Shown: piece by piece, positions 1 through 64,000 of the stretch
Position numbering within the stretch: the stretch's first letter is position 1
How the letters are laid out: each line of letters opens with the position of its first letter
From: an uncultured Candidatus Rokubacteria bacterium
GTDB lineage: Bacteria > Methylomirabilota > Methylomirabilia > Rokubacteriales > DASRDR01
Assembly: GCA_963826115.1 (NCBI GenBank)
Contig: CAWGVS010000005.1
Location: 832,001-896,000, forward strand
Direction of reading: 5' to 3'
Length of the DNA: 64,000 nt
The notes under the pieces: model-generated
The model's database searches: none
What the model was told of the DNA's origin: nothing
What the model saw: only the letters and a program-made list of their open reading frames with translations
Program-made: the position numbers and the translations under genes

Positions 1-855
1 CCGGCGCCGCGTCAGCGCGCGAGCGGCCTCGCGCGCGTCGGCTCCGGCGAGCGCCGCCGGCAGCACGCGCCAGAGGTCCCGGACGTAGCCGACGAGCCAC
101 GCGAGCATGATCAGCGGCTCGTCGCCCGACGCCTGGAGCTGTGAGGCGAGGCGGAGCGCGTCAGCCTGGCGCGCCTCCTCGAGGGCCTGAGTCAGCTCCC
201 AGTACTGCCGGCTTCGTGTCTCCCCGGCGAGCGCGCGCACGACGTCCTCCGAGACCTTCCGGTCGCCCGCCGTGTAGAGGGCCGCCTTCTCCAGCTCGGC
301 GGCGAGACGGGACAGGTCCTCCCCGACCAGGTCCACCAGGGCCTGGGCGGCGTCGGGTGCCAGGTCGAGCCCGCCCGCGCGCGCGCGCTCGCGGAGCCAG
401 CCGACCACCGCCCGGCCCGCCGGCGCCCTCACCTCGGCCTGGTCGACCTCGGGCAGGATGCGGAGGCCCGCCGTGCGGCGGTCCGAACCGGCCGCGACGA
501 GGAGGACCGTCGTCCCTTCCGCGGGCCATCCCGCGGGCGCCCGCCGGGCCTCGGCGACGGCGTCGCGGAGGCGATCGGCCACCTTGGCCGCGAGGTCGGT
601 GACGCCCCGCACGAGAACCAGGCGCCGGCCGGCGAAGAGGGAGAGCGAGGCGCCGGCGGCAATCAGCGCGTCCGCGGTGACCTGGTCGGCGTGGAACAGC
701 TCCCGGTTCCAGCCGGCGGACTGCTCGTCGGGCAGGATCGCCCGGGTCAGTCGGTCGAGCACCTCGTCGACGAGGAGGGGCTCGGGTCCGTGGAGGAGGA
801 GAAGCGGGGGGACACGTCCGGCCGCGGCGTCGCGAAGGAGGGCGTTGACCTCCAG
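1..855 (-). CDS. holA: DNA polymerase III subunit delta (3' end runs off the window; probable CTG start)
   Basis: Not in the ORF track. Translated by hand: LEVNALLRDAAAGRVPPLLLLHGPEPLLVDEV...SLSLFAGRRLVLVRG...LVDLVGEDLSRLAAELEKAALY, open to position 1. Conserved leuS-lptE-holA order. Confidence 0.88.
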   Translation of the reverse strand, partial: MEVNALLRDAAAGRVPPLLLLHGPEPLLVDEVLDRLTRAILPDEQSAGWNRELFHADQVTADALIAAGASLSLFAGRRLVLVRGVTDLAAKVADRLRDAVAEARRAPAGWPAEGTTVLLVAAGSDRRTAGLRILPEVDQAEVRAPAGRAVVGWLRERARAGGLDLAPDAAQALVDLVGEDLSRLAAELEKAALYTAGDRKVSEDVVRALAGETRSRQYWELTQALEEARQADALRLASQLQASGDEPLIMLAWLVGYVRDLWRVLPAALAGADAREAARALTRRR

Positions 856-856
856 C

Positions 857-1381
857 TCAGAACCCTTCGAAGGCGAAGCTGACGATGGCGCGCGCCACGT
901 CCACCGCGGCCTTCTGGACGGCGACTTGCTCCCGGGCGATCGTCTGCGACACCTGGCCCGCGACCTGGAAGTCGGCCCGCTCCTCGATGCGGTCCTGCTT
1001 CCAGATGACCTTGTTCTGCTTGAGGTCCTTGAACGTCAGCGCGAGGCCGATGATCAGGCGGTATGACGTGACGTTGGCGCTGCTGTCGAACGAGAGCGAC
1101 GTCAGCCGGTACTCGACGATGCTCCCCTCGAGGGTGGCGTCGGCGTCCTGGGCATTCGCGGCGATCCGCACGCGTCCGCTCTGGACCACCGCCTGGGTCA
1201 GCGCCTGCGTGATGAAGTCCTCGATGCCGGGCTCCGACGTCTTGTTCACCAGGACCGGCACGTGGATCGAGTTGATGCCCGGCGGCATGCTGGTGCGGAG
1301 CGAGTACCCGCAGCCGCCGAGGAGGAGGCTGGCGGCAACCGGCACGGCGACGAGGGCGCTCAGCGCGCTGCGGCGGGTCAT
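857..1381 (-). CDS. lptE: LPS assembly lipoprotein LptE family
   Basis: C-terminal part of ORF 857..3238. MTRRSALS...LLLGG-C-GY lipobox. ATGA overlap with the leuS stop. Lies between leuS and holA. Confidence 0.85.
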   Translation of the reverse strand: MTRRSALSALVAVPVAASLLLGGCGYSLRTSMPPGINSIHVPVLVNKTSEPGIEDFITQALTQAVVQSGRVRIAANAQDADATLEGSIVEYRLTSLSFDSSANVTSYRLIIGLALTFKDLKQNKVIWKQDRIEERADFQVAGQVSQTIAREQVAVQKAAVDVARAIVSFAFEGF

Positions 1382-3882
1382 GCCGGGCTCCCGGTGCCCT
1401 TGGTCACGATGTTGACGAGGCGGCCGGGCACCACCACCACCCGCGCGACCTCGCGGGCCTCGAGCCACGGCCGGACCTTCTCGTCGGCCAGCGCCTCGGT
1501 GCGAAGACGGTCCTCGGCGATCTCGGGCGAGACGACCAGCCGGGTGCGCACGCGCCCGTCGACCTGCACCACGACCTGCACCGCGTCCCGCGCGAGCGCC
1601 GCAGGGTCGGCGGACGGCCAGGACGCGCGAAACACGCTGTCCCGATGGCCGAGCTGGGACCACAGCTCCTCGGCGAGGTGCGGCGCGAACGGCGCGAGCA
1701 GGCGGACCAGCGTGTCGATCGACTCCGCGAGCAGGCTCGCCCGCTCCTCGGCGGCCGCCCGGTCGAGCGACTCCGTCGCGAAGGCGTGCATCGCGTTGAC
1801 GAGCTCGTGGAGGGCGCTGATGGCGGTGTTGAAGTGGAAGTCGTCGATGTCCGTCGTGACGCGCTGGATCGTGTCGTGGACCGTGCGGCGGAAGGCCCGC
1901 CCCGGCGCCGAGAGGTCGGCCGGCGGTCGCGCGGCGTTCGCGAAGCTCTCGCGGTTGGCCTGGAAGAACCGCCAGACGCGGTTGAGGAACCGGAACGCGC
2001 CCTCGACCCCCTGGTCGCTCCACTCGAGGTCCTTCTCGGGCGGGGCCATGAAGAGCTCGAACACCCGCCCGGTGTCGGCCCCGTACGTCTCGATGAAGTC
2101 GTCCGGGCTCACGACGTTGCCCTTCGACTTCGACATCTTCGCGCCGTCCTTGACGACCATCCCCTGCGTGAACAGCCGCTGGAAGGGCTCGTCGAGCTTG
2201 AAGTAGCCGAGGTCCCTGAGGACCTTCGTGTAGAACCGCGCGTACAGGAGGTGGAGGATCGCGTGCTCGATCCCGCCCGTGTACTGGTCGACGGGCATCC
2301 AGTAATGGACGGCGTCCGCGTCGGCGAGGCCGCCCAGGTGCCGCGGCGAGCAAAACCGGAGGAAGTACCAGGACGAGTCCACGAAGGTGTCCATCGTGTC
2401 CGTCTCCCGCCGGGCCGGGCCGCCACAGCGGGGACAGGTCGTGTTGACGAACCCCGGCACGTCGGCGATCGGCGAGCCGCCCTTCCCCGTGATCTGCACG
2501 TCCTGCGGGAGCACGACGGGCAGCCGCTCCGGCCGCTCGGGGACCGTGCCGTCCTTCGGGCAGTACACGATGGGGATCGGCGCGCCCCAGTACCGCTGAC
2601 GGCTGATCCCCCAGTCGCGGAGCCGGTAGTTCACCTTGGCGACGCCGAGCTTCCGAGCGACGAGCCAGTCGATGGACTTCCGCTTGGCCTCGGCCACCGT
2701 GAGGCCGTCGAGGAACCCGGAGTTGATCTTGGCGCCGTCGCCGTTGTACGCCTCGCCGGTCCAGCCGGCCGGGCGTTCGACGGTCTCGACGATCGGGAGC
2801 CCGTAGGCCTTCGCGAAGTCCCAGTCCCGCTGGTCCTCGCCGGGGACCGCCATGATCGCGCCGGTGCCGTAGCCCATCAGGACGTAGTCCGCGAGGAAGA
2901 GCGGCACCTCCGCCCCGTTGAAGGGGTTGACCACCTTGGCCCGGAGCCGGAGCCCGCGCTTCGGCCGGTCGGTTGCGAGCCGCTCGATCTCGGTCTCGCG
3001 CGCGACCTCGCTCCGGAATGCCGCGACCGCCGTCCGCTCCTCGGCGTCGGCGACCAGCTGGTCGACGAGCGGGTGTTCGGGCGCGAGCACGGCGTACGTC
3101 ATGCCGAACGACGTGTCGGGGCGGGTCGTGAAGACGCGAAGGGCGAGCCCGGGTCGGCCGGCGACCGGGAGGTCGAACTCGGCCCCCTCGCTCTTGCCGA
3201 TCCAGTTGCGCTGCATCGTGAGGACGCGCTCGGGCCACCCCGTCAGCCGGTCACACCACTCGAGCAGCTCCTCGGCGTACGCCGTGATCTTGAAGTACCA
3301 GCCCTCGATCTCCTTGATGACGACCTCGGAGTCGCAGCGCCAGCAGCGTCCGGCCTCCACCTGCTCGTTGGCGAGCACGGTCTGGCAGCTCGGGCACCAG
3401 TTGACGCGCGCGCTCTTCTGGTACGCGAGGCCGCGCTCGAACATCTTCACGAAGATGAGCTGCTCCCACCGGTAGTACTCGGGATCGCACGTCGCGACCT
3501 CGCGGTCCCAGTCGTACGAGATCCCCAGCGTCTTCATCTGGGCCTTCATGGTCGCGATGTTCTCGTACGTCCACACCGCCGGGTGCACGCCGTTGTCGAT
3601 GGCGGCGTTCTCGGCCGGGAGGCCGAACGCGTCCCACCCCATCGGGTGGAGCACGTTGTACCCGCGCATTCGCTTGTAGCGGGTGATGGCGTCGCCGATC
3701 GCGTAGTTGCGGACGTGCCCCATGTGGATCCGGCCCGACGGATACGGGAACATCTCGAGACAGTAGAACTTCGGGCGGCCCGGCTCCTCGCGGACGCGGA
3801 AGAGACCGGTCTCGTCCCACACGCGCTGCCACTTGGTCTCGATTTCCCGGAAGGGATAGTGGTCGGGCCGGTCCAGGGTCAC
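1378..3882 (-). CDS. leuS: Leucine--tRNA ligase
   Basis: MFPYPSG, HMGH, GTGAIMAVP editing domain and KMSKS motifs. GTG 3882 follows GAGGAGG; alternative ATG at 3915. Confidence 0.98.
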   Translation of the reverse strand: MTLDRPDHYPFREIETKWQRVWDETGLFRVREEPGRPKFYCLEMFPYPSGRIHMGHVRNYAIGDAITRYKRMRGYNVLHPMGWDAFGLPAENAAIDNGVHPAVWTYENIATMKAQMKTLGISYDWDREVATCDPEYYRWEQLIFVKMFERGLAYQKSARVNWCPSCQTVLANEQVEAGRCWRCDSEVVIKEIEGWYFKITAYAEELLEWCDRLTGWPERVLTMQRNWIGKSEGAEFDLPVAGRPGLALRVFTTRPDTSFGMTYAVLAPEHPLVDQLVADAEERTAVAAFRSEVARETEIERLATDRPKRGLRLRAKVVNPFNGAEVPLFLADYVLMGYGTGAIMAVPGEDQRDWDFAKAYGLPIVETVERPAGWTGEAYNGDGAKINSGFLDGLTVAEAKRKSIDWLVARKLGVAKVNYRLRDWGISRQRYWGAPIPIVYCPKDGTVPERPERLPVVLPQDVQITGKGGSPIADVPGFVNTTCPRCGGPARRETDTMDTFVDSSWYFLRFCSPRHLGGLADADAVHYWMPVDQYTGGIEHAILHLLYARFYTKVLRDLGYFKLDEPFQRLFTQGMVVKDGAKMSKSKGNVVSPDDFIETYGADTGRVFELFMAPPEKDLEWSDQGVEGAFRFLNRVWRFFQANRESFANAARPPADLSAPGRAFRRTVHDTIQRVTTDIDDFHFNTAISALHELVNAMHAFATESLDRAAAEERASLLAESIDTLVRLLAPFAPHLAEELWSQLGHRDSVFRASWPSADPAALARDAVQVVVQVDGRVRTRLVVSPEIAEDRLRTEALADEKVRPWLEAREVARVVVVPGRLVNIVTKGTGSPA

Positions 3883-3921
3883 GGGTCCAGCGGGCCTCCT
3901 CTGATCAATGTCCATGCATAT

Positions 3922-5799
3922 TTAGCAGAGATCCCCCTCCGATGCAAGGGTGGGACTGCCGGGCGGCGCCGGCACCGGCGGCGGCGTCTCCGTCGGCACC
4001 TCGTCCTGGTGGAAGAAGCCGTAGATCCGCTGCGCCAGCTTGGGCGTGACCTTCGGGACGGCGGCCAGCTCGGCGACCGAGGCGGCCCGGACCCTCCGCG
4101 CCGAGCCGAGCGACTTCAGGAGGTTCGTCCGGATGGATGGGCCGACGCCCGGGATCTGGTCGAGGACCGAGACCAGCGTGCGCTTTTGACGCAGCTTCTT
4201 GTGATAGGTGATCGCGAAGCGGTGGGCCTCGTCCCGGATCCGCTGGAGCGTCTGGAGCGCCGGTGACGCGAGATCGAGGACCAGCGGGTGGAGGCTCCCG
4301 GGGTGGTACACCTCCTCCTCGCGCTTCGCGAGGGCGACGATCGGCAGGTAGTCGAGGCCGAGCTCCTCGAGCACGCGGGTCCCGGCGCTCAGCTGGCCGC
4401 GCCCACCGTCCAGCATGATCAGGTCGGGGAGCGTGCCTCCGTCCTCCAGGGCCTTGCCATAGCGCCGTCGCAGGACCTCGGCCATCATCGCGAAGTCGTC
4501 GGCGCCGGGGACGGTGCGGATCTTGAACCGCTTGTAGTCGTCCTTCTTCATGCCCCCGCCCTCCCAGACGACCATCGACCCGACCGCCTCCTGCCCCTGG
4601 ATGTTCGAGATGTCGAAACCCTCGATTCGGTGAGGGGCGTCCGGCAGCCCGAGCTCTCGCCGGAGCTCCTCGGCGACGACCTGGCGACGGCTCGAGCGGG
4701 CCAGCAGATGGGTCTGGAGGGCGAGTGCCGCGTTCTCCTCGGCCATCGCGACCAGCTCGCGCTTCCGGCCGCGCTGGGGGACGAGGAGCTCGACCCGGCC
4801 CTCGCGGAGCTGCGCGAGCCACTCCCCCACCAGCGCCTCCTCGGGCACCTCGACCGACAGCAGGACCTCGCGGGGCGGCATCACGCTCTTCGAGTAGAAC
4901 TGGCCGAGGAGCGCGGACAGGAGCTCGCCGTCGGTCGCGCTCCCCAGCTTGTCGAGGAAGAACGCCTCGCGGCCCAGGAGGCGCCCGCGGCGCACGAAGA
5001 AGATCTGGACGCACGCTTCCGAGCCCTGGCGCGCGAGGCCGAGGATGTCCTGGTCCTCCGGCTCGACCGAGATGATCTTCTGCCGCTCCCGCACGGTGTT
5101 CAGCGCCTGGACCTGGTCCCGGAGGATGCCGGCCCGCTCGAACTTCTCCTCCGCCGCGGCCTCCTCCATCTCCGCGGTCAGGCGGCGCGCGAGGTCCTCG
5201 TCGCGGCCCTCCAGGAACGCCTCGACGTCCTGCACCGTCCGGGCGTAGCCCTCGCGCGTCTCCTGCCCGGTGCAAGGCGCCTTGCACCGGTGGATGTAGT
5301 ACTGGAGGCACGGGCGCTCCGCCTGCCCGTCGATCTTGATGCTGCAGGTTCGCAGCGGGAACAGCGCGCGCACGAGGCGCAGGGTCTCGCGGAGCGCCGT
5401 CGCCGGGTAGAAGGGCCCGTAATAGGTCGCGCCGTCCTTCTGCACCCGCCGGGCCACCAGGAGGCGCGGGTATTCCTCGTTCGTCGTGAGCTTGAGGAAC
5501 GGGTAGTGCTTGTCGTCCTTGAGGATGATGTTGTAGCGGGGCCGGTGCCGCTTGACGAGGTTCGACTCGAGGATGAGGGCCTCGAGCTCGTTGGCGGTGA
5601 CGATGTAGTCGAGGTCGGCGATGTGGTCGACCAGCGCGTCGGTCTTCGCGTCCCGGACGCGGGAGGCCTGGAAGTACGAGCGGACGCGCGCCCGGATCGA
5701 CGCCGCCTTGCCGACGTACACGACCTGTCCCTTGGCGTCCTTGTAGAGGTAGACGCCGGGCCGGTCCGGGAGGCGCTCGAGCTTCTCGGCGAGGTCCAC
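3922..5799 (-). CDS. uvrC: Excinuclease ABC subunit C
   Basis: GIY-YIG (PGVYLY..YVGKA), UVR domain, GFDIS, DGGRGQ, RDEAHRFA and C-terminal HhH. GTG 5799 preferred because it lies 7 nt after TACCAT; alternative ATG at 5808. Confidence 0.97.
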   Translation of the reverse strand: MDLAEKLERLPDRPGVYLYKDAKGQVVYVGKAASIRARVRSYFQASRVRDAKTDALVDHIADLDYIVTANELEALILESNLVKRHRPRYNIILKDDKHYPFLKLTTNEEYPRLLVARRVQKDGATYYGPFYPATALRETLRLVRALFPLRTCSIKIDGQAERPCLQYYIHRCKAPCTGQETREGYARTVQDVEAFLEGRDEDLARRLTAEMEEAAAEEKFERAGILRDQVQALNTVRERQKIISVEPEDQDILGLARQGSEACVQIFFVRRGRLLGREAFFLDKLGSATDGELLSALLGQFYSKSVMPPREVLLSVEVPEEALVGEWLAQLREGRVELLVPQRGRKRELVAMAEENAALALQTHLLARSSRRQVVAEELRRELGLPDAPHRIEGFDISNIQGQEAVGSMVVWEGGGMKKDDYKRFKIRTVPGADDFAMMAEVLRRRYGKALEDGGTLPDLIMLDGGRGQLSAGTRVLEELGLDYLPIVALAKREEEVYHPGSLHPLVLDLASPALQTLQRIRDEAHRFAITYHKKLRQKRTLVSVLDQIPGVGPSIRTNLLKSLGSARRVRAASVAELAAVPKVTPKLAQRIYGFFHQDEVPTETPPPVPAPPGSPTLASEGDLC

Positions 5800-5848
5800 G
5801 GAGTCCATGGTACGCCGGGTCGCCGCGGGTGGCGGCGTCCCGGAGGCG

Positions 5849-7843
<1,995 letters not shown>

Positions 7844-7880
7844 CGAGTCCTACCAGTGTACGCGCGCCCCGGCGGGGCGC

Positions 7881-8423
7881 TCAGGCGCCGGACGGGAGGG
7901 CGGCCGGGACCGCGTGGAGGTACTTCCGCCAGGCGTCGAGGAAGAAGGACGCGTGCGGATGACGCAGGAGGTGGACCGAGAACAGGAACTGCGGGTGCGC
8001 CGGCGTCCGGACCAGCACCATCCCCGCCTCGTCGGCGGTCCGACTCCCCTTGTACAGGTTGCAGCGGAGGCAGGCCGCGACCACGTTCGTCCAGGTGGTC
8101 CCGCCCCCCCGCGACCGCGGCACGACGTGGTCGACCGTCAGGCGGTCTCCCCGGCGGCCGCAGTACTGGCACGTGTAGTGGTCGCGCCGGAGGATGTTCT
8201 TCTTGTTGAACGCGACGCGCTCCACGAAGGGCTTCCGGATGTACATCATCAGCCGGATCACCGACGGGAGCGGGAACGTGTGGGACGGCGACCTGATGAC
8301 CCGGGGGGAGGGCTCGACGGTCTCGGCCTTGCCACTGAGGAGGAGGGTGATCGCGCGGCGGGCGTTGGTGAAGTGCAGCGGCTCGAAGCTGCCGTTTAGT
8401 ACTAGTACGGCCACTTCATCCAT
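7881..8423 (-). CDS. HNH endonuclease (McrA-like, zinc-binding)
   Basis: VLVLNGSFEPL, RRDHYTCQYCG, TVDHVVPRSRGG and NVVAACLRCN motifs. Confidence 0.9.
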   Translation of the reverse strand: MDEVAVLVLNGSFEPLHFTNARRAITLLLSGKAETVEPSPRVIRSPSHTFPLPSVIRLMMYIRKPFVERVAFNKKNILRRDHYTCQYCGRRGDRLTVDHVVPRSRGGGTTWTNVVAACLRCNLYKGSRTADEAGMVLVRTPAHPQFLFSVHLLRHPHASFFLDAWRKYLHAVPAALPSGA

Positions 8424-8433
8424 ATGCCATCGC

Positions 8434-8463
8434 ATGATACGGAGGGCGCGTCGTTTCTGTCAA
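8434..8463 (-). promoter_or_regulatory. Sigma70-type promoter of the HNH gene
   Basis: TTGACA-18 nt-TATCAT on the minus strand, about 10 nt before the ATG. Confidence 0.65.
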
Positions 8464-8492
8464 CCGCGCCGCTCCCGGACTCGGGCGGGCCG

Positions 8493-9413
8493 TCAGCGCC
8501 GCGCCAGGCTCGTGAGGAAGAAGCGGAGGTTGGCCGGGCGCTCGGCGAGCCGGCGCACGAAGTATCCGTACCAGTCCTCGCCGAACGGCACGAGCACGCG
8601 GAGGCGTACGCCGAGGTCGAGGAGGGTGCGGTGCAGATCCGGCCGGATCCCGTGGAGCATCTGGAACTCGTAGCGATCGGGGGCCAGCCCGAACTCGCGC
8701 GCGCGGTCCGCGATCACCCGGATCAGGCGTTCGTCGTGGGTCGCGAAGGCCGCGTACGCGCCCGCCGCCTGCGCCTCCTTCGAGAACAGCATGCCGGCCA
8801 GGCGCGCGTAGTTCCGGTCGACATCCGCCTTGCGGGGAAAGGCGAGATCCGGCGGCTCGCGGTAGGCGCCCTTGCAGAGGCGCATCCGGAGTCCGCCCCC
8901 GACCAGGCCGCGAAGGTCGGCCTCGGTGCGGTGGAGGTACGCCTGGAGCACGCAGGCGACGTTCCGCCACCGCCGTCGGAGGCGCCGGTAGACCGCGAGG
9001 GTGCGCTCCGCATACACCGTGCCTTCCATGTCGAGCCAGACCCAGGTCTCGCCCGCCCGCTCGAGGACGCGCTCCACGTTCTCGAGCGCGACCTCCTCGC
9101 CGAGGTCGAGCCCGAGGTGGGTGAGCTTGAGCGACGGCGTCGTGCGGAGCCCGCGACGCCGGGCCTCCTCGAGGAGGTGGACGTAGACGTCGGCTGCGGC
9201 CGCCGCGGCTTTCGGGGACGCGACATTCTCCCCGAGGTACGTGACGGCCGTCTGGAGCCCCGCCGCCTCCAGCCGCTCGAGGACGGCGAGCGCGTCCGCC
9301 GGGGTCTCGCCGGCCACGAAGCGTCGCACCACGCGCCGCGACAGCGGCAGCCGCTCGAGACCTCGCCCGATCGACGGCCTGGTGGACAGGCGGAGAAGCG
9401 CGTCTCGGAGCAC
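8493..9413 (-). CDS. Monofunctional proline dehydrogenase
   Basis: RRFVAGET, SLKLT.LG, LDME, LQAYL.RT, RLCKGAY, ATHD, EFQML.GIR and WYGYFVRRLAERPAN motifs. Confidence 0.95.
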   Translation of the reverse strand: MLRDALLRLSTRPSIGRGLERLPLSRRVVRRFVAGETPADALAVLERLEAAGLQTAVTYLGENVASPKAAAAAADVYVHLLEEARRRGLRTTPSLKLTHLGLDLGEEVALENVERVLERAGETWVWLDMEGTVYAERTLAVYRRLRRRWRNVACVLQAYLHRTEADLRGLVGGGLRMRLCKGAYREPPDLAFPRKADVDRNYARLAGMLFSKEAQAAGAYAAFATHDERLIRVIADRAREFGLAPDRYEFQMLHGIRPDLHRTLLDLGVRLRVLVPFGEDWYGYFVRRLAERPANLRFFLTSLARR

Positions 9414-9500
9414 GATGGCGACCTCAGATCCGCAGGGTGCTCGGCTCGACGCGCGCGGAAGCGCGTCGAGGCCGAGTGTAGCAAAGCGGAAAAGAGCCGG

Positions 9501-10475
9501 TCAAGGAAGCGACGGTCCTCCGACCTGCGCCGAGGGTGCCGTCGGGCGCCATCCGACCGCGTGGAGGAGGATGCCCTCGCGCAGTCCCGAGTCCGAGACC
9601 ACGGCGTGAGGCAATCCGAGGCCCGCCATCGCGGCGGCGAGGACGATGGCACCCGGGAGGATGACGTCGGCCCGCCCCGTCTCGAGCCCCGGGACGCGCG
9701 CGCGCTCGGCGAGCGGCAGCGCGGCGAGGCGCGCGGCCAGCCGGTCGACGGCGCTCGCCGTCAGACGGTGCCCCTGCACGCGGGCGGCGTCGTACGCCGC
9801 GAGGCCGAGATCGATCATCGCGAGCGTCGTGGGCGTCCCTGCCGTCGCGACGAGCGCGGCGGGCCCGAGCGGGCGGATCCGGCCCCACGCCTCGTCGAGG
9901 AGCCGCGCGTCGACGTACGCCCGGCAGGCGGCCAGATCCGCCGGCTCCGGAGGATCCCGGCGGAAGAAGCGCTCCACCAGGTGGACGACCCCGAGCGCGA
10001 GGCTGACCGCCGTCCGGACGCCCGCGCCCTCGGCGACGAGGACCTCGGTGCTGCCACCGCCGATGTCGAGGAGGGCGAACAGGCCCCCGGGGTGCCGGAG
10101 GGTCCACGACGCGCCCAGCAGGGTGAGGCTCGCCTCCTCCTCGCCGCTGACGACGCGCGGACGGACACCCGGCTCCGCCTCGAGCCGGGCGAGGAAGGCC
10201 GGCCCATCGCGCGCCTGGCGCACCGCCGCGGTCGCGACGAGGCGGACGTCGGATGCGCCCAGGCTCTGCGCGCGGTCCCGGAACCGGCGGACCGCGGCGA
10301 GCGTCCGCTCGGCGGCCGCGGGGGCGAGCGTGCCGCGCCCGGCGAGGCCCTCGCCGAGCCGCGTCACGACCTGGTCGGCCCAGACGGGGACGATGCCTCG
10401 CGCGGGATCCGTCTTCGCGACCAGGACGCGGACGGTGTTCGTGCCGAGATCGATCGCGGCGAGCGGACGGCTCAC
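9501..10475 (-). CDS. ppx: Ppx/GppA family exopolyphosphatase (short form)
   Basis: AIDLGTNT, ATAAVR, SGEEEA, DIGGGSTE, RADVI and GLREG motifs. GTG overlaps the upstream kinase stop (GTGA). Confidence 0.92.
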   Translation of the reverse strand: MSRPLAAIDLGTNTVRVLVAKTDPARGIVPVWADQVVTRLGEGLAGRGTLAPAAAERTLAAVRRFRDRAQSLGASDVRLVATAAVRQARDGPAFLARLEAEPGVRPRVVSGEEEASLTLLGASWTLRHPGGLFALLDIGGGSTEVLVAEGAGVRTAVSLALGVVHLVERFFRRDPPEPADLAACRAYVDARLLDEAWGRIRPLGPAALVATAGTPTTLAMIDLGLAAYDAARVQGHRLTASAVDRLAARLAALPLAERARVPGLETGRADVILPGAIVLAAAMAGLGLPHAVVSDSGLREGILLHAVGWRPTAPSAQVGGPSLP

Positions 10476-12610
10476 CGCGCGCGAGCCGCCGCGCGGTCGA
10501 TCAGCGAGGCGACGGTCGAGCGGATCGTGTCGAGGCCGACGGGCTTCTCGACGATCGCGTCGATGCCATGGGCCTCGAGCGTCTCCTGCGCCACTCGCCC
10601 GGGCCAGCCCGTGATGAGGACCACGGGAGTCGCGGGATGGCTGCGTTTCACCGTCCGGGCCACCTCGAGCCCCGAGCCACCGGGAAGGACGAGGTCCGTG
10701 ACGACCAGGTCGATCGCCTCGCGTCCGAGCAGGGCCACCGCGTCGCCGACGCTGCCCGCGGTGTCCACGAGGTACCCCTCGCGGGCGAGGCTCTGCGCGA
10801 GCGTCTCCCGAACGGCCTCGTCGTCGTCCACCACCAGGACCCGGCGGCGGGCCGGGGGCCGGGGTCTCGCGGCGACCGGCGGCGTCCATGCGCCCGTGGC
10901 CGTTCCGAGGCGGAGACGGGCGGTGGTCCCGCGCCCCGGCGCCGTCTCGAGCTCGAGCTCGCCGCGGTGGCGCTCGGCCATCGCGCGCGCGACGGCCAGG
11001 CCCACGCCGAGGCGTCCCGGCCCCTTGGTCGTGAAGAATGGCTCGCCCGCGCGGGCGCGGGTCGCGTCGTCCATGCCGCGCCCGTGATCCGTCACCGACA
11101 CCTCGACGCGATTGCCGCCGTCCCACCGGAGCCTGACCGTCACGCCACCGTCGCCGTCCGTCGCCTCGCGCGCGTTCTGGAGGAGGTGGTGGAGGACCTG
11201 GCGGAACTCGTCGGGGTGCACGGCGACCGGCGGCACCGTCTCGAGGTCCAGCGCGATCGGCGGTCCCCCGCCCTGGCCGGCCCAGAGGCGCTCGGTCGCG
11301 CGCACCGACTCCCGCACGAGCGCCGCGAAGTCGATCGGCGCCGCGGGCGGCGCGCCGGACGCCGGCGTGAAGCCAAGCACGCCGCGGAGTGCCTCGGCCA
11401 CGCGCCAGGCGGCCTCCTCGGCCTGCGCCAGGTCTCGGGCCGCATCCTGGTCCGCCACACGGTCTCGGACCGCCGCCAGGCGGCCGAGGATGATCGCGAG
11501 AAGACTCGCCATGTCGCCGAGCGGCGCCGGCGCCGCCGGGGACAGCGCCGGAGGAGGCGAGCTCGCGGCGGTCCGGAGAGACTCCGCGTGGAGCCGCGCG
11601 TTCCTGAGCGCCAGAGCGGCGGCGCCCGCGAACGATGGTGGCAGGGAGGTGCCGCACGACTCCGGGCCGCCGACGACCAGGAGCGCCACCAGTCCGTCCC
11701 CCGAGACGAGGGGGAGGACCGCGCGCGGCATGGTTCCGAGCCAGCGCGCGAGCGCCGTGTCGCCACCGGTGGCGGCGGCCCGCCACGGTCGCCCCGACGA
11801 CGCCACGGACTCGAGCGTCATCACGTCGCGAGGCGCCGGGGCGTCGTGGGGCAATCCCGAGGCGCCCGCCAGCACGAAGCCGTCGCCGTTCGGGAGGAGC
11901 ACCGCCGCCACGTCGGCGCCAAGACGGACCGCCGCCTCCCGCGCCACGACCTCGCCCGTGCGCGACGGATCCAGGCTCTCGAAGAGCGTGGCCGGCGCGG
12001 GATCCTCGCGCGGGCTCGCGGGCGGCGGTCCGAGCGCGTCGGCCAGACGGTCGGCCACCAGGACCAGCGCGGCGACCACGTCGGGCTCCATCGGCACGGC
12101 GCGCCGACGGCCGGCCAGGAGCGCGCCGAGCGGCGCGCCCGCGCGGTCCGGGAGCGGCACGACCAGCGCCGCGCCGAGGCCTTCGGCGTCCATCACGGGA
12201 TCTGGCGCGCCGAGTCCCGGGCCTCCCTGCACCACCTCGCCCGAGCGGATCGCGCGCCCGACGATTCCCTCGTCCGCACCCGGTGCGAGCGGAAGCCGGA
12301 ACCCGCGTTGCGCCACGACCGTCAGTCCCGTCGAGCCGTCGGACCGGATGATCGCCGCGCAGTCGGCCCGCGCCTGCGTGAGAACGCGGTCGATGGCGAG
12401 CACGGAGGCCTCCGCGGGCGTGGTGCCCCTCCCGATCGCGAGGAGACTCCGGAGACCGGCGAGGTGGGCGCGGGTCGGCTCGTCGAGCAGCGCGCCGGGC
12501 GGCGCGTTCGCTGCCGCGACGCCGACGGCCTCCGCGAGCGCGTCGAGGCGGCGCGAGATACCGGCGAGAGCCTTGCGGATGTCGCCGAGCGACCCCTCGT
12601 CGCCGGTCAC
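10472..12610 (-). CDS. GAF-GAF-HisKA/HATPase-receiver hybrid sensor kinase-like protein with degenerate H-box
   Basis: GAF-like segments, NAREA N-box, DHGRG, PFFTTK, and receiver VDDD...DLVLP...KP. GTG 12610 lies 7 nt after TATACT. Confidence 0.85.
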   Translation of the reverse strand: MTGDEGSLGDIRKALAGISRRLDALAEAVGVAAANAPPGALLDEPTRAHLAGLRSLLAIGRGTTPAEASVLAIDRVLTQARADCAAIIRSDGSTGLTVVAQRGFRLPLAPGADEGIVGRAIRSGEVVQGGPGLGAPDPVMDAEGLGAALVVPLPDRAGAPLGALLAGRRRAVPMEPDVVAALVLVADRLADALGPPPASPREDPAPATLFESLDPSRTGEVVAREAAVRLGADVAAVLLPNGDGFVLAGASGLPHDAPAPRDVMTLESVASSGRPWRAAATGGDTALARWLGTMPRAVLPLVSGDGLVALLVVGGPESCGTSLPPSFAGAAALALRNARLHAESLRTAASSPPPALSPAAPAPLGDMASLLAIILGRLAAVRDRVADQDAARDLAQAEEAAWRVAEALRGVLGFTPASGAPPAAPIDFAALVRESVRATERLWAGQGGGPPIALDLETVPPVAVHPDEFRQVLHHLLQNAREATDGDGGVTVRLRWDGGNRVEVSVTDHGRGMDDATRARAGEPFFTTKGPGRLGVGLAVARAMAERHRGELELETAPGRGTTARLRLGTATGAWTPPVAARPRPPARRRVLVVDDDEAVRETLAQSLAREGYLVDTAGSVGDAVALLGREAIDLVVTDLVLPGGSGLEVARTVKRSHPATPVVLITGWPGRVAQETLEAHGIDAIVEKPVGLDTIRSTVASLIDRAAARAR

Positions 12611-12685
12611 GGTCGGGAGTATAGGAACGGGCCGGAGCGGGGTCAACGGGCACCGGCGGCGGGGATCCGGGAAGGGCGCCGGCCG

Positions 12686-12742
12686 AAAAGCCGCGGCGCC
12701 GCCCCGGCCTAGCGAGAGGCCGGCCGGAGCGGCGCCGCGAGC
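12686..12742 (-). terminator. Intrinsic terminator after the cytochrome c gene
   Basis: Long GC stem (cgcggcgccgc...gcggcgccgcg) followed by TTTT on the minus strand. Confidence 0.55.
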
Positions 12743-12755
12743 GGAAGAAGCGGAG

Positions 12756-13163
12756 CTACTTCTTCAGGGTCCGGATGTAGTGGATCAGCTGACCCCGCTC
12801 GGTCTCGGAGAGAGCCGCCCAGGGGGGCATCGCCCCGCGGCCCGTCGTGATCTTCCAGAGGAGGCAGCCGTCGGTCTGCTGCTGCACCTTCGCCGAGGTC
12901 CAGTCCGCCGGCTTCGGGTTGAGCGCGGCCGCGCCGGGCCCGTCCCCCTTGCCCCCATCGCCGTGGCAAGCGGTGCACGCCTTGTCGGCGGTCAGCTTCT
13001 TGCCCGCCGCGACGGCGGCGTCGTTCTTGGCGACCGGGTTCTTCTTCCCGTTCTCGGCGGCGGGGCAGGTCCAGGCGCCCTGGGCCCAGGCCGGAGCGGT
13101 GGCGGAGGACAGGGCGAGGGCGGCGATCGTCACCGCCCCGACGAGAATGAGACGACGTGCCAT
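12756..13163 (-). CDS. Monoheme c-type cytochrome
   Basis: Signal peptide, CTACH, GDGP, P.PADW and distal AMPPW Met. GAGG RBS. Confidence 0.92.
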   Translation of the reverse strand: MARRLILVGAVTIAALALSSATAPAWAQGAWTCPAAENGKKNPVAKNDAAVAAGKKLTADKACTACHGDGGKGDGPGAAALNPKPADWTSAKVQQQTDGCLLWKITTGRGAMPPWAALSETERGQLIHYIRTLKK

Positions 13164-13248
13164 TGGAGCCTCCTCTTTCAGGCCGGATCGGGGGAGGTGA
13201 CGGAATTCACAAGCACGGATTCTGTGTAACACCGAAGGCGATCGGGGG

Positions 13249-14835
13249 TCAAGCGCGGCCGTCCCTGACATCCGTCGCGCCCTCCTCGGCCGGGCCCGTC
13301 CAGGGGGCGAGGAGCACCAGCATCCCGGCCAGGAGTCCGTAGCCACCGGCCAGGAGACCCGGCCACGCCGACCCGCTGCCACCGGGCCAGAAGAGCCCCC
13401 CGGACTCGAGCGGCGAGTGGACCAGTCCGACGAGGCTCCCGAGGCTTGCCGCCGCCAAGAACGCGGCCGCGCCCAGGAGGCGCCGGTCGATGATCAGCGC
13501 GCTCGCCGCCCCCCAGAGGAGCGCGGACAGGATGAAGCCGTTGCCCAGGAGGCGCAGGGCCTGAACGGACTGGGCCGCCTCGCCCCGGATCGCCCCGGGG
13601 CCGAGCCCGAGCCCGCCGAGGATCGCGCCGAGCTCGATCGTGACGAGTGCCGCCGTCGTCGGCACGAACGCGAGCGCGACCGCGGGCGCGTGGCGCTCGG
13701 GCGTCGCCCGGAAGGCCTGCGCGGTGATCTCGAGGCCGACGAAGACGAGGATGGGGGCGACCGCGGCCTCCGGTACCAGGCCCACGAGGAACGAGACGAC
13801 GCCCACCATCGCCCCGAGGCCGATCACGAGCCCCGTCGCGAGCGTGTACCCGGCCCGCGCGCCCATCGCCTTGTACGCCGGGTGGCCGACGTACGGGGTG
13901 TTCTGGACCACGCCGCCCGCCATGCCGGCGATGATCGTGGCGATGCCCTCGGTCAGGAGGACGTCGCGGGTGCGGTAGTGGTCCCCGGCGGCGATCGCGC
14001 TCTCGGTGTTGTCGATCCCGCCGACCACGGTGGCCAGCGCGAACGGCATCGCCACGGAGAGCGCGCCCCATGTCTCGTCGAGCGCGTCCATCCATGCGAG
14101 CGTGGGCCACGGGAACGCGAGCCGCCACTCCATCGGCGTCGCCAGCGCGTGGCTGCCCGGAGCGATGCCCGCCCAGCGTTCCACGGCGTAGACGAGGCTC
14201 CCGACCACCACCGCGGCGAGGGCGCCGGGGATCCGGCCCGGTAGGGCCGTCCGCCCCACGAGCGCGACGAGGATGAGTCCGAGCGACAGGAAGCCCACGA
14301 GCGGGTCCGTGATGACCTTCAGCATCGGCAGGAACGCGATCAGCAGCACCGCCACGCCCGCGATCGAGCCGAGGAGCCCGGCGCGCGGCACGATCCGCCG
14401 GACGGGCTCGCCGGCGAACGCGAGCGCGAGCTTCGCGACGCCCATGGCCACGGTGACGCCCATCCCGACCTTCCAGGCGAGCACCGGGTCGCGCGTGGCG
14501 AGCATCGTGGGGCCGAGGACGCCGAACGTGATGCCGAAGAGCGACGGCGTGTCGATCCCGAAGGGCATCGCGGTGACGTCCGCCCGCCCCGTCTCGCGGG
14601 TCAGCCGCCGGGCGAGCCACGTGTACCAGAGGTCGCCCACCAGGACGCCGAGCGCCGTGCCGGGGATGATCCGCTGGAACACGAGATCCGCGGGGAAGCC
14701 GAAGACGCCGACGAGCAGGCCGGCGAGGACGACGAGGTTCGTGAGGTTGTCGACGGCGAGCCCGAAGAACGCGTTGACGTCCCCGGCGGCGTACCAGCGG
14801 CCGGCGACGTCGGCGCGCCCGCCGGGGCTGGTCAC
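13249..14835 (-). CDS. NCS2-like (xanthine/uracil) permease
   Basis: GDVNAFFGL, TAMPFGIDTPS, ESA.AAGD.Y and YVGHPAYKAMGAR motifs; about 14 hydrophobic segments. Confidence 0.8.
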   Translation of the reverse strand: MTSPGGRADVAGRWYAAGDVNAFFGLAVDNLTNLVVLAGLLVGVFGFPADLVFQRIIPGTALGVLVGDLWYTWLARRLTRETGRADVTAMPFGIDTPSLFGITFGVLGPTMLATRDPVLAWKVGMGVTVAMGVAKLALAFAGEPVRRIVPRAGLLGSIAGVAVLLIAFLPMLKVITDPLVGFLSLGLILVALVGRTALPGRIPGALAAVVVGSLVYAVERWAGIAPGSHALATPMEWRLAFPWPTLAWMDALDETWGALSVAMPFALATVVGGIDNTESAIAAGDHYRTRDVLLTEGIATIIAGMAGGVVQNTPYVGHPAYKAMGARAGYTLATGLVIGLGAMVGVVSFLVGLVPEAAVAPILVFVGLEITAQAFRATPERHAPAVALAFVPTTAALVTIELGAILGGLGLGPGAIRGEAAQSVQALRLLGNGFILSALLWGAASALIIDRRLLGAAAFLAAASLGSLVGLVHSPLESGGLFWPGGSGSAWPGLLAGGYGLLAGMLVLLAPWTGPAEEGATDVRDGRA

Positions 14836-14876
14836 CGGCCGGCCGCCGTCCGCGCGGTCACCGACCCCGCGGGCCG

Positions 14877-15191
14877 TCAGCTCGCCGAGCGAGCGGTGCC
14901 GAGGAGCTCTCGGGCGGCGGTCCGGACGCGCTCGCCGAGCGCCGTGCACCAGGCGAAGCGCGGCCGGCCGGTCGCGACGTCCTGGAAGTCGAGCTCCATC
15001 GGCGGCGACGCGGCCGCCGGGAGGACGCGCTCCCCCAGCTCGAGGCGGATGCCGTAGGAGCGGTTCTCGCGGGGCCCGTCGGCCTCGAGCTGCACCTCGA
15101 CGCGGGGGTCCTCGCGCTTCGCGTGAGAGCGGACGAACGACTCGAGCCAGCGTCCCGTCTCGTGGTAGTCGGCGGGGATCCGGGGATTCAT
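14877..15191 (-). CDS. Hypothetical protein (about 104 aa)
   Basis: Globular-looking sequence (YHETGRWLESFVRSHAKRE...), GC3-rich codons, fills the gap between nrdJ and the permease. Confidence 0.7.
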   Translation of the reverse strand: MNPRIPADYHETGRWLESFVRSHAKREDPRVEVQLEADGPRENRSYGIRLELGERVLPAAASPPMELDFQDVATGRPRFAWCTALGERVRTAARELLGTARSAS

Positions 15192-15274
15192 GCGTGATGG
15201 CACGGCCGGCCGCCCCGTCCCCGGGAATCCCGAGGCGCGAGGCGGCCGGCCGCTCGGATGCTCAGGCTACGCGT

Positions 15275-17557
15275 TCAGCACTCGTTGAAGCCGCACCCGT
15301 AGCACTTCTTGCAGCCTTCCTCGTAGACGAAGGTCGCCTGCCCGCACTCCGGGCAGATGTCCCCCGCGACGAGCTTGGCCGCCGGCGCCGCCGGGGCCGC
15401 GGGCTCCTCGACCTTGGTCTGGCCCAGGTGCTCGGCGATCACCCGCGCGATGCCGTCGGGCAAGGACAGCACCCGCTGCGGGCCGAACCCGAGCGGGCGG
15501 CCGCCGCCGATGCCGGTGAGCTGCGTGACGATCTCCTCGAGACGCCGCTTGGTGGTCAGGGGCGACGGCATCCGGAGGGTCAGGGAGATGAGCCGCCCCA
15601 TCGCCTCGGCGACCGCCATCGTGTCGGAGCCGGCCTTCCCCACCGAGACGAAGACCTCGAAGGGGTCGCCGTCCCCGTGCTCGTTGACGACGACGTAGGC
15701 CGTGCCGAGCGGCGTCTCGACCCGGTACGTCCGGCCCGTGAGGCTCCGCGGCCGCGGCTTGACCACGGCCGGTGGCGGCGCGGAGGCCGCCTCGCGCTTG
15801 TCCGCCTTGCCCGCCTTCGTCCCGACGCTGAGAACGCCCTCCTTGCAGCCGTCGCGGAACACCGTGATGCCGAGGCATCCCAGCTCCCAGGCGAGGAGAT
15901 ATGCCCGTGCGACATCGTCGACCGTCGCCGTGTTGGGCAAGTTGATCGTCTTGGAGACGCCGTTGTCCGTCGACTTCTGGAAGGCGCCCTGGTGCCGGAC
16001 GTGCCACTCGAAGGGCACCTCGTGCGCCGTCACGAAGACGCGCTGGGCGTCCTCGGGCACGCCGGCCAGCCCGTGAACGACGCCGCGCTTGGCCACCTCT
16101 TCCATGAGCGCGTCGGAGTAGAAGCCGCGCTCGCGGGCCACCTCGGCGAACATCGGGTTGGTGAACGGCAGCACCCGGTCGCCCACCTTGTGGGTGAAGG
16201 CCACCGCGAAGGCCGGCTCGACCCCGGAGGAGCACCCCGCGATCATCGAGATCGTCCCGGTGGGGGCGATGGTCGTGACCGTCGAGTTCCGGAGCGGCCG
16301 CCCGTGCTTGTAGATGGACCGGGACCAGTTGGGGAACGGCCCGCGCTCCTCGGCGAGCTTCGCCGACTGATCGTGCGCCTTCTCGTTGATGAAGGCCATC
16401 AGCCGGTCCCCGAGGTCGAGCGCCGGCTGGCTGTCGTACGCGATCCCCATCCGGAACAGGAGGTCGGCCCAGCCCATGACCCCGAGTCCGATCCGGCGGT
16501 TCGCCTTCACGGTCTCATCGATCTCCGGGAGGGGGTACGGGTTGACCTCGATGACGTCGTCCAGGAATCGGACCGACAGGCGCACGACGCGCTCGAGCTC
16601 GGTCCAGTCGACCGCCCACTCCCCGTCCGCCTGCCGGCGGGCGAACATGGCGACGTTGATCGACCCGAGGTTGCACGCCTCGTTCGGGAGGAGCGGCTGC
16701 TCCCCGCACGGGTTCGTGGCCTCGATCATCCCGATCTCGGGTGTCGGGTTCGCCGGGCTTGCGTTGATCCGGTCCAGGAAGACCATGCCGGGATCGCCGG
16801 TCTGCCAGGCAGCGCGCACGATCCGGTCGAACACGTCGCGGGCGGGCAGACGGCTCACCACCTCGCCGTTGTGCGGGGCGATCAGCTCGTACTCCTCGCC
16901 CTTCTGGATGGCGTCCATGAACCGGTCGGTCGCGGCGACCGAGATGTTGAAGTTCACGATGCCGCCGTCGAGCTTGCACTCGATGAACTCGAGGATGTCG
17001 GGGTGATCGATCCGGAGGATGCCCATGTTGGCGCCCCGCCGGGTGCCGCCCTGCTTCACCGCCTCGGTCGCGCCGTTGAAGACCCGGAGGAAGGACACCG
17101 GGCCCGAGGCCTTGCCGCCCGTCGAGGTGACGACGGCGTCCTTCTGGCGGAGGCGCGAGAAGGCGAAGCCGGTCCCGCCGCCCGACTTGTGGATGATGGC
17201 GGCCGACTTCACCGCGTCGAAGATCTCCTCCATGGAGTCCCCGACCGGGAGGACGTAGCAGGCCGAGTACTGGAGCTGGTTCCCCTTCCCCGCGTTCATG
17301 AGGGTCGGGGAGTTCGGCAGGAACTTGCTGTCGACCATCATGTCGTAGAAGGCGCAGGCGATCTCGTGAACGACCGCCGGGCTCTTGCCCCAGCGCTCCT
17401 CCCCCTGGGCGATGGCCCCCGCCACCCGCCAGCACATCTCCTCGGGAGTCTCCTGGACGCGGTCCCCCTCGCGTGTGAGATAGCGCTCCCTCAGGACTCG
17501 GAGCGCCTGCTCCGTCCACTTGCCGACTCGGGGGGGACGCGTCGCTGTGATCGCCAT
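15275..17557 (-). CDS. nrdJ: Class II (adenosylcobalamin-dependent) ribonucleotide reductase with C-terminal TSCPD and Zn-ribbon domains
   Basis: PNSPT, SACYV, GGGTG, TNPCGEQ, ACNLGSIN, TIAPTGT, SKTIN and CPECG..EGCKKCYGCGFNEC motifs. AAGGAGG RBS. Confidence 0.95.
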   Translation of the reverse strand: MAITATRPPRVGKWTEQALRVLRERYLTREGDRVQETPEEMCWRVAGAIAQGEERWGKSPAVVHEIACAFYDMMVDSKFLPNSPTLMNAGKGNQLQYSACYVLPVGDSMEEIFDAVKSAAIIHKSGGGTGFAFSRLRQKDAVVTSTGGKASGPVSFLRVFNGATEAVKQGGTRRGANMGILRIDHPDILEFIECKLDGGIVNFNISVAATDRFMDAIQKGEEYELIAPHNGEVVSRLPARDVFDRIVRAAWQTGDPGMVFLDRINASPANPTPEIGMIEATNPCGEQPLLPNEACNLGSINVAMFARRQADGEWAVDWTELERVVRLSVRFLDDVIEVNPYPLPEIDETVKANRRIGLGVMGWADLLFRMGIAYDSQPALDLGDRLMAFINEKAHDQSAKLAEERGPFPNWSRSIYKHGRPLRNSTVTTIAPTGTISMIAGCSSGVEPAFAVAFTHKVGDRVLPFTNPMFAEVARERGFYSDALMEEVAKRGVVHGLAGVPEDAQRVFVTAHEVPFEWHVRHQGAFQKSTDNGVSKTINLPNTATVDDVARAYLLAWELGCLGITVFRDGCKEGVLSVGTKAGKADKREAASAPPPAVVKPRPRSLTGRTYRVETPLGTAYVVVNEHGDGDPFEVFVSVGKAGSDTMAVAEAMGRLISLTLRMPSPLTTKRRLEEIVTQLTGIGGGRPLGFGPQRVLSLPDGIARVIAEHLGQTKVEEPAAPAAPAAKLVAGDICPECGQATFVYEEGCKKCYGCGFNEC

Positions 17558-17641
17558 GCCCAAACCTCCTTGACTCCTGTCTCTGACTCGCTCGCCACAT
17601 CCGAACGGCCACCTGGCACCTGATCACGATGACCTAGGTGC

Positions 17642-17689
17642 ATACCGTATCTTGTGGGCGGGCGAATCCTGGCATACGAGATTTAGGGC
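17642..17689 (-). promoter_or_regulatory. Tandem NrdR boxes overlapping the nrdJ promoter
   Basis: Minus-strand gccctaaatctcgtat and ccacaagatacggtat resemble the consensus acaCwAtATaTwGtg and lie 32 bp apart. TTGACA at 17690-17695. Confidence 0.8.
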
Positions 17690-17787
17690 TGTCAACAAAA
17701 TTTCGGCCGACACATCGAGAAAAAGTTCACAAGGGGCGCCGGCATACGCGACTCCCGGCCGCGCGGGAGCGTCAATCCGTCGCGCGC

Positions 17788-17838
17788 TTGACACCCCACC
17801 GGTCCCGCGTCTAAAGTGCGGCGGACTGACCGGTCAGT
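17788..17838 (+). promoter_or_regulatory. Promoter and TetR operator of the efflux operon
   Basis: TTGACA-18 nt-TAAAGT, followed by the perfect 14-bp palindrome ACTGACCGGTCAGT (17825-17838). Confidence 0.78.
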
Positions 17839-17898
17839 TCCATCTTGCCGTGGACGGCCCCGCCGTCTCGGCCCGCACCAGGAGTGGCGATCCCAGCC

Positions 17899-18504
17899 AT
17901 GAGGACCTCCACAGAAACCCCGCGCCAGGCGGCGAAGCGTGGCCAGATCGTCGGCGCGGCGTCGCGGGTCTTTTCCGCGCGTCCGTATCACGTCGTTTGC
18001 ATGGACGACGTCGCGGAGGCGGCCCGCGTCGGCAAGGGTACCCTCTACCGCTACTTCCCCTCCAAGGAGGATCTCTACCTGGGCGTGGTAGCGGAGGCGT
18101 TCGACCTCCTGATCCGCCGGCTCGAGCGCGTCGAGGCCGAGGACCTTCCGGCAGCCATCGCGCTGTCGCGGATGATCGAGGCGATCGTCGAGACCTTCGC
18201 GCGCCACCTGCCCTTCTTCCGTCTCATGCAGCAGGGCGAGGCGCGCCTGTTCCTCCGCAAGAAGCAGGTCGTGCGGGCCCGTCGCGACCGCATCGCCGAC
18301 GGCCTGGCGCGGCTGCTCGATCGCGGCGCCCAGACGGGGGTCTTCCGCAAGGTCGACCGCGACCTCGCCCCCTCCATGCTGATCGGCCTGGTGTGGGGCA
18401 CCGTGCTGAACCACGCCGACGATACGCCGGCCGAGGTCCTGGCCCAGCGGGTGGCCGACCTCTGCCTCCACGGCATCCTGCAGTCAGCCACGGAGCCCGC
18501 CTGA
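17899..18504 (+). CDS. TetR/AcrR family transcriptional regulator
   Basis: HTH MDDVAEAARVGKGTLYRYFPSKEDL. AGGAG upstream. Confidence 0.95.
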   Translation: MRTSTETPRQAAKRGQIVGAASRVFSARPYHVVCMDDVAEAARVGKGTLYRYFPSKEDLYLGVVAEAFDLLIRRLERVEAEDLPAAIALSRMIEAIVETFARHLPFFRLMQQGEARLFLRKKQVVRARRDRIADGLARLLDRGAQTGVFRKVDRDLAPSMLIGLVWGTVLNHADDTPAEVLAQRVADLCLHGILQSATEPA

Positions 18505-19808
18505 TGGCCTTCGTCCGCCGCTACCGCGTCTCGCTGGTCCTGGTCGTGCTCTTCGGCATCGTCGCGGCCCTGGTCATCGGTCGCCTCCGCGACCAGCAGG
18601 CCCGGGCCGTGCCGCGCCAAAACCGGGAGATCCAGGTTGGCGTCATCAAGCCCGACCGGCGCGCGCTCGACGTGACCCTTTCCTTCACCGGGGACGTCCT
18701 GCCGAATCGCCAGACGCCCATCTTCGCGAAGACGTCGGGCTACATCCGGGCGATCCACGCGGAGCGCGGGCAGTTCGTGAAGGCCGGGGCCCTCCTCGTC
18801 GAGATCGAGCCGACCGAGATGGAGAATGCCCTCGATCAGTCCCGCGCCGCCCTGGCGAGCGCGCAGGCGACCTATCAGGTGTCGCGGTCGAACCTCGAGT
18901 CGGCCAAGGCCAATCTCCTGAACCAGCAGGCGCTCCTGGCCAAGGCCCAGGCGGTCCTCGCGAACGACAAGCGGCAGTCCGAGCGGATGACCGAGCTCTT
19001 CACCAAGGGCCTGGTTGCCGCCCAGGACCGTGACAACGCCCGCACGACGTACGAGGCGTCCCAGGCGGCGGTGAGCGCCCAGGAGGCCCAGGTCGAGGCC
19101 GCCCGCGTGCAGATCGCCACCACCGAGAGCCAGGTCCGTCTGGCCGAGGCGCAGATCGAGCAGCAGCGCTCCGCCCAGCGGATGGCGCAGATGCACCTCG
19201 ACGACACGCGCATCGTCGCCCCCTTCAGCGGGTACATCTCCCAGCGAAACCTCGAGGCGGGGGCCGCGGTGAGCAACCAGGCCGCGGCGACCAGCAACGC
19301 GTCGATCGGCATCCTGGTGCTCCAGGAGATCAATCCCGTGAAGGTGCAGCTCGAGGTGCCTGAGCGGGACGTGGCACGAGTCGGTGTCGGCAACGTCGTG
19401 CGCCTTACGAGTGATGCCTATCCAGGCCGGCAGTTCTCGGGGAAGGTCGCGCGCGTGGTCCATGCCCTGGACCCGCGCACCCGCACGATGGGCCTGGAGG
19501 TGGACATCCCCAACCCGGACGACCTTCTGAAGCCCGGCATGTACGCGCGGGTCGATCTGCTCCTCGAGGTCAGGAAGGACGCCCTGATGGTGCCGCTCGA
19601 GGCTCTCACCGGCGCCGAGGGCCGGCCCTCGGTGCTGATCGTCCGGGAGGGCAAGGTCGCCTCGGCGCCGGTGGAGCTCGGCCCGACGGACGGGCCGACG
19701 GTCCAGGTCACCAAGGGGCTCGGGCCGGACACCGACGTCATCCTGCAGGGCAAGGACCTCGTGCGCGACGGCATGGCCGTCCGCGCCGTTCCCGCGAAGT
19801 CCTACTGA
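18504..19808 (+). CDS. RND efflux periplasmic adaptor subunit
   Basis: N-terminal TM, lipoyl halves (SGYI..I...GQFVKAG, IVAPFSG), long alpha-hairpin and LKPGMYA. TGATG coupling to tetR. Confidence 0.93.
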   Translation: MAFVRRYRVSLVLVVLFGIVAALVIGRLRDQQARAVPRQNREIQVGVIKPDRRALDVTLSFTGDVLPNRQTPIFAKTSGYIRAIHAERGQFVKAGALLVEIEPTEMENALDQSRAALASAQATYQVSRSNLESAKANLLNQQALLAKAQAVLANDKRQSERMTELFTKGLVAAQDRDNARTTYEASQAAVSAQEAQVEAARVQIATTESQVRLAEAQIEQQRSAQRMAQMHLDDTRIVAPFSGYISQRNLEAGAAVSNQAAATSNASIGILVLQEINPVKVQLEVPERDVARVGVGNVVRLTSDAYPGRQFSGKVARVVHALDPRTRTMGLEVDIPNPDDLLKPGMYARVDLLLEVRKDALMVPLEALTGAEGRPSVLIVREGKVASAPVELGPTDGPTVQVTKGLGPDTDVILQGKDLVRDGMAVRAVPAKSY

Positions 19809-19823
19809 GGCGGCGTCCCGCTC

Positions 19824-22800
19824 ATGTGGCTGACCCTCGTCGCGGTTCGGAACGCCATCGCGGTCCTGATGGCGGCGCTCGCCATCGTGGTCCTCGGCGG
19901 GACCTCCCTGAAGCGGCTGTCGGTGGACCTCTTTCCGAACATCAACCAGCCGGTGATCACCGTCGGAACCGTCTACACGGGCGCCAACGTCCAGGACATC
20001 GAGAAGACGGTCACCTACCCCGTCGAGAAGGTCGTGAGCGCCGTGCCAGGCGTTCACCACGTGGAGTCCCGCAGCCGGCAGGGCATCTCGGTCGTTCAGG
20101 CCTGGTTCAACTACGACGCGGACCTGAACGCCGGGCAGAACGACATCATCCAGCGCATCCAGCAGATCAGTAACAGCCTGCCCTCGGGCATCAAGCAGCC
20201 GTTCATCATCCGGGCCGACCTCTCCAACATCCCGGTGTGCCTCCTGACGGTCTCCGGCGGGGGCTTCGACGAGCGGCAGCTCTACGACATCGCGTACAAC
20301 ACGATCGAGCCGCAGATCGAGCGCATCAACGGCGTGGCCGCGGCCAACGTGGACGGGGGGAAGATCCGCCAGATCGCGGTGAACCTCAACCGCGACCTCC
20401 TGTACGCCAAGGGCATCTCGGTGCTCGACGTCGTCCGCTCCGTGAACGACTCGAACTTCCTGATGCCGTCCGGCGACATCAAGATCGGCAGCATCGACTA
20501 CAACATGTTCACCAACAACCAGTTCCAGCTGGTCAAGCCGATGGAGGACATCGTCGTCCGGAAGGTCGGCGACGTTCCCGTCCGGGTGCGGGACCTGGGC
20601 TACGTCCAGGACTCCTCCGAGCAGCAGACCAGTGTGGTCCGCGTGGACGGCGAGCGCGCGGTGTACCTGCGCGTCAACAAGCAGCCGTCGGCCAACACCA
20701 TCGAGGTCGTGGACGGCGTGCGAGCGCTGCTGTCCAGGCTCGACCGCGTGCCGCCGGGCGTGAAGGTCGGCCTGATCTTCGACCAGTCGACCTACATCCG
20801 GCAGTCGATCGAGAGCCTCTGGCACGAGTCGATCCAGGGGGCCGCGCTCGCCTTCCTGGTCATCCTGATCTTCCTGCGGAGCGTGGTCTCGACCCTGATC
20901 ATCTCGGTCGCGATTCCCCTGTCGATCATGTGCACGCTGATCGCGATGTACTTCCTGGGCCAGACGCTGAACATCTTCACCCTCGGCGGGCTGGCCCTCG
21001 CGGTGGGACGCCTGGTCGACGACTCCATCGTCGAGCTCGAGAACATCAACCGCCACCTCGGCATGCCGGGCAAGGATCGCAAGGCGGCCGTCCTCGACGC
21101 CGCCCGCGAGGTGGCCATGCCTATCTTCGTGTCGACCATCACAACCATCGTCGTGTTCCTGCCGACGGTCTTCCTGGAGGGACAGGCCAAGCTCCTGTTC
21201 ATCCCGCTGACCTTCACGATCTCCTTCTCGCTCTTCTCGTCGTTCCTGGTCTCGCGGACCGTGACGCCCCTCATGTGCCTCCGCCTGCTGAAGCCCGTGG
21301 CGACCAGCGACGGCCGCGGCTTGCGCGGCCGGTTCATGACCTGGAGCCAGTCGCTCTTCGACGGCCTGGACAGCGCGTACCAGGACACCCTCCGCTGGGC
21401 GCTCGGCCACCGGAAGGCGGTTGTGCTCGGCGTACTCGGGGTGTTCCTGGCGAGCCTCGCGCTGATCCCGCTGATCGGCTCCGAGTTCTTTCCGATGTCC
21501 GACGAGAGCCAGTTCCGGATCACGCTCCGCGGACCCCTCGGCACGCGCGTCGAGGAGACCGAGAAGATGGTCGCGCGGATCGAGGCCCTCATCCGGCAGA
21601 ATCTGCAGCCGGGCGAGCTGAAGTCCATCGTGTCCAGTGTGGGCATTCCCGGCGGGCGCTCCGCCCTGTTCACCGGAAACACCGGACCGCACGCGGCCCA
21701 GGTCCAGGTCTACCTGGACACGCCCGACCGGCGGAAGCGAAGCGACGTCCAGATCGTCAACGCGATCCGCCCGCGGTTCGCCGGCGAGTTCCCCGGGTCG
21801 CTCACCTTCTTCAACCTCGGAGGCATCATCAGTCGGGTGCTGAACCGCGGGTCGCAGAACCCGCTCGAGGTGGAGGTCCTCGGCTACGACTTGGACGACG
21901 CCCCGGGGGTGGCCCGCGCGGTGGCCCAGGTCATGCGCGACACGCCCGGTGTTGCCGACGTCCAGGTGAGCCGAGAGGGCAACTACCCCCAGTTCAGCGT
22001 CGTGGTGGACCGTGAGAAGGCTGCGACGGCGGGACTGTCGCAGCGCGACGTCGCGCAGGCGGCGCTCTTCTCCCTGAACTCGAACGTGAGCGTCAACCCG
22101 TCGATCTTCACCGATCCGCGCAGCGGCAACCAGTACAACATCGTCGTCCAGCTCGACGAGCCGTTCCGGGTCCGGCCGGAGGACCTGGGAAAGATCTTCG
22201 TCACTGCCCCGGCCGGGCGACCGATCATGCTCTCGACCATCGCCGACATCCGACGCAGCGTCTCCCCCGTGGAGATCGAGCGGAAGTACCAGCAGCGGCT
22301 GATCCGGGTGTCCGGCAACCCGGCGGGGCGCGATCTGGGGGCGATCTCCGACGACATCGAGCGGCGGCTGGGGACGATCCAGATGCCGTCGGGCTTCTCG
22401 GTCCAGATGGGAGGCCAGACGGCCCAGCAGCGGGAAGCGTTCTCGAGCCTGGCGTTCATGAGTATCTTGGCCCTGATGCTCGTCTACATGGTGATGGCCT
22501 CCCAGTTCCGCTCGCTCAAGGACCCCTTCATCATCATGTTTTCGGTGCCCATGGGGCTGATCGGCGTCATCCTGGCCCTGTTCCTGACGGGGACCACCCT
22601 CTCGACCACGTCGTTCATGGGCATCATCATGATGGTGGGGATCGTGGTCTCGAACGGCGTCCTCCTGGTGGAGTACACGAACGAGCTGAGGCGCCGCGGC
22701 ATGCCCCTCGGCGAGGCGGTCGTGCGCGCCGGGCGGACCCGTCTCCGCCCGATCCTGATGACGAGCCTGGCGACCGTGTTCGGCCTGCTGCCGATGGCGC

Positions 22801-22967
22801 TCGGCTGGCTCGTCGGCGGCGAGGCCAACGCCCCGCTGGCCCGGGCCGTCATCGGGGGCCTCATGGTCTCCACCGGGCTCACCCTGATCCTGATCCCGAC
22901 CCTCTACACGATCCTCGAGGAGCGCTTCCCGCGGCACATGGCGCTCGAAGAGGAGGGCGCGGCCTGA
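19824..22967 (+). CDS. RND efflux permease (AcrB/MdtB-like)
   Basis: 1047 aa; TM4 GRLVDDSIV, TM10 SNGVLLV and RLRPILMT motifs. Confidence 0.97.
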   Translation: MWLTLVAVRNAIAVLMAALAIVVLGGTSLKRLSVDLFPNINQPVITVGTVYTGANVQDIEKTVTYPVEKVVSAVPGVHHVESRSRQGISVVQAWFNYDADLNAGQNDIIQRIQQISNSLPSGIKQPFIIRADLSNIPVCLLTVSGGGFDERQLYDIAYNTIEPQIERINGVAAANVDGGKIRQIAVNLNRDLLYAKGISVLDVVRSVNDSNFLMPSGDIKIGSIDYNMFTNNQFQLVKPMEDIVVRKVGDVPVRVRDLGYVQDSSEQQTSVVRVDGERAVYLRVNKQPSANTIEVVDGVRALLSRLDRVPPGVKVGLIFDQSTYIRQSIESLWHESIQGAALAFLVILIFLRSVVSTLIISVAIPLSIMCTLIAMYFLGQTLNIFTLGGLALAVGRLVDDSIVELENINRHLGMPGKDRKAAVLDAAREVAMPIFVSTITTIVVFLPTVFLEGQAKLLFIPLTFTISFSLFSSFLVSRTVTPLMCLRLLKPVATSDGRGLRGRFMTWSQSLFDGLDSAYQDTLRWALGHRKAVVLGVLGVFLASLALIPLIGSEFFPMSDESQFRITLRGPLGTRVEETEKMVARIEALIRQNLQPGELKSIVSSVGIPGGRSALFTGNTGPHAAQVQVYLDTPDRRKRSDVQIVNAIRPRFAGEFPGSLTFFNLGGIISRVLNRGSQNPLEVEVLGYDLDDAPGVARAVAQVMRDTPGVADVQVSREGNYPQFSVVVDREKAATAGLSQRDVAQAALFSLNSNVSVNPSIFTDPRSGNQYNIVVQLDEPFRVRPEDLGKIFVTAPAGRPIMLSTIADIRRSVSPVEIERKYQQRLIRVSGNPAGRDLGAISDDIERRLGTIQMPSGFSVQMGGQTAQQREAFSSLAFMSILALMLVYMVMASQFRSLKDPFIIMFSVPMGLIGVILALFLTGTTLSTTSFMGIIMMVGIVVSNGVLLVEYTNELRRRGMPLGEAVVRAGRTRLRPILMTSLATVFGLLPMALGWLVGGEANAPLARAVIGGLMVSTGLTLILIPTLYTILEERFPRHMALEEEGAA

Positions 22968-24421
22968 TGCGGCCGACCGCGCCCCTCGACAAGGGAGACT
23001 CCTCACCGATGCGCACCCGACCCCGCCGGCCCGTGCCGGGCCCCGCCCTCGCGCTGACGCTCGGCCTGCTCGTCACCTCCCCCGCCTGGTCGCAGACGGG
23101 GACGCCCGCGCCCCCCCCGGGCGGGACTCCCGCCGCACAGCCCGCGGCGCCCGCGCCGTCGACGATGCCCGCCCGGACGGGCCCGGGGGGCACGCCGCTG
23201 AAGCTCAACCTCGCGGAGGCCACGGCCCTCGCGCTCCGGCAGCAGCCGACGATCCGCTCCGCCCAGGGGTCGCTCACCGCGGCGCAGGCCCGGGTCCCGC
23301 AGGCGCGGTCGGCCTACTTCCCGCGCATCGACCTCCAGGTGGGCGCCCAGACGAGCGAGGTGAAGAACACCACCACGGACAAGCGGACGCGGAGCGAGGG
23401 CACGTTCGCGAACATACTCGGACGGCAGCTGATCTACGACTTCGGGAAGACGGCGGCCCTCGTGAACGAGGCCCAGGCCGGGAGCCGCGTCGCCTCGGGC
23501 GAGCTCGAGCGCATCCGCGACCTGGTCGTCCAGAACGTCCGCCAGTCGTACTTCAACCTCCTCCAGGCCCGGCGCCTGGTCGGAGTCGCGGACGCGGCGC
23601 TGTCGCGCTCGGAGTTGAACCTGCGGAGCGCGCAGGGCTTCTTCGACGTCGGGACGAAGCCGAAGTCGGACGTGACGCGCGCCGAGGTCGAGGTGGCGAA
23701 CGCCCGTGTCGACGTGATCCGGGCCCGGAACCTCGTCCGGTTCACCGAGACGAGCCTCGCCAACGCCCTCGGCCTCGAGGCCACCGTGCCGATCGAGATC
23801 GAGGACACGCTCACCTACGAGCCCGTGTCCCTCGATTCCAGCCAGCTCCTGGCGGAAGCGCTGGGGAACCGGCCGGAGCTCCGCCAGAGCCAGGCCCGCC
23901 TCGACGGCGCCCGCGCCCAGCTGTCGGGCGCGCGGGCCCGGTACCTCCCGGACATCGTCGTGAACGGCAGCGCGGGCATGTCGAGCGACGACGCGGTCGT
24001 GTCGACCGACGGCTTCGGAACGCTTTCGTTCGGGGACACGTGGGCGATCGCCGGGGTGCTCTCGTGGAACCTCTTCGAGGGGTTCTTCACCCAGGCCAAG
24101 GTCAAGGAGACGCAGGCCCTCGTCGAGACCGCGCGGGCCGACTACGAGACGGTCGAACTCCAGGTCCGGCTCGAGGTCGAGCAAGCCTACATCGCGGTGA
24201 TCGAGGCCAGCGAGCGATACGGGGCGACCGAGAAGGCCGTCGAGTCCGCGCGGGAGAACCTCCGGCTCGCCCAGGGCCGGTACGACGCGGGGGTCGGGAC
24301 CATCCTCGACCTGACCGAGGCCCAGCTCTCGCTGACGAACGCCGAGGCCGACAGCGTCCGTGCGGTCACGGACTACCGGGTCGGCCTCGCGGTCCTCGAC
24401 CGGGTGGTCGGCCGCCCGTAG
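22967..24421 (+). CDS. TolC family outer membrane channel
   Basis: Signal peptide, two OEP repeats (YFPRIDL, YLPDI) and RYDAGVGTILDL. Confidence 0.93.
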   Translation: MRPTAPLDKGDSSPMRTRPRRPVPGPALALTLGLLVTSPAWSQTGTPAPPPGGTPAAQPAAPAPSTMPARTGPGGTPLKLNLAEATALALRQQPTIRSAQGSLTAAQARVPQARSAYFPRIDLQVGAQTSEVKNTTTDKRTRSEGTFANILGRQLIYDFGKTAALVNEAQAGSRVASGELERIRDLVVQNVRQSYFNLLQARRLVGVADAALSRSELNLRSAQGFFDVGTKPKSDVTRAEVEVANARVDVIRARNLVRFTETSLANALGLEATVPIEIEDTLTYEPVSLDSSQLLAEALGNRPELRQSQARLDGARAQLSGARARYLPDIVVNGSAGMSSDDAVVSTDGFGTLSFGDTWAIAGVLSWNLFEGFFTQAKVKETQALVETARADYETVELQVRLEVEQAYIAVIEASERYGATEKAVESARENLRLAQGRYDAGVGTILDLTEAQLSLTNAEADSVRAVTDYRVGLAVLDRVVGRP

Positions 24422-24503
24422 GGGCATCCCGCCGGCGAACACCTCCCTGCCCGCGTCCGTCGAAGCTCTCGTGGGGAAGGGAGCCGGTGCGACAATGAAG
24501 GCC

Positions 24504-26375
24504 ATGAGGCGGCGAACCGCGGTCGTGCTGGCCGTCGTCGGGGTGGCGGCGGCCCTGGCCACAGCGGGTTACGTCTATTCCACGAGCCGCACGCCGGCGA
24601 CCCGCTTCCGGACGGCCCCGGTGGACCGGGGCACGGTCGTCGCCACCGTCTCGGCCACCGGCGCGCTGAACGCCGTCACCACCGTCCAGGTCGGGAGCCA
24701 GGTCTCGGGCCAGATCCGCGAGGTCCTGGTCGACTTCAACACCCCGGTCCGTCGCGGTCAGCTGATCGCGCGGATCGAGACCGACGTCTTCCAGGCCAAG
24801 GTCAACGCCGCCACCGCCGACCTCGAGAGCGCGCAGGCCCAGGTCCTCAACCAGCGCGCCAACGTCGAGAAGGTGCGGGCCGACGTCGAGAACGCCCGGG
24901 CCGCCGTCGCCACCGCGGAGGCCAACGTCGAGCGGATGCGGGCCGACGTCGAGAACGCCCGGGCGGTGATCGCTACCGGACAGGCCAACGTGACCCGAGA
25001 CGCGGCCACCGCGGCGAACGCCCGCCTCGAGCTCGACCGCCGGATCGACCTCGCCAAGCAGGACCTCATCTCGAAGAGCGAGCGCGACCAGGCGCAGACG
25101 GCCTTCGACACCGCCCAGGCCCAGCTCGAGGCGACCCGGGCCCAGGAGCGGGCCGGGCAGGCCGCGCTCCGGTCCGCCCAGGCGCAGCAGACGGCCGGCG
25201 AGTCGCAGGCGCGCGCAGCGAAGAGCCAGGTCTCCTCGGCCCAGGCCGCCTTCCAGGTGTCGGAGGCCCAGCTGAAGGCCGCGGAGGCGACCGTGCGGCA
25301 GAAGCAGGCCGCCGTCGAGCAGACGCGGCTCGACCTGGTCCACACCGAGATCCGCGCCCCGGTGGACGGGGTCGTCGTGTCGCGGGCCATCGACCCCGGG
25401 CAGACGGTGGCGGCAAGTCTCCAGGCGCCGACGCTCTTCACGATCGCCCAGGACCTCACGCAGATGCAGGTCGAGGCGGCGGTGGACGAGGCCGACGTCG
25501 GCCGGCTCCGCGAGGGCATGAGCGCCACGTTCACCGTCGACGCGTTCCCGGGCCGCTCCTTCCGGGGCGTGATCTCCCAGATCCGCAAGGCGGCCCAGGT
25601 GGTGCAGAACGTCGTGAGCTACACGACGGTGATCACCGTCCCCAATCCCGACCGCATCCTGCTCCCCGGCATGACGGCGAACGTGCGGGTGCAGGTCGAC
25701 CGGCGCGAGGACGCGCTGCGCGTCACCAACGCCGCCCTCCGTTTCCGGCCGCCCGCCGACGGCGCCGATGCGGGCGCCCAGTCGCGCCCGCGCGCAGGCG
25801 CCGACGACGCGAGCGGCCGGGCGGCGACCGGGGGCGCGAGCGCCCCGGCGGGAGGAGGCTCGGGCGGGTCGGGCCGCGGGCCCGGCGGCGCCGGCGGCCT
25901 CCGCGAGATGCGGGCCACGCTCGTGAAGGACCTCGCGCTCACCGCCGACCAGCAGACGAAGCTCGACGCGATCCTGGAGGAAGCCCGCCAGGCGTTCATG
26001 GCGGCCCGGAGCCAGGGTCAGGGCCAGGGCCAGGGCGGCGACGACCGGGCAGCGGGCGGCCAGCGGCGCCGCGCTCGAACCGAGATCCGGGAGAAGATTC
26101 GCGCCATCCTGACCCCCGAGCAGCAGAAGCGCTTCGACGCGATCATGACCGCCCAGGACGGTGCGGCGCCCGCGGCGGTCGCCACGCCGGCGCGCGTCTA
26201 CGTGCCGGGACCGGACGGGAAGCCGCAGGCCGTGACCATCATGATCGGGCTCTCGGACGGGACCTACTCGGAGGTCGTCTCGGGAGACCTCAAGGCTGGC
26301 CAGGACGTCTTCGTCGGCACGCCGGGCGCGCGCTCGACCGGCGGCCCGGGTAGCGGGCCGCGGCTCAGGCTCTGA
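24504..26375 (+). CDS. MacA-like periplasmic adaptor with extended hairpin and an inserted helical domain
   Basis: [39 protein letters not shown] and LPGMTANV motifs. Start at 24504 or 24495. Confidence 0.92.
24858..24992 (+). repeat. 63-bp (21-aa) in-frame tandem repeat in the MacA coiled coil
   Basis: gccaacgt at 24858, 24921 and 24984; [21 protein letters not shown] / [21 protein letters not shown]. Confidence 0.85.
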
Positions 26376-26376
26376 G

Positions 26377-27129
26377 GTGAGCACCACCGGCGGCCCGGTC
26401 CTCATCGAGGTTCGGGACCTCGTCAAGACGTATCACCTCGGCGAGCACGAGGTGCACGCGTTGCGGGGAGTGAACCTCGACATCACGGTCGGCGAGTTCG
26501 TCGCGGTGATGGGGCCGTCCGGCTCCGGCAAGTCGACGTTGATGAACCTCCTCGGCTGCCTCGACACGGCGACCAGCGGCGTCTACCGGCTCGATGGGGA
26601 CGACGTGTCGGAGCTCTCGCGGGACGCCCTGGCCGCGATCCGGAACCGGAAGCTCGGCTTCGTGTTCCAGACCTTCAACCTGCTGCCGCGGATGTCGGCG
26701 CTCGAGAACGTGGAGCTGCCGCTCCTCTACGGCGCGACCGTCGCGAAGGAGCGGCGCGAGCGGGCGCTGGCGCGGCTCCGCGACGTGGGGCTCGAGAACC
26801 GCGGCGGCCACCGACCGAGCCAGCTCTCCGGCGGCCAGCAGCAGCGGGTGGCGATCGCGCGGGCGCTCATCAACGAGCCGCGGCTGATCCTGGCCGACGA
26901 GCCCACGGGAAACCTCGACACGCGCACGAGCGTGGAGATCATGGCGATCCTCCAGCGCCTGAACCGGCGCGGCATCACGGTCGTGCTGGTGACCCACGAG
27001 GACGACATCGCCCGGTACGCCTCGCGCGTCGTGGCGTTCCGCGATGGGAAGCTCCGCACCGACACGCCGGTCGCCAGTCCCCTGGACGCCGAGGCGATCC
27101 TGCCGACGCTCACCGAGGAGGCGGCGTGA
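26377..27129 (+). CDS. ABC ATP-binding protein (MacB/LolD family)
   Basis: [25 protein letters not shown] and VTHE motifs. Confidence 0.96.
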
Positions 27130-28358
27130 AGGCCTGGGCGGCGGTCCGGATGGCGCTCGCCTCCCTCCGGGTGAACAAGCTCCGCACCGCGCTCACGATG
27201 CTGGGCATCATCATCGGCGTCGCGGCGGTCATCGCGATGGTCTCGGTCGGCGCGGGCGCCCAGGAACGGATCGCCGAGCAGATCCGCTCCATGGGGTCGA
27301 ACCTCATCGTCGTCTTCCCGGGGGCCCAGACCTCGGGCGGCATCCGGTGGGGCCTCGGGAGCCAGCAGACGCTCACCGAGGAGGACGCCCGCGCCATCGC
27401 CGTCGAGGTGTCCGCAGCGGAAGTCTCCGCCCCGTCGGTGCGCGGGTCGGCGCAGACGATCTTCGGGAACCTCAACTGGTCCACGGTGATCCAGGGCGTG
27501 ACGCCCGACTACATCGAGGCCCGCGAGTGGGGCATCGTGAGCGGGCGGATGCTCGGCCCCCAGGACGTCGACGGCGCCGCCAAGGTGGCGGTGCTCGGTG
27601 ACACCGTCTGGCACAGTCTGTTCGGGGACAGCGACCCGATCGGCGAGACGATCCGGATCAAGAAGGTCCCCTTCACCGTCGTCGGCGTCCTCGACGCGAA
27701 GGGCCAGTCCGCGTTCGGCCAGGATCAGGACGACCTGATCCTGATCCCGCTCTCCACCGCCAAGAAGAAGGTGCTGGGCACCAACCGGTCGAACCCCCGC
27801 GCGGTGGGACAGATCTCCGTGCGGGTCCGGGACGCCAGCCTCATGGCCGAGGCCGAGGAGCAGATCCGGGGCCTCCTCCGTCAGCGCCACCGCTTGCAGC
27901 CCGGCCAGGACGACGACTTCCAGGTCCGCGTCCTTGCGGAGATGTTCGCGGCCCAGGAGGAATCGGCGCGGATCATGACCATGCTGCTGGCGGCGATCGC
28001 ATCAGTGTCGCTCCTGGTGGGCGGCATCGGCATCATGAACATCATGCTGGTGTCGGTGACCGAGCGGACGCGCGAGATCGGTCTCCGCATGGCCGTCGGC
28101 GCGCGGGGGCGCGACATCCTCGCCCAGTTCCTGGTGGAGGCCGTGACGCTCTCCGCGGTGGGCGGGGTGATGGGGGTCGGGGTCGGCGTCCTCGCGGCCG
28201 TGATCATCGCCAACTTCGCCGAGTGGTCGACGGACGTGTCGGCGCAGGCGGTGGGGCTCGCGTTCGCCTTCGCGGGAATCGTCGGGGTCTTCTTCGGGTT
28301 CTACCCGGCGCAGAAGGCGTCCCGGCTGGACCCGATCGAGGCCCTCCGCTACGAGTGA
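27126..28358 (+). CDS. MacB-type ABC permease
   Basis: [35 protein letters not shown] and [10 protein letters not shown] motifs. Confidence 0.96.
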
Positions 28359-28768
28359 GCTGCGCCGCGCGGCTTGAGCTCGATCCGGTAGCCGTCCGGG
28401 TCCTGGATGTAGAGCGAGCTCCCGTCCCCGAAGGCTCCGCGCCGCTGGACGACGTCCCCCTCGACCGTGATGCCCTGCTGGCGGAGCCATGCCGCCACAC
28501 GCCCGAGGTCCTCGCACCGGACGGACAGGCACACGTGGTCCATCCGGGCCGAGGGCTTCGCGGTCTCGCCGGGGGCGAGCGGCAGGAGGTCGATCAGGTG
28601 GCGCCCGGCCCGGAGCTGGACCAGCCGGGCGCCCTCGTTCACGTGGTCCAGGCCCAGACCCAGGACCGTGGTGTAGAACGCCTGGGACACGGCCTGGTCC
28701 CGGACCCGGAGGACCACGTGATCCAGCTCGAGCACCTCGAGGGGTGGACGATCCTGGGCCGACGCCAT
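28349..28768 (-). CDS. VOC/glyoxalase family protein
   Basis: LDHVVLRV...FY..VLG, DHVCL and YIQDPDGYRIEL motifs. Confidence 0.9.
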   Translation of the reverse strand: MASAQDRPPLEVLELDHVVLRVRDQAVSQAFYTTVLGLGLDHVNEGARLVQLRAGRHLIDLLPLAPGETAKPSARMDHVCLSVRCEDLGRVAAWLRQQGITVEGDVVQRRGAFGDGSSLYIQDPDGYRIELKPRGAAHS

Positions 28769-28782
28769 GGCTGGAAACCTCT

Positions 28783-29319
28783 TTACGGTGAAGAGTTGGA
28801 GCCGGCTCTCTGAGAGGCGGCTCGAGTAGCCGGCTCGGTCCGCCCCTGCCGGGGGTCGCCACCGGCACCCGCCGCCAGGTGGAGGACGAGCGCGATGGCC
28901 CCCGTCAAGAAGACCGCGATGTTGACGGCCACGGACCGCCGATGGAGGCGCGAGAACTGGAGTGGCGCGGGATCGCCGGCCGGGGCCGCCTGGGCCCGGA
29001 GGCGGGCCGCGTGGGCCTGGGGCAGCAGCACGTGACCCGCGTAGATGGTTCCCGCGAGCGTCACGCCGAGAAGGGCGACCGCTCCCCAGCGGAGCGGGCC
29101 GGGCTCCCGGAGGGCGAGGGTCACCGCGAGGACGAGGGTCAGCGCGAGGGTGGCCAGGCCGAAGCCGTAGTACCCGGGGAACACGCCCTCCATCACCTGG
29201 ACCGCCACCGGCCGGTCGACCGCGCGGAACGTGGCGGGCGCCAGCAGGAAGGACAGAAAGATCTGAACGCCGAGGCCCGCCCCCAGAATGGCGGTCGCGA
29301 GACCGTGGAGCATCCGCAT
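28783..29319 (-). CDS. DUF4149/TMEM205-like membrane protein
   Basis: Four TM segments; FLLAPATF, FPGYY and FSRLHRRSV motifs. TTGACA-18-GATCAT upstream. Confidence 0.8.
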   Translation of the reverse strand: MRMLHGLATAILGAGLGVQIFLSFLLAPATFRAVDRPVAVQVMEGVFPGYYGFGLATLALTLVLAVTLALREPGPLRWGAVALLGVTLAGTIYAGHVLLPQAHAARLRAQAAPAGDPAPLQFSRLHRRSVAVNIAVFLTGAIALVLHLAAGAGGDPRQGRTEPATRAASQRAGSNSSP

Positions 29320-29431
29320 CTTGACGTGATGATCCGGGGCGACGCGCGAGATTGTCAAGGCGCAGCGGCGACGGGCCTCGGTTTGACAGCCCCCGGGGCG
29401 GTTGATACGCTCCGCCCGCGCCGAGGTTCCC

Positions 29432-30169
29432 GTGCCGCCCATGCGTCCCGTTCCAGCTCGCTCGCGCTCCTCGAAGCCCCCGCGGTGGCTCGCCGCCGCC
29501 GTGCGAGCGCCGATGTCCGCCGACGAGATCGGCGCCGTCATCCGGACGCTCCGGCGCCAGGCGCCGTCGTGGCGGCCCACGGCGGTTGCCGAGGTTGCCG
29601 CGGAGCAGCCCGACCCGTTCCGCGTCCTGATCGCCTGCATCCTCTCCCTCCGAACCCAGGACGCGACCACCCGCGAGGCGTCGGAGCGGCTGTTCCGGGT
29701 CGCCGAGACGCCTGCGGCGATGCTGCGCCTGCCCGCGGCCCGGATCGCCCGGCTGATCTTCCCCGTCGGCTTCTACCGGACGAAGGCGCGGGCGATCCGC
29801 GGGATCTGCCAGGACCTCATCGCGCGCTACGGCGGTCGCGTGCCCGACGACATCGACGCCCTCCTCACGCTGAAGGGCGTCGGCCGGAAGACCGCCAACC
29901 TCGTGGTCACGATCGGCTTCGACAAGCCCGGCATCTGCGTCGACATCCACGTGCACCGCATCTCGAACCGGCTCGGGTTCGTGAAGACCGCGGCGCCGGA
30001 CCGGACGGAGCTCGCGCTCCGCGCGAAGCTGCCGCCGCGCTACTGGATCGGCTACAACGACCTCCTGGTGGCGTTCGGGCAGAACGTCTGCCGGCCGCTC
30101 TCGCCCCACTGCTCGCGCTGTCCCGTGGCGCGCTCGTGCCGGCGCATCGGCGTCGGCCGGACGCGCTGA
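29432..30169 (+). CDS. nth: Endonuclease III
   Basis: LSLRTQD, HhH LKGVGRKTANLV, VDIHVHR and C-x6-C-x2-C-x5-C. Promoter TTGACA-17-TACGCT (29383-29411) places the start downstream of 29402. Confidence 0.95.
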   Translation: MPPMRPVPARSRSSKPPRWLAAAVRAPMSADEIGAVIRTLRRQAPSWRPTAVAEVAAEQPDPFRVLIACILSLRTQDATTREASERLFRVAETPAAMLRLPAARIARLIFPVGFYRTKARAIRGICQDLIARYGGRVPDDIDALLTLKGVGRKTANLVVTIGFDKPGICVDIHVHRISNRLGFVKTAAPDRTELALRAKLPPRYWIGYNDLLVAFGQNVCRPLSPHCSRCPVARSCRRIGVGRTR

Positions 30170-30194
30170 TCTGGGCCGGGGGCCGTCCCGGCCG

Positions 30195-31334
30195 GTGAGG
30201 ACGTCCGCCGTCCGCGCGCTCCTGCTGGGGCTCCTGCCGGTCGCGCTGGCCGCCGGCCTCTGGCAGGCGGAGCGAGACCGCCCGCTCTGGCTCACCCTCG
30301 CCTCGGCGCCGGGGCCGGTCGCCGTCTCGGGATCGCTGGCCGCCTCGCCCCGTCTCGTCCTCGCGGTCCACTATCCGTGGTACGGGACGCCGGGCGGGCC
30401 GACGGGCCGCTGGCGGCACTGGAACCACGCGCGCCTCGAGATGCCCTCCCAGCGCGTGCTGGGCTTCCATGACCCGCGGCGCCTGGCGGGCCCGGGGCGG
30501 CTCGACATCGGCGCGACCCACTACCCCGAGGGCGGGCCCTACGACAGCCGGGACGACGCGCTGATCCGCGCGCAGTTCGCCTTGGCTCGCGCGGCGGGGC
30601 TGGACGGCTTCGTCGTCTCCTGGTGGGGCCGCGAGAGCGAGGAGGCGCTCGGCCTCGCCGCGCTGTTCCGCCACGCAGGCGCGGCGGGCCTGGTCCTCGC
30701 GCCGTACTACGAGACCGGCGAGCTCTGGCCGCGCGGCGCGTCCGGCGTGGCCGCGGACCTCGTGAGCCTGCTCGACCGCCATGGCCATGAGCGCGCGTGG
30801 CTCCGCGTCGGCGGCGACCCGGTGGTGTTCCTCTACGCGTCCCACCGGCTGAGACCACGGGTGTGGGACGCCGTGCGCGCGCGCCTCGTCGCGAGTGGGC
30901 GGCGCGTGTTCCTCGTGGCCGACGCGCCGAGCCCGGACTGGCTCGTGGAGCGCCCGGACTGGCTTCGGCGGTTCGACGCGCTCCACGTCTACACGCCGGT
31001 CGTGTTCCAGGCTCGCGGCCGGGACGTCGGCGGCGTGTACCGTCGCTACGCGGACCTCGCGCACGCGGCGGGCCGGCCCTTCGTCCCGGCGGTCGCCCCG
31101 GGCTTCGACGATCGGCAGGTGCGGACGCCCGGCACCCTCGTCGACCGGGCGGACGGCGCGACCTACGACCGGAGCTGGCAGGCCGCCCGGGCCGTGGACC
31201 CGCCATGGATCCTCGTCTCGAGCTGGAACGAGTGGCACGAAGGGAGCGAGATCGAGCCGAGCGTGGAGCACGGCCGGCGGTATCTCGACGCGACGCGCGC
31301 CTGGGCCGACCGGTTCCGCGCCGGGGCGCCCTGA
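30195..31334 (+). CDS. Glycoside hydrolase family 99-like exported protein
   Basis: HYPWYG, GPYDS, AGLDGFVVSWW, PGFDD and SWNEWHEGSEIEP motifs; N-terminal hydrophobic segment. Confidence 0.82.
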   Translation: MRTSAVRALLLGLLPVALAAGLWQAERDRPLWLTLASAPGPVAVSGSLAASPRLVLAVHYPWYGTPGGPTGRWRHWNHARLEMPSQRVLGFHDPRRLAGPGRLDIGATHYPEGGPYDSRDDALIRAQFALARAAGLDGFVVSWWGRESEEALGLAALFRHAGAAGLVLAPYYETGELWPRGASGVAADLVSLLDRHGHERAWLRVGGDPVVFLYASHRLRPRVWDAVRARLVASGRRVFLVADAPSPDWLVERPDWLRRFDALHVYTPVVFQARGRDVGGVYRRYADLAHAAGRPFVPAVAPGFDDRQVRTPGTLVDRADGATYDRSWQAARAVDPPWILVSSWNEWHEGSEIEPSVEHGRRYLDATRAWADRFRAGAP

Positions 31335-31353
31335 CGGAGCCGGCCGCCAGGCC

Positions 31354-32898
31354 TCAGGACCGGGAGCTCTGCCGGTAGAAGGGGTCGAGCGACTCGGGGT
31401 CGAGCCAGCCCGCGTAGAAGTCCCGGACGTGCGGGAAGAGCGCCCGCGAGAGGCGTCGCCGGTGCTCCTCCTCCGCCGTGAGCGGCTGCCGGAGCGTGGC
31501 CGCGAGCTCCTCCAGCACGGCCGCCTTGTCGACGCGCGTGACGCGCCCCTCGCGGAGGACGACCTCGCCCGCAACCACCACGGTGTCGATGGCCGACGCG
31601 CGGGCGCGGAGGACGACGGCGTCGAGCACGGGCGTGTCCGCCTCGAGGTAGGGGTGCGCCACCTGGCGCCAGGGCAGGAGCACGAGGTCGGCCGAGCGCC
31701 CGACCTGGAGAGCGCCCACCTCGCCGGCGAACGGCGTCGTGGCGGCGCCGCCCTCGGTGGCCATGCGGAAGACCTGGGCCGGCGTGGGCACGCCGTCGTC
31801 CATCCCGGGCACGCGGTGGATCCGGAGGGCGAGCCGCATCTCCTGCAGCATGTCGCGGTCGTCGTTGATGCCCGCCTCGTCGAGCCCGATGGCGACCGGC
31901 ACGCCGGCGGCGAGGAAGCGGTTGACGGGCGCGACGCCGCTCCGGAGCCGGAGGTTCGAGCTCGGATTCGTGCAGATCATGACGCCCCGCTCGGCGGCGC
32001 GCTCGATGTCGGCGGCGTTGAGCCACACGCCGTGGCCGAGCGTGAGGCGCGGGCCGAGAAGGCCGAGGCGGTCGAGGTGCGCGAGCGCCGTCCCGCCCGT
32101 CCGTCGGCGGGCGTACTCGCGCTGGTAGGCCGTCTCGACGAGATGCATGTGCATCCCGACGCCGTGCCGCGCCGAGGCCGCTTCGAGCGCGGCGAGCGCG
32201 TCGTCGGAGCACCAGTGGAGGTTCGCCGGCGCGAGCTGGATCCGCGTCCGGCCGGCGTGGTTTTGGCCGTGGGCGTTCCAGAGACCGCGAAACAGGTCGA
32301 GCTGGTCGGCGACGGGGATGGCGTGGCCGGTCAGGAACGCGTCGACGTCCGGGGCGAGGTCGGGCGGCAGCCGCTTCACGAAGGCCGAGTCCGCCTCGTA
32401 GGCGAGGCGGTTCTGGTCGCGCAGCATGTAGGAGTAGGACACGCGCATGCCCACGTCCCGGTAGGCTTGCAGGATCCGGTCGGCGACCTGCCGGACGCGT
32501 GAGGCGGGCGCGCCGCGCCAGCCGTGGATGTGCTGCACCGTGGTGATCCCCGACTCGAGCATCTCGAAGGCCGAGTAGAGCGTGTCGAGGTACGGGTCGA
32601 CCGCCCGCGCGCCGAGCCGGCTCGCGAACCAGAGCTCGAGCGGGTAGTCGGGCGACCCGAGCTGGAAGGGCGTCACCCCCACGTGGTGGTGGGCGTTCAC
32701 GAAGCCCGGCAGCACGACGTGGTCGGGCGAGCCCAGGACCTCGTCGGCCGGGTGCCGCCGCCGAAGCGCCTCCCAGGGGCCGATGTCTCGGATGACGCCG
32801 TCCTGCTGGAAGACCGCGGCGTCCTCCAGCACCTCCGCATGCTCGCGGTCCACGGCGCGGGCGACGACGTAGCGCCCGCGGACGAGGGACGAGGCCAC
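31354..32898 (-). CDS. Amidohydrolase family metallo-deaminase (AtzA/MtaD-like)
   Basis: PGFVNAHHH, HMHLVE, GHGVW, NPSSN and GLDE motifs. Confidence 0.88.
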   Translation of the reverse strand: MASSLVRGRYVVARAVDREHAEVLEDAAVFQQDGVIRDIGPWEALRRRHPADEVLGSPDHVVLPGFVNAHHHVGVTPFQLGSPDYPLELWFASRLGARAVDPYLDTLYSAFEMLESGITTVQHIHGWRGAPASRVRQVADRILQAYRDVGMRVSYSYMLRDQNRLAYEADSAFVKRLPPDLAPDVDAFLTGHAIPVADQLDLFRGLWNAHGQNHAGRTRIQLAPANLHWCSDDALAALEAASARHGVGMHMHLVETAYQREYARRRTGGTALAHLDRLGLLGPRLTLGHGVWLNAADIERAAERGVMICTNPSSNLRLRSGVAPVNRFLAAGVPVAIGLDEAGINDDRDMLQEMRLALRIHRVPGMDDGVPTPAQVFRMATEGGAATTPFAGEVGALQVGRSADLVLLPWRQVAHPYLEADTPVLDAVVLRARASAIDTVVVAGEVVLREGRVTRVDKAAVLEELAATLRQPLTAEEEHRRRLSRALFPHVRDFYAGWLDPESLDPFYRQSSRS

Positions 32899-32905
32899 CG
32901 GCGGG

Positions 32906-33664
32906 CTACCGCGCCGTCACGCCGCCGTCGGCGACGACGATCGAGCCGGTCATGAACGAGGCCTCGTCGGAGACGAGGAAGTGGATCAGGTTGGCGATCT
33001 CCTCGGGCCGGCCGAGCCGCCCCAGGAGGGTCGAGCTCACCTCGGCGCGGAGCTTCGCGTCGGGGTCGGCCGCGCGCGCGACCGACCCGCGGAGGAGCGG
33101 CGTGTCGACCGGCCCCGGGCAGACGCAGTTCACCCGGATGCCGTGCGCGGCGTGGTCGACGGCGAGCGCGCGGGTGAGCTGGATCACCGCGCCCTTGGTG
33201 GCGCCGTACATGGCGTTCCGCGGCGCGCCTACTAGGCCGAGCTCCGACGCGATGTTGACGATGGTGCCCCTGCCCGCGCGGCGCATGGCCGGGATCACCG
33301 CCCGGCAGCAGAGGAACGTGCCGGTCAGGTTGGCTCCGCAGAGGGCGTTCCACTCGTCCATGGTGGCCTCGTCGATCGTGACCGGGCGCGGGGAGCCGAT
33401 GCCCGCCGCGTTCACGAGCACGTCGACGCGCCCCGCGCGCGACAGGACGCCGTCGAGCATCGCCCCCACCTGCCCCTCGTCGGCCACGTCCGTGCGGACT
33501 CCCCACGCGTCGCCGCCCGCGGCGGCGATGGCCCGGGCGGCCGGGTCGGGATCGGCCCGGTCGACCACGGCCACGCACCAGCCCTCGCGCGCGAGCCGCT
33601 GGGCGGTCGCGAGCCCGATGCCCGACGCTCCGCCGGTGACGATGGCTACGTCGCCCCGCTTCAT
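32906..33664 (-). CDS. SDR family oxidoreductase
   Basis: TGGASGIG, VNAAG, YGATK and VNCVCPG motifs. Confidence 0.95.
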   Translation of the reverse strand: MKRGDVAIVTGGASGIGLATAQRLAREGWCVAVVDRADPDPAARAIAAAGGDAWGVRTDVADEGQVGAMLDGVLSRAGRVDVLVNAAGIGSPRPVTIDEATMDEWNALCGANLTGTFLCCRAVIPAMRRAGRGTIVNIASELGLVGAPRNAMYGATKGAVIQLTRALAVDHAAHGIRVNCVCPGPVDTPLLRGSVARAADPDAKLRAEVSSTLLGRLGRPEEIANLIHFLVSDEASFMTGSIVVADGGVTAR

Positions 33665-33738
33665 CCTGGAGCCTCCCGTTCGAGGGGTTTCCCGCCGCCC
33701 CTATCAGCGGGCAGGCGGGGCCGGCGCGTCAAGGCCGG

Positions 33739-34377
33739 TCAGCGAGACGCCCACACGGGCTCCTCCAGATGGCGAACGCGCGTGGCGCGGCCGTGGAGGA
33801 CCACCTCGCGCAGCTGGTAGAGGATGGCCGCCGTGGGCGCGTGGATCAACGTGCCGAGGAGCGGCAGCTGGATGATCGGGCGCTCCCGCTCCGGCACGGT
33901 CACGTAGCGCGGTACGCCGGGCGCGTCGAGGTCGCGGAGCGGGACCCGGTGGATCGACGCCACCTCCGCGGGATTGGCGTGGAGCTCGGCGACCGGCCCC
34001 GCCCACACGACCACCGGCGTGACGACGAAGCCCGAGCGCGTGGCGTAGTCGTCGAGGCAGCCCAGCACCGCGTCGTCGCCGAGCGTGAGGCCGACCTCCT
34101 CGAAGAGCTCGCGGAGGGCGGCGCCCGGGGCGCTCTCGCCGTGGTCGATCCGGCCGCCCGGCAGGGCCCACTGCCCCGCGTGCGCGCGGAGGCTGGGCGC
34201 GCGGCGCGTGAGGAGGAAGGCCGCGTCGCCCCGGTCGTCCGGGAGCAGGACCGCGGCGACCGCCGCGTGCCGGCGATCGCCCGGCGGGATCGCCTCGCGC
34301 GGGAACGCGGCGAGCCGCGTGTGGGCCTCCCGCCGGAGCGCCTCCCCGTAGCGACGCTCCGCGGGCTCGATGCTCAC
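33739..34377 (-). CDS. Nudix CoA pyrophosphatase (NudL/PCD1-like)
   Basis: LTRRAPSLRAHAGQWALPGG, AALRELFEEVG and NPAEV motifs. GTGA overlap with the upstream gene. Confidence 0.88.
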   Translation of the reverse strand: MSIEPAERRYGEALRREAHTRLAAFPREAIPPGDRRHAAVAAVLLPDDRGDAAFLLTRRAPSLRAHAGQWALPGGRIDHGESAPGAALRELFEEVGLTLGDDAVLGCLDDYATRSGFVVTPVVVWAGPVAELHANPAEVASIHRVPLRDLDAPGVPRYVTVPERERPIIQLPLLGTLIHAPTAAILYQLREVVLHGRATRVRHLEEPVWASR

Positions 34378-35312
34378 GGGATCCCGGCCAGGAACTCGGT
34401 GATCGCGGCGGCGACGACGAGGGGCCGCTCGCGGTGGGCGAAGTGCCCCGCGCCGGCGATCACCCGGCGGGCACAGCCGCGGGGGAACCGATGCTCCTCG
34501 CTGGCCGACGTGTGGACCGGATCGACCGTGTCGTCCTCCCCGTGGAGGACGAGGGTCGGGACCTCGATGCGGGGCTGCGCGGCCAGGCGCGCCTCGTCGG
34601 CGTCCAGCCGGGGCTCGCCCGGCGCGTTGCCGTGCCGGTGGCGGTACGAGTGGATCACGACGTCGACGAAGTCGGGGTTGTCGAAGGACGCCGCCGTGCG
34701 CTCGAAGGTGGCGTCGTCGAAGGCCCACCCCGGCGACCACGTGCGCCAGAGATGGCGGCACAGCGCCCGCCGGTTCGTCGCCATCCCGGTCCGGCCCCGC
34801 TCGGTGTTGAAGTACCACTGGTACCAGAGCCGCGCTTCGTTGGCCGCATCGCCGGGCCGGGCCGCGCCCGCGATGTCCTGGATCTGGTAGCCCGCGAAGG
34901 TGACCAGGGCCCGCACACGCGCCGGATGGAGCGCCGCCGCGATGCAGGCCGCCCGCGCGCCCCAGTCCTGGCCGATGAGGACCGCCCGGTCGAGCGCGAG
35001 CGCATCCATGAGGTCGACGACGTCCCGTCCGATCGCGGCTTGCTGCGCCATGCGTGGCGCCGCCGGGTCGAGGAACCGCGTCGGTCCGAAGCCTCGGAGA
35101 TATGGCACGACGGTGCGATAGCCGCCGCCGACCAACGACGGGACCACGCCGTCCCACGCCCGCGCGTCGTCGGGGAAGCCGTGGAGCAGGATCGCCACCG
35201 GCCGCTCGGTCGGGCCGTGGAGCTCGTAGCCGATGTCCAGGAGATCCGTCCGCGCGCGGCACACCGCAGGATGCTCCACCCGGCCTCCCGTCGATCCGTC
35301 GGCCGGGCTCAC
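34374..35312 (-). CDS. Alpha/beta hydrolase (epoxide hydrolase-like)
   Basis: LLHGFPD, PYLRGFG, GQDWG (Asp nucleophile) and AGHF motifs. Confidence 0.9.
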   Translation of the reverse strand: MSPADGSTGGRVEHPAVCRARTDLLDIGYELHGPTERPVAILLHGFPDDARAWDGVVPSLVGGGYRTVVPYLRGFGPTRFLDPAAPRMAQQAAIGRDVVDLMDALALDRAVLIGQDWGARAACIAAALHPARVRALVTFAGYQIQDIAGAARPGDAANEARLWYQWYFNTERGRTGMATNRRALCRHLWRTWSPGWAFDDATFERTAASFDNPDFVDVVIHSYRHRHGNAPGEPRLDADEARLAAQPRIEVPTLVLHGEDDTVDPVHTSASEEHRFPRGCARRVIAGAGHFAHRERPLVVAAAITEFLAGIP

Positions 35313-36076
35313 GGACGATCCGCGAGGACCGCCCACGCCGTCGCGATCCCGCGGAGACCCGGGACGTGGGACGCCGCCGCGTCGAGCCGGTGGTAGAGCG
35401 CTCCGGTCCAGGGCGCGAGGGGCACCCGGCCGGAGAGCCGGCCCCAGACGTTCCGGGGCAGCACGTGGAAGGCCCGGCAGCTCGCGACGCGGAAACCCGC
35501 ATCCTCGAAGAGGCGCGTCGCCTCGCGGCGGGTGTACGTCCGCTCGTGGTGGAACCGGCCGAGCGTGCGGCCGAGCCACTCCGTGTACGCGTGGCGATTC
35601 GGAAGGTGGTACGTGAAGAGTCGGCCGCCGGGCCGGAGGACCCGCGCGAGCTCGTCGAGCGCGCCACGCTCGTCGTCCACGTGCTCCAGAACGCCGCAGT
35701 TGAGGACCGCGTCGAAGGATCGGTCGGCGAACGGGAGCCCCGGACCGGCCGTCACGACGTAGGGCACCTCGGCCTTCCGGAGCAGGCCCGCCGCCGCGCC
35801 CTTGTCCTCCACGTCGTAGGCCACGACCCGCGCACCGTGGGCACGGAGGAGCAGGCTCGTCTGCCCCCACCCCGCGCCCCAGTCGAGGACGCGCCCCCCC
35901 CCGACCCACGCCGCGATCTCGGCGGCGATCGCGAGGTACTGGGCGACCCCGATCGGGCTCGCGATGTTCGAGCACTCGGGGCGCGTGGAAAGTCCTCGCT
36001 GTCCGAAGTCGAGGATCCGCGCCGCGGCGGCGTCGACCGCCCGAGGCCCCCGCGTCGCGTCGCGCGCCGGGCTCAT
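35309..36076 (-). CDS. Class I SAM-dependent methyltransferase
   Basis: VLDWGAGWG, LPFADRSFD, VLEHV and RVLRPGG motifs. Confidence 0.9.
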   Translation of the reverse strand: MSPARDATRGPRAVDAAAARILDFGQRGLSTRPECSNIASPIGVAQYLAIAAEIAAWVGGGRVLDWGAGWGQTSLLLRAHGARVVAYDVEDKGAAAGLLRKAEVPYVVTAGPGLPFADRSFDAVLNCGVLEHVDDERGALDELARVLRPGGRLFTYHLPNRHAYTEWLGRTLGRFHHERTYTRREATRLFEDAGFRVASCRAFHVLPRNVWGRLSGRVPLAPWTGALYHRLDAAASHVPGLRGIATAWAVLADRP

Positions 36077-36954
36077 TGCGAGGCGCGCGCCCGCCGCCGG
36101 AGCGACCGGAGGACCGCGAGGTTCCGGGCGTCCCCGTCGTCGCGCTTCGGGGTCTCCAGGATCATGGGCCGGGCGCCGAGGCGCGGGTGGTTCAGGAGGT
36201 ACCGGAACGCCGCGAGGCCGATCTGTCCCGCCCCGATGTTCTCGTGACGGTCGAGCCCCGATGCGAGCCCCGCCCGGCAGTCGTTCAGGTGGAACCCCAC
36301 GATCCGCTCGAGTCCCACCGAGCGATCGAGCTCGTCGAGCACGGCGCCGAAGCGTCGGGGCGTCCGGATGTCGTAGCCGGCCGCGAAGAGGTGGCATGTG
36401 TCGAGACACACCGCCAGACGCTCGGGTCGGCGGACTCGGCCCAGGATCTCGCCGAGTTCTTCCGCGCGGGCCCCCAGCGTGTGACCCGCCCCCGCGGTGT
36501 TCTCGATTGCCACGCGCACCGCCCAGCCGTCGGTGCGCCGGGCGATCTCGTCGAGCGCGCCGACGAGGCGCGCGACCCCCACGGCGGCGCCCGCCCCCCG
36601 GTGGGAGCCCGGATGGAGGACGACGAACGGGAGCCCGAGCCGTTCGGCGCGCTCGAGGTCGTCGAGGAGCCCCGCCACCGCGCGCGCTCGCTCATCCGGG
36701 CCCGGCGCCGCGAGGTTGATCAGGTAGTTCGCGTGCGCGCATGCGAAGCGGAGCCCGGACGCGGCGAATTCGCGCCGGAACTCGCGGACCTGGTCCTCCT
36801 CGAGCCGGGGGCCGGTCCACCGGAGCTGGTTCTTGACGAAGACCTGCACGACGCCGCAGCCGGCCGCCACGCCGCGCCGGACGGCGTTCGCGAGCCCGCC
36901 GGCCACCGACATGTGCGCGCCGAGGTTGTCGGGCGCGGCGCCGCCCGGCCTCAG
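36073..36954 (-). CDS. nfo: Endonuclease IV (AP endonuclease), probable CTG start
   Basis: LGAHMSVAGG, HANYLINL, LHPG, IENTAG, DTCH, HLND, DRH and LETP motifs, covering all trinuclear Zn ligands. Confidence 0.95.
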   Translation of the reverse strand: MRPGGAAPDNLGAHMSVAGGLANAVRRGVAAGCGVVQVFVKNQLRWTGPRLEEDQVREFRREFAASGLRFACAHANYLINLAAPGPDERARAVAGLLDDLERAERLGLPFVVLHPGSHRGAGAAVGVARLVGALDEIARRTDGWAVRVAIENTAGAGHTLGARAEELGEILGRVRRPERLAVCLDTCHLFAAGYDIRTPRRFGAVLDELDRSVGLERIVGFHLNDCRAGLASGLDRHENIGAGQIGLAAFRYLLNHPRLGARPMILETPKRDDGDARNLAVLRSLRRRARASQ

Positions 36955-37412
36955 CCGAGCTGCTTCACCTCCGCGAGGATCTTGGCCGGGTCGGGCAGGA
37001 CCCCGCGAGCGTAGCGCTCCGCGAAGCGGATGACGCCCTGCCCGTCGATCACGAACGTCGCGCGGTAGCACGCGTTCAGCTCCGGCCAGTGGATCCCGTA
37101 GCGCTTGACCACGTCGCGCTGGATGTCGGCCAAGAGCGGGTACGAGATCCCGCCGAGCGACTTGGCCCACGCCTCGTGGCTGTACATGGAGTCACAGGAG
37201 ATGCCCACGACCTGGGCATTGGCGGCCTCGAAGTCCCGGATCCGGGCCTCGAAGGCCGGCATCTCCTTCGTTCAGCCCGGAGTCCAGTCAAGAACGTAGA
37301 AGAGCAGGACGACCGATTTCCCTCGCTGCTCGGCGAGGCTCCACTCCCTGCCCCCGATACCCTGGAGCCGGATGTCCGGCGCCATCTCGCCCACTTTCGG
37401 CATCTCCGACAT
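36951..37412 (-). CDS. Peroxiredoxin (BCP/AhpE-like), probable selenoprotein (UGA codon 47)
   Basis: GGAGG-ATG MSEMPKVGEMAPDIRL...VVLLFYVLDWTPG[TGA]TKEMPAF...VVGISCDS...YPLLAD...RATFVID, continuous in frame across the TGA at 37272-37274. Confidence 0.88.
37239..37263 (-). promoter_or_regulatory. Candidate bacterial SECIS hairpin
   Basis: GAU-G-CCGGCCU-UCG-AGGCC-C-GG-AUC begins about 9 nt 3' of the in-frame UGA. Confidence 0.6.
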
Positions 37413-37445
37413 GGCGTCCTCCTTCTCCTCGCGGCCCCGGCGGGC

Positions 37446-38321
37446 TCACGGGCCTCCGGTGGCCTCGCGTGCGTCGGTCCGTCCCTGGCGGCGCCGGGCC
37501 CAGAGCGCGGCCCGCCTGGCCTCGAGGCACTCGTTGAGCCGGCCGATGTACTCGGCGGCCGTGACCACGCGACCGGTGGCGAACGCGGCGGCGAGGCGGT
37601 CACGGAATCGAGGCTCGCGGACGGCGTGGTGATCCACGATGACCTGGCAGCCCGTCTCGCCGACCAGGCGCAGCAGGTTGTCGATGCCCCGCTGGACGAC
37701 CTCCGGGCCCACCTGTCCCTGGAGGTACGTGGGGGGGCCCGAGAGGTAGACGAGGTCCGGGCGCTGCCTGAGAAGGTACGCCGTCGCCACCGGCGAGGCG
37801 GGGCCCTGGAGGTCGGACGCGTGGACGAACCGCATGCCGTCGTCTACGGTCACCGCGACGACGTGCCCGAACTCGGAGCCGTCCTGCCCATGCGGCAGGG
37901 GCGGCGAGAAGCGCACGGTGACCCCATCGAGCTCGACGGTCTGGCCCTCGGCGGTCGCGAGCCGGCAGTGTGGGCTGACCGCCCGCCAGAACTCGCGACC
38001 CTGCGCGGCCTGGTGCCGGTCCGTGGACCGCCGCGGGTCCTTGGCCCAGACCTGCCGCCCCGCGTAGATCATCGAGTCCATCCGGAAGTGATCGGCGTGG
38101 AAGTGGCTCACCGCCACGTGCGTGGCGCGCACCGCGTAGGCCTCGATCCGGAGGCGCGCGCGGGCCAGCGCCTCCTCCTCCTCGGGCGCCGGGGCCAGGC
38201 CGTAGCGGCGCGGCGCCACGGTGGCGCCGGGATCGATCAGGAGGCGGAGCGCGCCGGCTTCGACGTAGGTCGCCATCGACCGCACGCCCAGCGAGTCGGC
38301 CGCGAGCGGCATCACGCGCAT
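37446..38321 (-). CDS. MBL-fold metallo-hydrolase, UPF0282-like
   Basis: MRVMPLAADSLGVRSMATYVE, IDPG, SHFHADH, PHG, HASD.QG and DHH motifs. Confidence 0.82.
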   Translation of the reverse strand: MRVMPLAADSLGVRSMATYVEAGALRLLIDPGATVAPRRYGLAPAPEEEEALARARLRIEAYAVRATHVAVSHFHADHFRMDSMIYAGRQVWAKDPRRSTDRHQAAQGREFWRAVSPHCRLATAEGQTVELDGVTVRFSPPLPHGQDGSEFGHVVAVTVDDGMRFVHASDLQGPASPVATAYLLRQRPDLVYLSGPPTYLQGQVGPEVVQRGIDNLLRLVGETGCQVIVDHHAVREPRFRDRLAAAFATGRVVTAAEYIGRLNECLEARRAALWARRRQGRTDAREATGGP

Positions 38322-38352
38322 GGCGGCGCTCCGACCGGGACGTCGCGCGGCG

Positions 38353-38841
38353 TCACGCGCGGGCCCCGTCCGCCTGGCGCTTGAGGTCGGCCACCGCGCC
38401 GCCGGTCACCCGGCAGAGCTCGGCCGGCGTGATCGGGAACACCGCGTGGGGGGTCCCCGCGGCCGCGATCACGCGCTCGTACCCGAGGAGGTCGCGGTCG
38501 ATGAACACCCGCAGTGGCCGCGGGTGGCCCACCGGCGGGACGCCGCCGATCGCGTAACCGGTGGCGCCGCGCACGAGGTCGGCGTCGGCCCGGCGGACGG
38601 GCTGCCCGCTGAGCGCCGCCAGGCGATGCTCGTCCGCCTGGTTCGCGCCCGACACGAGCACGAGGATGGGTTCCTCCCCTGCCACGAACACGAGCGACTT
38701 GACGATCTGGCCCACCCCGACGCCGCAGGCCGCCGCGGCCTGGGCGGCTGTCCGCGCGCTCTCCGCCAGGACGATCACCTCGGCCTCGACGCCGAGGGCC
38801 TCGAGCGCGGCGTGGACCCGAGCGGCCGCGGGCGGCATCAT
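38353..38841 (-). CDS. YbaK/EbsC aminoacyl-tRNA deacylase family
   Basis: TAAQAA, QIVKSLVF, TGYAIGGVPPVG and AAAGTP motifs. Confidence 0.92.
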   Translation of the reverse strand: MMPPAAARVHAALEALGVEAEVIVLAESARTAAQAAAACGVGVGQIVKSLVFVAGEEPILVLVSGANQADEHRLAALSGQPVRRADADLVRGATGYAIGGVPPVGHPRPLRVFIDRDLLGYERVIAAAGTPHAVFPITPAELCRVTGGAVADLKRQADGARA

Positions 38842-39200
38842 CCGAGGAGCTCCGGCCGGAACCGGCGGACCGGGGTCGACCTCGACTTGGACGACGCCCG
38901 GGACCGCCAGCCGTAGCGTCCGAGGTCGATCCGCCCGCGGACGAAGCGCACGCCCTCGCCCTGGAGGAGGAGGCGCTGGCTCAAGGCGCCGCTGCCGTCA
39001 CCGCGCCGGCTGATCGTCCCCTGCCCGTTGACGACGCGGTGCCACGGCACGCCCGCGGGGCAGACGCGCATCGCGTGCCCCACGGCGCGCGCGGCGCGGG
39101 GCGATCCGAGGAGCGCCGCGACCTGGCCGTAGGTCACGACGCGCCCGCGCGGCACGCGGCGGACGAGCGCGTGGGCCCGCTTCTGGAGGTCACCACTCAT
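38838..39200 (-). CDS. Alkyltransferase-like (ATL/YbaZ) DNA damage-flipping protein
   Basis: VPRGRVVTYGQVA, ARAVG and PWHRVV (Trp replaces the catalytic Cys of Ogt). Confidence 0.9.
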   Translation of the reverse strand: MSGDLQKRAHALVRRVPRGRVVTYGQVAALLGSPRAARAVGHAMRVCPAGVPWHRVVNGQGTISRRGDGSGALSQRLLLQGEGVRFVRGRIDLGRYGWRSRASSKSRSTPVRRFRPELLG

Positions 39201-41059
39201 GCCCGGGTGGCATCGGCGGCCGCGGCCGCGCCGAACTGGAGCTCCCACAGCGTGCGGTAGAGACCGTCCCGCCGGATCAGCTCGGCGTGCGGGCCCTGGT
39301 CGACGAGCTGGCCGTGCTGGAGAACCACGACACGGTCCGCCCGCTGGATGGTCGAGAAACGATGCGCGATCACCACGCTGGTCCGTTCCGCGAGGAGCTG
39401 GTTGACGGCGTCCTGCAGCGAGTGCTCGGTTTCAGGGTCGACGCTCGACGTCGCCTCGTCGAGCACCAGAACGGGGGGATTATACAGGAGCGCCCGGGCG
39501 ACCGAAAGGAGCTGACGCTGTCCGTGCGAGAGGTTCGCTCCGCGCTCGAGGAGCGGCGCGTCGTAGCCACCGGCGAGCGAGCGCACGAAGCGGTCCGCGT
39601 GGACGCGGCGCCCGGCCTCCTCGACCGCTTCGCGCGGGACGCGCGCTCCGAGAGTGAGGTTCTCTGCCACGGTGCCCGCGAAGAGCACGACGTCCTGGAG
39701 GACCAGGCCGACGTGGCGCCGGAGCGCGGTCAGGTCCCACTCGCGGACGTCGATTCCCTCCACCAGCACGGCGCCGCGCTGCACGTCGTACGTCCGCGTG
39801 AGGAGGCGCGCGAGCGTCGTCTTCCCGGCGCCGGTGCCGCCCACGACCGCGACCCCCTCGCCCCGCTCGATCCGGAGCGACACGCCGCGGAGCGCCCAGG
39901 CCGGCGGGGTGGCGCCACTCGCGTCCCCCCGCTGGGGCGCCTCGCCGGCGCCGGGATAGGCGAACCAGACGTCGCGCAGCTCGATCGCGGGCGGCGCTCC
40001 GCGGCCCGACGACGTCCGCCCGGCGGGCGTGGCCGTGCCCCCGGTCTCCGTCGGCGTGTCGAGGAGCGCGAAGACCCGCTCGGCCGCCACGGTGGCGGCC
40101 TGCATCACCGAGAACTTCGCCGAGGCGTCGCGGATGGGGAGATAGAACCGCTGCGTGTACTGCATGAAGGCCACCAGAACGCCGAACGTCAGAGTGCCGT
40201 CGAGGATCTCGACGCCGCCCCACCAGAGGAGGGCGGCAACGCCGATGGACCCGACCGCCTCGGCGACGGCGTACAGCGTCGAGTCGAGCCCCATGCGCCG
40301 GAACTGCGCTTGCCGGTAGCGGTCGTTCAGGTCGCCGAGCTCGCGGGCGCGCGCGGCCTCGCGCCCGAAGAGCTGGAGCACGGCCATGCCCGCGAGGGTC
40401 TCCTGGAGTTCGGCGTTCAGGTGGGCGAGCCGCGCCCGGACGTCCCGGTACGCCCGGCGCACCGGGACGCTCAGGACGAGCGCGACCGCGATCAGGAGCG
40501 GCAGTACGGCGAACGTGATCAGCGTGAGCCGGAGGTGGAGGAGCAGCATGACCGCGATCACGCCGGCGAGCGTGACGACGTCGCCCACGATGGCGACGAC
40601 GCCCGACGTGAAGACCTCGCCGATCGCCTCCACGTCGCCCAGGATCCGCGTCATCACGCGCCCGACCGGGTTGCGGTCGAAGAACGCCGCCGGCAGGCGC
40701 TGCGCGTGGGCGAAGAGGGCCGCCCGGATGTCGTGGACCACCCGCTGCCCGGTCCAGGTCGCCAGATAGATCTGGCCGTAGCGGAGGCCGTACTGGACGG
40801 CGAGCGTCAGGAAGAACAGGGCCACGACCCGGGAGAGCCCCGGCCAGTCGCCCTTGAGGATGTGCTCGTCGATGGCCACCTTCACGAGATACGGCTGGAC
40901 GAGGTCCACCGCGGCCAGGAGCGGGAACAGGGCCGCCGACAGGGCGACCGCGCCCCGGTACGGCCGCGTGTAGCCCCAGACCCGCCGCGCGAGCCGCGCG
41001 TCGTAGACGCGACCGACGGTGTCGTCGTCCTCCCCTGCCCCGCCCGCCCGCCGGCTCAT
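39197..41059 (-). CDS. ABC exporter fused permease/ATPase (MdlB-like)
   Basis: Six TM, GGTGAGKTT, degenerate signature LSHGQ, LDEATSSVD and IAHR. Confidence 0.93.
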   Translation of the reverse strand: MSRRAGGAGEDDDTVGRVYDARLARRVWGYTRPYRGAVALSAALFPLLAAVDLVQPYLVKVAIDEHILKGDWPGLSRVVALFFLTLAVQYGLRYGQIYLATWTGQRVVHDIRAALFAHAQRLPAAFFDRNPVGRVMTRILGDVEAIGEVFTSGVVAIVGDVVTLAGVIAVMLLLHLRLTLITFAVLPLLIAVALVLSVPVRRAYRDVRARLAHLNAELQETLAGMAVLQLFGREAARARELGDLNDRYRQAQFRRMGLDSTLYAVAEAVGSIGVAALLWWGGVEILDGTLTFGVLVAFMQYTQRFYLPIRDASAKFSVMQAATVAAERVFALLDTPTETGGTATPAGRTSSGRGAPPAIELRDVWFAYPGAGEAPQRGDASGATPPAWALRGVSLRIERGEGVAVVGGTGAGKTTLARLLTRTYDVQRGAVLVEGIDVREWDLTALRRHVGLVLQDVVLFAGTVAENLTLGARVPREAVEEAGRRVHADRFVRSLAGGYDAPLLERGANLSHGQRQLLSVARALLYNPPVLVLDEATSSVDPETEHSLQDAVNQLLAERTSVVIAHRFSTIQRADRVVVLQHGQLVDQGPHAELIRRDGLYRTLWELQFGAAAAADATRA

Positions 41060-42837
41060 CCGGCCGCCTCGCGGGCGTCGTCCGACGCCCGGCCGGCCTC
41101 CTCGAGGGTCGACTCGAGCTGCTGCCGCCGCCACAGGCGCGCGTAGAGCCCGTTCCGGGCGAGAAGCTCGGCGTGGGACCCCTCCTCGACGAGCTCTCCC
41201 TCGTCGAGCACCACGATGCGGTCGAGCATCGACGCGACCCGGAGCCGGTGGGTGATCACCAGCGTGGTGCGGCCGCGGATCCGATCGAGGAGGCGCTCGA
41301 GGATGGTCGCCTCGGTCTCCGCGTCCACCGCCGCGAACGCGTCATCGAGGACGAGGATGCACGGGTCGCGGAGAAGGGCCCGCGCGAGGGTCGCCCGCTG
41401 GCGCTGCCCGCCGGACAGTGTGAGCCCGCGCTCGCCGACCAGCGTCTCCCAGCCGCGGGGGAACCGGTCCACGTCGGGGGCGAGGCCCGCGACGTCGGCG
41501 GCCTCGGCCACGCCGGCTTCGGCCGCGCCGAACGCGACGTTCTCCCGGAGGGACCGGGAGAAGAGGAACGCGTCCTGCGGGACGACGCCGATCGCGGCCC
41601 GGAGGTCCCGGAGCGGGATCGCGTGGATCTCGGTGCCGTCGATGAAGACCGTGCCGGGCGGCGGATCCCACAGCCGCGGCAGCATGGCGGCGAGCGTCGT
41701 CTTCCCGGCGCCCGTGGGTCCCACGATCGCCACGGAGCGGCCCGCCGGGATCCGGAGGCTCAGGTCCCGGAGCGCGGGCGGCCGGTCCGGCGCGTAGCGG
41801 AAGGTGAGCCGGCGGATCTCGACGTCGCCTCGCACGGGTCCGCGGAGCGCGGCCGCCTCGGGGCCGTCGACGATGCCAGGCGGGGTGTGGAGGATCTCGG
41901 TCACGCGGTCGAACGCCGCGAGCCCTCGCCTGACGACGGCCAGCACCCAGCCGAGCGCCATCGTCGGCCACGCGAGGTACGCGACGTAGCCGGAGAACGC
42001 CACCAGCACGCCGAGCGAGAGGCGCCCCTCCAGGACCGCCCGGCCGCCGATCCAGAGGACGGCCAGCGCGCCGATGCCGGTCATGATCGCGAGGAGCGGG
42101 GAGAAGAGCCCGTGGGTCCGCGTCTGGCGGAGCACCCGGGCCAGGTGCTCGTCGTTGAGCCGGCCGAAGGCCTCGATCTCGCGGGGCGCGAGCGTGTACG
42201 CGCGCACGACCGCCATCCCGCTCAGGTTCTCCTGGGCCTTGTCGGCGAGGCGCCCGAGCTGCTCCTGGACGAGAACCGCATCGGCGTGGGCGCGCGTGTT
42301 GTAGCGGCGGGCCACGGCGAGGAGGACGGGATACGGCGCGAGAGCGGCCACGGTCAGCCAGGGGTCGATGCGGAGCATGGCGACGAGCGCTCCCGCGTAG
42401 ACGATCGCCGTGTTGGCGAGCGACAGGAGGCCGAACCCGACCAGCATGGCGACGCTCTGGAGGTCGTTCGTGGCGCGCGACATGAGGTCGCCGGTCCGGC
42501 GGGTCTGGTAGAAGCCGGTCTCGAGCCGGAGGAATGCGGCGAAGAGGTCGGCCCGGATCTCGGACTCGACCCGCTGCCCCGCGCCCAGGAGGACGAGGCG
42601 CGAGAACGTCCGGGTGAGCGCCTGGACGATCGCGAGCAGGACGACGAGGAGGGCGCCCATCGTGACCGTGTCCCGCGTCGCGACGACGCGGCCCGCGCCG
42701 CCCAGCGCGTCCACCACGTCCTTCGTCACCCAGGGGATCAGGAGAGCGCAGGCGTTGGTCGCGAGCAGGAGGAGGACGCCCACCGCGTACCGCGCCCCGT
42801 GCCGGGCGAGATACCGGCCGAGGATGGAGACAGGCAT
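41056..42837 (-). CDS. ABC exporter fused permease/ATPase (MdlA-like)
   Basis: RTGDLMSRATND, GPTGAGKTT, LSGGQRQR and degenerate Walker B LDDAFAAVD; heterodimer partner of the adjacent gene. Confidence 0.93.
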   Translation of the reverse strand: MPVSILGRYLARHGARYAVGVLLLLATNACALLIPWVTKDVVDALGGAGRVVATRDTVTMGALLVVLLAIVQALTRTFSRLVLLGAGQRVESEIRADLFAAFLRLETGFYQTRRTGDLMSRATNDLQSVAMLVGFGLLSLANTAIVYAGALVAMLRIDPWLTVAALAPYPVLLAVARRYNTRAHADAVLVQEQLGRLADKAQENLSGMAVVRAYTLAPREIEAFGRLNDEHLARVLRQTRTHGLFSPLLAIMTGIGALAVLWIGGRAVLEGRLSLGVLVAFSGYVAYLAWPTMALGWVLAVVRRGLAAFDRVTEILHTPPGIVDGPEAAALRGPVRGDVEIRRLTFRYAPDRPPALRDLSLRIPAGRSVAIVGPTGAGKTTLAAMLPRLWDPPPGTVFIDGTEIHAIPLRDLRAAIGVVPQDAFLFSRSLRENVAFGAAEAGVAEAADVAGLAPDVDRFPRGWETLVGERGLTLSGGQRQRATLARALLRDPCILVLDDAFAAVDAETEATILERLLDRIRGRTTLVITHRLRVASMLDRIVVLDEGELVEEGSHAELLARNGLYARLWRRQQLESTLEEAGRASDDAREAAG

Positions 42838-42907
42838 CGTCGCGAGTATACCGGCCGCTCCGAGGTCGGGCAAACGCGACGAACGTGCGTATGGTACGCT
42901 CCGCTGC

Positions 42908-43702
42908 GTGAGCGCGAGCCCATTCCTCACGGTCGCGGTGGACGCCGCGCGTGGCGCCGGCCGATTGCTCCGCGAGGAGCTCGGCGGCGTGCGCCGGATC
43001 CAGCACAAGCGCTCGGTCATCGACCTCGTCACGGAGATGGACCAGCGCGCGGAGGCGTTCATCGTCGAGCGGCTGCTCGGCGCCTTCCCGGACCACGCGA
43101 TCCTTGCCGAGGAGAGCGGGGCCACGGACGGGCGTTCCGAATACCGGTGGCTCATCGACCCCCTGGACGGCACCACGAACTACGCGCACGGAGTGCCGAT
43201 CTTCGCGGTGTCGATCGCGCTGGAGCGGGCGGGCACGGTCGTGCTCGGCGTGGCGTACGACCCGAGCCGCGACGAGTGCTTCGTCGCCGAGCACGGGCGC
43301 GGCGCGACGGTCAACGGCGAGGCGATCCGGGTGTCCTCCGTCGACACGCTCGACCGGGCCCTCCTGGTGACCGGCTTCCCCTACGACATCCGGACCACGT
43401 CCGAGACCAACCTGCCGGAGTACGCCGCGCTGTCCAAGCGCGCGCAGGCGGTCCGGCGCCTCGGCTCGGCGGTCCTGGACCTCTCGTGGGTCGCCTGCGG
43501 CCGCTTGGAGGGCTTCTGGGAGTTCTCCCTCGGACCCTGGGACATGGCGGCGGGGGGTCTCATCGTGAGCGAGGCGGGCGGCCGCGTCACCAGCGTGCGC
43601 GGCGGACCATGGCGGCTCGAGGGTCCGGGCATCCTGGCGACGAACGGCCTGGTCCACGAGACGATCCTCGCGGAGCTCGCCGCCGTCCAGTTGGCCCGCT
43701 GA
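42908..43702 (+). CDS. suhB: Inositol monophosphatase family protein
   Basis: DLVTEMD, AEE, WLIDPLDGTTNY, TGFPY, RRLGSA and PWDMAAG motifs. Confidence 0.93.
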   Translation: MSASPFLTVAVDAARGAGRLLREELGGVRRIQHKRSVIDLVTEMDQRAEAFIVERLLGAFPDHAILAEESGATDGRSEYRWLIDPLDGTTNYAHGVPIFAVSIALERAGTVVLGVAYDPSRDECFVAEHGRGATVNGEAIRVSSVDTLDRALLVTGFPYDIRTTSETNLPEYAALSKRAQAVRRLGSAVLDLSWVACGRLEGFWEFSLGPWDMAAGGLIVSEAGGRVTSVRGGPWRLEGPGILATNGLVHETILAELAAVQLAR

Positions 43703-44292
43703 TGACGGCCGGCGGGCGCGCGGTCGATCGCCAGAAGGCCGCGCCGGCGCCCCATCCCCTGCCCGTCCACGTCCGCACGATCAGGATGGAGGCGGAGGCG
43801 GCCACGATCGGCGACGACGCCCGGCCCGCCCTTCGGGTCCGTGGCACCCTCGAGGACCAGCGCCCGCAGGGCGTGCCCGACTGGATCCAGCACGACGGGG
43901 ACGTCATCCACCACATGGAGGTCACGCTCACCGTGACCTGGCCCGACCTCCTGGTGGCGGCGATCGAGAGCACGATGCGGACGTTTCCGCACGCCGGCGT
44001 GTGCCCGGACGCGCTGCCGCCGCTCCAGTCCCTGGTCGGGATCGCGATCGGGCGCGGCTTCACGCGGGCGGTCAACGAGCGGATCGGGCGTGAGCGCGGC
44101 TGCACGCACGTTGCGGCGCTGATCCTGGCCATGGGCCCGGTCGTCCGCCAGGGCGCTGGCGCGGCGTTCGGCTTCGCGACGCCCGGCGACCCGCGCGGGA
44201 CGCCGTGGTTCGTGAACTCCTGCCAGGCCTGGCGCGAGGATGGTCCGCTCCACCGGGCGTGGCTCGCGGGAGAGATCCTCAAGCGGGACTGA
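43702..44292 (+). CDS. DUF2889-like protein
   Basis: HVRTI, IHHM, P..GVC, GCTH and NSC motifs. TGATG coupling to suhB. Confidence 0.7.
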   Translation: MTAGGRAVDRQKAAPAPHPLPVHVRTIRMEAEAATIGDDARPALRVRGTLEDQRPQGVPDWIQHDGDVIHHMEVTLTVTWPDLLVAAIESTMRTFPHAGVCPDALPPLQSLVGIAIGRGFTRAVNERIGRERGCTHVAALILAMGPVVRQGAGAAFGFATPGDPRGTPWFVNSCQAWREDGPLHRAWLAGEILKRD

Positions 44293-44452
44293 CCCGCGGC
44301 GCGGCATCTGCCGCGCCGGCGTCGCGTCCGGCGATCGATCCGCCCGGGCGCCGCCCCTTGTTCCCCCCGGAGCCCGGCGGGATAATCCGATCGAGGGCCG
44401 TTGTGGCCCCGGTGCTTCGAGCCGGTCGGCGCAGGACGAGGGAGGATTCACG

Positions 44453-45871
44453 ATGCGCATGTATGTGGCGGGCGAATGGGTGTCCAAGCCGCAGTCGATC
44501 CCGGTCGAGAACCCCTTCGACCGATCGGTCGTCGACACCGTGCCGCGCGCGGATCGCGGCGACGTCGAGCGGGCCCTCCAGAGCGCCGTCCGGGGCGCGC
44601 GGGCGATGGCGAAGCTGTCCGGCTACGACCGCTTCCGGATCCTGCGGAAGGCGGCGGAGCTGATGGTCGAGCGCCAGGAGGACCTGGGCCGCACGATCAG
44701 CCTCGAGGAGGGCAAGGCCATCGCCGAGGGCCGGCTCGAGGCGAACCGGGCCGTGGAGACCATCCTGGGCTCCGCCGAGGAGGCGAAGCGGATCCACGGC
44801 GAGACGATCCCGGTCGACGGCGCGCCGGGCGGCGCGGGGAAGATCGCCTTCACGATGCGGGTGCCGTGCGGCGTGGTACTGGCGATCACCCCCTTCAACT
44901 TCCCGCTGAACCTCGTGTGCCACAAGGTCGGCCCCGCGCTCGCGGGCGGGAATGCCGTCATCGTGAAGCCGGCGACCGACACGCCCCTGTCCGCGCTCAA
45001 GCTCACGGAGATCCTGCTCGAGGCGGGGCTCCCCGCCGAGGGCATCCAGTGCCTCACGGGGCCGGGCGGCGAGCTCGGCGACCTTCTCGCCGCGGATCCC
45101 CGGGTCCGGAAGATCACGTTCACGGGGAGCCGCGACGTGGGCGAGCGCATCTGCCGGACGGCCGGGATCAAGCGGGTCACGATGGAGCTCGGCTCGAACG
45201 CCCCGGTCATCGTCATGCCGGACGCGGACATGGATCGCGTCGCGGAGGCCGTGGCGCTGACCGGGTACGCGAACGCCGGCCAGGTCTGCATCTCGGCCCA
45301 GCGGGTCCTCGCCGCCGGGCGGATCTACAGCGACTTCCTGGACGCGCTCAAGCCTCGCGTGGAGGCCATCACCACCGGCAGCCAGCTCGAGGAGAAGGTC
45401 AAGATGGGGCCGATGGTGCGCGAGAAGGAAGCGGTCCGTGTCGACGAGTGGGTGCGGGAGGCGGTGGGCGCGGGCGCGCGGCTGGTCACGGGCGGCGAGC
45501 GGCGCGGAGCGGTCTACGCGCCCACGATCGTGGCCGACGTCAAGCCGAACATGCGCATCTCCGCGGAGGAGCTGTTCGGCCCCGCGGTGGCCGTCACGCC
45601 GTTCGACGACATTGACGAGGCCATCGCGCTGGCCAACGACTCGCCGTATGGCCTGTCGGCGGCGATTTTCACCGAGAGTCTGGAGACCGCCATGAAGTTC
45701 GCGCGCGAGGTTCAGTCCGGGAATCTCCACGTCAACTGGGGCCCCCAGTGGCGCGCGGACCTCATGCCGTACGGCGGCCTGAAGGAGTCGGGCTTCGGGA
45801 AGGAAGGACCGCGCTACGCCGTCGAAGAGATGACCGAGCTGAAGGCGGTGGTGCTCCACCTTCGCGGGTAG
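44453..45871 (+). CDS. NAD(P)-dependent aldehyde dehydrogenase
   Basis: ITPFNFP, KPA, FTGS, MELGSN, AGQVCIS, EELFGP and PYGGLKESG motifs. GGAGG RBS. Confidence 0.96.
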   Translation: MRMYVAGEWVSKPQSIPVENPFDRSVVDTVPRADRGDVERALQSAVRGARAMAKLSGYDRFRILRKAAELMVERQEDLGRTISLEEGKAIAEGRLEANRAVETILGSAEEAKRIHGETIPVDGAPGGAGKIAFTMRVPCGVVLAITPFNFPLNLVCHKVGPALAGGNAVIVKPATDTPLSALKLTEILLEAGLPAEGIQCLTGPGGELGDLLAADPRVRKITFTGSRDVGERICRTAGIKRVTMELGSNAPVIVMPDADMDRVAEAVALTGYANAGQVCISAQRVLAAGRIYSDFLDALKPRVEAITTGSQLEEKVKMGPMVREKEAVRVDEWVREAVGAGARLVTGGERRGAVYAPTIVADVKPNMRISAEELFGPAVAVTPFDDIDEAIALANDSPYGLSAAIFTESLETAMKFAREVQSGNLHVNWGPQWRADLMPYGGLKESGFGKEGPRYAVEEMTELKAVVLHLRG

Positions 45872-45896
45872 GCGTCGGCCCCCGCAGCGGGACGTC

Positions 45897-45927
45897 CGAG
45901 GGCCGGGCCGGAGAGGCCCGGCCCTCG
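45897..45927. terminator. Hairpin between convergent genes
   Basis: Perfect 13-bp stem cgagggccgggcc-ggaga-ggcccggccctcg; no U-tract. Confidence 0.55.
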
Positions 45928-45937
45928 CCGCGTCCGC

Positions 45938-46423
45938 TCACTCGCCCTGGCGCAGCGGACTCCGGCGCGTGCCCAGCACCAGCATCGGTGGCCCGCCCGC
46001 GGGGTCGGCCTCGATCCGGCCGGCCAGCTGGAGCCACGCGGCGACCGACAGCCGCGCCCGGAACTGCCCGCCCTTGACCCGGCAGTGCGGCACACCCCGT
46101 GGGTCGACGGAGAGCGTGCCCTCGTCGAGGCGCTCCCGTGTGCCGTCGCTCAGGTGGAGCAGGATCGCGTCCGGCTCGACCCCGGAGCCCGCCCGCAGGA
46201 CGACGAAGGGCGCGTCGTCGACCTGGACCGGGATCCGGAACGGCCCCACCTGCAGGTGGTGGCGGTCACCCTCGGCCCGGAGGTTCGCGTAGAGGTTCCG
46301 CAGCACGCCGGGGTGCGTGACCTCGACGCCGTCGTGGCACCACACGCCATCGCGGTCGATCCGGAAGGCGCCGGCCAGCGCGGGATCCAGCGGCGCGCCC
46401 GGTGCGGGCCCGGCCGTGGTCAC
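45938..46423 (-). CDS. DUF1285-like protein
   Basis: FRIDRDGVWCHDG.EVTH, VQVDDAPFVV and ARLS..AW motifs. GTGA overlap with the MEMO1 gene. Confidence 0.72.
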   Translation of the reverse strand: MTTAGPAPGAPLDPALAGAFRIDRDGVWCHDGVEVTHPGVLRNLYANLRAEGDRHHLQVGPFRIPVQVDDAPFVVLRAGSGVEPDAILLHLSDGTRERLDEGTLSVDPRGVPHCRVKGGQFRARLSVAAWLQLAGRIEADPAGGPPMLVLGTRRSPLRQGE

Positions 46424-47676
46424 GCCGGTGGCGCCTCGTCCTCGAAGGCCACGCTCGCGAACGTCACCGTCCCCTCCGGGTCCGGCCACTGCCCGTAGTG
46501 AAGGAGCCGCCCGGGGCTTCCGGGGAGGAGCCGGAGGAGCGAGTAGATCGGCGAGAGACCGCAGATCCGGTTGCGGTCCCCTTGCCGCGCGGCCTCCGCG
46601 AAGAATGCGTCGGCGTCGGCCGCCGCGACCGGCGCGAGGAGGGCGGAGTCCTCGCGCCGGACGCGGTCGAGCTGCGGCGTCGCCACGCGCCACCGGTCGC
46701 CGAATCGCGGCCCGACGTGGGCGAGGTCGGCCCCGGCCACGACGCAGTAGCGGCGCGGGACGGTCGCCATGGCGCTCCGAAGCGCGTCCAGCACCGCCTC
46801 GACCTCGGGCCGGTCCGAGGGGCGCTGTCCGGTTCCGAGGCACTCGTGCGCGAAGCTCGCGAGGAGCGGCACGATGCGCCGCGTTCCCGCGCCCGCGCGC
46901 CGCCCGAGGTACTGGAGCCACACCGCCTGGAACTCGACCGAGTGCTCGCCCCGGTGCGCCAGCTCGGCGGCGAAGAGATCGGGCGGCGCGCGTCGTACGA
47001 CCGCGTCGAGGACCTCGTGGTCGACCTCGAGCGGGCCGAATGGGGTCTCGAACGCTTTGGCCGTCGCCGCGAACGCGTGGCCGTCGAGCCCGCCGTGCGC
47101 CGTGCCCAGCACGATGAAGCAGTCGGCCTCCCGCGTCTCCGCCAGGGCCCGATAGGCCCACGCGTAACCGGGACCGCCCCGATTGAAGTCGATGTGGGGC
47201 GCGACGAGGCCGCGCAGGACGGCGCCCCGCGGCGGGCCGATGGGCCCCGGGGCGCCCGGCGCCTCGAAGTAGCCGGCCATGGCCGCCGCGAGGGCCTCGG
47301 GCTCGGCCGCGTAGGACCGCGCGGCGAGGAAGGCCGGTCGGGTCGGCCCGTCCAGGAAGGCGCGGAGCTGACGGGCGCGCTCGGCCTCGAGGCGCGGCCC
47401 TTCCAGGAAGAAGTGCTGGTCGAGGACCTCGACCATCGACTCGAGCTGGCTCCGCAGCACGAGCTCGCCGGTCTGGCGCATGATCTCCGCCTGGACGTCG
47501 ACGAGGGACCGCAGGCCGTCGAAGAGCGCCAGGATGGGCGCCAGGCTCCGCGGCACGGTCAGGACGGCCTCGGTGACCCCCGACGGGTCGCGGAGGCACA
47601 CGACCTCGCGGTCGTCGACCTGCGCGGGAAACGCCTCGACGGGCCGGAGCTGCGGATTGTCGCCCGGGTCAGCCAC
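46420..47676 (-). CDS. amrB: AmmeMemoRadiSam system protein B (MEMO1 family) with N-terminal extension
   Basis: VAPHID, GTAH, FETPFG, HRGEHSVEFQ, ADLAHVG and ICG motifs. Confidence 0.88.
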   Translation of the reverse strand: MADPGDNPQLRPVEAFPAQVDDREVVCLRDPSGVTEAVLTVPRSLAPILALFDGLRSLVDVQAEIMRQTGELVLRSQLESMVEVLDQHFFLEGPRLEAERARQLRAFLDGPTRPAFLAARSYAAEPEALAAAMAGYFEAPGAPGPIGPPRGAVLRGLVAPHIDFNRGGPGYAWAYRALAETREADCFIVLGTAHGGLDGHAFAATAKAFETPFGPLEVDHEVLDAVVRRAPPDLFAAELAHRGEHSVEFQAVWLQYLGRRAGAGTRRIVPLLASFAHECLGTGQRPSDRPEVEAVLDALRSAMATVPRRYCVVAGADLAHVGPRFGDRWRVATPQLDRVRREDSALLAPVAAADADAFFAEAARQGDRNRICGLSPIYSLLRLLPGSPGRLLHYGQWPDPEGTVTFASVAFEDEAPPA

Positions 47677-48901
47677 GGGCCGCCAGGAACCGCAGCGCGG
47701 CCGCGGCGTAGCAGCGCGCGGCCTCCACGAGCTCGGCGATCGGCACGCGCTCGTCCACCTGGTGCGGGATGAGCCGGTTGCCGGGCCCGAACGTGACGAT
47801 GGGGATGCCGAGGGTCGTGCGAAGGATCGTGCCATCCGTCGAGCCGGGCACGCCGCCGAAGACGGGCCGCCGTCCGCTCACGCGTCGCACCGCCCACTCG
47901 AGCGCCCCGACCACGGGCTCCCCGCGCTCCACTCGGGTCGCGGGACGCGGCGGTTCGACGGGCTCGACCGTGATCCGCGTTCCCGCGCACCGCCGCTCCG
48001 TGTCGCGCGCGAGCGCCTCGATCGCGGCGAGCACCGGGGCGGGCTCGAGCCCCGGTGTCAGGCGCACGTCCAGCCGGATCTCGGCCGTGGCCGGGATGAC
48101 GTTGTTCTGCGCGACGTGGCCGACCGGCGCCATCGCGACCGTGGGCGTCACGTGAGGCACCCCGAGGAATCGGCTTCGCCGGACACCGCGGCGGACCCGG
48201 CGCTCGAGCTCGGGCACCCGGGCCAGGAACTGTCCCGCCGCCGTGATGGGGTTCACCCCGGCGTACGGCATCGCCCCGTGAGCCATGCGCCCGTGCACGA
48301 CGACCCGCGCCCAGAGGACGCCCTTCTGCTCGAGGCAGAGCTCGTTCTGCTCGGGCTCGCAGATGACGGCGGCGGAAACGGACCGCCCGAGGGCCGTGCC
48401 GGCGAAGTGCTTCGCGCCGGACATCGCGTCCTCCTCGTCCACGAGGGCCGCGATCAGGAGCCGCCCGGCGAACGGCGCGCGCGCCCGGCGGATCGCGGCG
48501 GCGGCCACCATGGCGGCGGCCAGGCCGCCCTTCATGTCGGCGCTGCCGCGCCCGTAGAGGTGCCCGTCCTCCACGATCCCGCTCCACGGCGAATGACGCC
48601 ATGCCGCGGGATCGCCCTCGGTCACGACGTCGGTGTGCCCCTCGAGGCAGAGCGTCGGGCCGTTCCCGCCGCCGTCGAGCCACGCGATGACGTTCGGGCG
48701 GCCCGGGGCGACCTCCTGGATCTCGACGGCACAGCCTTCCCGGCGGAGCCAGGCCTCCACGTAGGCAGCCACGGCGCGCTCGTTGGCGTCCGGCTCGCCC
48801 GGCCGGAAGACGCTCGGGATCCGGACGAGCGAAGCGGTGAGGTCGACGACCTCTTGCTCGGTGATCTCGGCCAGGACGCGATCGACGGGGAGGCGGGGCA
48901 T
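47669..48901 (-). CDS. M20 family metallopeptidase (ArgE/DapE-like)
   Basis: EGHTDVV, YGRGSADMKGG, DEE, EP, GSTDG and HQVDE motifs. Confidence 0.93.
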   Translation of the reverse strand: MPRLPVDRVLAEITEQEVVDLTASLVRIPSVFRPGEPDANERAVAAYVEAWLRREGCAVEIQEVAPGRPNVIAWLDGGGNGPTLCLEGHTDVVTEGDPAAWRHSPWSGIVEDGHLYGRGSADMKGGLAAAMVAAAAIRRARAPFAGRLLIAALVDEEDAMSGAKHFAGTALGRSVSAAVICEPEQNELCLEQKGVLWARVVVHGRMAHGAMPYAGVNPITAAGQFLARVPELERRVRRGVRRSRFLGVPHVTPTVAMAPVGHVAQNNVIPATAEIRLDVRLTPGLEPAPVLAAIEALARDTERRCAGTRITVEPVEPPRPATRVERGEPVVGALEWAVRRVSGRRPVFGGVPGSTDGTILRTTLGIPIVTFGPGNRLIPHQVDERVPIAELVEAARCYAAAALRFLAARG

Positions 48902-48942
48902 CTCGACGGGCCCGCGGACGCGACCGGATCGGGTGGGCGGGG

Positions 48943-49248
48943 CTACTCTCGCGGGAAGGCCAGGATGACGGAGTCGAGCCTGAGGACCCGGAACTCCTCG
49001 CCGTTGACGTAGAAGTAGTGCCCTTCCACCTCTTCGGCCGGCTCCTCGAAGGCGACGACCGCCTCGACGGGCGGCATCTCGCGGAACGCGTTCGCACCCT
49101 CGTCGAAGCCGTCGCCGCGGCCCGCCACGACGCCGTAGCGGATCGGCGAGCCCTTCGGGCAGTAGATGCGGACGCCGGCCGGCGCTTCCTCGAGCAGCTT
49201 CACGAGGATGTTGATGCCGTAGACCTGGCAGGGCGGCGACGAAGCCAT
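48943..49248 (-). CDS. Divergent GroES/Cpn10-like protein
   Basis: GINILVKL..., GVVAGRGDG, VEAVVAF and VNGEEFRVLRLDSVIL parallel the Cpn10 pattern. Confidence 0.6.
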   Translation of the reverse strand: MASSPPCQVYGINILVKLLEEAPAGVRIYCPKGSPIRYGVVAGRGDGFDEGANAFREMPPVEAVVAFEEPAEEVEGHYFYVNGEEFRVLRLDSVILAFPRE

Positions 49249-49289
49249 CTGGGTCGGATGATACCACAGGGCCCAAGAGGCCGACCGCG

Positions 49290-50456
49290 TCAGACCCCCG
49301 GCAGCGACGCCTGTCCCCCGCGTCCCGCGACGTCCTCGATCTTCCCCTCGAGCCGCGCGAGCGAGGTCGTCGCCTCGTCGTACTTGTTCTTCGCGTTGGT
49401 GATGTGGCGGCCGAGCGTGTCGAAGTTCTCGCGCACGCGCGCGGCGTCGCCCTGGAGCCGTCCGAGCATCCCGAGGATCTCGTGGGCATTCTGCTCGATG
49501 CGGAGGCCGCGAAGGCCCAGCAGAATCACCTGGAGGTACGCGTAGAACGAGTTGGGCGAGACGGGCACCACGCGGCGGGACAGGGAGTATCCGAGGAGCG
49601 AGTCCTCGCTCGCGTCGTCCCGGAGGATGACCTCGTAGTAGACGTTCTCGGCGGGGATGTACATGAGGGCGAAGTCGAACGTGTCCTCGTCGGGGAGGAT
49701 GTATTTCTTCGCGATCTCGTCCACCCGGCCCCGGACGTCGCGGAGGAAGGCGCGCCGGGACTGGCGCCGGCGGTCCTCGTCGGGCTCCTCGACCATGCGG
49801 CGGAAGTTCTCCAGCGGGAACTTCGAGTCCACCGGGACCAGCCGGTTGCCGACGACCACCGCCGCGTCCACCTTGTCGCCGCTCCGGAAGCCGTGCTGGA
49901 GGCGGTAGTGCTCGACCGGCAGGATCTCCGCGAGGAGCCGCTCGAGGAGCGTCTCGCCGAACCCGCCCCGCATCTTCGGGGCCCGCAGGATCTGCTCGAG
50001 GCCGGCGATGTCCCGGCCCACCTGCTCCATGCGGCGGGTGGACTCGCCGAGGGCGCCCAGCTGGCCGTGGACCTCGGTCACCGCGCGCTTGGCGTCATCG
50101 AGGCGCTGTCCCATGGACGTCTGCGCCTGCTGCATGAGGGTCATGCCCTCCTGGAGCCGCAGGTTCACCTCGGCGGTGACCTCACGGAGCGCCCGCGCCA
50201 CGTCGGTCTGGATCCCGGTCACGTGCTGGCCGATCTGTCCGCTGAACTGGGTGATCTGGCTGTTCACGGCGTTGCGGGTGGCGTCCTGCCGCTCCTGAGT
50301 GTCGCGGCGCAGGCTCTCGATCTGGCTCCGCAGGAGCTCCATTCCCGGATCGGGTCCGGGCGACTGCCGGAGCCGCCCGGCCAGCACGACGAGGCCCCAG
50401 ACGGTCGCGCCGAGCGTCGCGAGCACCGCCAGCACGAGGACGAGGGGCGCGTCCAC
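49290..50456 (-). CDS. rmuC: DNA recombination protein RmuC
   Basis: N-terminal TM plus coiled coil; PKMRGGFGE, VDSKFPL, KKYI and DFALMYIPAE motifs. Confidence 0.93.
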   Translation of the reverse strand: MDAPLVLVLAVLATLGATVWGLVVLAGRLRQSPGPDPGMELLRSQIESLRRDTQERQDATRNAVNSQITQFSGQIGQHVTGIQTDVARALREVTAEVNLRLQEGMTLMQQAQTSMGQRLDDAKRAVTEVHGQLGALGESTRRMEQVGRDIAGLEQILRAPKMRGGFGETLLERLLAEILPVEHYRLQHGFRSGDKVDAAVVVGNRLVPVDSKFPLENFRRMVEEPDEDRRRQSRRAFLRDVRGRVDEIAKKYILPDEDTFDFALMYIPAENVYYEVILRDDASEDSLLGYSLSRRVVPVSPNSFYAYLQVILLGLRGLRIEQNAHEILGMLGRLQGDAARVRENFDTLGRHITNAKNKYDEATTSLARLEGKIEDVAGRGGQASLPGV

Positions 50457-51340
50457 TACCGCGAGCCCCAGTGGCGGCAGACCGACCGGAGCTGGCAAGC
50501 CGGGCACACGCGGGCGTCTCGGCGGTCGAGGCAGTCCCCGCGCATCCGCGTGTGGCAGAGCGCGAAGTCGTACTTGACCGGGTCAGTCGGGTCGAGCCGC
50601 CGGAGGGTGGCCGTGATGTCGGCCGCCATCCGGCCGGTGCGCGAACGGAGGCGCGTCAGGCGGATCGCATGCGCCATGTTCGCGATGTGGGTGTCGAGCG
50701 GGATCAGGAGCTTCGACGGGGAGAGCTCCCGCCAGTCCCCGAAGTCTGGCGGATCCCGCCGGATCATCCACCGGAGAAAGAGGTGCCAGCGCTTGCACGC
50801 GCCCCCCGTGGCGGGATCGGGGAACAGGTGCCGGAACCCTCGCGTGAGGCGCGGCATCCCGACGGGACGGAAGTCCTGCTCGAGGATCGACGTCGCGAAT
50901 CGCTGGAGCGCGGGCCGGATGTCCGGGTCGTCCGGCGAGTAGCCGGCGACGAAGGCCGCCCGGAGGGAGCCGTGGCGCGCGATCAGCCGGTGGATCGCCA
51001 GGACCGCGGCCGCGACGTCGCGCCCCCGCGTGAACCGGTAGTGGAACGGCGCGAACCGCGCGGCATCCCGGGCGGCGTCGAATCGCTCGACGAAGTCGCG
51101 CGGGGACGGGCCGAGCCAGTCGAGGAGCCGCACCAGCCAGGCGCCGAAGAGGGACACGCGGCCGTAGGCGAGGCAGGCGGTGAGGAGGGCGACCACCTCG
51201 CGATCCCGCGGGTCGGCGAAGCGCGCCGGGTACTGGATGGCGTCGCTCGCCACGCGGGCGTCGTAATCGTAGCGGTGGTAGAGGCGCTCGAGCGGCTCAC
51301 GGAGTCGCGTCACGCGCGCCGCGCTGATTCCCCGCGTCAT
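50456..51340 (-). CDS. TIGR02757 (DUF2400) HhH-GPD-like protein with C-terminal Cys cluster
   Basis: DREVVAL..A.LAYG, YRFT, ACKR.HLFLRWM.R, IPLDTH and DPVKYDFAL motifs. Confidence 0.88.
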   Translation of the reverse strand: MTRGISAARVTRLREPLERLYHRYDYDARVASDAIQYPARFADPRDREVVALLTACLAYGRVSLFGAWLVRLLDWLGPSPRDFVERFDAARDAARFAPFHYRFTRGRDVAAAVLAIHRLIARHGSLRAAFVAGYSPDDPDIRPALQRFATSILEQDFRPVGMPRLTRGFRHLFPDPATGGACKRWHLFLRWMIRRDPPDFGDWRELSPSKLLIPLDTHIANMAHAIRLTRLRSRTGRMAADITATLRRLDPTDPVKYDFALCHTRMRGDCLDRRDARVCPACQLRSVCRHWGSR

Positions 51341-51402
51341 CGCGCGCAGGATAGCATGCCGCTCGCTTGATTTCGTGCGGCACGGTTGCTACGGTGGCCC
51401 GC

Positions 51403-52212
51403 ATGACACGCGACGTGCGCCGCATCGGTCTCTTCGGGCTCGGCACCATCGGCCGGGCGGTCGCCGGCGCGGTCGCGGCGGGCATGCCGGGCCTGTGCCT
51501 CGCCGGCGCGACGAGCCGCGACGCCGGCCGCGCGCGGGAGTTCCTGGCCGGCCTTCCTGGGCTCCCTCCCCTCCTCGGACTCGACGAGCTGCTCGAGCGC
51601 TCCGACGTCATCGTCGAGGCGGCCACCCAGGCCGCGCTGGTCGCCCACGCGCCGGCGATCCTGGACGCCGGGCGCGACCTGGTGGTTCTCTCGGTGGGCG
51701 CACTTCTCGATCACCCCGAGTGGATCGAGCGGGCCCGGGACCGTGGCGCGCGGATCCACGCGGTCTCCGGGGCGATCGCGGGCCTCGATGGCCTGAAGGG
51801 CGCGGCGATCGACGGCCACCTCGCCTCCGTCGTGATGGAGACGCGGAAGCCGCCGAGGGGGCTCGCCGGGGCACCGGGCGTCGCCGGGATCGACCTGGAC
51901 CGGATCGCCACCCCGACCGTGGTCTTCGAGGGCACCGCCCGTGAGGCGTGCCGCGCCTTCCCCGCGAACGTGAACGTCGTCGCCGCGGTCTCGCTGGCGG
52001 GGCTCGGCCCCGACCGGACGCGGATCCGGATCTACGCGGATCCGTCGGTCGACCGGAACCGGCACACGGTGACGGCGGAGGGCGGGTTCGGGCGACTCAG
52101 GATCGAGATCGAGAACGTCCCGTCTGAGAATCCCCGGACCGGAAAGCTCTCCTACCTGTCCACGATCGCTCATCTCCGCGACCTTGGCGCGTCCCTGCGG
52201 ATCGGGACGTGA
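51403..52212 (+). CDS. nadX: L-aspartate dehydrogenase
   Basis: GLGTIG, VEAA, SVGAL, SGAIAGLD, RKPP, FEGTAREA..FPANVNV, N.H and PSENPRT motifs. Confidence 0.9.
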   Translation: MTRDVRRIGLFGLGTIGRAVAGAVAAGMPGLCLAGATSRDAGRAREFLAGLPGLPPLLGLDELLERSDVIVEAATQAALVAHAPAILDAGRDLVVLSVGALLDHPEWIERARDRGARIHAVSGAIAGLDGLKGAAIDGHLASVVMETRKPPRGLAGAPGVAGIDLDRIATPTVVFEGTAREACRAFPANVNVVAAVSLAGLGPDRTRIRIYADPSVDRNRHTVTAEGGFGRLRIEIENVPSENPRTGKLSYLSTIAHLRDLGASLRIGT

Positions 52213-52440
52213 CGCCGACGAGCCGGCGGCGCGCTGGGGAGAGGCTTCAGGCGACGGCTCGGGTTGGCGAGCGCGCAGCGTCCACGGGGCGTAACAAGCC
52301 TGCTCATCCTCAGGACACGTCCGGCGGACGGTGAGCCGATCGGGCTCGGACATGCGGGCGTGCGTCCCGCGCCCGGCGTCCTGGGTCGTGAAGCCGATCG
52401 CCGCGGTGATGGAGGGTTGCCGGACCGCCGCGCCGAGGCG

Positions 52441-52474
52441 CCGCAAGCCCGCGCCACGGGGCGCGGGCTCGCGG
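52441..52474. terminator. GC hairpin downstream of the lipoprotein gene
   Basis: ccgc-a-agcccgcgcc-acgg-ggcgcgggct-c-gcgg. Confidence 0.5.
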
Positions 52475-52498
52475 GTTACTCCAGGGTGTCGCGGAGCC

Positions 52499-52915
52499 TC
52501 ACTTCGATTTCGTGAGCTGATTCGACACTCGGCGGCCGCCGTCCTTCGTCACGCCCTGCCAGTTCCACGTCCACGAGGTCGAGCCCTCGTGGAACGTCAT
52601 CTTGCCTTGCGACCTGGCCGAATCGTACTGGACGCCACCGTCGACGATCTTCATCGTGCCCGGGAGCTGAGTCGCGTTCGGCCGCCGGTCCGCGATCCAG
52701 AACGCGCCATTTTCTTGGATGATTCCCTCGATCTCCGTCGAGAGCTCGCCCTGGACGTCGGTCTTCCCCGTCCAGTGGCCGGCCAGCATCTTGAAGTCGC
52801 CCTCCTTCATGGCCCGGGCCGGCTCGCTCGTCGGGGCCGCAGCGCAGCCCGCGATCACGGCGGCTAGGACCAGCACTCCAACCCCTCGACCGGAAAACCA
52901 GCGAGTACGCGTCAT
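52499..52915 (-). CDS. Hypothetical lipoprotein (all-beta)
   Basis: AAGGAG RBS, lipobox VIAG-C, LAGHWTG and alternating beta-strand pattern; C-terminal part of ORF 52499..53743. Confidence 0.8.
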   Translation of the reverse strand: MTRTRWFSGRGVGVLVLAAVIAGCAAAPTSEPARAMKEGDFKMLAGHWTGKTDVQGELSTEIEGIIQENGAFWIADRRPNATQLPGTMKIVDGGVQYDSARSQGKMTFHEGSTSWTWNWQGVTKDGGRRVSNQLTKSK

Positions 52916-53115
52916 CGATGCGCTCCTTGTCCCACCCCTCCGATACGGCCCCTGACGGGCGAGCTCGCTCGCGGGTGAGATTGGGCCAGAACAGTTGAGA
53001 GCCGGGGTCCCGGCATGACCGATCGACCGACCGCCCCGTCGGTTCGCTGCTTCACCCTCCTGGCGGAGTCGCCCCCGCGCGATCGCTCCGGTCCAGCTCC
53101 GGCGCGTCCTCTGGT

Positions 53116-54045
53116 CTAGTGCGCGTGGGCCTCCAGGAAGCGCTCGGCGTCGATGGCGGCCATGCAGCCGGTCCCCGCGGCCGTGACCGCCTGGCGGTAC
53201 ACGTGGTCCGCGACGTCGCCGGCCGCGAACACGCCGGGGACGTTCGTCCGCGTCGACCCGGACTCGGTCACGAGGTAGCCGGCGGGGTCCATCTCGAGCT
53301 GTCCCGAGAAGAGCTGCGTGTTGGGCGTGTGGCCGATCGCCACGAACACGCCGCCCGCGGGCAGGTCCTCCGCGGCGCCGCTGTCGGGATCGCGGAGGCG
53401 GATGCCCGTGACGCGGTCGGTGCCGAGGATCTCGTCGACGACGCGGTTCAAGGCCCAGGCGACCTTCGGGTTCCGGTGGGCGCGGTCCTGCATGATCTTG
53501 GACGCCCGCAGGGTGTCCCGCCGGTGCACGATGGTCACCTTGCTGGCGAACTTCGTGAGGAACGTGGCTTCCTCCATCGCGGAGTCGCCGCCGCCCACGA
53601 CGACCAGCTCCTGGCCCTTGAAGAAGAAGCCGTCGCAGGTCGCGCAGGTCGACAGGCCGCGTCCCAGGAGCCGCCGCTCCGACTCGAGGCCGAGCAGCCG
53701 CGCCGACGCGCCGGTGGCCACGATGATCGCCCGCGCCCGCCACGTCCGCTCGGCGGTCTTGACCGTGAACGGCCGGCTGGAGAGGTCCACCCCGACCACG
53801 TCGTCATCGACGAAGTCCGTGCCGAAGCGCTCCGCCTGCTTGCGCATGACGTCCATCAGCTCCGGCCCGAGGATCGCCTCGGCGAATCCCGGGTAGTTCT
53901 CGACCTCGGAGGTCAACGTCAGCTGGCCTCCGGGCTGGCTCCCCGCCACGATGAGGGGCATCAGGTTCGCCCGCCCCGCGTAGATCGCGGCGGTCAGCCC
54001 GGCCGGGCCGGACCCGACGATGATCACGTTCCGCTCGTCGCTCAC
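53116..54045 (-). CDS. trxB: Thioredoxin reductase
   Basis: GSGPAG, GGQL, CATCDG, GGGDSA, HRRD and AAGDV motifs. Confidence 0.97.
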
Positions 54046-54162
54046 GATCTATCCTCGCTCCCCGTTGGATGGGATCGGCCGCTCGGCGGCCGCCCGGCCC
54101 GCTGCCGGGCCTCCGTACATGAGACGGTCACGCCCCTACCCAGGATGCGCCCGAATCTCCCC

Positions 54163-54202
54163 GAAAGAAAACGGCCCCGGGGGGACGAGTCCCCGGGGCC
54201 GG
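54163..54202 (-). terminator. Rho-independent terminator of csp
   Basis: Minus strand ggccccgggg-actcgtcc-ccccggggcc followed by GTTTTCTTT. Confidence 0.85.
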
Positions 54203-54221
54203 CGCGAAGCCTCGGCGAGAG

Positions 54222-54425
54222 CTACTTCTTGACGACGTTGGCCGCCTGCTTGCCCTTGGGGCCGTCGACGACGTCGAACTCGACCGACTGGCCCTCGGCG
54301 AGGGTTCGGAACCCAGAGCCCTCGACCGCCGTGTAGTGGACGAAGACGTCCTCCTTGTCTGGGCGCTCGATGAAGCCGTACCCCTTGGCATCGTTGAACC
54401 ACTTCACCACCCCGGTCTCACGCAT
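54222..54425 (-). CDS. cspA: Cold-shock protein
   Basis: [15 protein letters not shown] and DVFVHY. Promoter TTGACG-18-TAGTGT (about 54547-54576) implies a long 5' UTR. Confidence 0.96.
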
Positions 54426-54571
54426 GCCTCGCTCCTTCTGTGGGGATGAGGACGACGGCCAACCAGCAGGCTCCGCGGGGGGCCGGGGCGCCCCTGCGCC
54501 GAAACACCGTGCGCCGCGCGCGATGTCCCCGGCAATCGCGGCAGAACACTAGCGAAACGCCGCTGGCGGCG

Positions 54572-55336
54572 TCAAGAACCTTTTGGACCGGGTTCCAGCG
54601 CCTCCCGGAGGTCGGCGAGACCGGGGAGGTCGAGGTCGGGCGCCGGGATGCCTGGGGGGAGGGCCGCCCGGTCCGGATTCAACCAGGCTGCCGCCATCCC
54701 GATCCCCTTCGCCCCGGCCACGTCGATGTCCGGGCGGTCGCCGACGAAGAGGCAGGCCCGGCGGTCGATGCCCATCTCGTCGAGGGCGCGCTGGAAGATG
54801 TCGGGCCGGGGCTTCCGCCAGCCCACCGTGTCCGAGACCACCACCGTCTCGAACCGGCCGAGGATCCCCCCCTCCGTCAGGATGCGGAGGACGGTTGGCG
54901 TGTAGTCGAAGTTCGAGACGACGGCCAGGCGGTACCGCCCCTGGAGCCAGTCGAGCAGCGCTCCCTGCCCCGGCATGGGCTCGGCGGCGCTGGCGAGACA
55001 GGCCATGTGGGTGGCCAGGAGGGCGTCGGTCACGCTGGCGGGAACGTCCGCGGGGTCGACGCCGACCCGCCGGTAGAAGAGCTCGAAGCGCTGCTGCGCC
55101 GGCACCTCCTCGTGGTTCACCGCGCGGAGGCGGTCGGCCTCCTTGTACGCCCAGAGGAAGGCGTCGTAGAAGGCCTCGAGCCCGAGCCCCGGGAGGACGT
55201 CGGCCGCGATCCCGTGGAGCTTCGGCACGGAGGACCGGACCTCGCGCCCGCCGATCCGGGCCGCGGGCAGCCGCCCGCGGTCCAGGCGGACGAGCGTGTC
55301 GAACATGTCGAAGAGGACCGCGGCGTACCGCGCCAT
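54572..55336 (-). CDS. HAD family hydrolase
   Basis: FDMFDTL, VVSN, KP.P.IF and VGD...D motifs. Confidence 0.9.
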   Translation of the reverse strand: MARYAAVLFDMFDTLVRLDRGRLPAARIGGREVRSSVPKLHGIAADVLPGLGLEAFYDAFLWAYKEADRLRAVNHEEVPAQQRFELFYRRVGVDPADVPASVTDALLATHMACLASAAEPMPGQGALLDWLQGRYRLAVVSNFDYTPTVLRILTEGGILGRFETVVVSDTVGWRKPRPDIFQRALDEMGIDRRACLFVGDRPDIDVAGAKGIGMAAAWLNPDRAALPPGIPAPDLDLPGLADLREALEPGPKGS

Positions 55337-55355
55337 CGCGGGGGCGGACGGCCCT

Positions 55356-56357
55356 TCAGCCGAGCTCGGCGCGCGCCGCCCGGACCGCGGACATCATGAC
55401 GGCGAGCTTGGCCCGGCTCTCCTCCACCGTGCGGGTCTTGAGCCCGCAGTCGGGGTCCACCCAGATCCGGTCGGCGGGCAGCACGGCGGTGCCGCGCCGG
55501 ATGCGGGCGTGGACGTCGTCGAGCGCCTCGGTGGCGTGCGAGTGGACGTCGAGCACGCCGAGCGACAGGTCCTTGGTGAACGGGTCCTTCTCGAACATCG
55601 CCAGGAGGTCGAGCGCGCTGTGCGAGATCGCGAGGTCGAGATTGTCGACCGGCAGGTCGAGGAGACCCGGGTAGATCGTCTCGAAGGCGCCGAAGCACGC
55701 GTGGACGACGTAGTACGCGGCGAGCCCGTCCACCACCGTGTGCATCGCCTCGACCGCGAAGCCCAGCTCGTCCGGCCGCACCGAGAGCGCGGGCTCGTCG
55801 ATCTGGATGATGCGTACGCCGGCCTCGAGCAGGGCCTCGACCTCCTTGCGGACCTCCCGGGCGAGCGCGAGACACGCCGTCTTGCGGTCCGCGTAGTGGT
55901 CGTCGAAGGACCAGTCCATGAGGGTGTACGGGCCGGTGAGCATGCCCTTGACCGGACGCGTGGTCAGGGACTGCGTCCACCGCCACCAGTCGACGGTCAT
56001 GGGTCCCGGCCAGCGCACCGGACCCACCATCACCGGCTTGTGGTAGTAGCGGTTGCCGTAGGAGCGCACGAGGCCCCCCTGGGCGAAGCCGGGCATCGTC
56101 TCCGCGAAGTAGGCCACCATGTCGCCCCGGTACTGCTCGCCGTCCACGAGGACGTCGAGGCCGAGCTCCTCCTGGGTGCGCACCCAGAACTCGGTCGCCT
56201 GCCGCTCGAGGCGGTCCAACTCGCTCCGCGTGATGGCATTGCGCGTGGCCTTCGCCCGGGCCTCGATGAGGTAGTCCGGCTTCGGGAAGCTGCCAACCGT
56301 GGACGTCGGCAGCTTCGGCAGATCCAGGCCGAGACGGCGGAGCTTCTCGCGGCTCAT
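55356..56357 (-). CDS. Cobalamin-independent methionine synthase, catalytic half (split MetE)
   Basis: TVGSFPKP, DGEQYRGDMV.YF, KGMLTGPYT, IQIDEPA, HAC and PDCGLKT motifs. Confidence 0.9.
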   Translation of the reverse strand: MSREKLRRLGLDLPKLPTSTVGSFPKPDYLIEARAKATRNAITRSELDRLERQATEFWVRTQEELGLDVLVDGEQYRGDMVAYFAETMPGFAQGGLVRSYGNRYYHKPVMVGPVRWPGPMTVDWWRWTQSLTTRPVKGMLTGPYTLMDWSFDDHYADRKTACLALAREVRKEVEALLEAGVRIIQIDEPALSVRPDELGFAVEAMHTVVDGLAAYYVVHACFGAFETIYPGLLDLPVDNLDLAISHSALDLLAMFEKDPFTKDLSLGVLDVHSHATEALDDVHARIRRGTAVLPADRIWVDPDCGLKTRTVEESRAKLAVMMSAVRAARAELG

Positions 56358-57346
56358 CGGGACCTCCCGTCGCGGCCCGCGTGCTCGCGGGCGATCGCGA
56401 CCATGTTCTCGAGCTTGGCCCGGGCTCGTGCTCTGGGGAGGAGCTCGAGCCCGCAGGACGGGCCGAGGCCGACGGGCGCCCGGAGGCTCGGCAGCACGCG
56501 GTCGAGGAGCCGGAGGATCGGGTCCCGCGCCTCGAGCTTGGTGTTCCGGCCGTCCACCACCCCGAGGACCAGCGCGCGCGGCGCACCCGCCTCCCGGATC
56601 CGATCCGCCAGCTTCGGACCGTACGTGAGGTCGAGTCCCACCAGGTCGACCGGCATCGCCATCAGATCGTCCCACACCGGCAGCGCGTCGCCGAAGTAGG
56701 TGTAGAGCGCCAGGTGCGCGTGCCCGCGCGCCGCGGCCAGGGTCTCGAGCCCCTCGCGGACCACGTCGGCGTGCTCCGGGTGCTGCAGGAGATACGGCTC
56801 GTCCACCTGGATGACGGCGGCGCCCGCGTGGACCAGATCGGCGACCTCGTGGGCCAGCACCTCCGCATAGGCGCGGGCGAGCTCTCGGCGGTTCCGGTAG
56901 CCGCCCTCCAGGATGGACCCGCAGGCGAGGCTATAGGGCCCGGTCAGGACGGGCTTCACCACGCGGTCCGTGGCCTCGCGGGCGATCTCGAACTCGCGCC
57001 GCAGGACCGGCTCCCGGCGCCGTATCGTTCCGGTGACCACCGGCTGGCGGAAGTAGAAGTTCGTGTCGAAGTACCGCAGGAGGCCGTTGATCTGGATCCC
57101 GTCGCAGTGCCGGGCCACGTGCGAGATCGGGTCGTACCAGCGCACCTGGCCGTCGGTCACGACGTCGAGCCCGGCCGCCGCCTGCTCCTGCACCACCTGC
57201 CGCGCCACCTCGTCCTCGACTCCGCGCCACTCGGTCTCGGAGATCTCGCCGCGCTCGCGCTGGGCGTACGCGCGCCGGTGCCGCTGGGTTTCTGGGGACT
57301 CGCCGATACGCGGATAGGAGCCCGCGCTCGTCAGGATCAGATCCAT
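56354..57346 (-). CDS. Cobalamin-independent methionine synthase, N-terminal-like half (split MetE)
   Basis: GSYPRIG, TDGQVRWYD, RYFDTNFYFRQP, TYFG, GVVDGRN and PSCGL motifs; lacks HxC. Confidence 0.88.
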   Translation of the reverse strand: MDLILTSAGSYPRIGESPETQRHRRAYAQRERGEISETEWRGVEDEVARQVVQEQAAAGLDVVTDGQVRWYDPISHVARHCDGIQINGLLRYFDTNFYFRQPVVTGTIRRREPVLRREFEIAREATDRVVKPVLTGPYSLACGSILEGGYRNRRELARAYAEVLAHEVADLVHAGAAVIQVDEPYLLQHPEHADVVREGLETLAAARGHAHLALYTYFGDALPVWDDLMAMPVDLVGLDLTYGPKLADRIREAGAPRALVLGVVDGRNTKLEARDPILRLLDRVLPSLRAPVGLGPSCGLELLPRARARAKLENMVAIAREHAGRDGRSR

Positions 57347-57777
57347 CACGCCTCCGTCTCGCTCTCGGGGATGGCCTTCCGGCCGCCGAAGCCCTCGTCG
57401 AGCCCGTGCCAGAACCGGACTCGCTTCTCACCGTACCGCCAGCACAGGTTCACCTCGCGCCCGTCCACGAGGCCCAGGAAGTCCACCAGCCCGAGCTCGA
57501 GGTCCTTTGGGACCCCGCCCGTGGCGAGGAGCCCGCCGAGCCCCGCGCGCACCTCACGGTTCGCCTTCTCGATCCCGGAGCGGCGGGCCCGCCACCACTC
57601 CGGCCGGAGCCGCATGCCGCCGGCCAGCACCACCTCGCGCTGGGCGGTCTCGAGCGCGGTGCGGAGCCGCGCCGCCTCCGCATGCGCTCCTATCACGCGG
57701 CCCATGTGCGTCTCCAGCTTCGGGATCAGGGCCTCGACCGCCCGCACCGTGAAGTAGCGCTTCGCCTCGTCCGTCAC
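57346..57777 (-). CDS. DUF2203 family protein
   Basis: RYFTV..., KDLELGLVDF, LCW..GE and WHGLDEGF.GRK motifs. Confidence 0.85.
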   Translation of the reverse strand: MTDEAKRYFTVRAVEALIPKLETHMGRVIGAHAEAARLRTALETAQREVVLAGGMRLRPEWWRARRSGIEKANREVRAGLGGLLATGGVPKDLELGLVDFLGLVDGREVNLCWRYGEKRVRFWHGLDEGFGGRKAIPESETEA

Positions 57778-57786
57778 GGCCGCGCC

Positions 57787-59130
57787 TCAGGGTCCGTCCC
57801 GCGGAACCATGCCCTCGACCGACCAGGCCAGGAGCTCGACGGGATGGTACGCGCGCACCTCGAGACCCCGGTCGGCAAGGCCGCGGCGGAGCTGCAGGAG
57901 GCACCCGGGATTGCCGGTCGCCACCACGCCGGCCTTCGTTCCGGCGACCCGGTCGAGCTTCCGCGCCAGGAGCTGGCCGGAGATCTCCGGCTCCATGAGG
58001 TTGTAGACCCCGGCGGAGCCGCAGCAGAGGTCGGACTCCGGGAGCTCGACCAGCGTGAGCCCCGGGATCGCGCGGAGGATGGCGCGCGGCGCCTCCCGGA
58101 CGCGCTGGCCGTGCGCCAGATGACACGGCTCGTGGTAGGTCACCGTGAGGTCGAGCGGCTGCCGTGGCCCGGGCAGGTTCTCGGCGAGGAGCTCGGTCAC
58201 GTCCCGCACGCGCGCGGCGATCCGGGTCGCCCGCGGATCGTCCGCGAGGAGATGGCCGTAGTCGCGGAGCGCCGCGCCGCATCCGGCCGCGTTCGTGACG
58301 ATCCAGTCCGCGCCCGCGAAGGCCGCGAGATTCCGCCGGGCCTGCTCGCGCCCGCCCGCCCGATCCCCCCAGTGGAGGTGGAGGGCCCCGCAGCACCCCT
58401 GCCCCTCCGGCACGACCACCCGGTAGCCGGCGCGGGCGAGGAGGCTCACGGTCGCGCGGTTCACGCCCGGGAACAGGAGCGACTGGACGCATCCCTCGAG
58501 GAGCGCGACCGTGCCGCGCGAGGCGCCCGCCGCCGGCGGGGTTTCACGCGGCAGCGCGGCGCCGGCGCCGCCCGGGAGGGCCGGCAGGAGCCGCTCCATC
58601 GCGCCGAGGCGCGGGAAGCGCCCGAGGACCCCGGACCCGCGGACCAGACGCTGGAGGCCGGAGCGCTGGTAGAGACGGGTCAGGGCCAGGATCCGCGCGA
58701 GCCGTCGCCGGTCGGGGAACACGCCAAGGATGAAGCGTCCGAGGAGCCGTCGCCCGAGAGGCCGCGGCACCCGCCGCTCGATCTGTCCGCGCGTCTCCTC
58801 GATCAGGCGGCCGAACGGCACCCCGGCCGGGCACGCGGTCTCGCACGCGCGGCAGCCGAGGCAGCGGTCCATGTGGAGGAGGAAGTTCTCGGTGAGGCCG
58901 ATGCGTCCCTCGGACGCGGCGCGCATGAGGTAGACGCGGCCGCGCGGCGAGTCCATCTCCTGGCCGAGCACCTGGTACGTCGGGCACTGCGGCAGACAGA
59001 TCCCGCAGTGCATGCAGTCGAGGATGCCCTCCCAGTCCGGCGGTTCCAGGCCGTCGAACGCGCCCAGGGGGCGCGGGACGGCGTGCCCGGTCTCGGCGGC
59101 GCTGAGTGACGTCGCGTGCTCGGTTGCCAT
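57787..59130 (-). CDS. glcF: Glycolate oxidase iron-sulfur subunit
   Basis: CMHCGICLPQCP, CLGCRACETACP and two CCG domains. Confidence 0.92.
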   Translation of the reverse strand: MATEHATSLSAAETGHAVPRPLGAFDGLEPPDWEGILDCMHCGICLPQCPTYQVLGQEMDSPRGRVYLMRAASEGRIGLTENFLLHMDRCLGCRACETACPAGVPFGRLIEETRGQIERRVPRPLGRRLLGRFILGVFPDRRRLARILALTRLYQRSGLQRLVRGSGVLGRFPRLGAMERLLPALPGGAGAALPRETPPAAGASRGTVALLEGCVQSLLFPGVNRATVSLLARAGYRVVVPEGQGCCGALHLHWGDRAGGREQARRNLAAFAGADWIVTNAAGCGAALRDYGHLLADDPRATRIAARVRDVTELLAENLPGPRQPLDLTVTYHEPCHLAHGQRVREAPRAILRAIPGLTLVELPESDLCCGSAGVYNLMEPEISGQLLARKLDRVAGTKAGVVATGNPGCLLQLRRGLADRGLEVRAYHPVELLAWSVEGMVPRDGP

Positions 59131-60444
59131 TCAGATCCCGCCCACGTACCGGCCGGGATTGAGGACGCCGCCCGGATCGAGCTCGCGCTTCAGGCGGCGC
59201 ATGGACTCGAGCGCGGCGCCCACGCTCCCCCAGATGTCGAGGCCCGGCAGGGCGTCCGGCGGGGCGTGCTCGACGACACAGCTCCCCCCGAGGGTGCCGA
59301 CCGCGTCGCGGACGTGCGCGACGGCGTCCCGGACCCGGCCGCTCTGGATGGGCGTGGCCGCGGCGTGGAGCACGCCGGTGGCGAGGTCGGCGGTGGCGAC
59401 GATCTCGCGCGTGCCGAGCCCGGCCGCCTCGATCGCGCGGAGCGCCTTCGCGACGTCCGTTGGCCGGGCGCCGATGCGGAGCGACAGATGCGTCGCCGGG
59501 TCGCGCGGCCAGCCCACGTCGGCGACGGTTCGCCACCAGGCGTCGGCGTCCGGCACCTCGATCGGCGCGCCGCCCGCCCGGCCACAGACCTCGGCGACCC
59601 GCGCGCCCTGCGCGCGGACGGCGTCGGGCACGCTGGCGATGGTCACGGCAAGGGCCGCGCCGGGCGGCGAGGCCTCACCCAGGGCGCGCAGCGCGCCGGC
59701 GTCGAGGAGCTGGCAGCGGCTCAGGACGACGGGGGTGTCGCGAACGTCGAGCGCGGCCTCGAGGGCCGCCTCCGCGCTGCCGAAGCCGAACACCCAGCTC
59801 CGCTCCTCCGCGGGGCGCGGGTGGAGCCGGAGGTGCGCCTCGACGACCACGCCCAGCGTGCCGAGGGCGCCCACGTGGAGCTTCGGGATGTCATAGCCCG
59901 TGACGTTCTTGACCACGCGCCCGCCGCCCTTGACGACCGTGCCGTCCGCGCGGACGACGGTGAGACCGACGAGGAGGTCGCGCATCGTCCCGTACCGCGC
60001 CCGGTAAGGCCCCGCCGCGCCGGTCGCGATCAGCCCACCGACCGTCGAGGCCTCCGGCCGCGCGGGATCGAGCGGGACGAACTGCCCGTGCGGCCGCAGG
60101 ATCGCGTCGAGGGCCGGGAGCGTGGCCCCGCACTCGACCGAGAGCGTGAGGTCCGCCGGCTCGTACGCCAGGACCCGATCGAGCCGCGCGAGGGAGAGGA
60201 CGATGTCGAGCCGGCTGGGCGGCGCCCCCCACGCGAGCCTTGCACCGGCCCCCGTGGGCGCCACCGCGAGGCCACGCGCGCTCGCGAGAGCCAGGACGCG
60301 GCTCACGCCGTCGACGCTCGTGGGCGCCGCGACGAAGCGAGGCCTGACGCCGGCCACGGCGTGCGCGCCCGCCAAGTCGCCGGCGAGGACCATTCCGGGG
60401 CCGGCGGCCTCCTCGAGGTCCCGCCCGAGGTCGGCCGCGGTCAC
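59131..60444 (-). CDS. glcE: Glycolate oxidase FAD-binding subunit
   Basis: STVGG, GGRVVKNVTGYD and LDPGGVLNPG motifs. GTGA overlap with glcD. Confidence 0.88.
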   Translation of the reverse strand: MTAADLGRDLEEAAGPGMVLAGDLAGAHAVAGVRPRFVAAPTSVDGVSRVLALASARGLAVAPTGAGARLAWGAPPSRLDIVLSLARLDRVLAYEPADLTLSVECGATLPALDAILRPHGQFVPLDPARPEASTVGGLIATGAAGPYRARYGTMRDLLVGLTVVRADGTVVKGGGRVVKNVTGYDIPKLHVGALGTLGVVVEAHLRLHPRPAEERSWVFGFGSAEAALEAALDVRDTPVVLSRCQLLDAGALRALGEASPPGAALAVTIASVPDAVRAQGARVAEVCGRAGGAPIEVPDADAWWRTVADVGWPRDPATHLSLRIGARPTDVAKALRAIEAAGLGTREIVATADLATGVLHAAATPIQSGRVRDAVAHVRDAVGTLGGSCVVEHAPPDALPGLDIWGSVGAALESMRRLKRELDPGGVLNPGRYVGGI

Positions 60445-61883
60445 ACCCACATGCCCTCCGGGACCGGCTTCCCCGCGCCGACGGAGGCCGGCGCGCAGGC
60501 GTGCTGACCCGATGGGAAGACCTTCCGGGGATTCATGAGCCCCTGAGGGTCAAACACCCGTCGTACCGCGTGCATCACCTCGAGGTCATCGGGCGTGAAG
60601 AGGAGCGCGAGCTTCTCGGCCTTGTCGAGGCCGACCCCGTGCTCCCCGGTGACGGTCCCCCCGAGCTCGATGCAGGCGACGAGGATCTCCTCGTTCGCCT
60701 CGAGCGCCCGCTCGAACTCGCCCGGGACCCGCTCGTCGTAGCAGATCATCGGGTGGAGGTTGCCGTCGCCTGCGTGAAACACGTTGGCGACCACGAGGCC
60801 GTGGCGGGCGGCGATCGCCTGGATCTGCGCCATGATCGTCGGGAGCTTCGAGCGCGGCACGACCGCGTCCTGCAGGACGTAGTTGTGCGTGATGCGCCCC
60901 ACCGCGCCGGCGGCCTCCTTTCGCCCCTTCCAGAGGAGTGCCCGCTCGGCGTCGTCCCGGGCCACGCGCATCGTCAGGGAGCCCGTCTCGCGGCAGATCC
61001 GCGCGACGGCGTCGGCCTGAGCCTCGACCTCGGCGGCCGGCCCGTCGAGTTCGATCAGGAGGACGGCCTTGGCCTCGGTCGGGTAGCCGGCGTGCACGCC
61101 TGCCTCCACCGCCCGGATGATCGGCTCGTCCATCGCCTCGAGCGCGGCGGGCACGATGCCCTGGGCGATGATCGCCGAGACCGCGGCCGAGGCCACCTCG
61201 ATCGACTCGAAGGTCGCAACCGCCGTCCGCACCGCCTCCGCGGCCCGCGTGAGCTTGACGACGACCTTGGTCACGATGCCGAGCGTGCCCTCGGAGCCGA
61301 CCGCGACACCCGCCAGGTCGTAGCCGGGCCGCTCCGCAACGGGGCCGCCGAGGGTCAGGAGCTCCCCGGTGCCCGTCACGATCTCGAGGCCCAGCACGTG
61401 GTGGGCCACGTTCCCGTACTTGAGCGCGTGGGGGCCGCCGGCGTTGGTCGCGGCGTTCCCCCCGATCGACGAGACCATCTGGCTCGACGGGTCCGGTGCG
61501 AAGTAGTAGCCGCGATCCTGGACGGCCCGCGTGAGGGCCAGGTTGATGACCCCGGGCTCCACGACCGCGTACCGGTTCCGGAGGTCGACCTCGAGGATCC
61601 GGTTCATGCGGTTGAGCCCGATCATGACCCCGCCCTCGGGCGCGGTGGCCCCGCCGATCAGCCCGGTGCCCGAGCCGCGGGGCACGATCGGGACCCCGGC
61701 CTCGAGGCAACGCCGCATCACCGCCTGGACCTCGGCGGTCGAGCGGGGCAGCGCGACTAGGTCGGGCATGCCCTTGTAGTAGACGAGCATGTCGCACTCG
61801 TAGACCAATCGCTGGTCCGCGGCGGAGACGAGCCCGTCGCGGCCGACGATGTCGCGGAGGGCGTCTACGAAGTGGCGGTCCAT
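60441..61883 (-). CDS. glcD: Glycolate oxidase FAD-linked subunit
   Basis: PRGSGTG, APDPSS, GSEGTLG, FHAGDGNLHP and GEHGVG motifs. Confidence 0.92.
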   Translation of the reverse strand: MDRHFVDALRDIVGRDGLVSAADQRLVYECDMLVYYKGMPDLVALPRSTAEVQAVMRRCLEAGVPIVPRGSGTGLIGGATAPEGGVMIGLNRMNRILEVDLRNRYAVVEPGVINLALTRAVQDRGYYFAPDPSSQMVSSIGGNAATNAGGPHALKYGNVAHHVLGLEIVTGTGELLTLGGPVAERPGYDLAGVAVGSEGTLGIVTKVVVKLTRAAEAVRTAVATFESIEVASAAVSAIIAQGIVPAALEAMDEPIIRAVEAGVHAGYPTEAKAVLLIELDGPAAEVEAQADAVARICRETGSLTMRVARDDAERALLWKGRKEAAGAVGRITHNYVLQDAVVPRSKLPTIMAQIQAIAARHGLVVANVFHAGDGNLHPMICYDERVPGEFERALEANEEILVACIELGGTVTGEHGVGLDKAEKLALLFTPDDLEVMHAVRRVFDPQGLMNPRKVFPSGQHACAPASVGAGKPVPEGMWV

Positions 61884-61986
61884 CGGGTCTCCCGAGCGGG
61901 CATGGCCACAGCGGTCGGCATCGAGCGGCGCCGTCGCGCGGACCCCGTGCCGGGCCGGGGACCCGGCGCCGGCGGGGTCGCCGGTG

Positions 61987-63012
61987 TCAGCGGATCGTCC
62001 AGGTGTCGCCGGACGTCAGAAGCCGCGCGATGTCTCCCGGGCCGCGCTCGGACACGGCGCGCTTCTCCTGTTCGGCGATGAGGTCCTCGTAGATCGGCGC
62101 CTCGACCTTGGCCAGGACGCCGACGGGGATCGGGAAGTCCGGGCTGGTCAGGCTCGCCAGGACCAGGGCCGAGCCGACGTCGCCCTGGTCGTGTACCCAC
62201 AGGCGTTCGGGCGCCACCTCGCTCGTGGCGACGATGCGGGGTTTCACGGCGTCCAGGACCAGGCCCTTCCGCGCGTCCGCGGACCCGAAGACCAGGGGCT
62301 TCCCGTGCTCGACCCGGAGCTCGTGCTCGACCTTGGACTCTCGGTCGTAGAGGATCCCCCACGCCATGTCGTTGTAGATGTTGCAGTTCTGGAGGATCTC
62401 GACGAAGGCCGCGCCGCGGTGGGCGGCCGCGCGCTTGAGCGTCTCTTCCATGTGCGCGATGTTCCGGTCCACCGTGCGCGCGACGAACGTGGCGCCCACG
62501 CCGAGCGCGAACGCGCACGGGTTGATCGGGCGGTCGGTGGACCCCAGCGGCGTCGACTTCGTCACCTTCCCCAGCTCGCTGGTCGGCGAGTACTGCCCCT
62601 TGGTGAGCCCGTAGATCCGGTTGTTGAACAGGAGGATCGTCAGGTTCACGTTCCGCCGGAGAACGTGGAGCATGTGGTTCCCGCCGATCGACAGCCCGTC
62701 GCCGTCGCCGGTCACCACGAAGACCTTGAGGTCGGGGCGCGCGAGGCGCAGGCCCGTCGCGATCGCCGGCGCGCGGCCGTGGATCGTGTGGAACCCGTAG
62801 GTGTTCATGTAGTACGGGAACCGGCTCGAGCAGCCGATCCCCGAGATGAACACGATATCCTCCCGGGGCACGCCGAGGTCCGGCATCATCTTCTGGATCG
62901 TCGACAGGATCGCGTAGTCCCCGCAGCCGGGGCACCACCGGACGTCCTGGTCCGACTCGAAATCCTTCTTGGTGTAGCGCGGCGCCTGCGGGGCGTTCGT
63001 GGGAGTGCTCAT
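61987..63012 (-). CDS. korB: 2-oxoacid:ferredoxin oxidoreductase beta subunit
   Basis: WCPGCGD, SGIGCSSR, HGRA, GDGD and YGLTKGQYSPT motifs. Confidence 0.95.
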   Translation of the reverse strand: MSTPTNAPQAPRYTKKDFESDQDVRWCPGCGDYAILSTIQKMMPDLGVPREDIVFISGIGCSSRFPYYMNTYGFHTIHGRAPAIATGLRLARPDLKVFVVTGDGDGLSIGGNHMLHVLRRNVNLTILLFNNRIYGLTKGQYSPTSELGKVTKSTPLGSTDRPINPCAFALGVGATFVARTVDRNIAHMEETLKRAAAHRGAAFVEILQNCNIYNDMAWGILYDRESKVEHELRVEHGKPLVFGSADARKGLVLDAVKPRIVATSEVAPERLWVHDQGDVGSALVLASLTSPDFPIPVGVLAKVEAPIYEDLIAEQEKRAVSERGPGDIARLLTSGDTWTIR

Positions 63013-64000
63013 CGCTTGTCCTCGACCAGCTGGCTGATGGCCCCGACGAGGTCCTGCGTGGCCAGCGGCACGCCGCGCACGCGGTTGAACCCGACCGCGT
63101 CCACCAGGTACTCCGCCCGCAGGACGCGCACGAGCTGCCCGCTGTTGATCTCCGGCACGAGCACGCGCCGGTACTGGCGAAGGATCGACCCGAGGTCGGG
63201 CGGCAACGGACTCAAGTGCCGCAGGTGGATGCTGGCCACGGAGTGGCCGGCCGCCTGTGCCTCCTCCACGGCCGCGGTGATCGTCCCGTAGGTCCCGCCC
63301 CACCCGACCACCAGGAGATCGCCCCCGGCCGGGCCCTGGATGGTCGTCGGCGGGATCTCCTGCGCGACGCGCCGGACCTTCTCCGCCCGGAGCCGCACCA
63401 TCAGGTCGTGGTTGTCGGAATCGTACGACACGTTGCCGGTGACGTCCTGCTTCTCGAGACCGCCGATCCGGTGCTCGAGCCCGGGCGTCCCCGGGCGCAC
63501 CCACGGCCGCGCGAGCGTGGCCTCCTCTCGCGCGTAGGGGTGGAAGTTCTCGGGATCGGTGCGGAAGCGCACCTCGATGTCCGGGAGGGTCTTCGGGTCC
63601 GGGATGAGCCAGGGCTCGGCGCCGTTGGCCAGGTAGCCGTCCGACAGCACGATCACCGGGACCATGTACTTGACGGCGATCCGGATCGCCTCGTAGGCGA
63701 CGAAGAAGCAGTCGCCGGGCGTCGCGGGCGCGAGCACCACGACCGGGCACTCGCTGTTCCGCCCGTACAGCGCCTGCATCAGGTCGGCCTGCTCGGTCTT
63801 CGTCGGGAGTCCGGTGGACGGGCCGCCCCGCTGGATGTCGAAGATCACGATGGGCAGCTCGGCCATGACGGCCAGCGCGATGCCCTCGGACTTGAGCGCG
63901 AGCCCGGGACCGCTGGTCGCGCAGAGGCCGATGCCGCCGCCGAAGGCCGCGCCGATGACCGCGCCCACCGCCGCGATCTCGTCCTCGGCCTGGAACGTCC
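63009..64000 (-). CDS. korA: 2-oxoacid:ferredoxin oxidoreductase alpha subunit (5' end off the window)
   Basis: QAEDEIAA, TSGPG, QRGGPSTGLPT, HRIGGLE and PEIN.GQ motifs. Confidence 0.95.
   Translation of the reverse strand, partial: TFQAEDEIAAVGAVIGAAFGGGIGLCATSGPGLALKSEGIALAVMAELPIVIFDIQRGGPSTGLPTKTEQADLMQALYGRNSECPVVVLAPATPGDCFFVAYEAIRIAVKYMVPVIVLSDGYLANGAEPWLIPDPKTLPDIEVRFRTDPENFHPYAREEATLARPWVRPGTPGLEHRIGGLEKQDVTGNVSYDSDNHDLMVRLRAEKVRRVAQEIPPTTIQGPAGGDLLVVGWGGTYGTITAAVEEAQAAGHSVASIHLRHLSPLPPDLGSILRQYRRVLVPEINSGQLVRVLRAEYLVDAVGFNRVRGVPLATQDLVGAISQLVEDKR

Follow-up and report, generated by a model that had tools for sequence, protein, structure and literature searches.

Within the 64,000-nucleotide stretch of DNA analysed here (the window), from an uncultivated soil bacterium of the Candidatus Rokubacteria (Methylomirabilota), positions 36951-37412 of the minus strand translate as a single 153-codon AhpC/TSA peroxiredoxin frame with an in-frame TGA. 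This UGA, codon 47, very probably encodes selenocysteine (Sec) in a functional peroxiredoxin, a degree of confidence that applies to the codon and leaves aside the choice of hairpin by which it would be recoded. We infer the actual insertion of Sec at UGA47 from the single frame, the conserved TGA and the Sec machinery of the genome, which support the proposal of an earlier note, made from the sequence alone, that the gene specifies a 153-aa selenoprotein. The elements of the gene are as follows.

37418..37424, minus strand: Shine-Dalgarno sequence AAGGAGG, 5 nt upstream of the ATG at 37410-37412, read directly from the sequence.
36951..37412, minus strand: predicted complete selenoprotein coding sequence, 153 codons plus the TGA stop at 36951-36953, based on translation, PF00578, the AF2 model and Foldseek.
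37281..37295, minus strand: active-site codons Val40-Leu-Asp-Trp-Thr44, the VxxxT of VxxxTxxU, with Val for the usual Pro and an invariant Thr44.
37272..37274, minus strand: in-frame UGA, codon 47, the putative peroxidatic selenocysteine, from alignment to the peroxidatic Cys of 6j13 and 5ijt, a kept TGA column and Cys codons in the four exceptions.
37062..37064, minus strand: codon of Arg117, the conserved Arg of the peroxiredoxin fold, invariant in 33 sequences and aligned to the Arg of Prx2.

The frame reads MSEMPKVGEMAPDIRLQGIGGREWSLAEQRGKSVVLLFYVLDWTPG, then the TGA at 37272-37274, then TKEMPAF and onwards to the stop at 36951-36953. The strong ribosome binding site and the start codon that had been proposed at 37412 are both there, and the translation agrees with the proposed passage from FYVLDWTPG across the TGA and in frame into the 103-aa ORF. 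The ORF list cuts this frame in two, 37272-37412 (46 aa) and 36951-37262 (103 aa).

The protein belongs to the AhpC/TSA family by a PF00578 match of E 9.4e-39 (132.6 bits; cut-off 26), in which residues 7-130 cover positions 1-123 of the 124-position profile. The AF2 model has a pLDDT of 91.3 and its top Foldseek matches are all peroxiredoxins, the first being Bcp4 (3hjp; TMq 0.89, TMt 0.86). In phmmer alignments to the solved 2-Cys peroxiredoxins 6j13 and 5ijt, FYVLDWTPG-U-TKE matches FYPLDFTFV-C-PTE column by column, and therefore the TGA falls exactly at the peroxidatic residue, as had been claimed. The residues T44-P-G-U47 form a TxxU motif aligned with T-F-V-C of both structures. An alignment of 33 sequences shows no variation at Thr44, site 47 or Arg117, and phmmer places Arg117 opposite the Arg in the YRGLFIID of Prx2, which we take to be the catalytic Arg of the fold. 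The observation that Val replaces the conserved Pro of the motif also stands: Val40 occupies this position here, and 20 orthologs of an initial set of 30 have Val as well; those of f2 and f7 have Pro and those of f13 have Cys.

The codon is conserved far beyond this strain. A single TGA is present in 34 of 35 full-length orthologs from 41 relatives. Of 30 loci fetched, 29 have it in the identical column, and the five genomes checked in two further orders, where identity falls to 48-56%, all have it too. In a 251-genome sample of the phylum, of which 170 genomes matched, it is found in 146 of 150 orthologs among the matches listed, a count that leaves out 21 further matches. The four non-TGA orthologs (genomes G026, G189, G191 and G184) all have Cys codons, TGC in three and TGT in one, and 155-aa database forms show TPGCSTC at the site. 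Selection on the protein is the same on either side of the codon, with a median dN/dS of 0.141 upstream and 0.141 downstream across 55 pairs within the genus, so decay of the downstream frame, which the earlier note had named as grounds for doubt, does not occur.

These data bear on the alternative that the TGA is a real stop, leaving either a pseudogene or a 46-aa peptide and an N-truncated 103-aa redoxin from Met51. This is how public pipelines call the gene: as the earlier note foresaw, public calls keep only the 103-aa tail, and 103 of the 120 best database matches are tail fragments of 100-107 aa, P0002 and P0081 starting at MPAFEAR. A GGAG immediately precedes the ATG at 37260-37262, although without any spacer between the two. 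However, the product of such a start would be without beta-strands 1-3 and the entire active-site loop, the 46 upstream codons show purifying selection equal to that on the tail, and a stop would have to hold one exact column in which it alternates only with Cys codons. We regard a real stop as very unlikely.

An error of sequencing or assembly in one metagenome-assembled genome (MAG) has in its favour that the source genome is a MAG with an estimated contamination of 5.34%. The same codon, however, appears in well above 100 independently assembled genomes, and a relative's contig from a separate soil metagenome (run X2, record 15) spans it with the TGA unchanged. Four public runs, with thin cover, hold no TGC or TGT at the codon. 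Contigs from RNA libraries (runs X18 and X20) tile 37185-37500 in pieces and have no alternative letter at 37272-37274; none of them reaches across the codon with 31 nt to each side and DNA carry-over is possible, and they are not taken as evidence of expression. The comparative data in practice refute an error of this kind, to which we give a negligible probability.

The gene sits between two co-oriented neighbours.

37446..38321, minus strand: upstream gene for a 291-aa metallo-beta-lactamase-fold protein, PRK04286-like, 33 nt from the peroxiredoxin gene.
36073..36912, minus strand: downstream gene, endonuclease IV-like (AP_endonuc_2, E 2.7e-51).

The upstream gene is syntenic in 29 of 30 loci and in three of three further loci of the same order, but in none of five loci from other orders; the endonuclease IV-like gene is syntenic in 17 of 30. 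The structure of the upstream product matches only the generic metallo-beta-lactamase fold (best TM 0.5-0.6), and no functional link to the peroxiredoxin is drawn from it.

The source genome has the means to decode UGA as Sec, in line with the check that the earlier note proposed. All matches are above curated cut-offs: selA at C8:83378-84475, selB at C8:81424-83304, a tRNA-Sec with anticodon UCA at C8:85946-86039, and selD on the window's own contig, C5, itself with an in-frame TGA and so of the Sec type. Among the genomes with the TGA form, five that are 89-100% complete (G024, G025, G029, G032 and G038) have no SelA match, and four of these also have no selB match. In all five, selD is present and contains an in-frame TGA, and we attribute the missing genes to a binning gap on that account.

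A further alternative is that UGA47 is read as a residue other than Sec, through near-cognate decoding as Trp, Cys or Arg or through a reassigned code. The evidence here on the inserted residue comes from sequence, and one database sequence, P0078, from a 615-nt contig, does have Arg at the site. Reassignment does not fit a genome in which TGA is an ordinary stop that terminates both the peroxiredoxin gene and its upstream neighbour; the genetic code is therefore not reassigned. Near-cognate reading in turn meets a full Sec machinery with a Sec-type SelD, a redox-catalytic Cys position at which Cys is the only alternative in genomes, and two conserved hairpins 3' of the codon. We consider a non-Sec residue highly improbable. 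Selenocysteine at UGA47 would instead depend on recruitment of SelB and Sec-tRNA(Sec) by RNA structure just 3' in the coding sequence, with insertion of Sec rather than termination.

The two hairpins are as follows.

37223..37258, minus strand: hairpin H1, in which the conserved 9-bp lower stem has a bulged U, the upper stem is clade-specific and the apical loop is GAUC at 37239-37242.
37201..37219, minus strand: hairpin H2, with a 7-bp stem and the loop GGUCG at 37208-37212, 59 nt past the UGA.

The earlier note had placed a GC hairpin at 37263-37239. A hairpin does follow the UGA, but that interval holds only the 5' arm and loop of H1, and H2 was missed; the recoding structure is larger than the hairpin first noted and probably in two parts. 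Among 29 sequences the lower stem of H1 is 99.2% paired (261 cells) and H2 is 98.5% paired. Each has one compensatory pair (GC19/CG9/other1 in H1, AU15/GC11/GU1/other2 in H2), and the observed covariation score was reached by none of 500 shuffles. With 87 distinct sequences the pairing is 97.7% for H1 and 98.9% for H2, against 30.5-54.8% and 14.6-44.0%, respectively, in controls with a slid 3' partner. The local fold of this G+C-rich sequence is unexceptional (z = -1.41, with 17 of 200 shuffles equally stable), and support for the structure thus comes from comparison between genomes and not from folding energy. Rfam returned zero matches in 36900-37500 at E up to 10, which says little because, to our knowledge, Rfam holds no general bacterial SECIS model.

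Two other candidate structures were rejected. The short hairpin 37239-37263 as a self-contained element has pairing partners that vary (a GAG/GAA wobble and a CGN wobble), and f2 cannot form it. A helix from RNAalifold that pairs a GGC just 5' of the UGA with a downstream GCC shows no variation and would lie inside the ribosome during UGA decoding.

As described in the accessible text of PMC13188914, a bacterial SECIS (bSECIS) element has an apical loop of 3-9 nt, a stem of 4-16 bp, an MFE of at most -7.5 kcal/mol, a G among the first two loop bases and 16-37 nt from UGA to loop, and some elements lie outside this consensus model. H1 of this gene resembles the consensus on all four criteria, with the 4-nt loop GAUC, G first, a distance of 29 nt and -27.0 kcal/mol, and its loop stays inside the spacing range among orthologs (27-30 nt). 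Its stem pairs almost throughout in every sample, and the compensatory change links two synonymous wobble positions, Pro52 and Ala63. The bases of the H2 loop, for their part, are mostly set by the invariant Gln67-Val68 codons, which makes the invariance of this loop (GGU in 86 of 87 sequences) weak evidence. It may be, then, that H1 alone is a SECIS at the canonical distance and that H2 is a separate mRNA structure, involved in stability or pausing, or a by-product of coding for QV[VL]GIS. This possibility concerns the recoding signal alone and leaves Sec at UGA47 standing; we rate it as reasonable, though clearly short of even.

Other features of the two hairpins speak against H1 acting alone. 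Its loop is unconserved, the central 17 nt occurring in 67 versions among 87 sequences. Folding of the bSECIS type, one of the checks first suggested, accepts H1 of this gene, but under the strict rules, which ask for a G among the first two loop bases, it accepts H1 in just 14 of the 29 Sec-form orthologs; allowing the loop-closing pair to open raises this to 23. H2, in turn, carries a mark of selection on RNA that protein coding does not explain: at its covarying pair ACC goes with GGT in 16 sequences and GCC with GGC in 11, and the otherwise rare GGT makes up 17 of 30 codons at the H2 Gly column versus 17 of 338 at other Gly columns. H2 is also kept, with 7/7 pairs and in register, in the distant f13 orthologs whose H1 differs. 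Its GGU-type loop fits the preferred G[G|U]N and is typical of bacterial SECIS elements and of the genome's other selenoprotein genes: of seven further genes that bear a TGA, five have loops of the G[G/U] type, which differs from that of H1, at 16-20 nt past the UGA. The 5-nt loop and 7-bp stem of H2 are within the consensus; its distance of 59 nt is beyond it. Three f7 orthologs are without H2 (2-3 of 7 pairs) and have another proximal hairpin. The hairpins are partly retained in Cys forms, as H2 with 7/7 pairs in L047 and as both stems in L092.

These observations suggest a model in which H2 is the SelB-binding loop and folded H1 a structured spacer, to which we give about even credence. H1 begins 13 nt past the UGA, which is about where mRNA exits the ribosome, and by folding could cut the 59-nt linear distance to H2 to roughly 23 nt. 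Taken to the gene family as a whole, the SelB element would be the distal H2, with H1 folding away about 36 nt, and the two would represent a distinct composite class of bacterial SECIS; we put this wider reading forward tentatively, at a little short of even.

A catalytic mechanism may be proposed from the fold together with the conservation of Thr44, Sec47 and Arg117. In it, the selenolate of Sec47 would attack peroxide to give a selenenic acid, and the oxidised Sec would be reduced directly by an external thiol reductant, since no resolving Cys is conserved across the family and one ortholog is without any Cys. Such a '1-Sec' mechanism is the most likely. The genus of the window has Cys73 and Cys115, and a sister family has U-x-x-C; the f2 orthologs, with U-S-[TK]-C, combine TxxU with UxxC. 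For relatives of this UxxC kind, an internal selenenylsulfide might form instead. This gene reads U-T-K-E and has no UxxC, which sets it apart from the peroxiredoxin-like thiol:disulfide oxidoreductase selenoproteins.

Assignment to a subfamily was attempted, and chains of Prx1, archaeal Bcp and AhpE score alike by sequence profiles and likewise in Foldseek. Among BCP/PrxQ and compact archaeal Bcp proteins, Bcp4 of Sulfolobus solfataricus gives the best full-length structural match, and the string TPG-[C/U]-TKE is common to this gene and the genome's own Cys-type Bcp paralog FYPKDDTPGCTKEAC. Scores for Bcp and PrxQ models are nevertheless below cut-off (PRK09437, 49.3 versus 140; PrxQ-Dein, 57.5 versus 260), and position +5, where BCP/PrxQ have their resolving Cys, is Pro52. 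A functional parallel is PrxU of the Eubacterium acidaminophilum type (NF040737, peroxi_PrxU), which we take to be an experimentally verified Sec-peroxiredoxin and with which the present protein would share dependence on a thiol reductant. At 62.5 bits against a cut-off of 270 for that 233-position model, it is of a different subfamily.

The Prx selenoprotein family is defined as PF00578 with TxxU in the accessible parts of PMC13188914 and Zhang et al. 2006 (PMC1794560); the former calls PxxxTxxU highly conserved, with Pro outside its tabulated definition. Like that family, this gene has the AhpC/TSA domain, a UGA three residues past the conserved Thr, the conserved Arg, a hairpin within the coding sequence 3' of the UGA, and coexisting Cys homologs. 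Its differences are local peculiarities: Val at the motif Pro, a compact length of 153 aa in which a resolving Cys is not conserved, and a downstream signal of two hairpins. Sec-peroxiredoxins are already an established family and the Methylomirabilota are already reported to be rich in selenoproteins, with 63 predicted in one MAG (Deng et al. 2026, Cell Rep, as cited in the accessible text of PMC13188914), and the gene joins a known kind. The word 'hidden' in the earlier note is apt for the annotation but not for the protein, because a selenocysteine peroxiredoxin is a known kind. No account of this gene was found in the accessible literature on Rokubacteria and selenocysteine or on Methylomirabilota selenoproteins, a search that covered Deng et al. 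2026 through its citation.

Sec at this site is old, judged by its conservation in three or more orders of the class. On the tree the Cys forms look derived, with about three changes from Sec to Cys in lineages that still had the Sec machinery. This is the less commonly reported direction and differs from the Prx entries in the accessible table of Zhang et al. 2006 (PMC1794560), with five Cys-to-Sec events and no Sec-to-Cys.

The two covarying hairpins offer a testable case for bSECIS elements outside the consensus model. If the distal H2 is indeed the SelB element, search models limited to 16-37 nt are blind to it, which would help to explain why such genes are missed. Only this reading, if true, would alter the design of search tools; the remainder would not surprise a specialist in selenoproteins. 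For the bacteria themselves, an enzyme of most sampled genomes in a widespread phylum of soil and groundwater is stored as a 103-aa fragment that lacks the active site, and studies of their oxidative-stress capacity and use of selenium therefore undercount the enzyme.

Sec-Prx, the AhpC/TSA peroxiredoxin gene of 153 codons on the minus strand of the window (36951-37412), is almost certainly a selenoprotein gene, with codon 47, a TGA, read as selenocysteine (Sec). From an ATG at 37410-37412, 5 nt downstream of a Shine-Dalgarno sequence, the frame runs through 46 sense codons, the last of them VVLLFYVLDWTPG, and then across the TGA.

37418-37424, minus strand: Shine-Dalgarno sequence AAGGAGG
37272-37274, minus strand: in-frame TGA, codon 47; the frame continues as TKEMPAFEAR...
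36951-36953, minus strand: TGA stop codon of Sec-Prx

A mechanical ORF list cuts this frame into ORFs of 46 and 103 aa. When the TGA is translated as an amino acid, the resulting 153-aa protein gives an end-to-end match to Pfam AhpC/TSA (E 9.4e-39), and phmmer alignments place the TGA precisely at the peroxidatic Cys of solved 2-Cys peroxiredoxins (FYVLDWTPG-U-TKE against FYPLDFTFV-C-PTE). An earlier note, made from the sequence alone, had proposed a ribosome-binding site and ATG opening a frame that crosses the TGA into the 103-aa ORF, with the TGA on the catalytic Cys and Val in place of the motif Pro; sequence, translation and alignment agree with it on each point. Its expectation that annotation pipelines would truncate the gene is also borne out. 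Among the best 120 matches in a collection of 5.8 billion proteins, 103 are fragments of 100-107 aa that span 61-67% of the query and are annotated as 'alkyl hydroperoxide reductase subunit AhpC' or as 'redoxin domain-containing protein [Candidatus Rokubacteria bacterium]', and both fragments inspected begin at Met51. Fifteen of the 120 are 155-aa forms, with Cys at the site in five of the six inspected and Arg in one. That one (P0078, from a 615-nt contig) reads TPG-R-STC; if its Arg codon is CGA or AGA, a single base separates it from TGA, and the sequence may reflect a dead allele or a misassembly.

The TGA is conserved far beyond this genome. Of 41 relatives, 36 gave a match, 35 at full length, and exactly one in-frame TGA is present in 34 of these 35. 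It occupies the same alignment column in 29 of 30 fetched loci, the remaining one (G026) having TGC. At E <= 1e-40, 170 genomes of a 251-genome phylum sample give a match; among the 150 matches listed, which leave aside 21 weaker ones, 146 carry the TGA and the other four have TGC, TGC, TGC and TGT at codon 47. Five of five distant unlisted genomes checked, from two other orders and 48-56% identical, also carry it. Median dN/dS within the genus is 0.141 both upstream (46 codons) and downstream (106 codons) of the TGA across 55 pairs, and 0.18-0.28 on both sides against other clades. These tallies include the unpublished genomes G038, G113 and G244, and the conclusions are unchanged without them. 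The codon comparison suggested in the earlier note thus returns TGA or, otherwise, TGC/TGT, and its counter-scenario of a TGA confined to one strain ahead of a decaying frame fails. At the level of sequence comparison this is the standard signature of Sec: a stop at one catalytic column, swapped only with Cys, between equally constrained flanks. No differing letter was seen at 37272-37274 in four public sequencing runs, in which cover is thin, and a DNA contig from a soil metagenome, belonging to a relative (run X2, record 15; 22 differences), crosses codon 47 with the TGA unchanged.

The window's genome (12 contigs; completeness 99.09%, contamination 5.34%) contains selA, selB, selC and selD, the four genes that the earlier note had said to look for. 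SelA (503.7 bits), SelB (347.8 bits, above cut-off) and tRNA-Sec with anticodon UCA are encoded in one cluster on contig C8, and SelD, with an in-frame TGA of its own in SHGAG-U-ACK, lies on C5, the contig of the window. TGA also terminates both Sec-Prx and the adjacent upstream gene, so reassignment of the code does not explain codon 47. SelA was matched in 36 of the 41 relatives. In the five with no SelA match (G024, G025, G029, G032 and G038; completeness 89-100%) Sec-Prx is in every case the TGA form, and four of them gave no selB match either. Given that selA, selB and selC adjoin on one contig in the window's genome, and that all five have a selD with an in-frame TGA that itself requires Sec decoding, we infer that one contig was left unbinned in these metagenome-assembled genomes. 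Beyond SelD, six thioredoxin-fold genes of the window's genome have one in-frame TGA each, at the redox-motif position:

C6:536857-537309, minus strand: FNGP-U-IKE
C6:536414-536719, minus strand: FFWATW-U-PDC
C5:1679085-1679477, plus strand: FAPT-U-VAN
C6:759080-759391, minus strand: SADW-U-PFC
C6:242054-242338, plus strand: TWASW-U-GC
C2:160747-161040, minus strand: FWATW-U-PYC

In four of these genes a small loop of the G[G/U] type lies 16-20 nt past the TGA. The first two stand in tandem, about 140 nt apart. The genome looks selenoprotein-rich, which fits the reported picture of Methylomirabilota, for one genome of which an excerpt of a 2026 review (PMC13188914) gives 63 predicted selenoprotein genes.

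An AlphaFold2 model of the protein from a 33-sequence alignment (pLDDT 91.3, pTM 0.89) has only peroxiredoxins as its top Foldseek matches. Sulfolobus solfataricus Bcp4 (3hjp), with TMq 0.89 and TMt 0.86, is the best full-length match, and cores of the Prx1 type fit the model just as well; as sequence profiles also rate Prx1, archaeal Bcp and AhpE chains alike, Sec-Prx is assigned to no single subfamily. Two identities were rejected on score, PrxU (62.5 bits, cut-off 270) and Prx-SUH (21.3 bits, cut-off 298). Thr44, residue 47 and Arg117 are invariant among the aligned sequences. The first motif position is Val in the gene's own family (20 of the first 30 orthologs), Pro in the sister family f2 and in f7, and Cys in f13. 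Two orthologs from another order of the class (L088 and L089, in G096 and G105) read FYCLDWTPG-U-ATE, with Cys at the motif-Pro position, four residues before Thr. No resolving Cys is conserved across the orthologs: Cys73 and Cys115 occur in the window's genus, elsewhere in its family one or both are missing, and L045 is Cys-free. In Sec-Prx the oxidised Sec would therefore be reduced by an external thiol, as in a 1-Sec mechanism. In f2 the motif is U-S-[TK]-C, and an internal selenenylsulfide is possible in such UxxC relatives.

A maximum-likelihood tree of 42 sequences (34 Sec and 8 Cys forms, taking in four 155-aa database Cys forms and leaving the other database forms out) requires three changes of Sec/Cys state. 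The Cys forms all sit on shallow f2 branches, and every deep lineage (f13, f7, f1, f2) is Sec. The simplest reading, wherever the root falls among the deep lineages, is that Sec would be ancestral and was replaced by Cys about three times. These switches are not a consequence of loss of the Sec trait, as SelA is still present in three of the four Cys-form genomes, the fourth being 78% complete. The direction is opposite to that in the excerpted peroxiredoxin table of Zhang et al. 2006 (PMC1794560), which has five Cys-to-Sec changes and zero Sec-to-Cys.

Two adjacent conserved RNA hairpins follow the UGA.

37223-37258, minus strand: H1, whose 9-bp lower stem has a bulged U
37201-37219, minus strand: H2, a 7-bp stem, 59 nt past the UGA

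Folding of the window sequence alone is uninformative (z = -1.41), and an Rfam scan of 36900-37500 with E up to 10 gave no match. In alignment, 99.2% of the H1 stem positions can pair across 29 Sec forms and 97.7% across 87 distinct sequences; slid-partner controls in the 87 give 30.5-54.8%. One pair covaries (G-C 19, C-G 9, other 1) at two synonymous wobbles, Pro52 and Ala63. L050, from the unpublished G038, is in the 29-row alignment and was left out of the 87-sequence set; it is the sole f2 row with the G-C state. The Ala53 codon is GCC in 29 of 30 and its wobble has the lowest entropy among 32 four-fold columns. The upper part and loop of H1 vary by clade, the central 17 nt having 67 variants among the 87 sequences. 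H2, which emerged once the alignment was extended to +165 nt, has 98.5% of its stem positions paired in the 29-sequence set and 98.9% in the set of 87 (slid controls 14.6-44.0%). It has a covarying pair (A-U 15, G-C 11, G-U 1, other 2) whose 3' member is the wobble base of a Gly codon. That codon is GGT in 17 of 30 sequences; the other Gly columns have GGT in 17 of 338 cases. ACC is coupled with GGT in 16 sequences and GCC with GGC in 11, a covariation that protein coding alone does not account for. The H2 loop begins GGU in 86 of 87 sequences, although an invariant Val codon sets two of these three bases, making this conservation weaker evidence than its appearance.

Either hairpin might be the SECIS, the Sec-recoding signal bound by SelB. 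The main rival to a joint signal is that H1 alone serves, a somewhat less likely reading: its position relative to the UGA and its strongly conserved stem favour it, and in Sec-Prx it agrees with all four bSECIS criteria quoted in the excerpt of PMC13188914 (a GAUC loop, 29 nt from the UGA, at -27.0 kcal/mol). Strict agreement is limited to 14 of 29 Sec forms, rising to 23 if the loop-closing pair may open. Five of the seven other TGA-bearing genes of the genome have small loops 16-20 nt after the UGA (GGA, UGGAC, AGUUG, GGUCU, AGUUG) that fit the published G[G|U] pattern and resemble the H2 loop, unlike that of H1, which would favour H2. Likewise, distant f13 orthologs retain H2 in register (7/7 pairs, loop GGUGC), a point that we count for H2 as the candidate SECIS, while their H1 region pairs 5/9 in another fold. 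The three f7 orthologs lack H2, forming two or three of its seven pairs, and carry in its place a proximal hairpin whose UGG loop lies about 20 nt past the UGA. L088 and L089 keep H2 and have a different, perfect 9-bp hairpin from 3 nt after the UGA. H1 is complete (9/9) in 27 of 29 Sec forms; among Cys forms, L047 has H1 7/9 and H2 7/7, L090 and L091 have H1 8/9 and 7/9 with H2 5/7, and L092 has both stems whole with the H2 loop now GCUAC. At least one element is damaged in each of the three Cys lineages, numbers too few to discriminate the hairpins.

The distance of H2 from the UGA is beyond the published range of 16-37 nt. With H1 folded, the path to the H2 loop would comprise about 13 single-stranded nt, a 3-nt linker and 7 stem nt, some 23 nt in all and within the usual range. 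For this reason we lean, at about an even chance, to a composite signal in which H1 would act as a structured spacer bringing H2 nearer the UGA and H2 would provide the SelB-binding loop. In the window's genus (37196-37268, minus strand), AAGGAGAUGCC right after the UGA is complementary to GGCAUCUCCU right after H2, a pairing that competes with H2 in free mRNA. A ribosome covers about the first 12 nt after the UGA, so this pairing could not form then. According to the excerpt of PMC13188914, some putative bSECIS elements fail the consensus, implying additional classes; neither that excerpt nor a limited literature search yielded a description of a fold-away hairpin arrangement, which is no proof of absence.

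Sec-Prx lies in a co-oriented row of an ABC exporter, an MGMT-type DNA-binding protein, a YbaK-type editing domain, a 291-aa protein, Sec-Prx itself and an endonuclease IV-like gene.

38838-39248, minus strand: MGMT DNA-binding-domain gene, upstream; in 1 of 30 loci, the upstream flanks being mostly too short to reach it
37446-38321, minus strand: 291-aa metallo-beta-lactamase-fold gene with SHFHADH motif, 33 nt upstream of Sec-Prx
36073-36912, minus strand: downstream gene resembling endonuclease IV; synteny kept in 17 of 30 loci

The 291-aa gene is the sole tightly linked neighbour, being present in 29 of 30 loci and in three of three further loci of the same taxonomic order (32/33), and is next to Sec-Prx in none of five loci from other orders. 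As it adjoins Cys forms too, it is not Sec-specific. Its product matches Lactamase_B_2 (E 3.7e-5) and resembles NCBIfam PRK04286 'hypothetical protein' (209 bits), both below cut-off, and its model (pLDDT 86.9) has generic metallo-beta-lactamase-fold matches only. The DNA-repair-type genes on both flanks hint weakly at a damage-defence neighbourhood.

The excerpt of PMC13188914 treats Sec peroxiredoxins as a recognised family of selenoproteins (PF00578, TxxU), and Sec-Prx may already figure in the lists of the study from which the review takes the 63 predicted genes. Sec-Prx is real, the earlier reading of it is correct, and it is an added member of a known family, ordinary in kind. Its local peculiarities are the VxxxTxxU motif, a resolving Cys that is not conserved and the pair of hairpins downstream of the UGA, of which only the last could alter current models.
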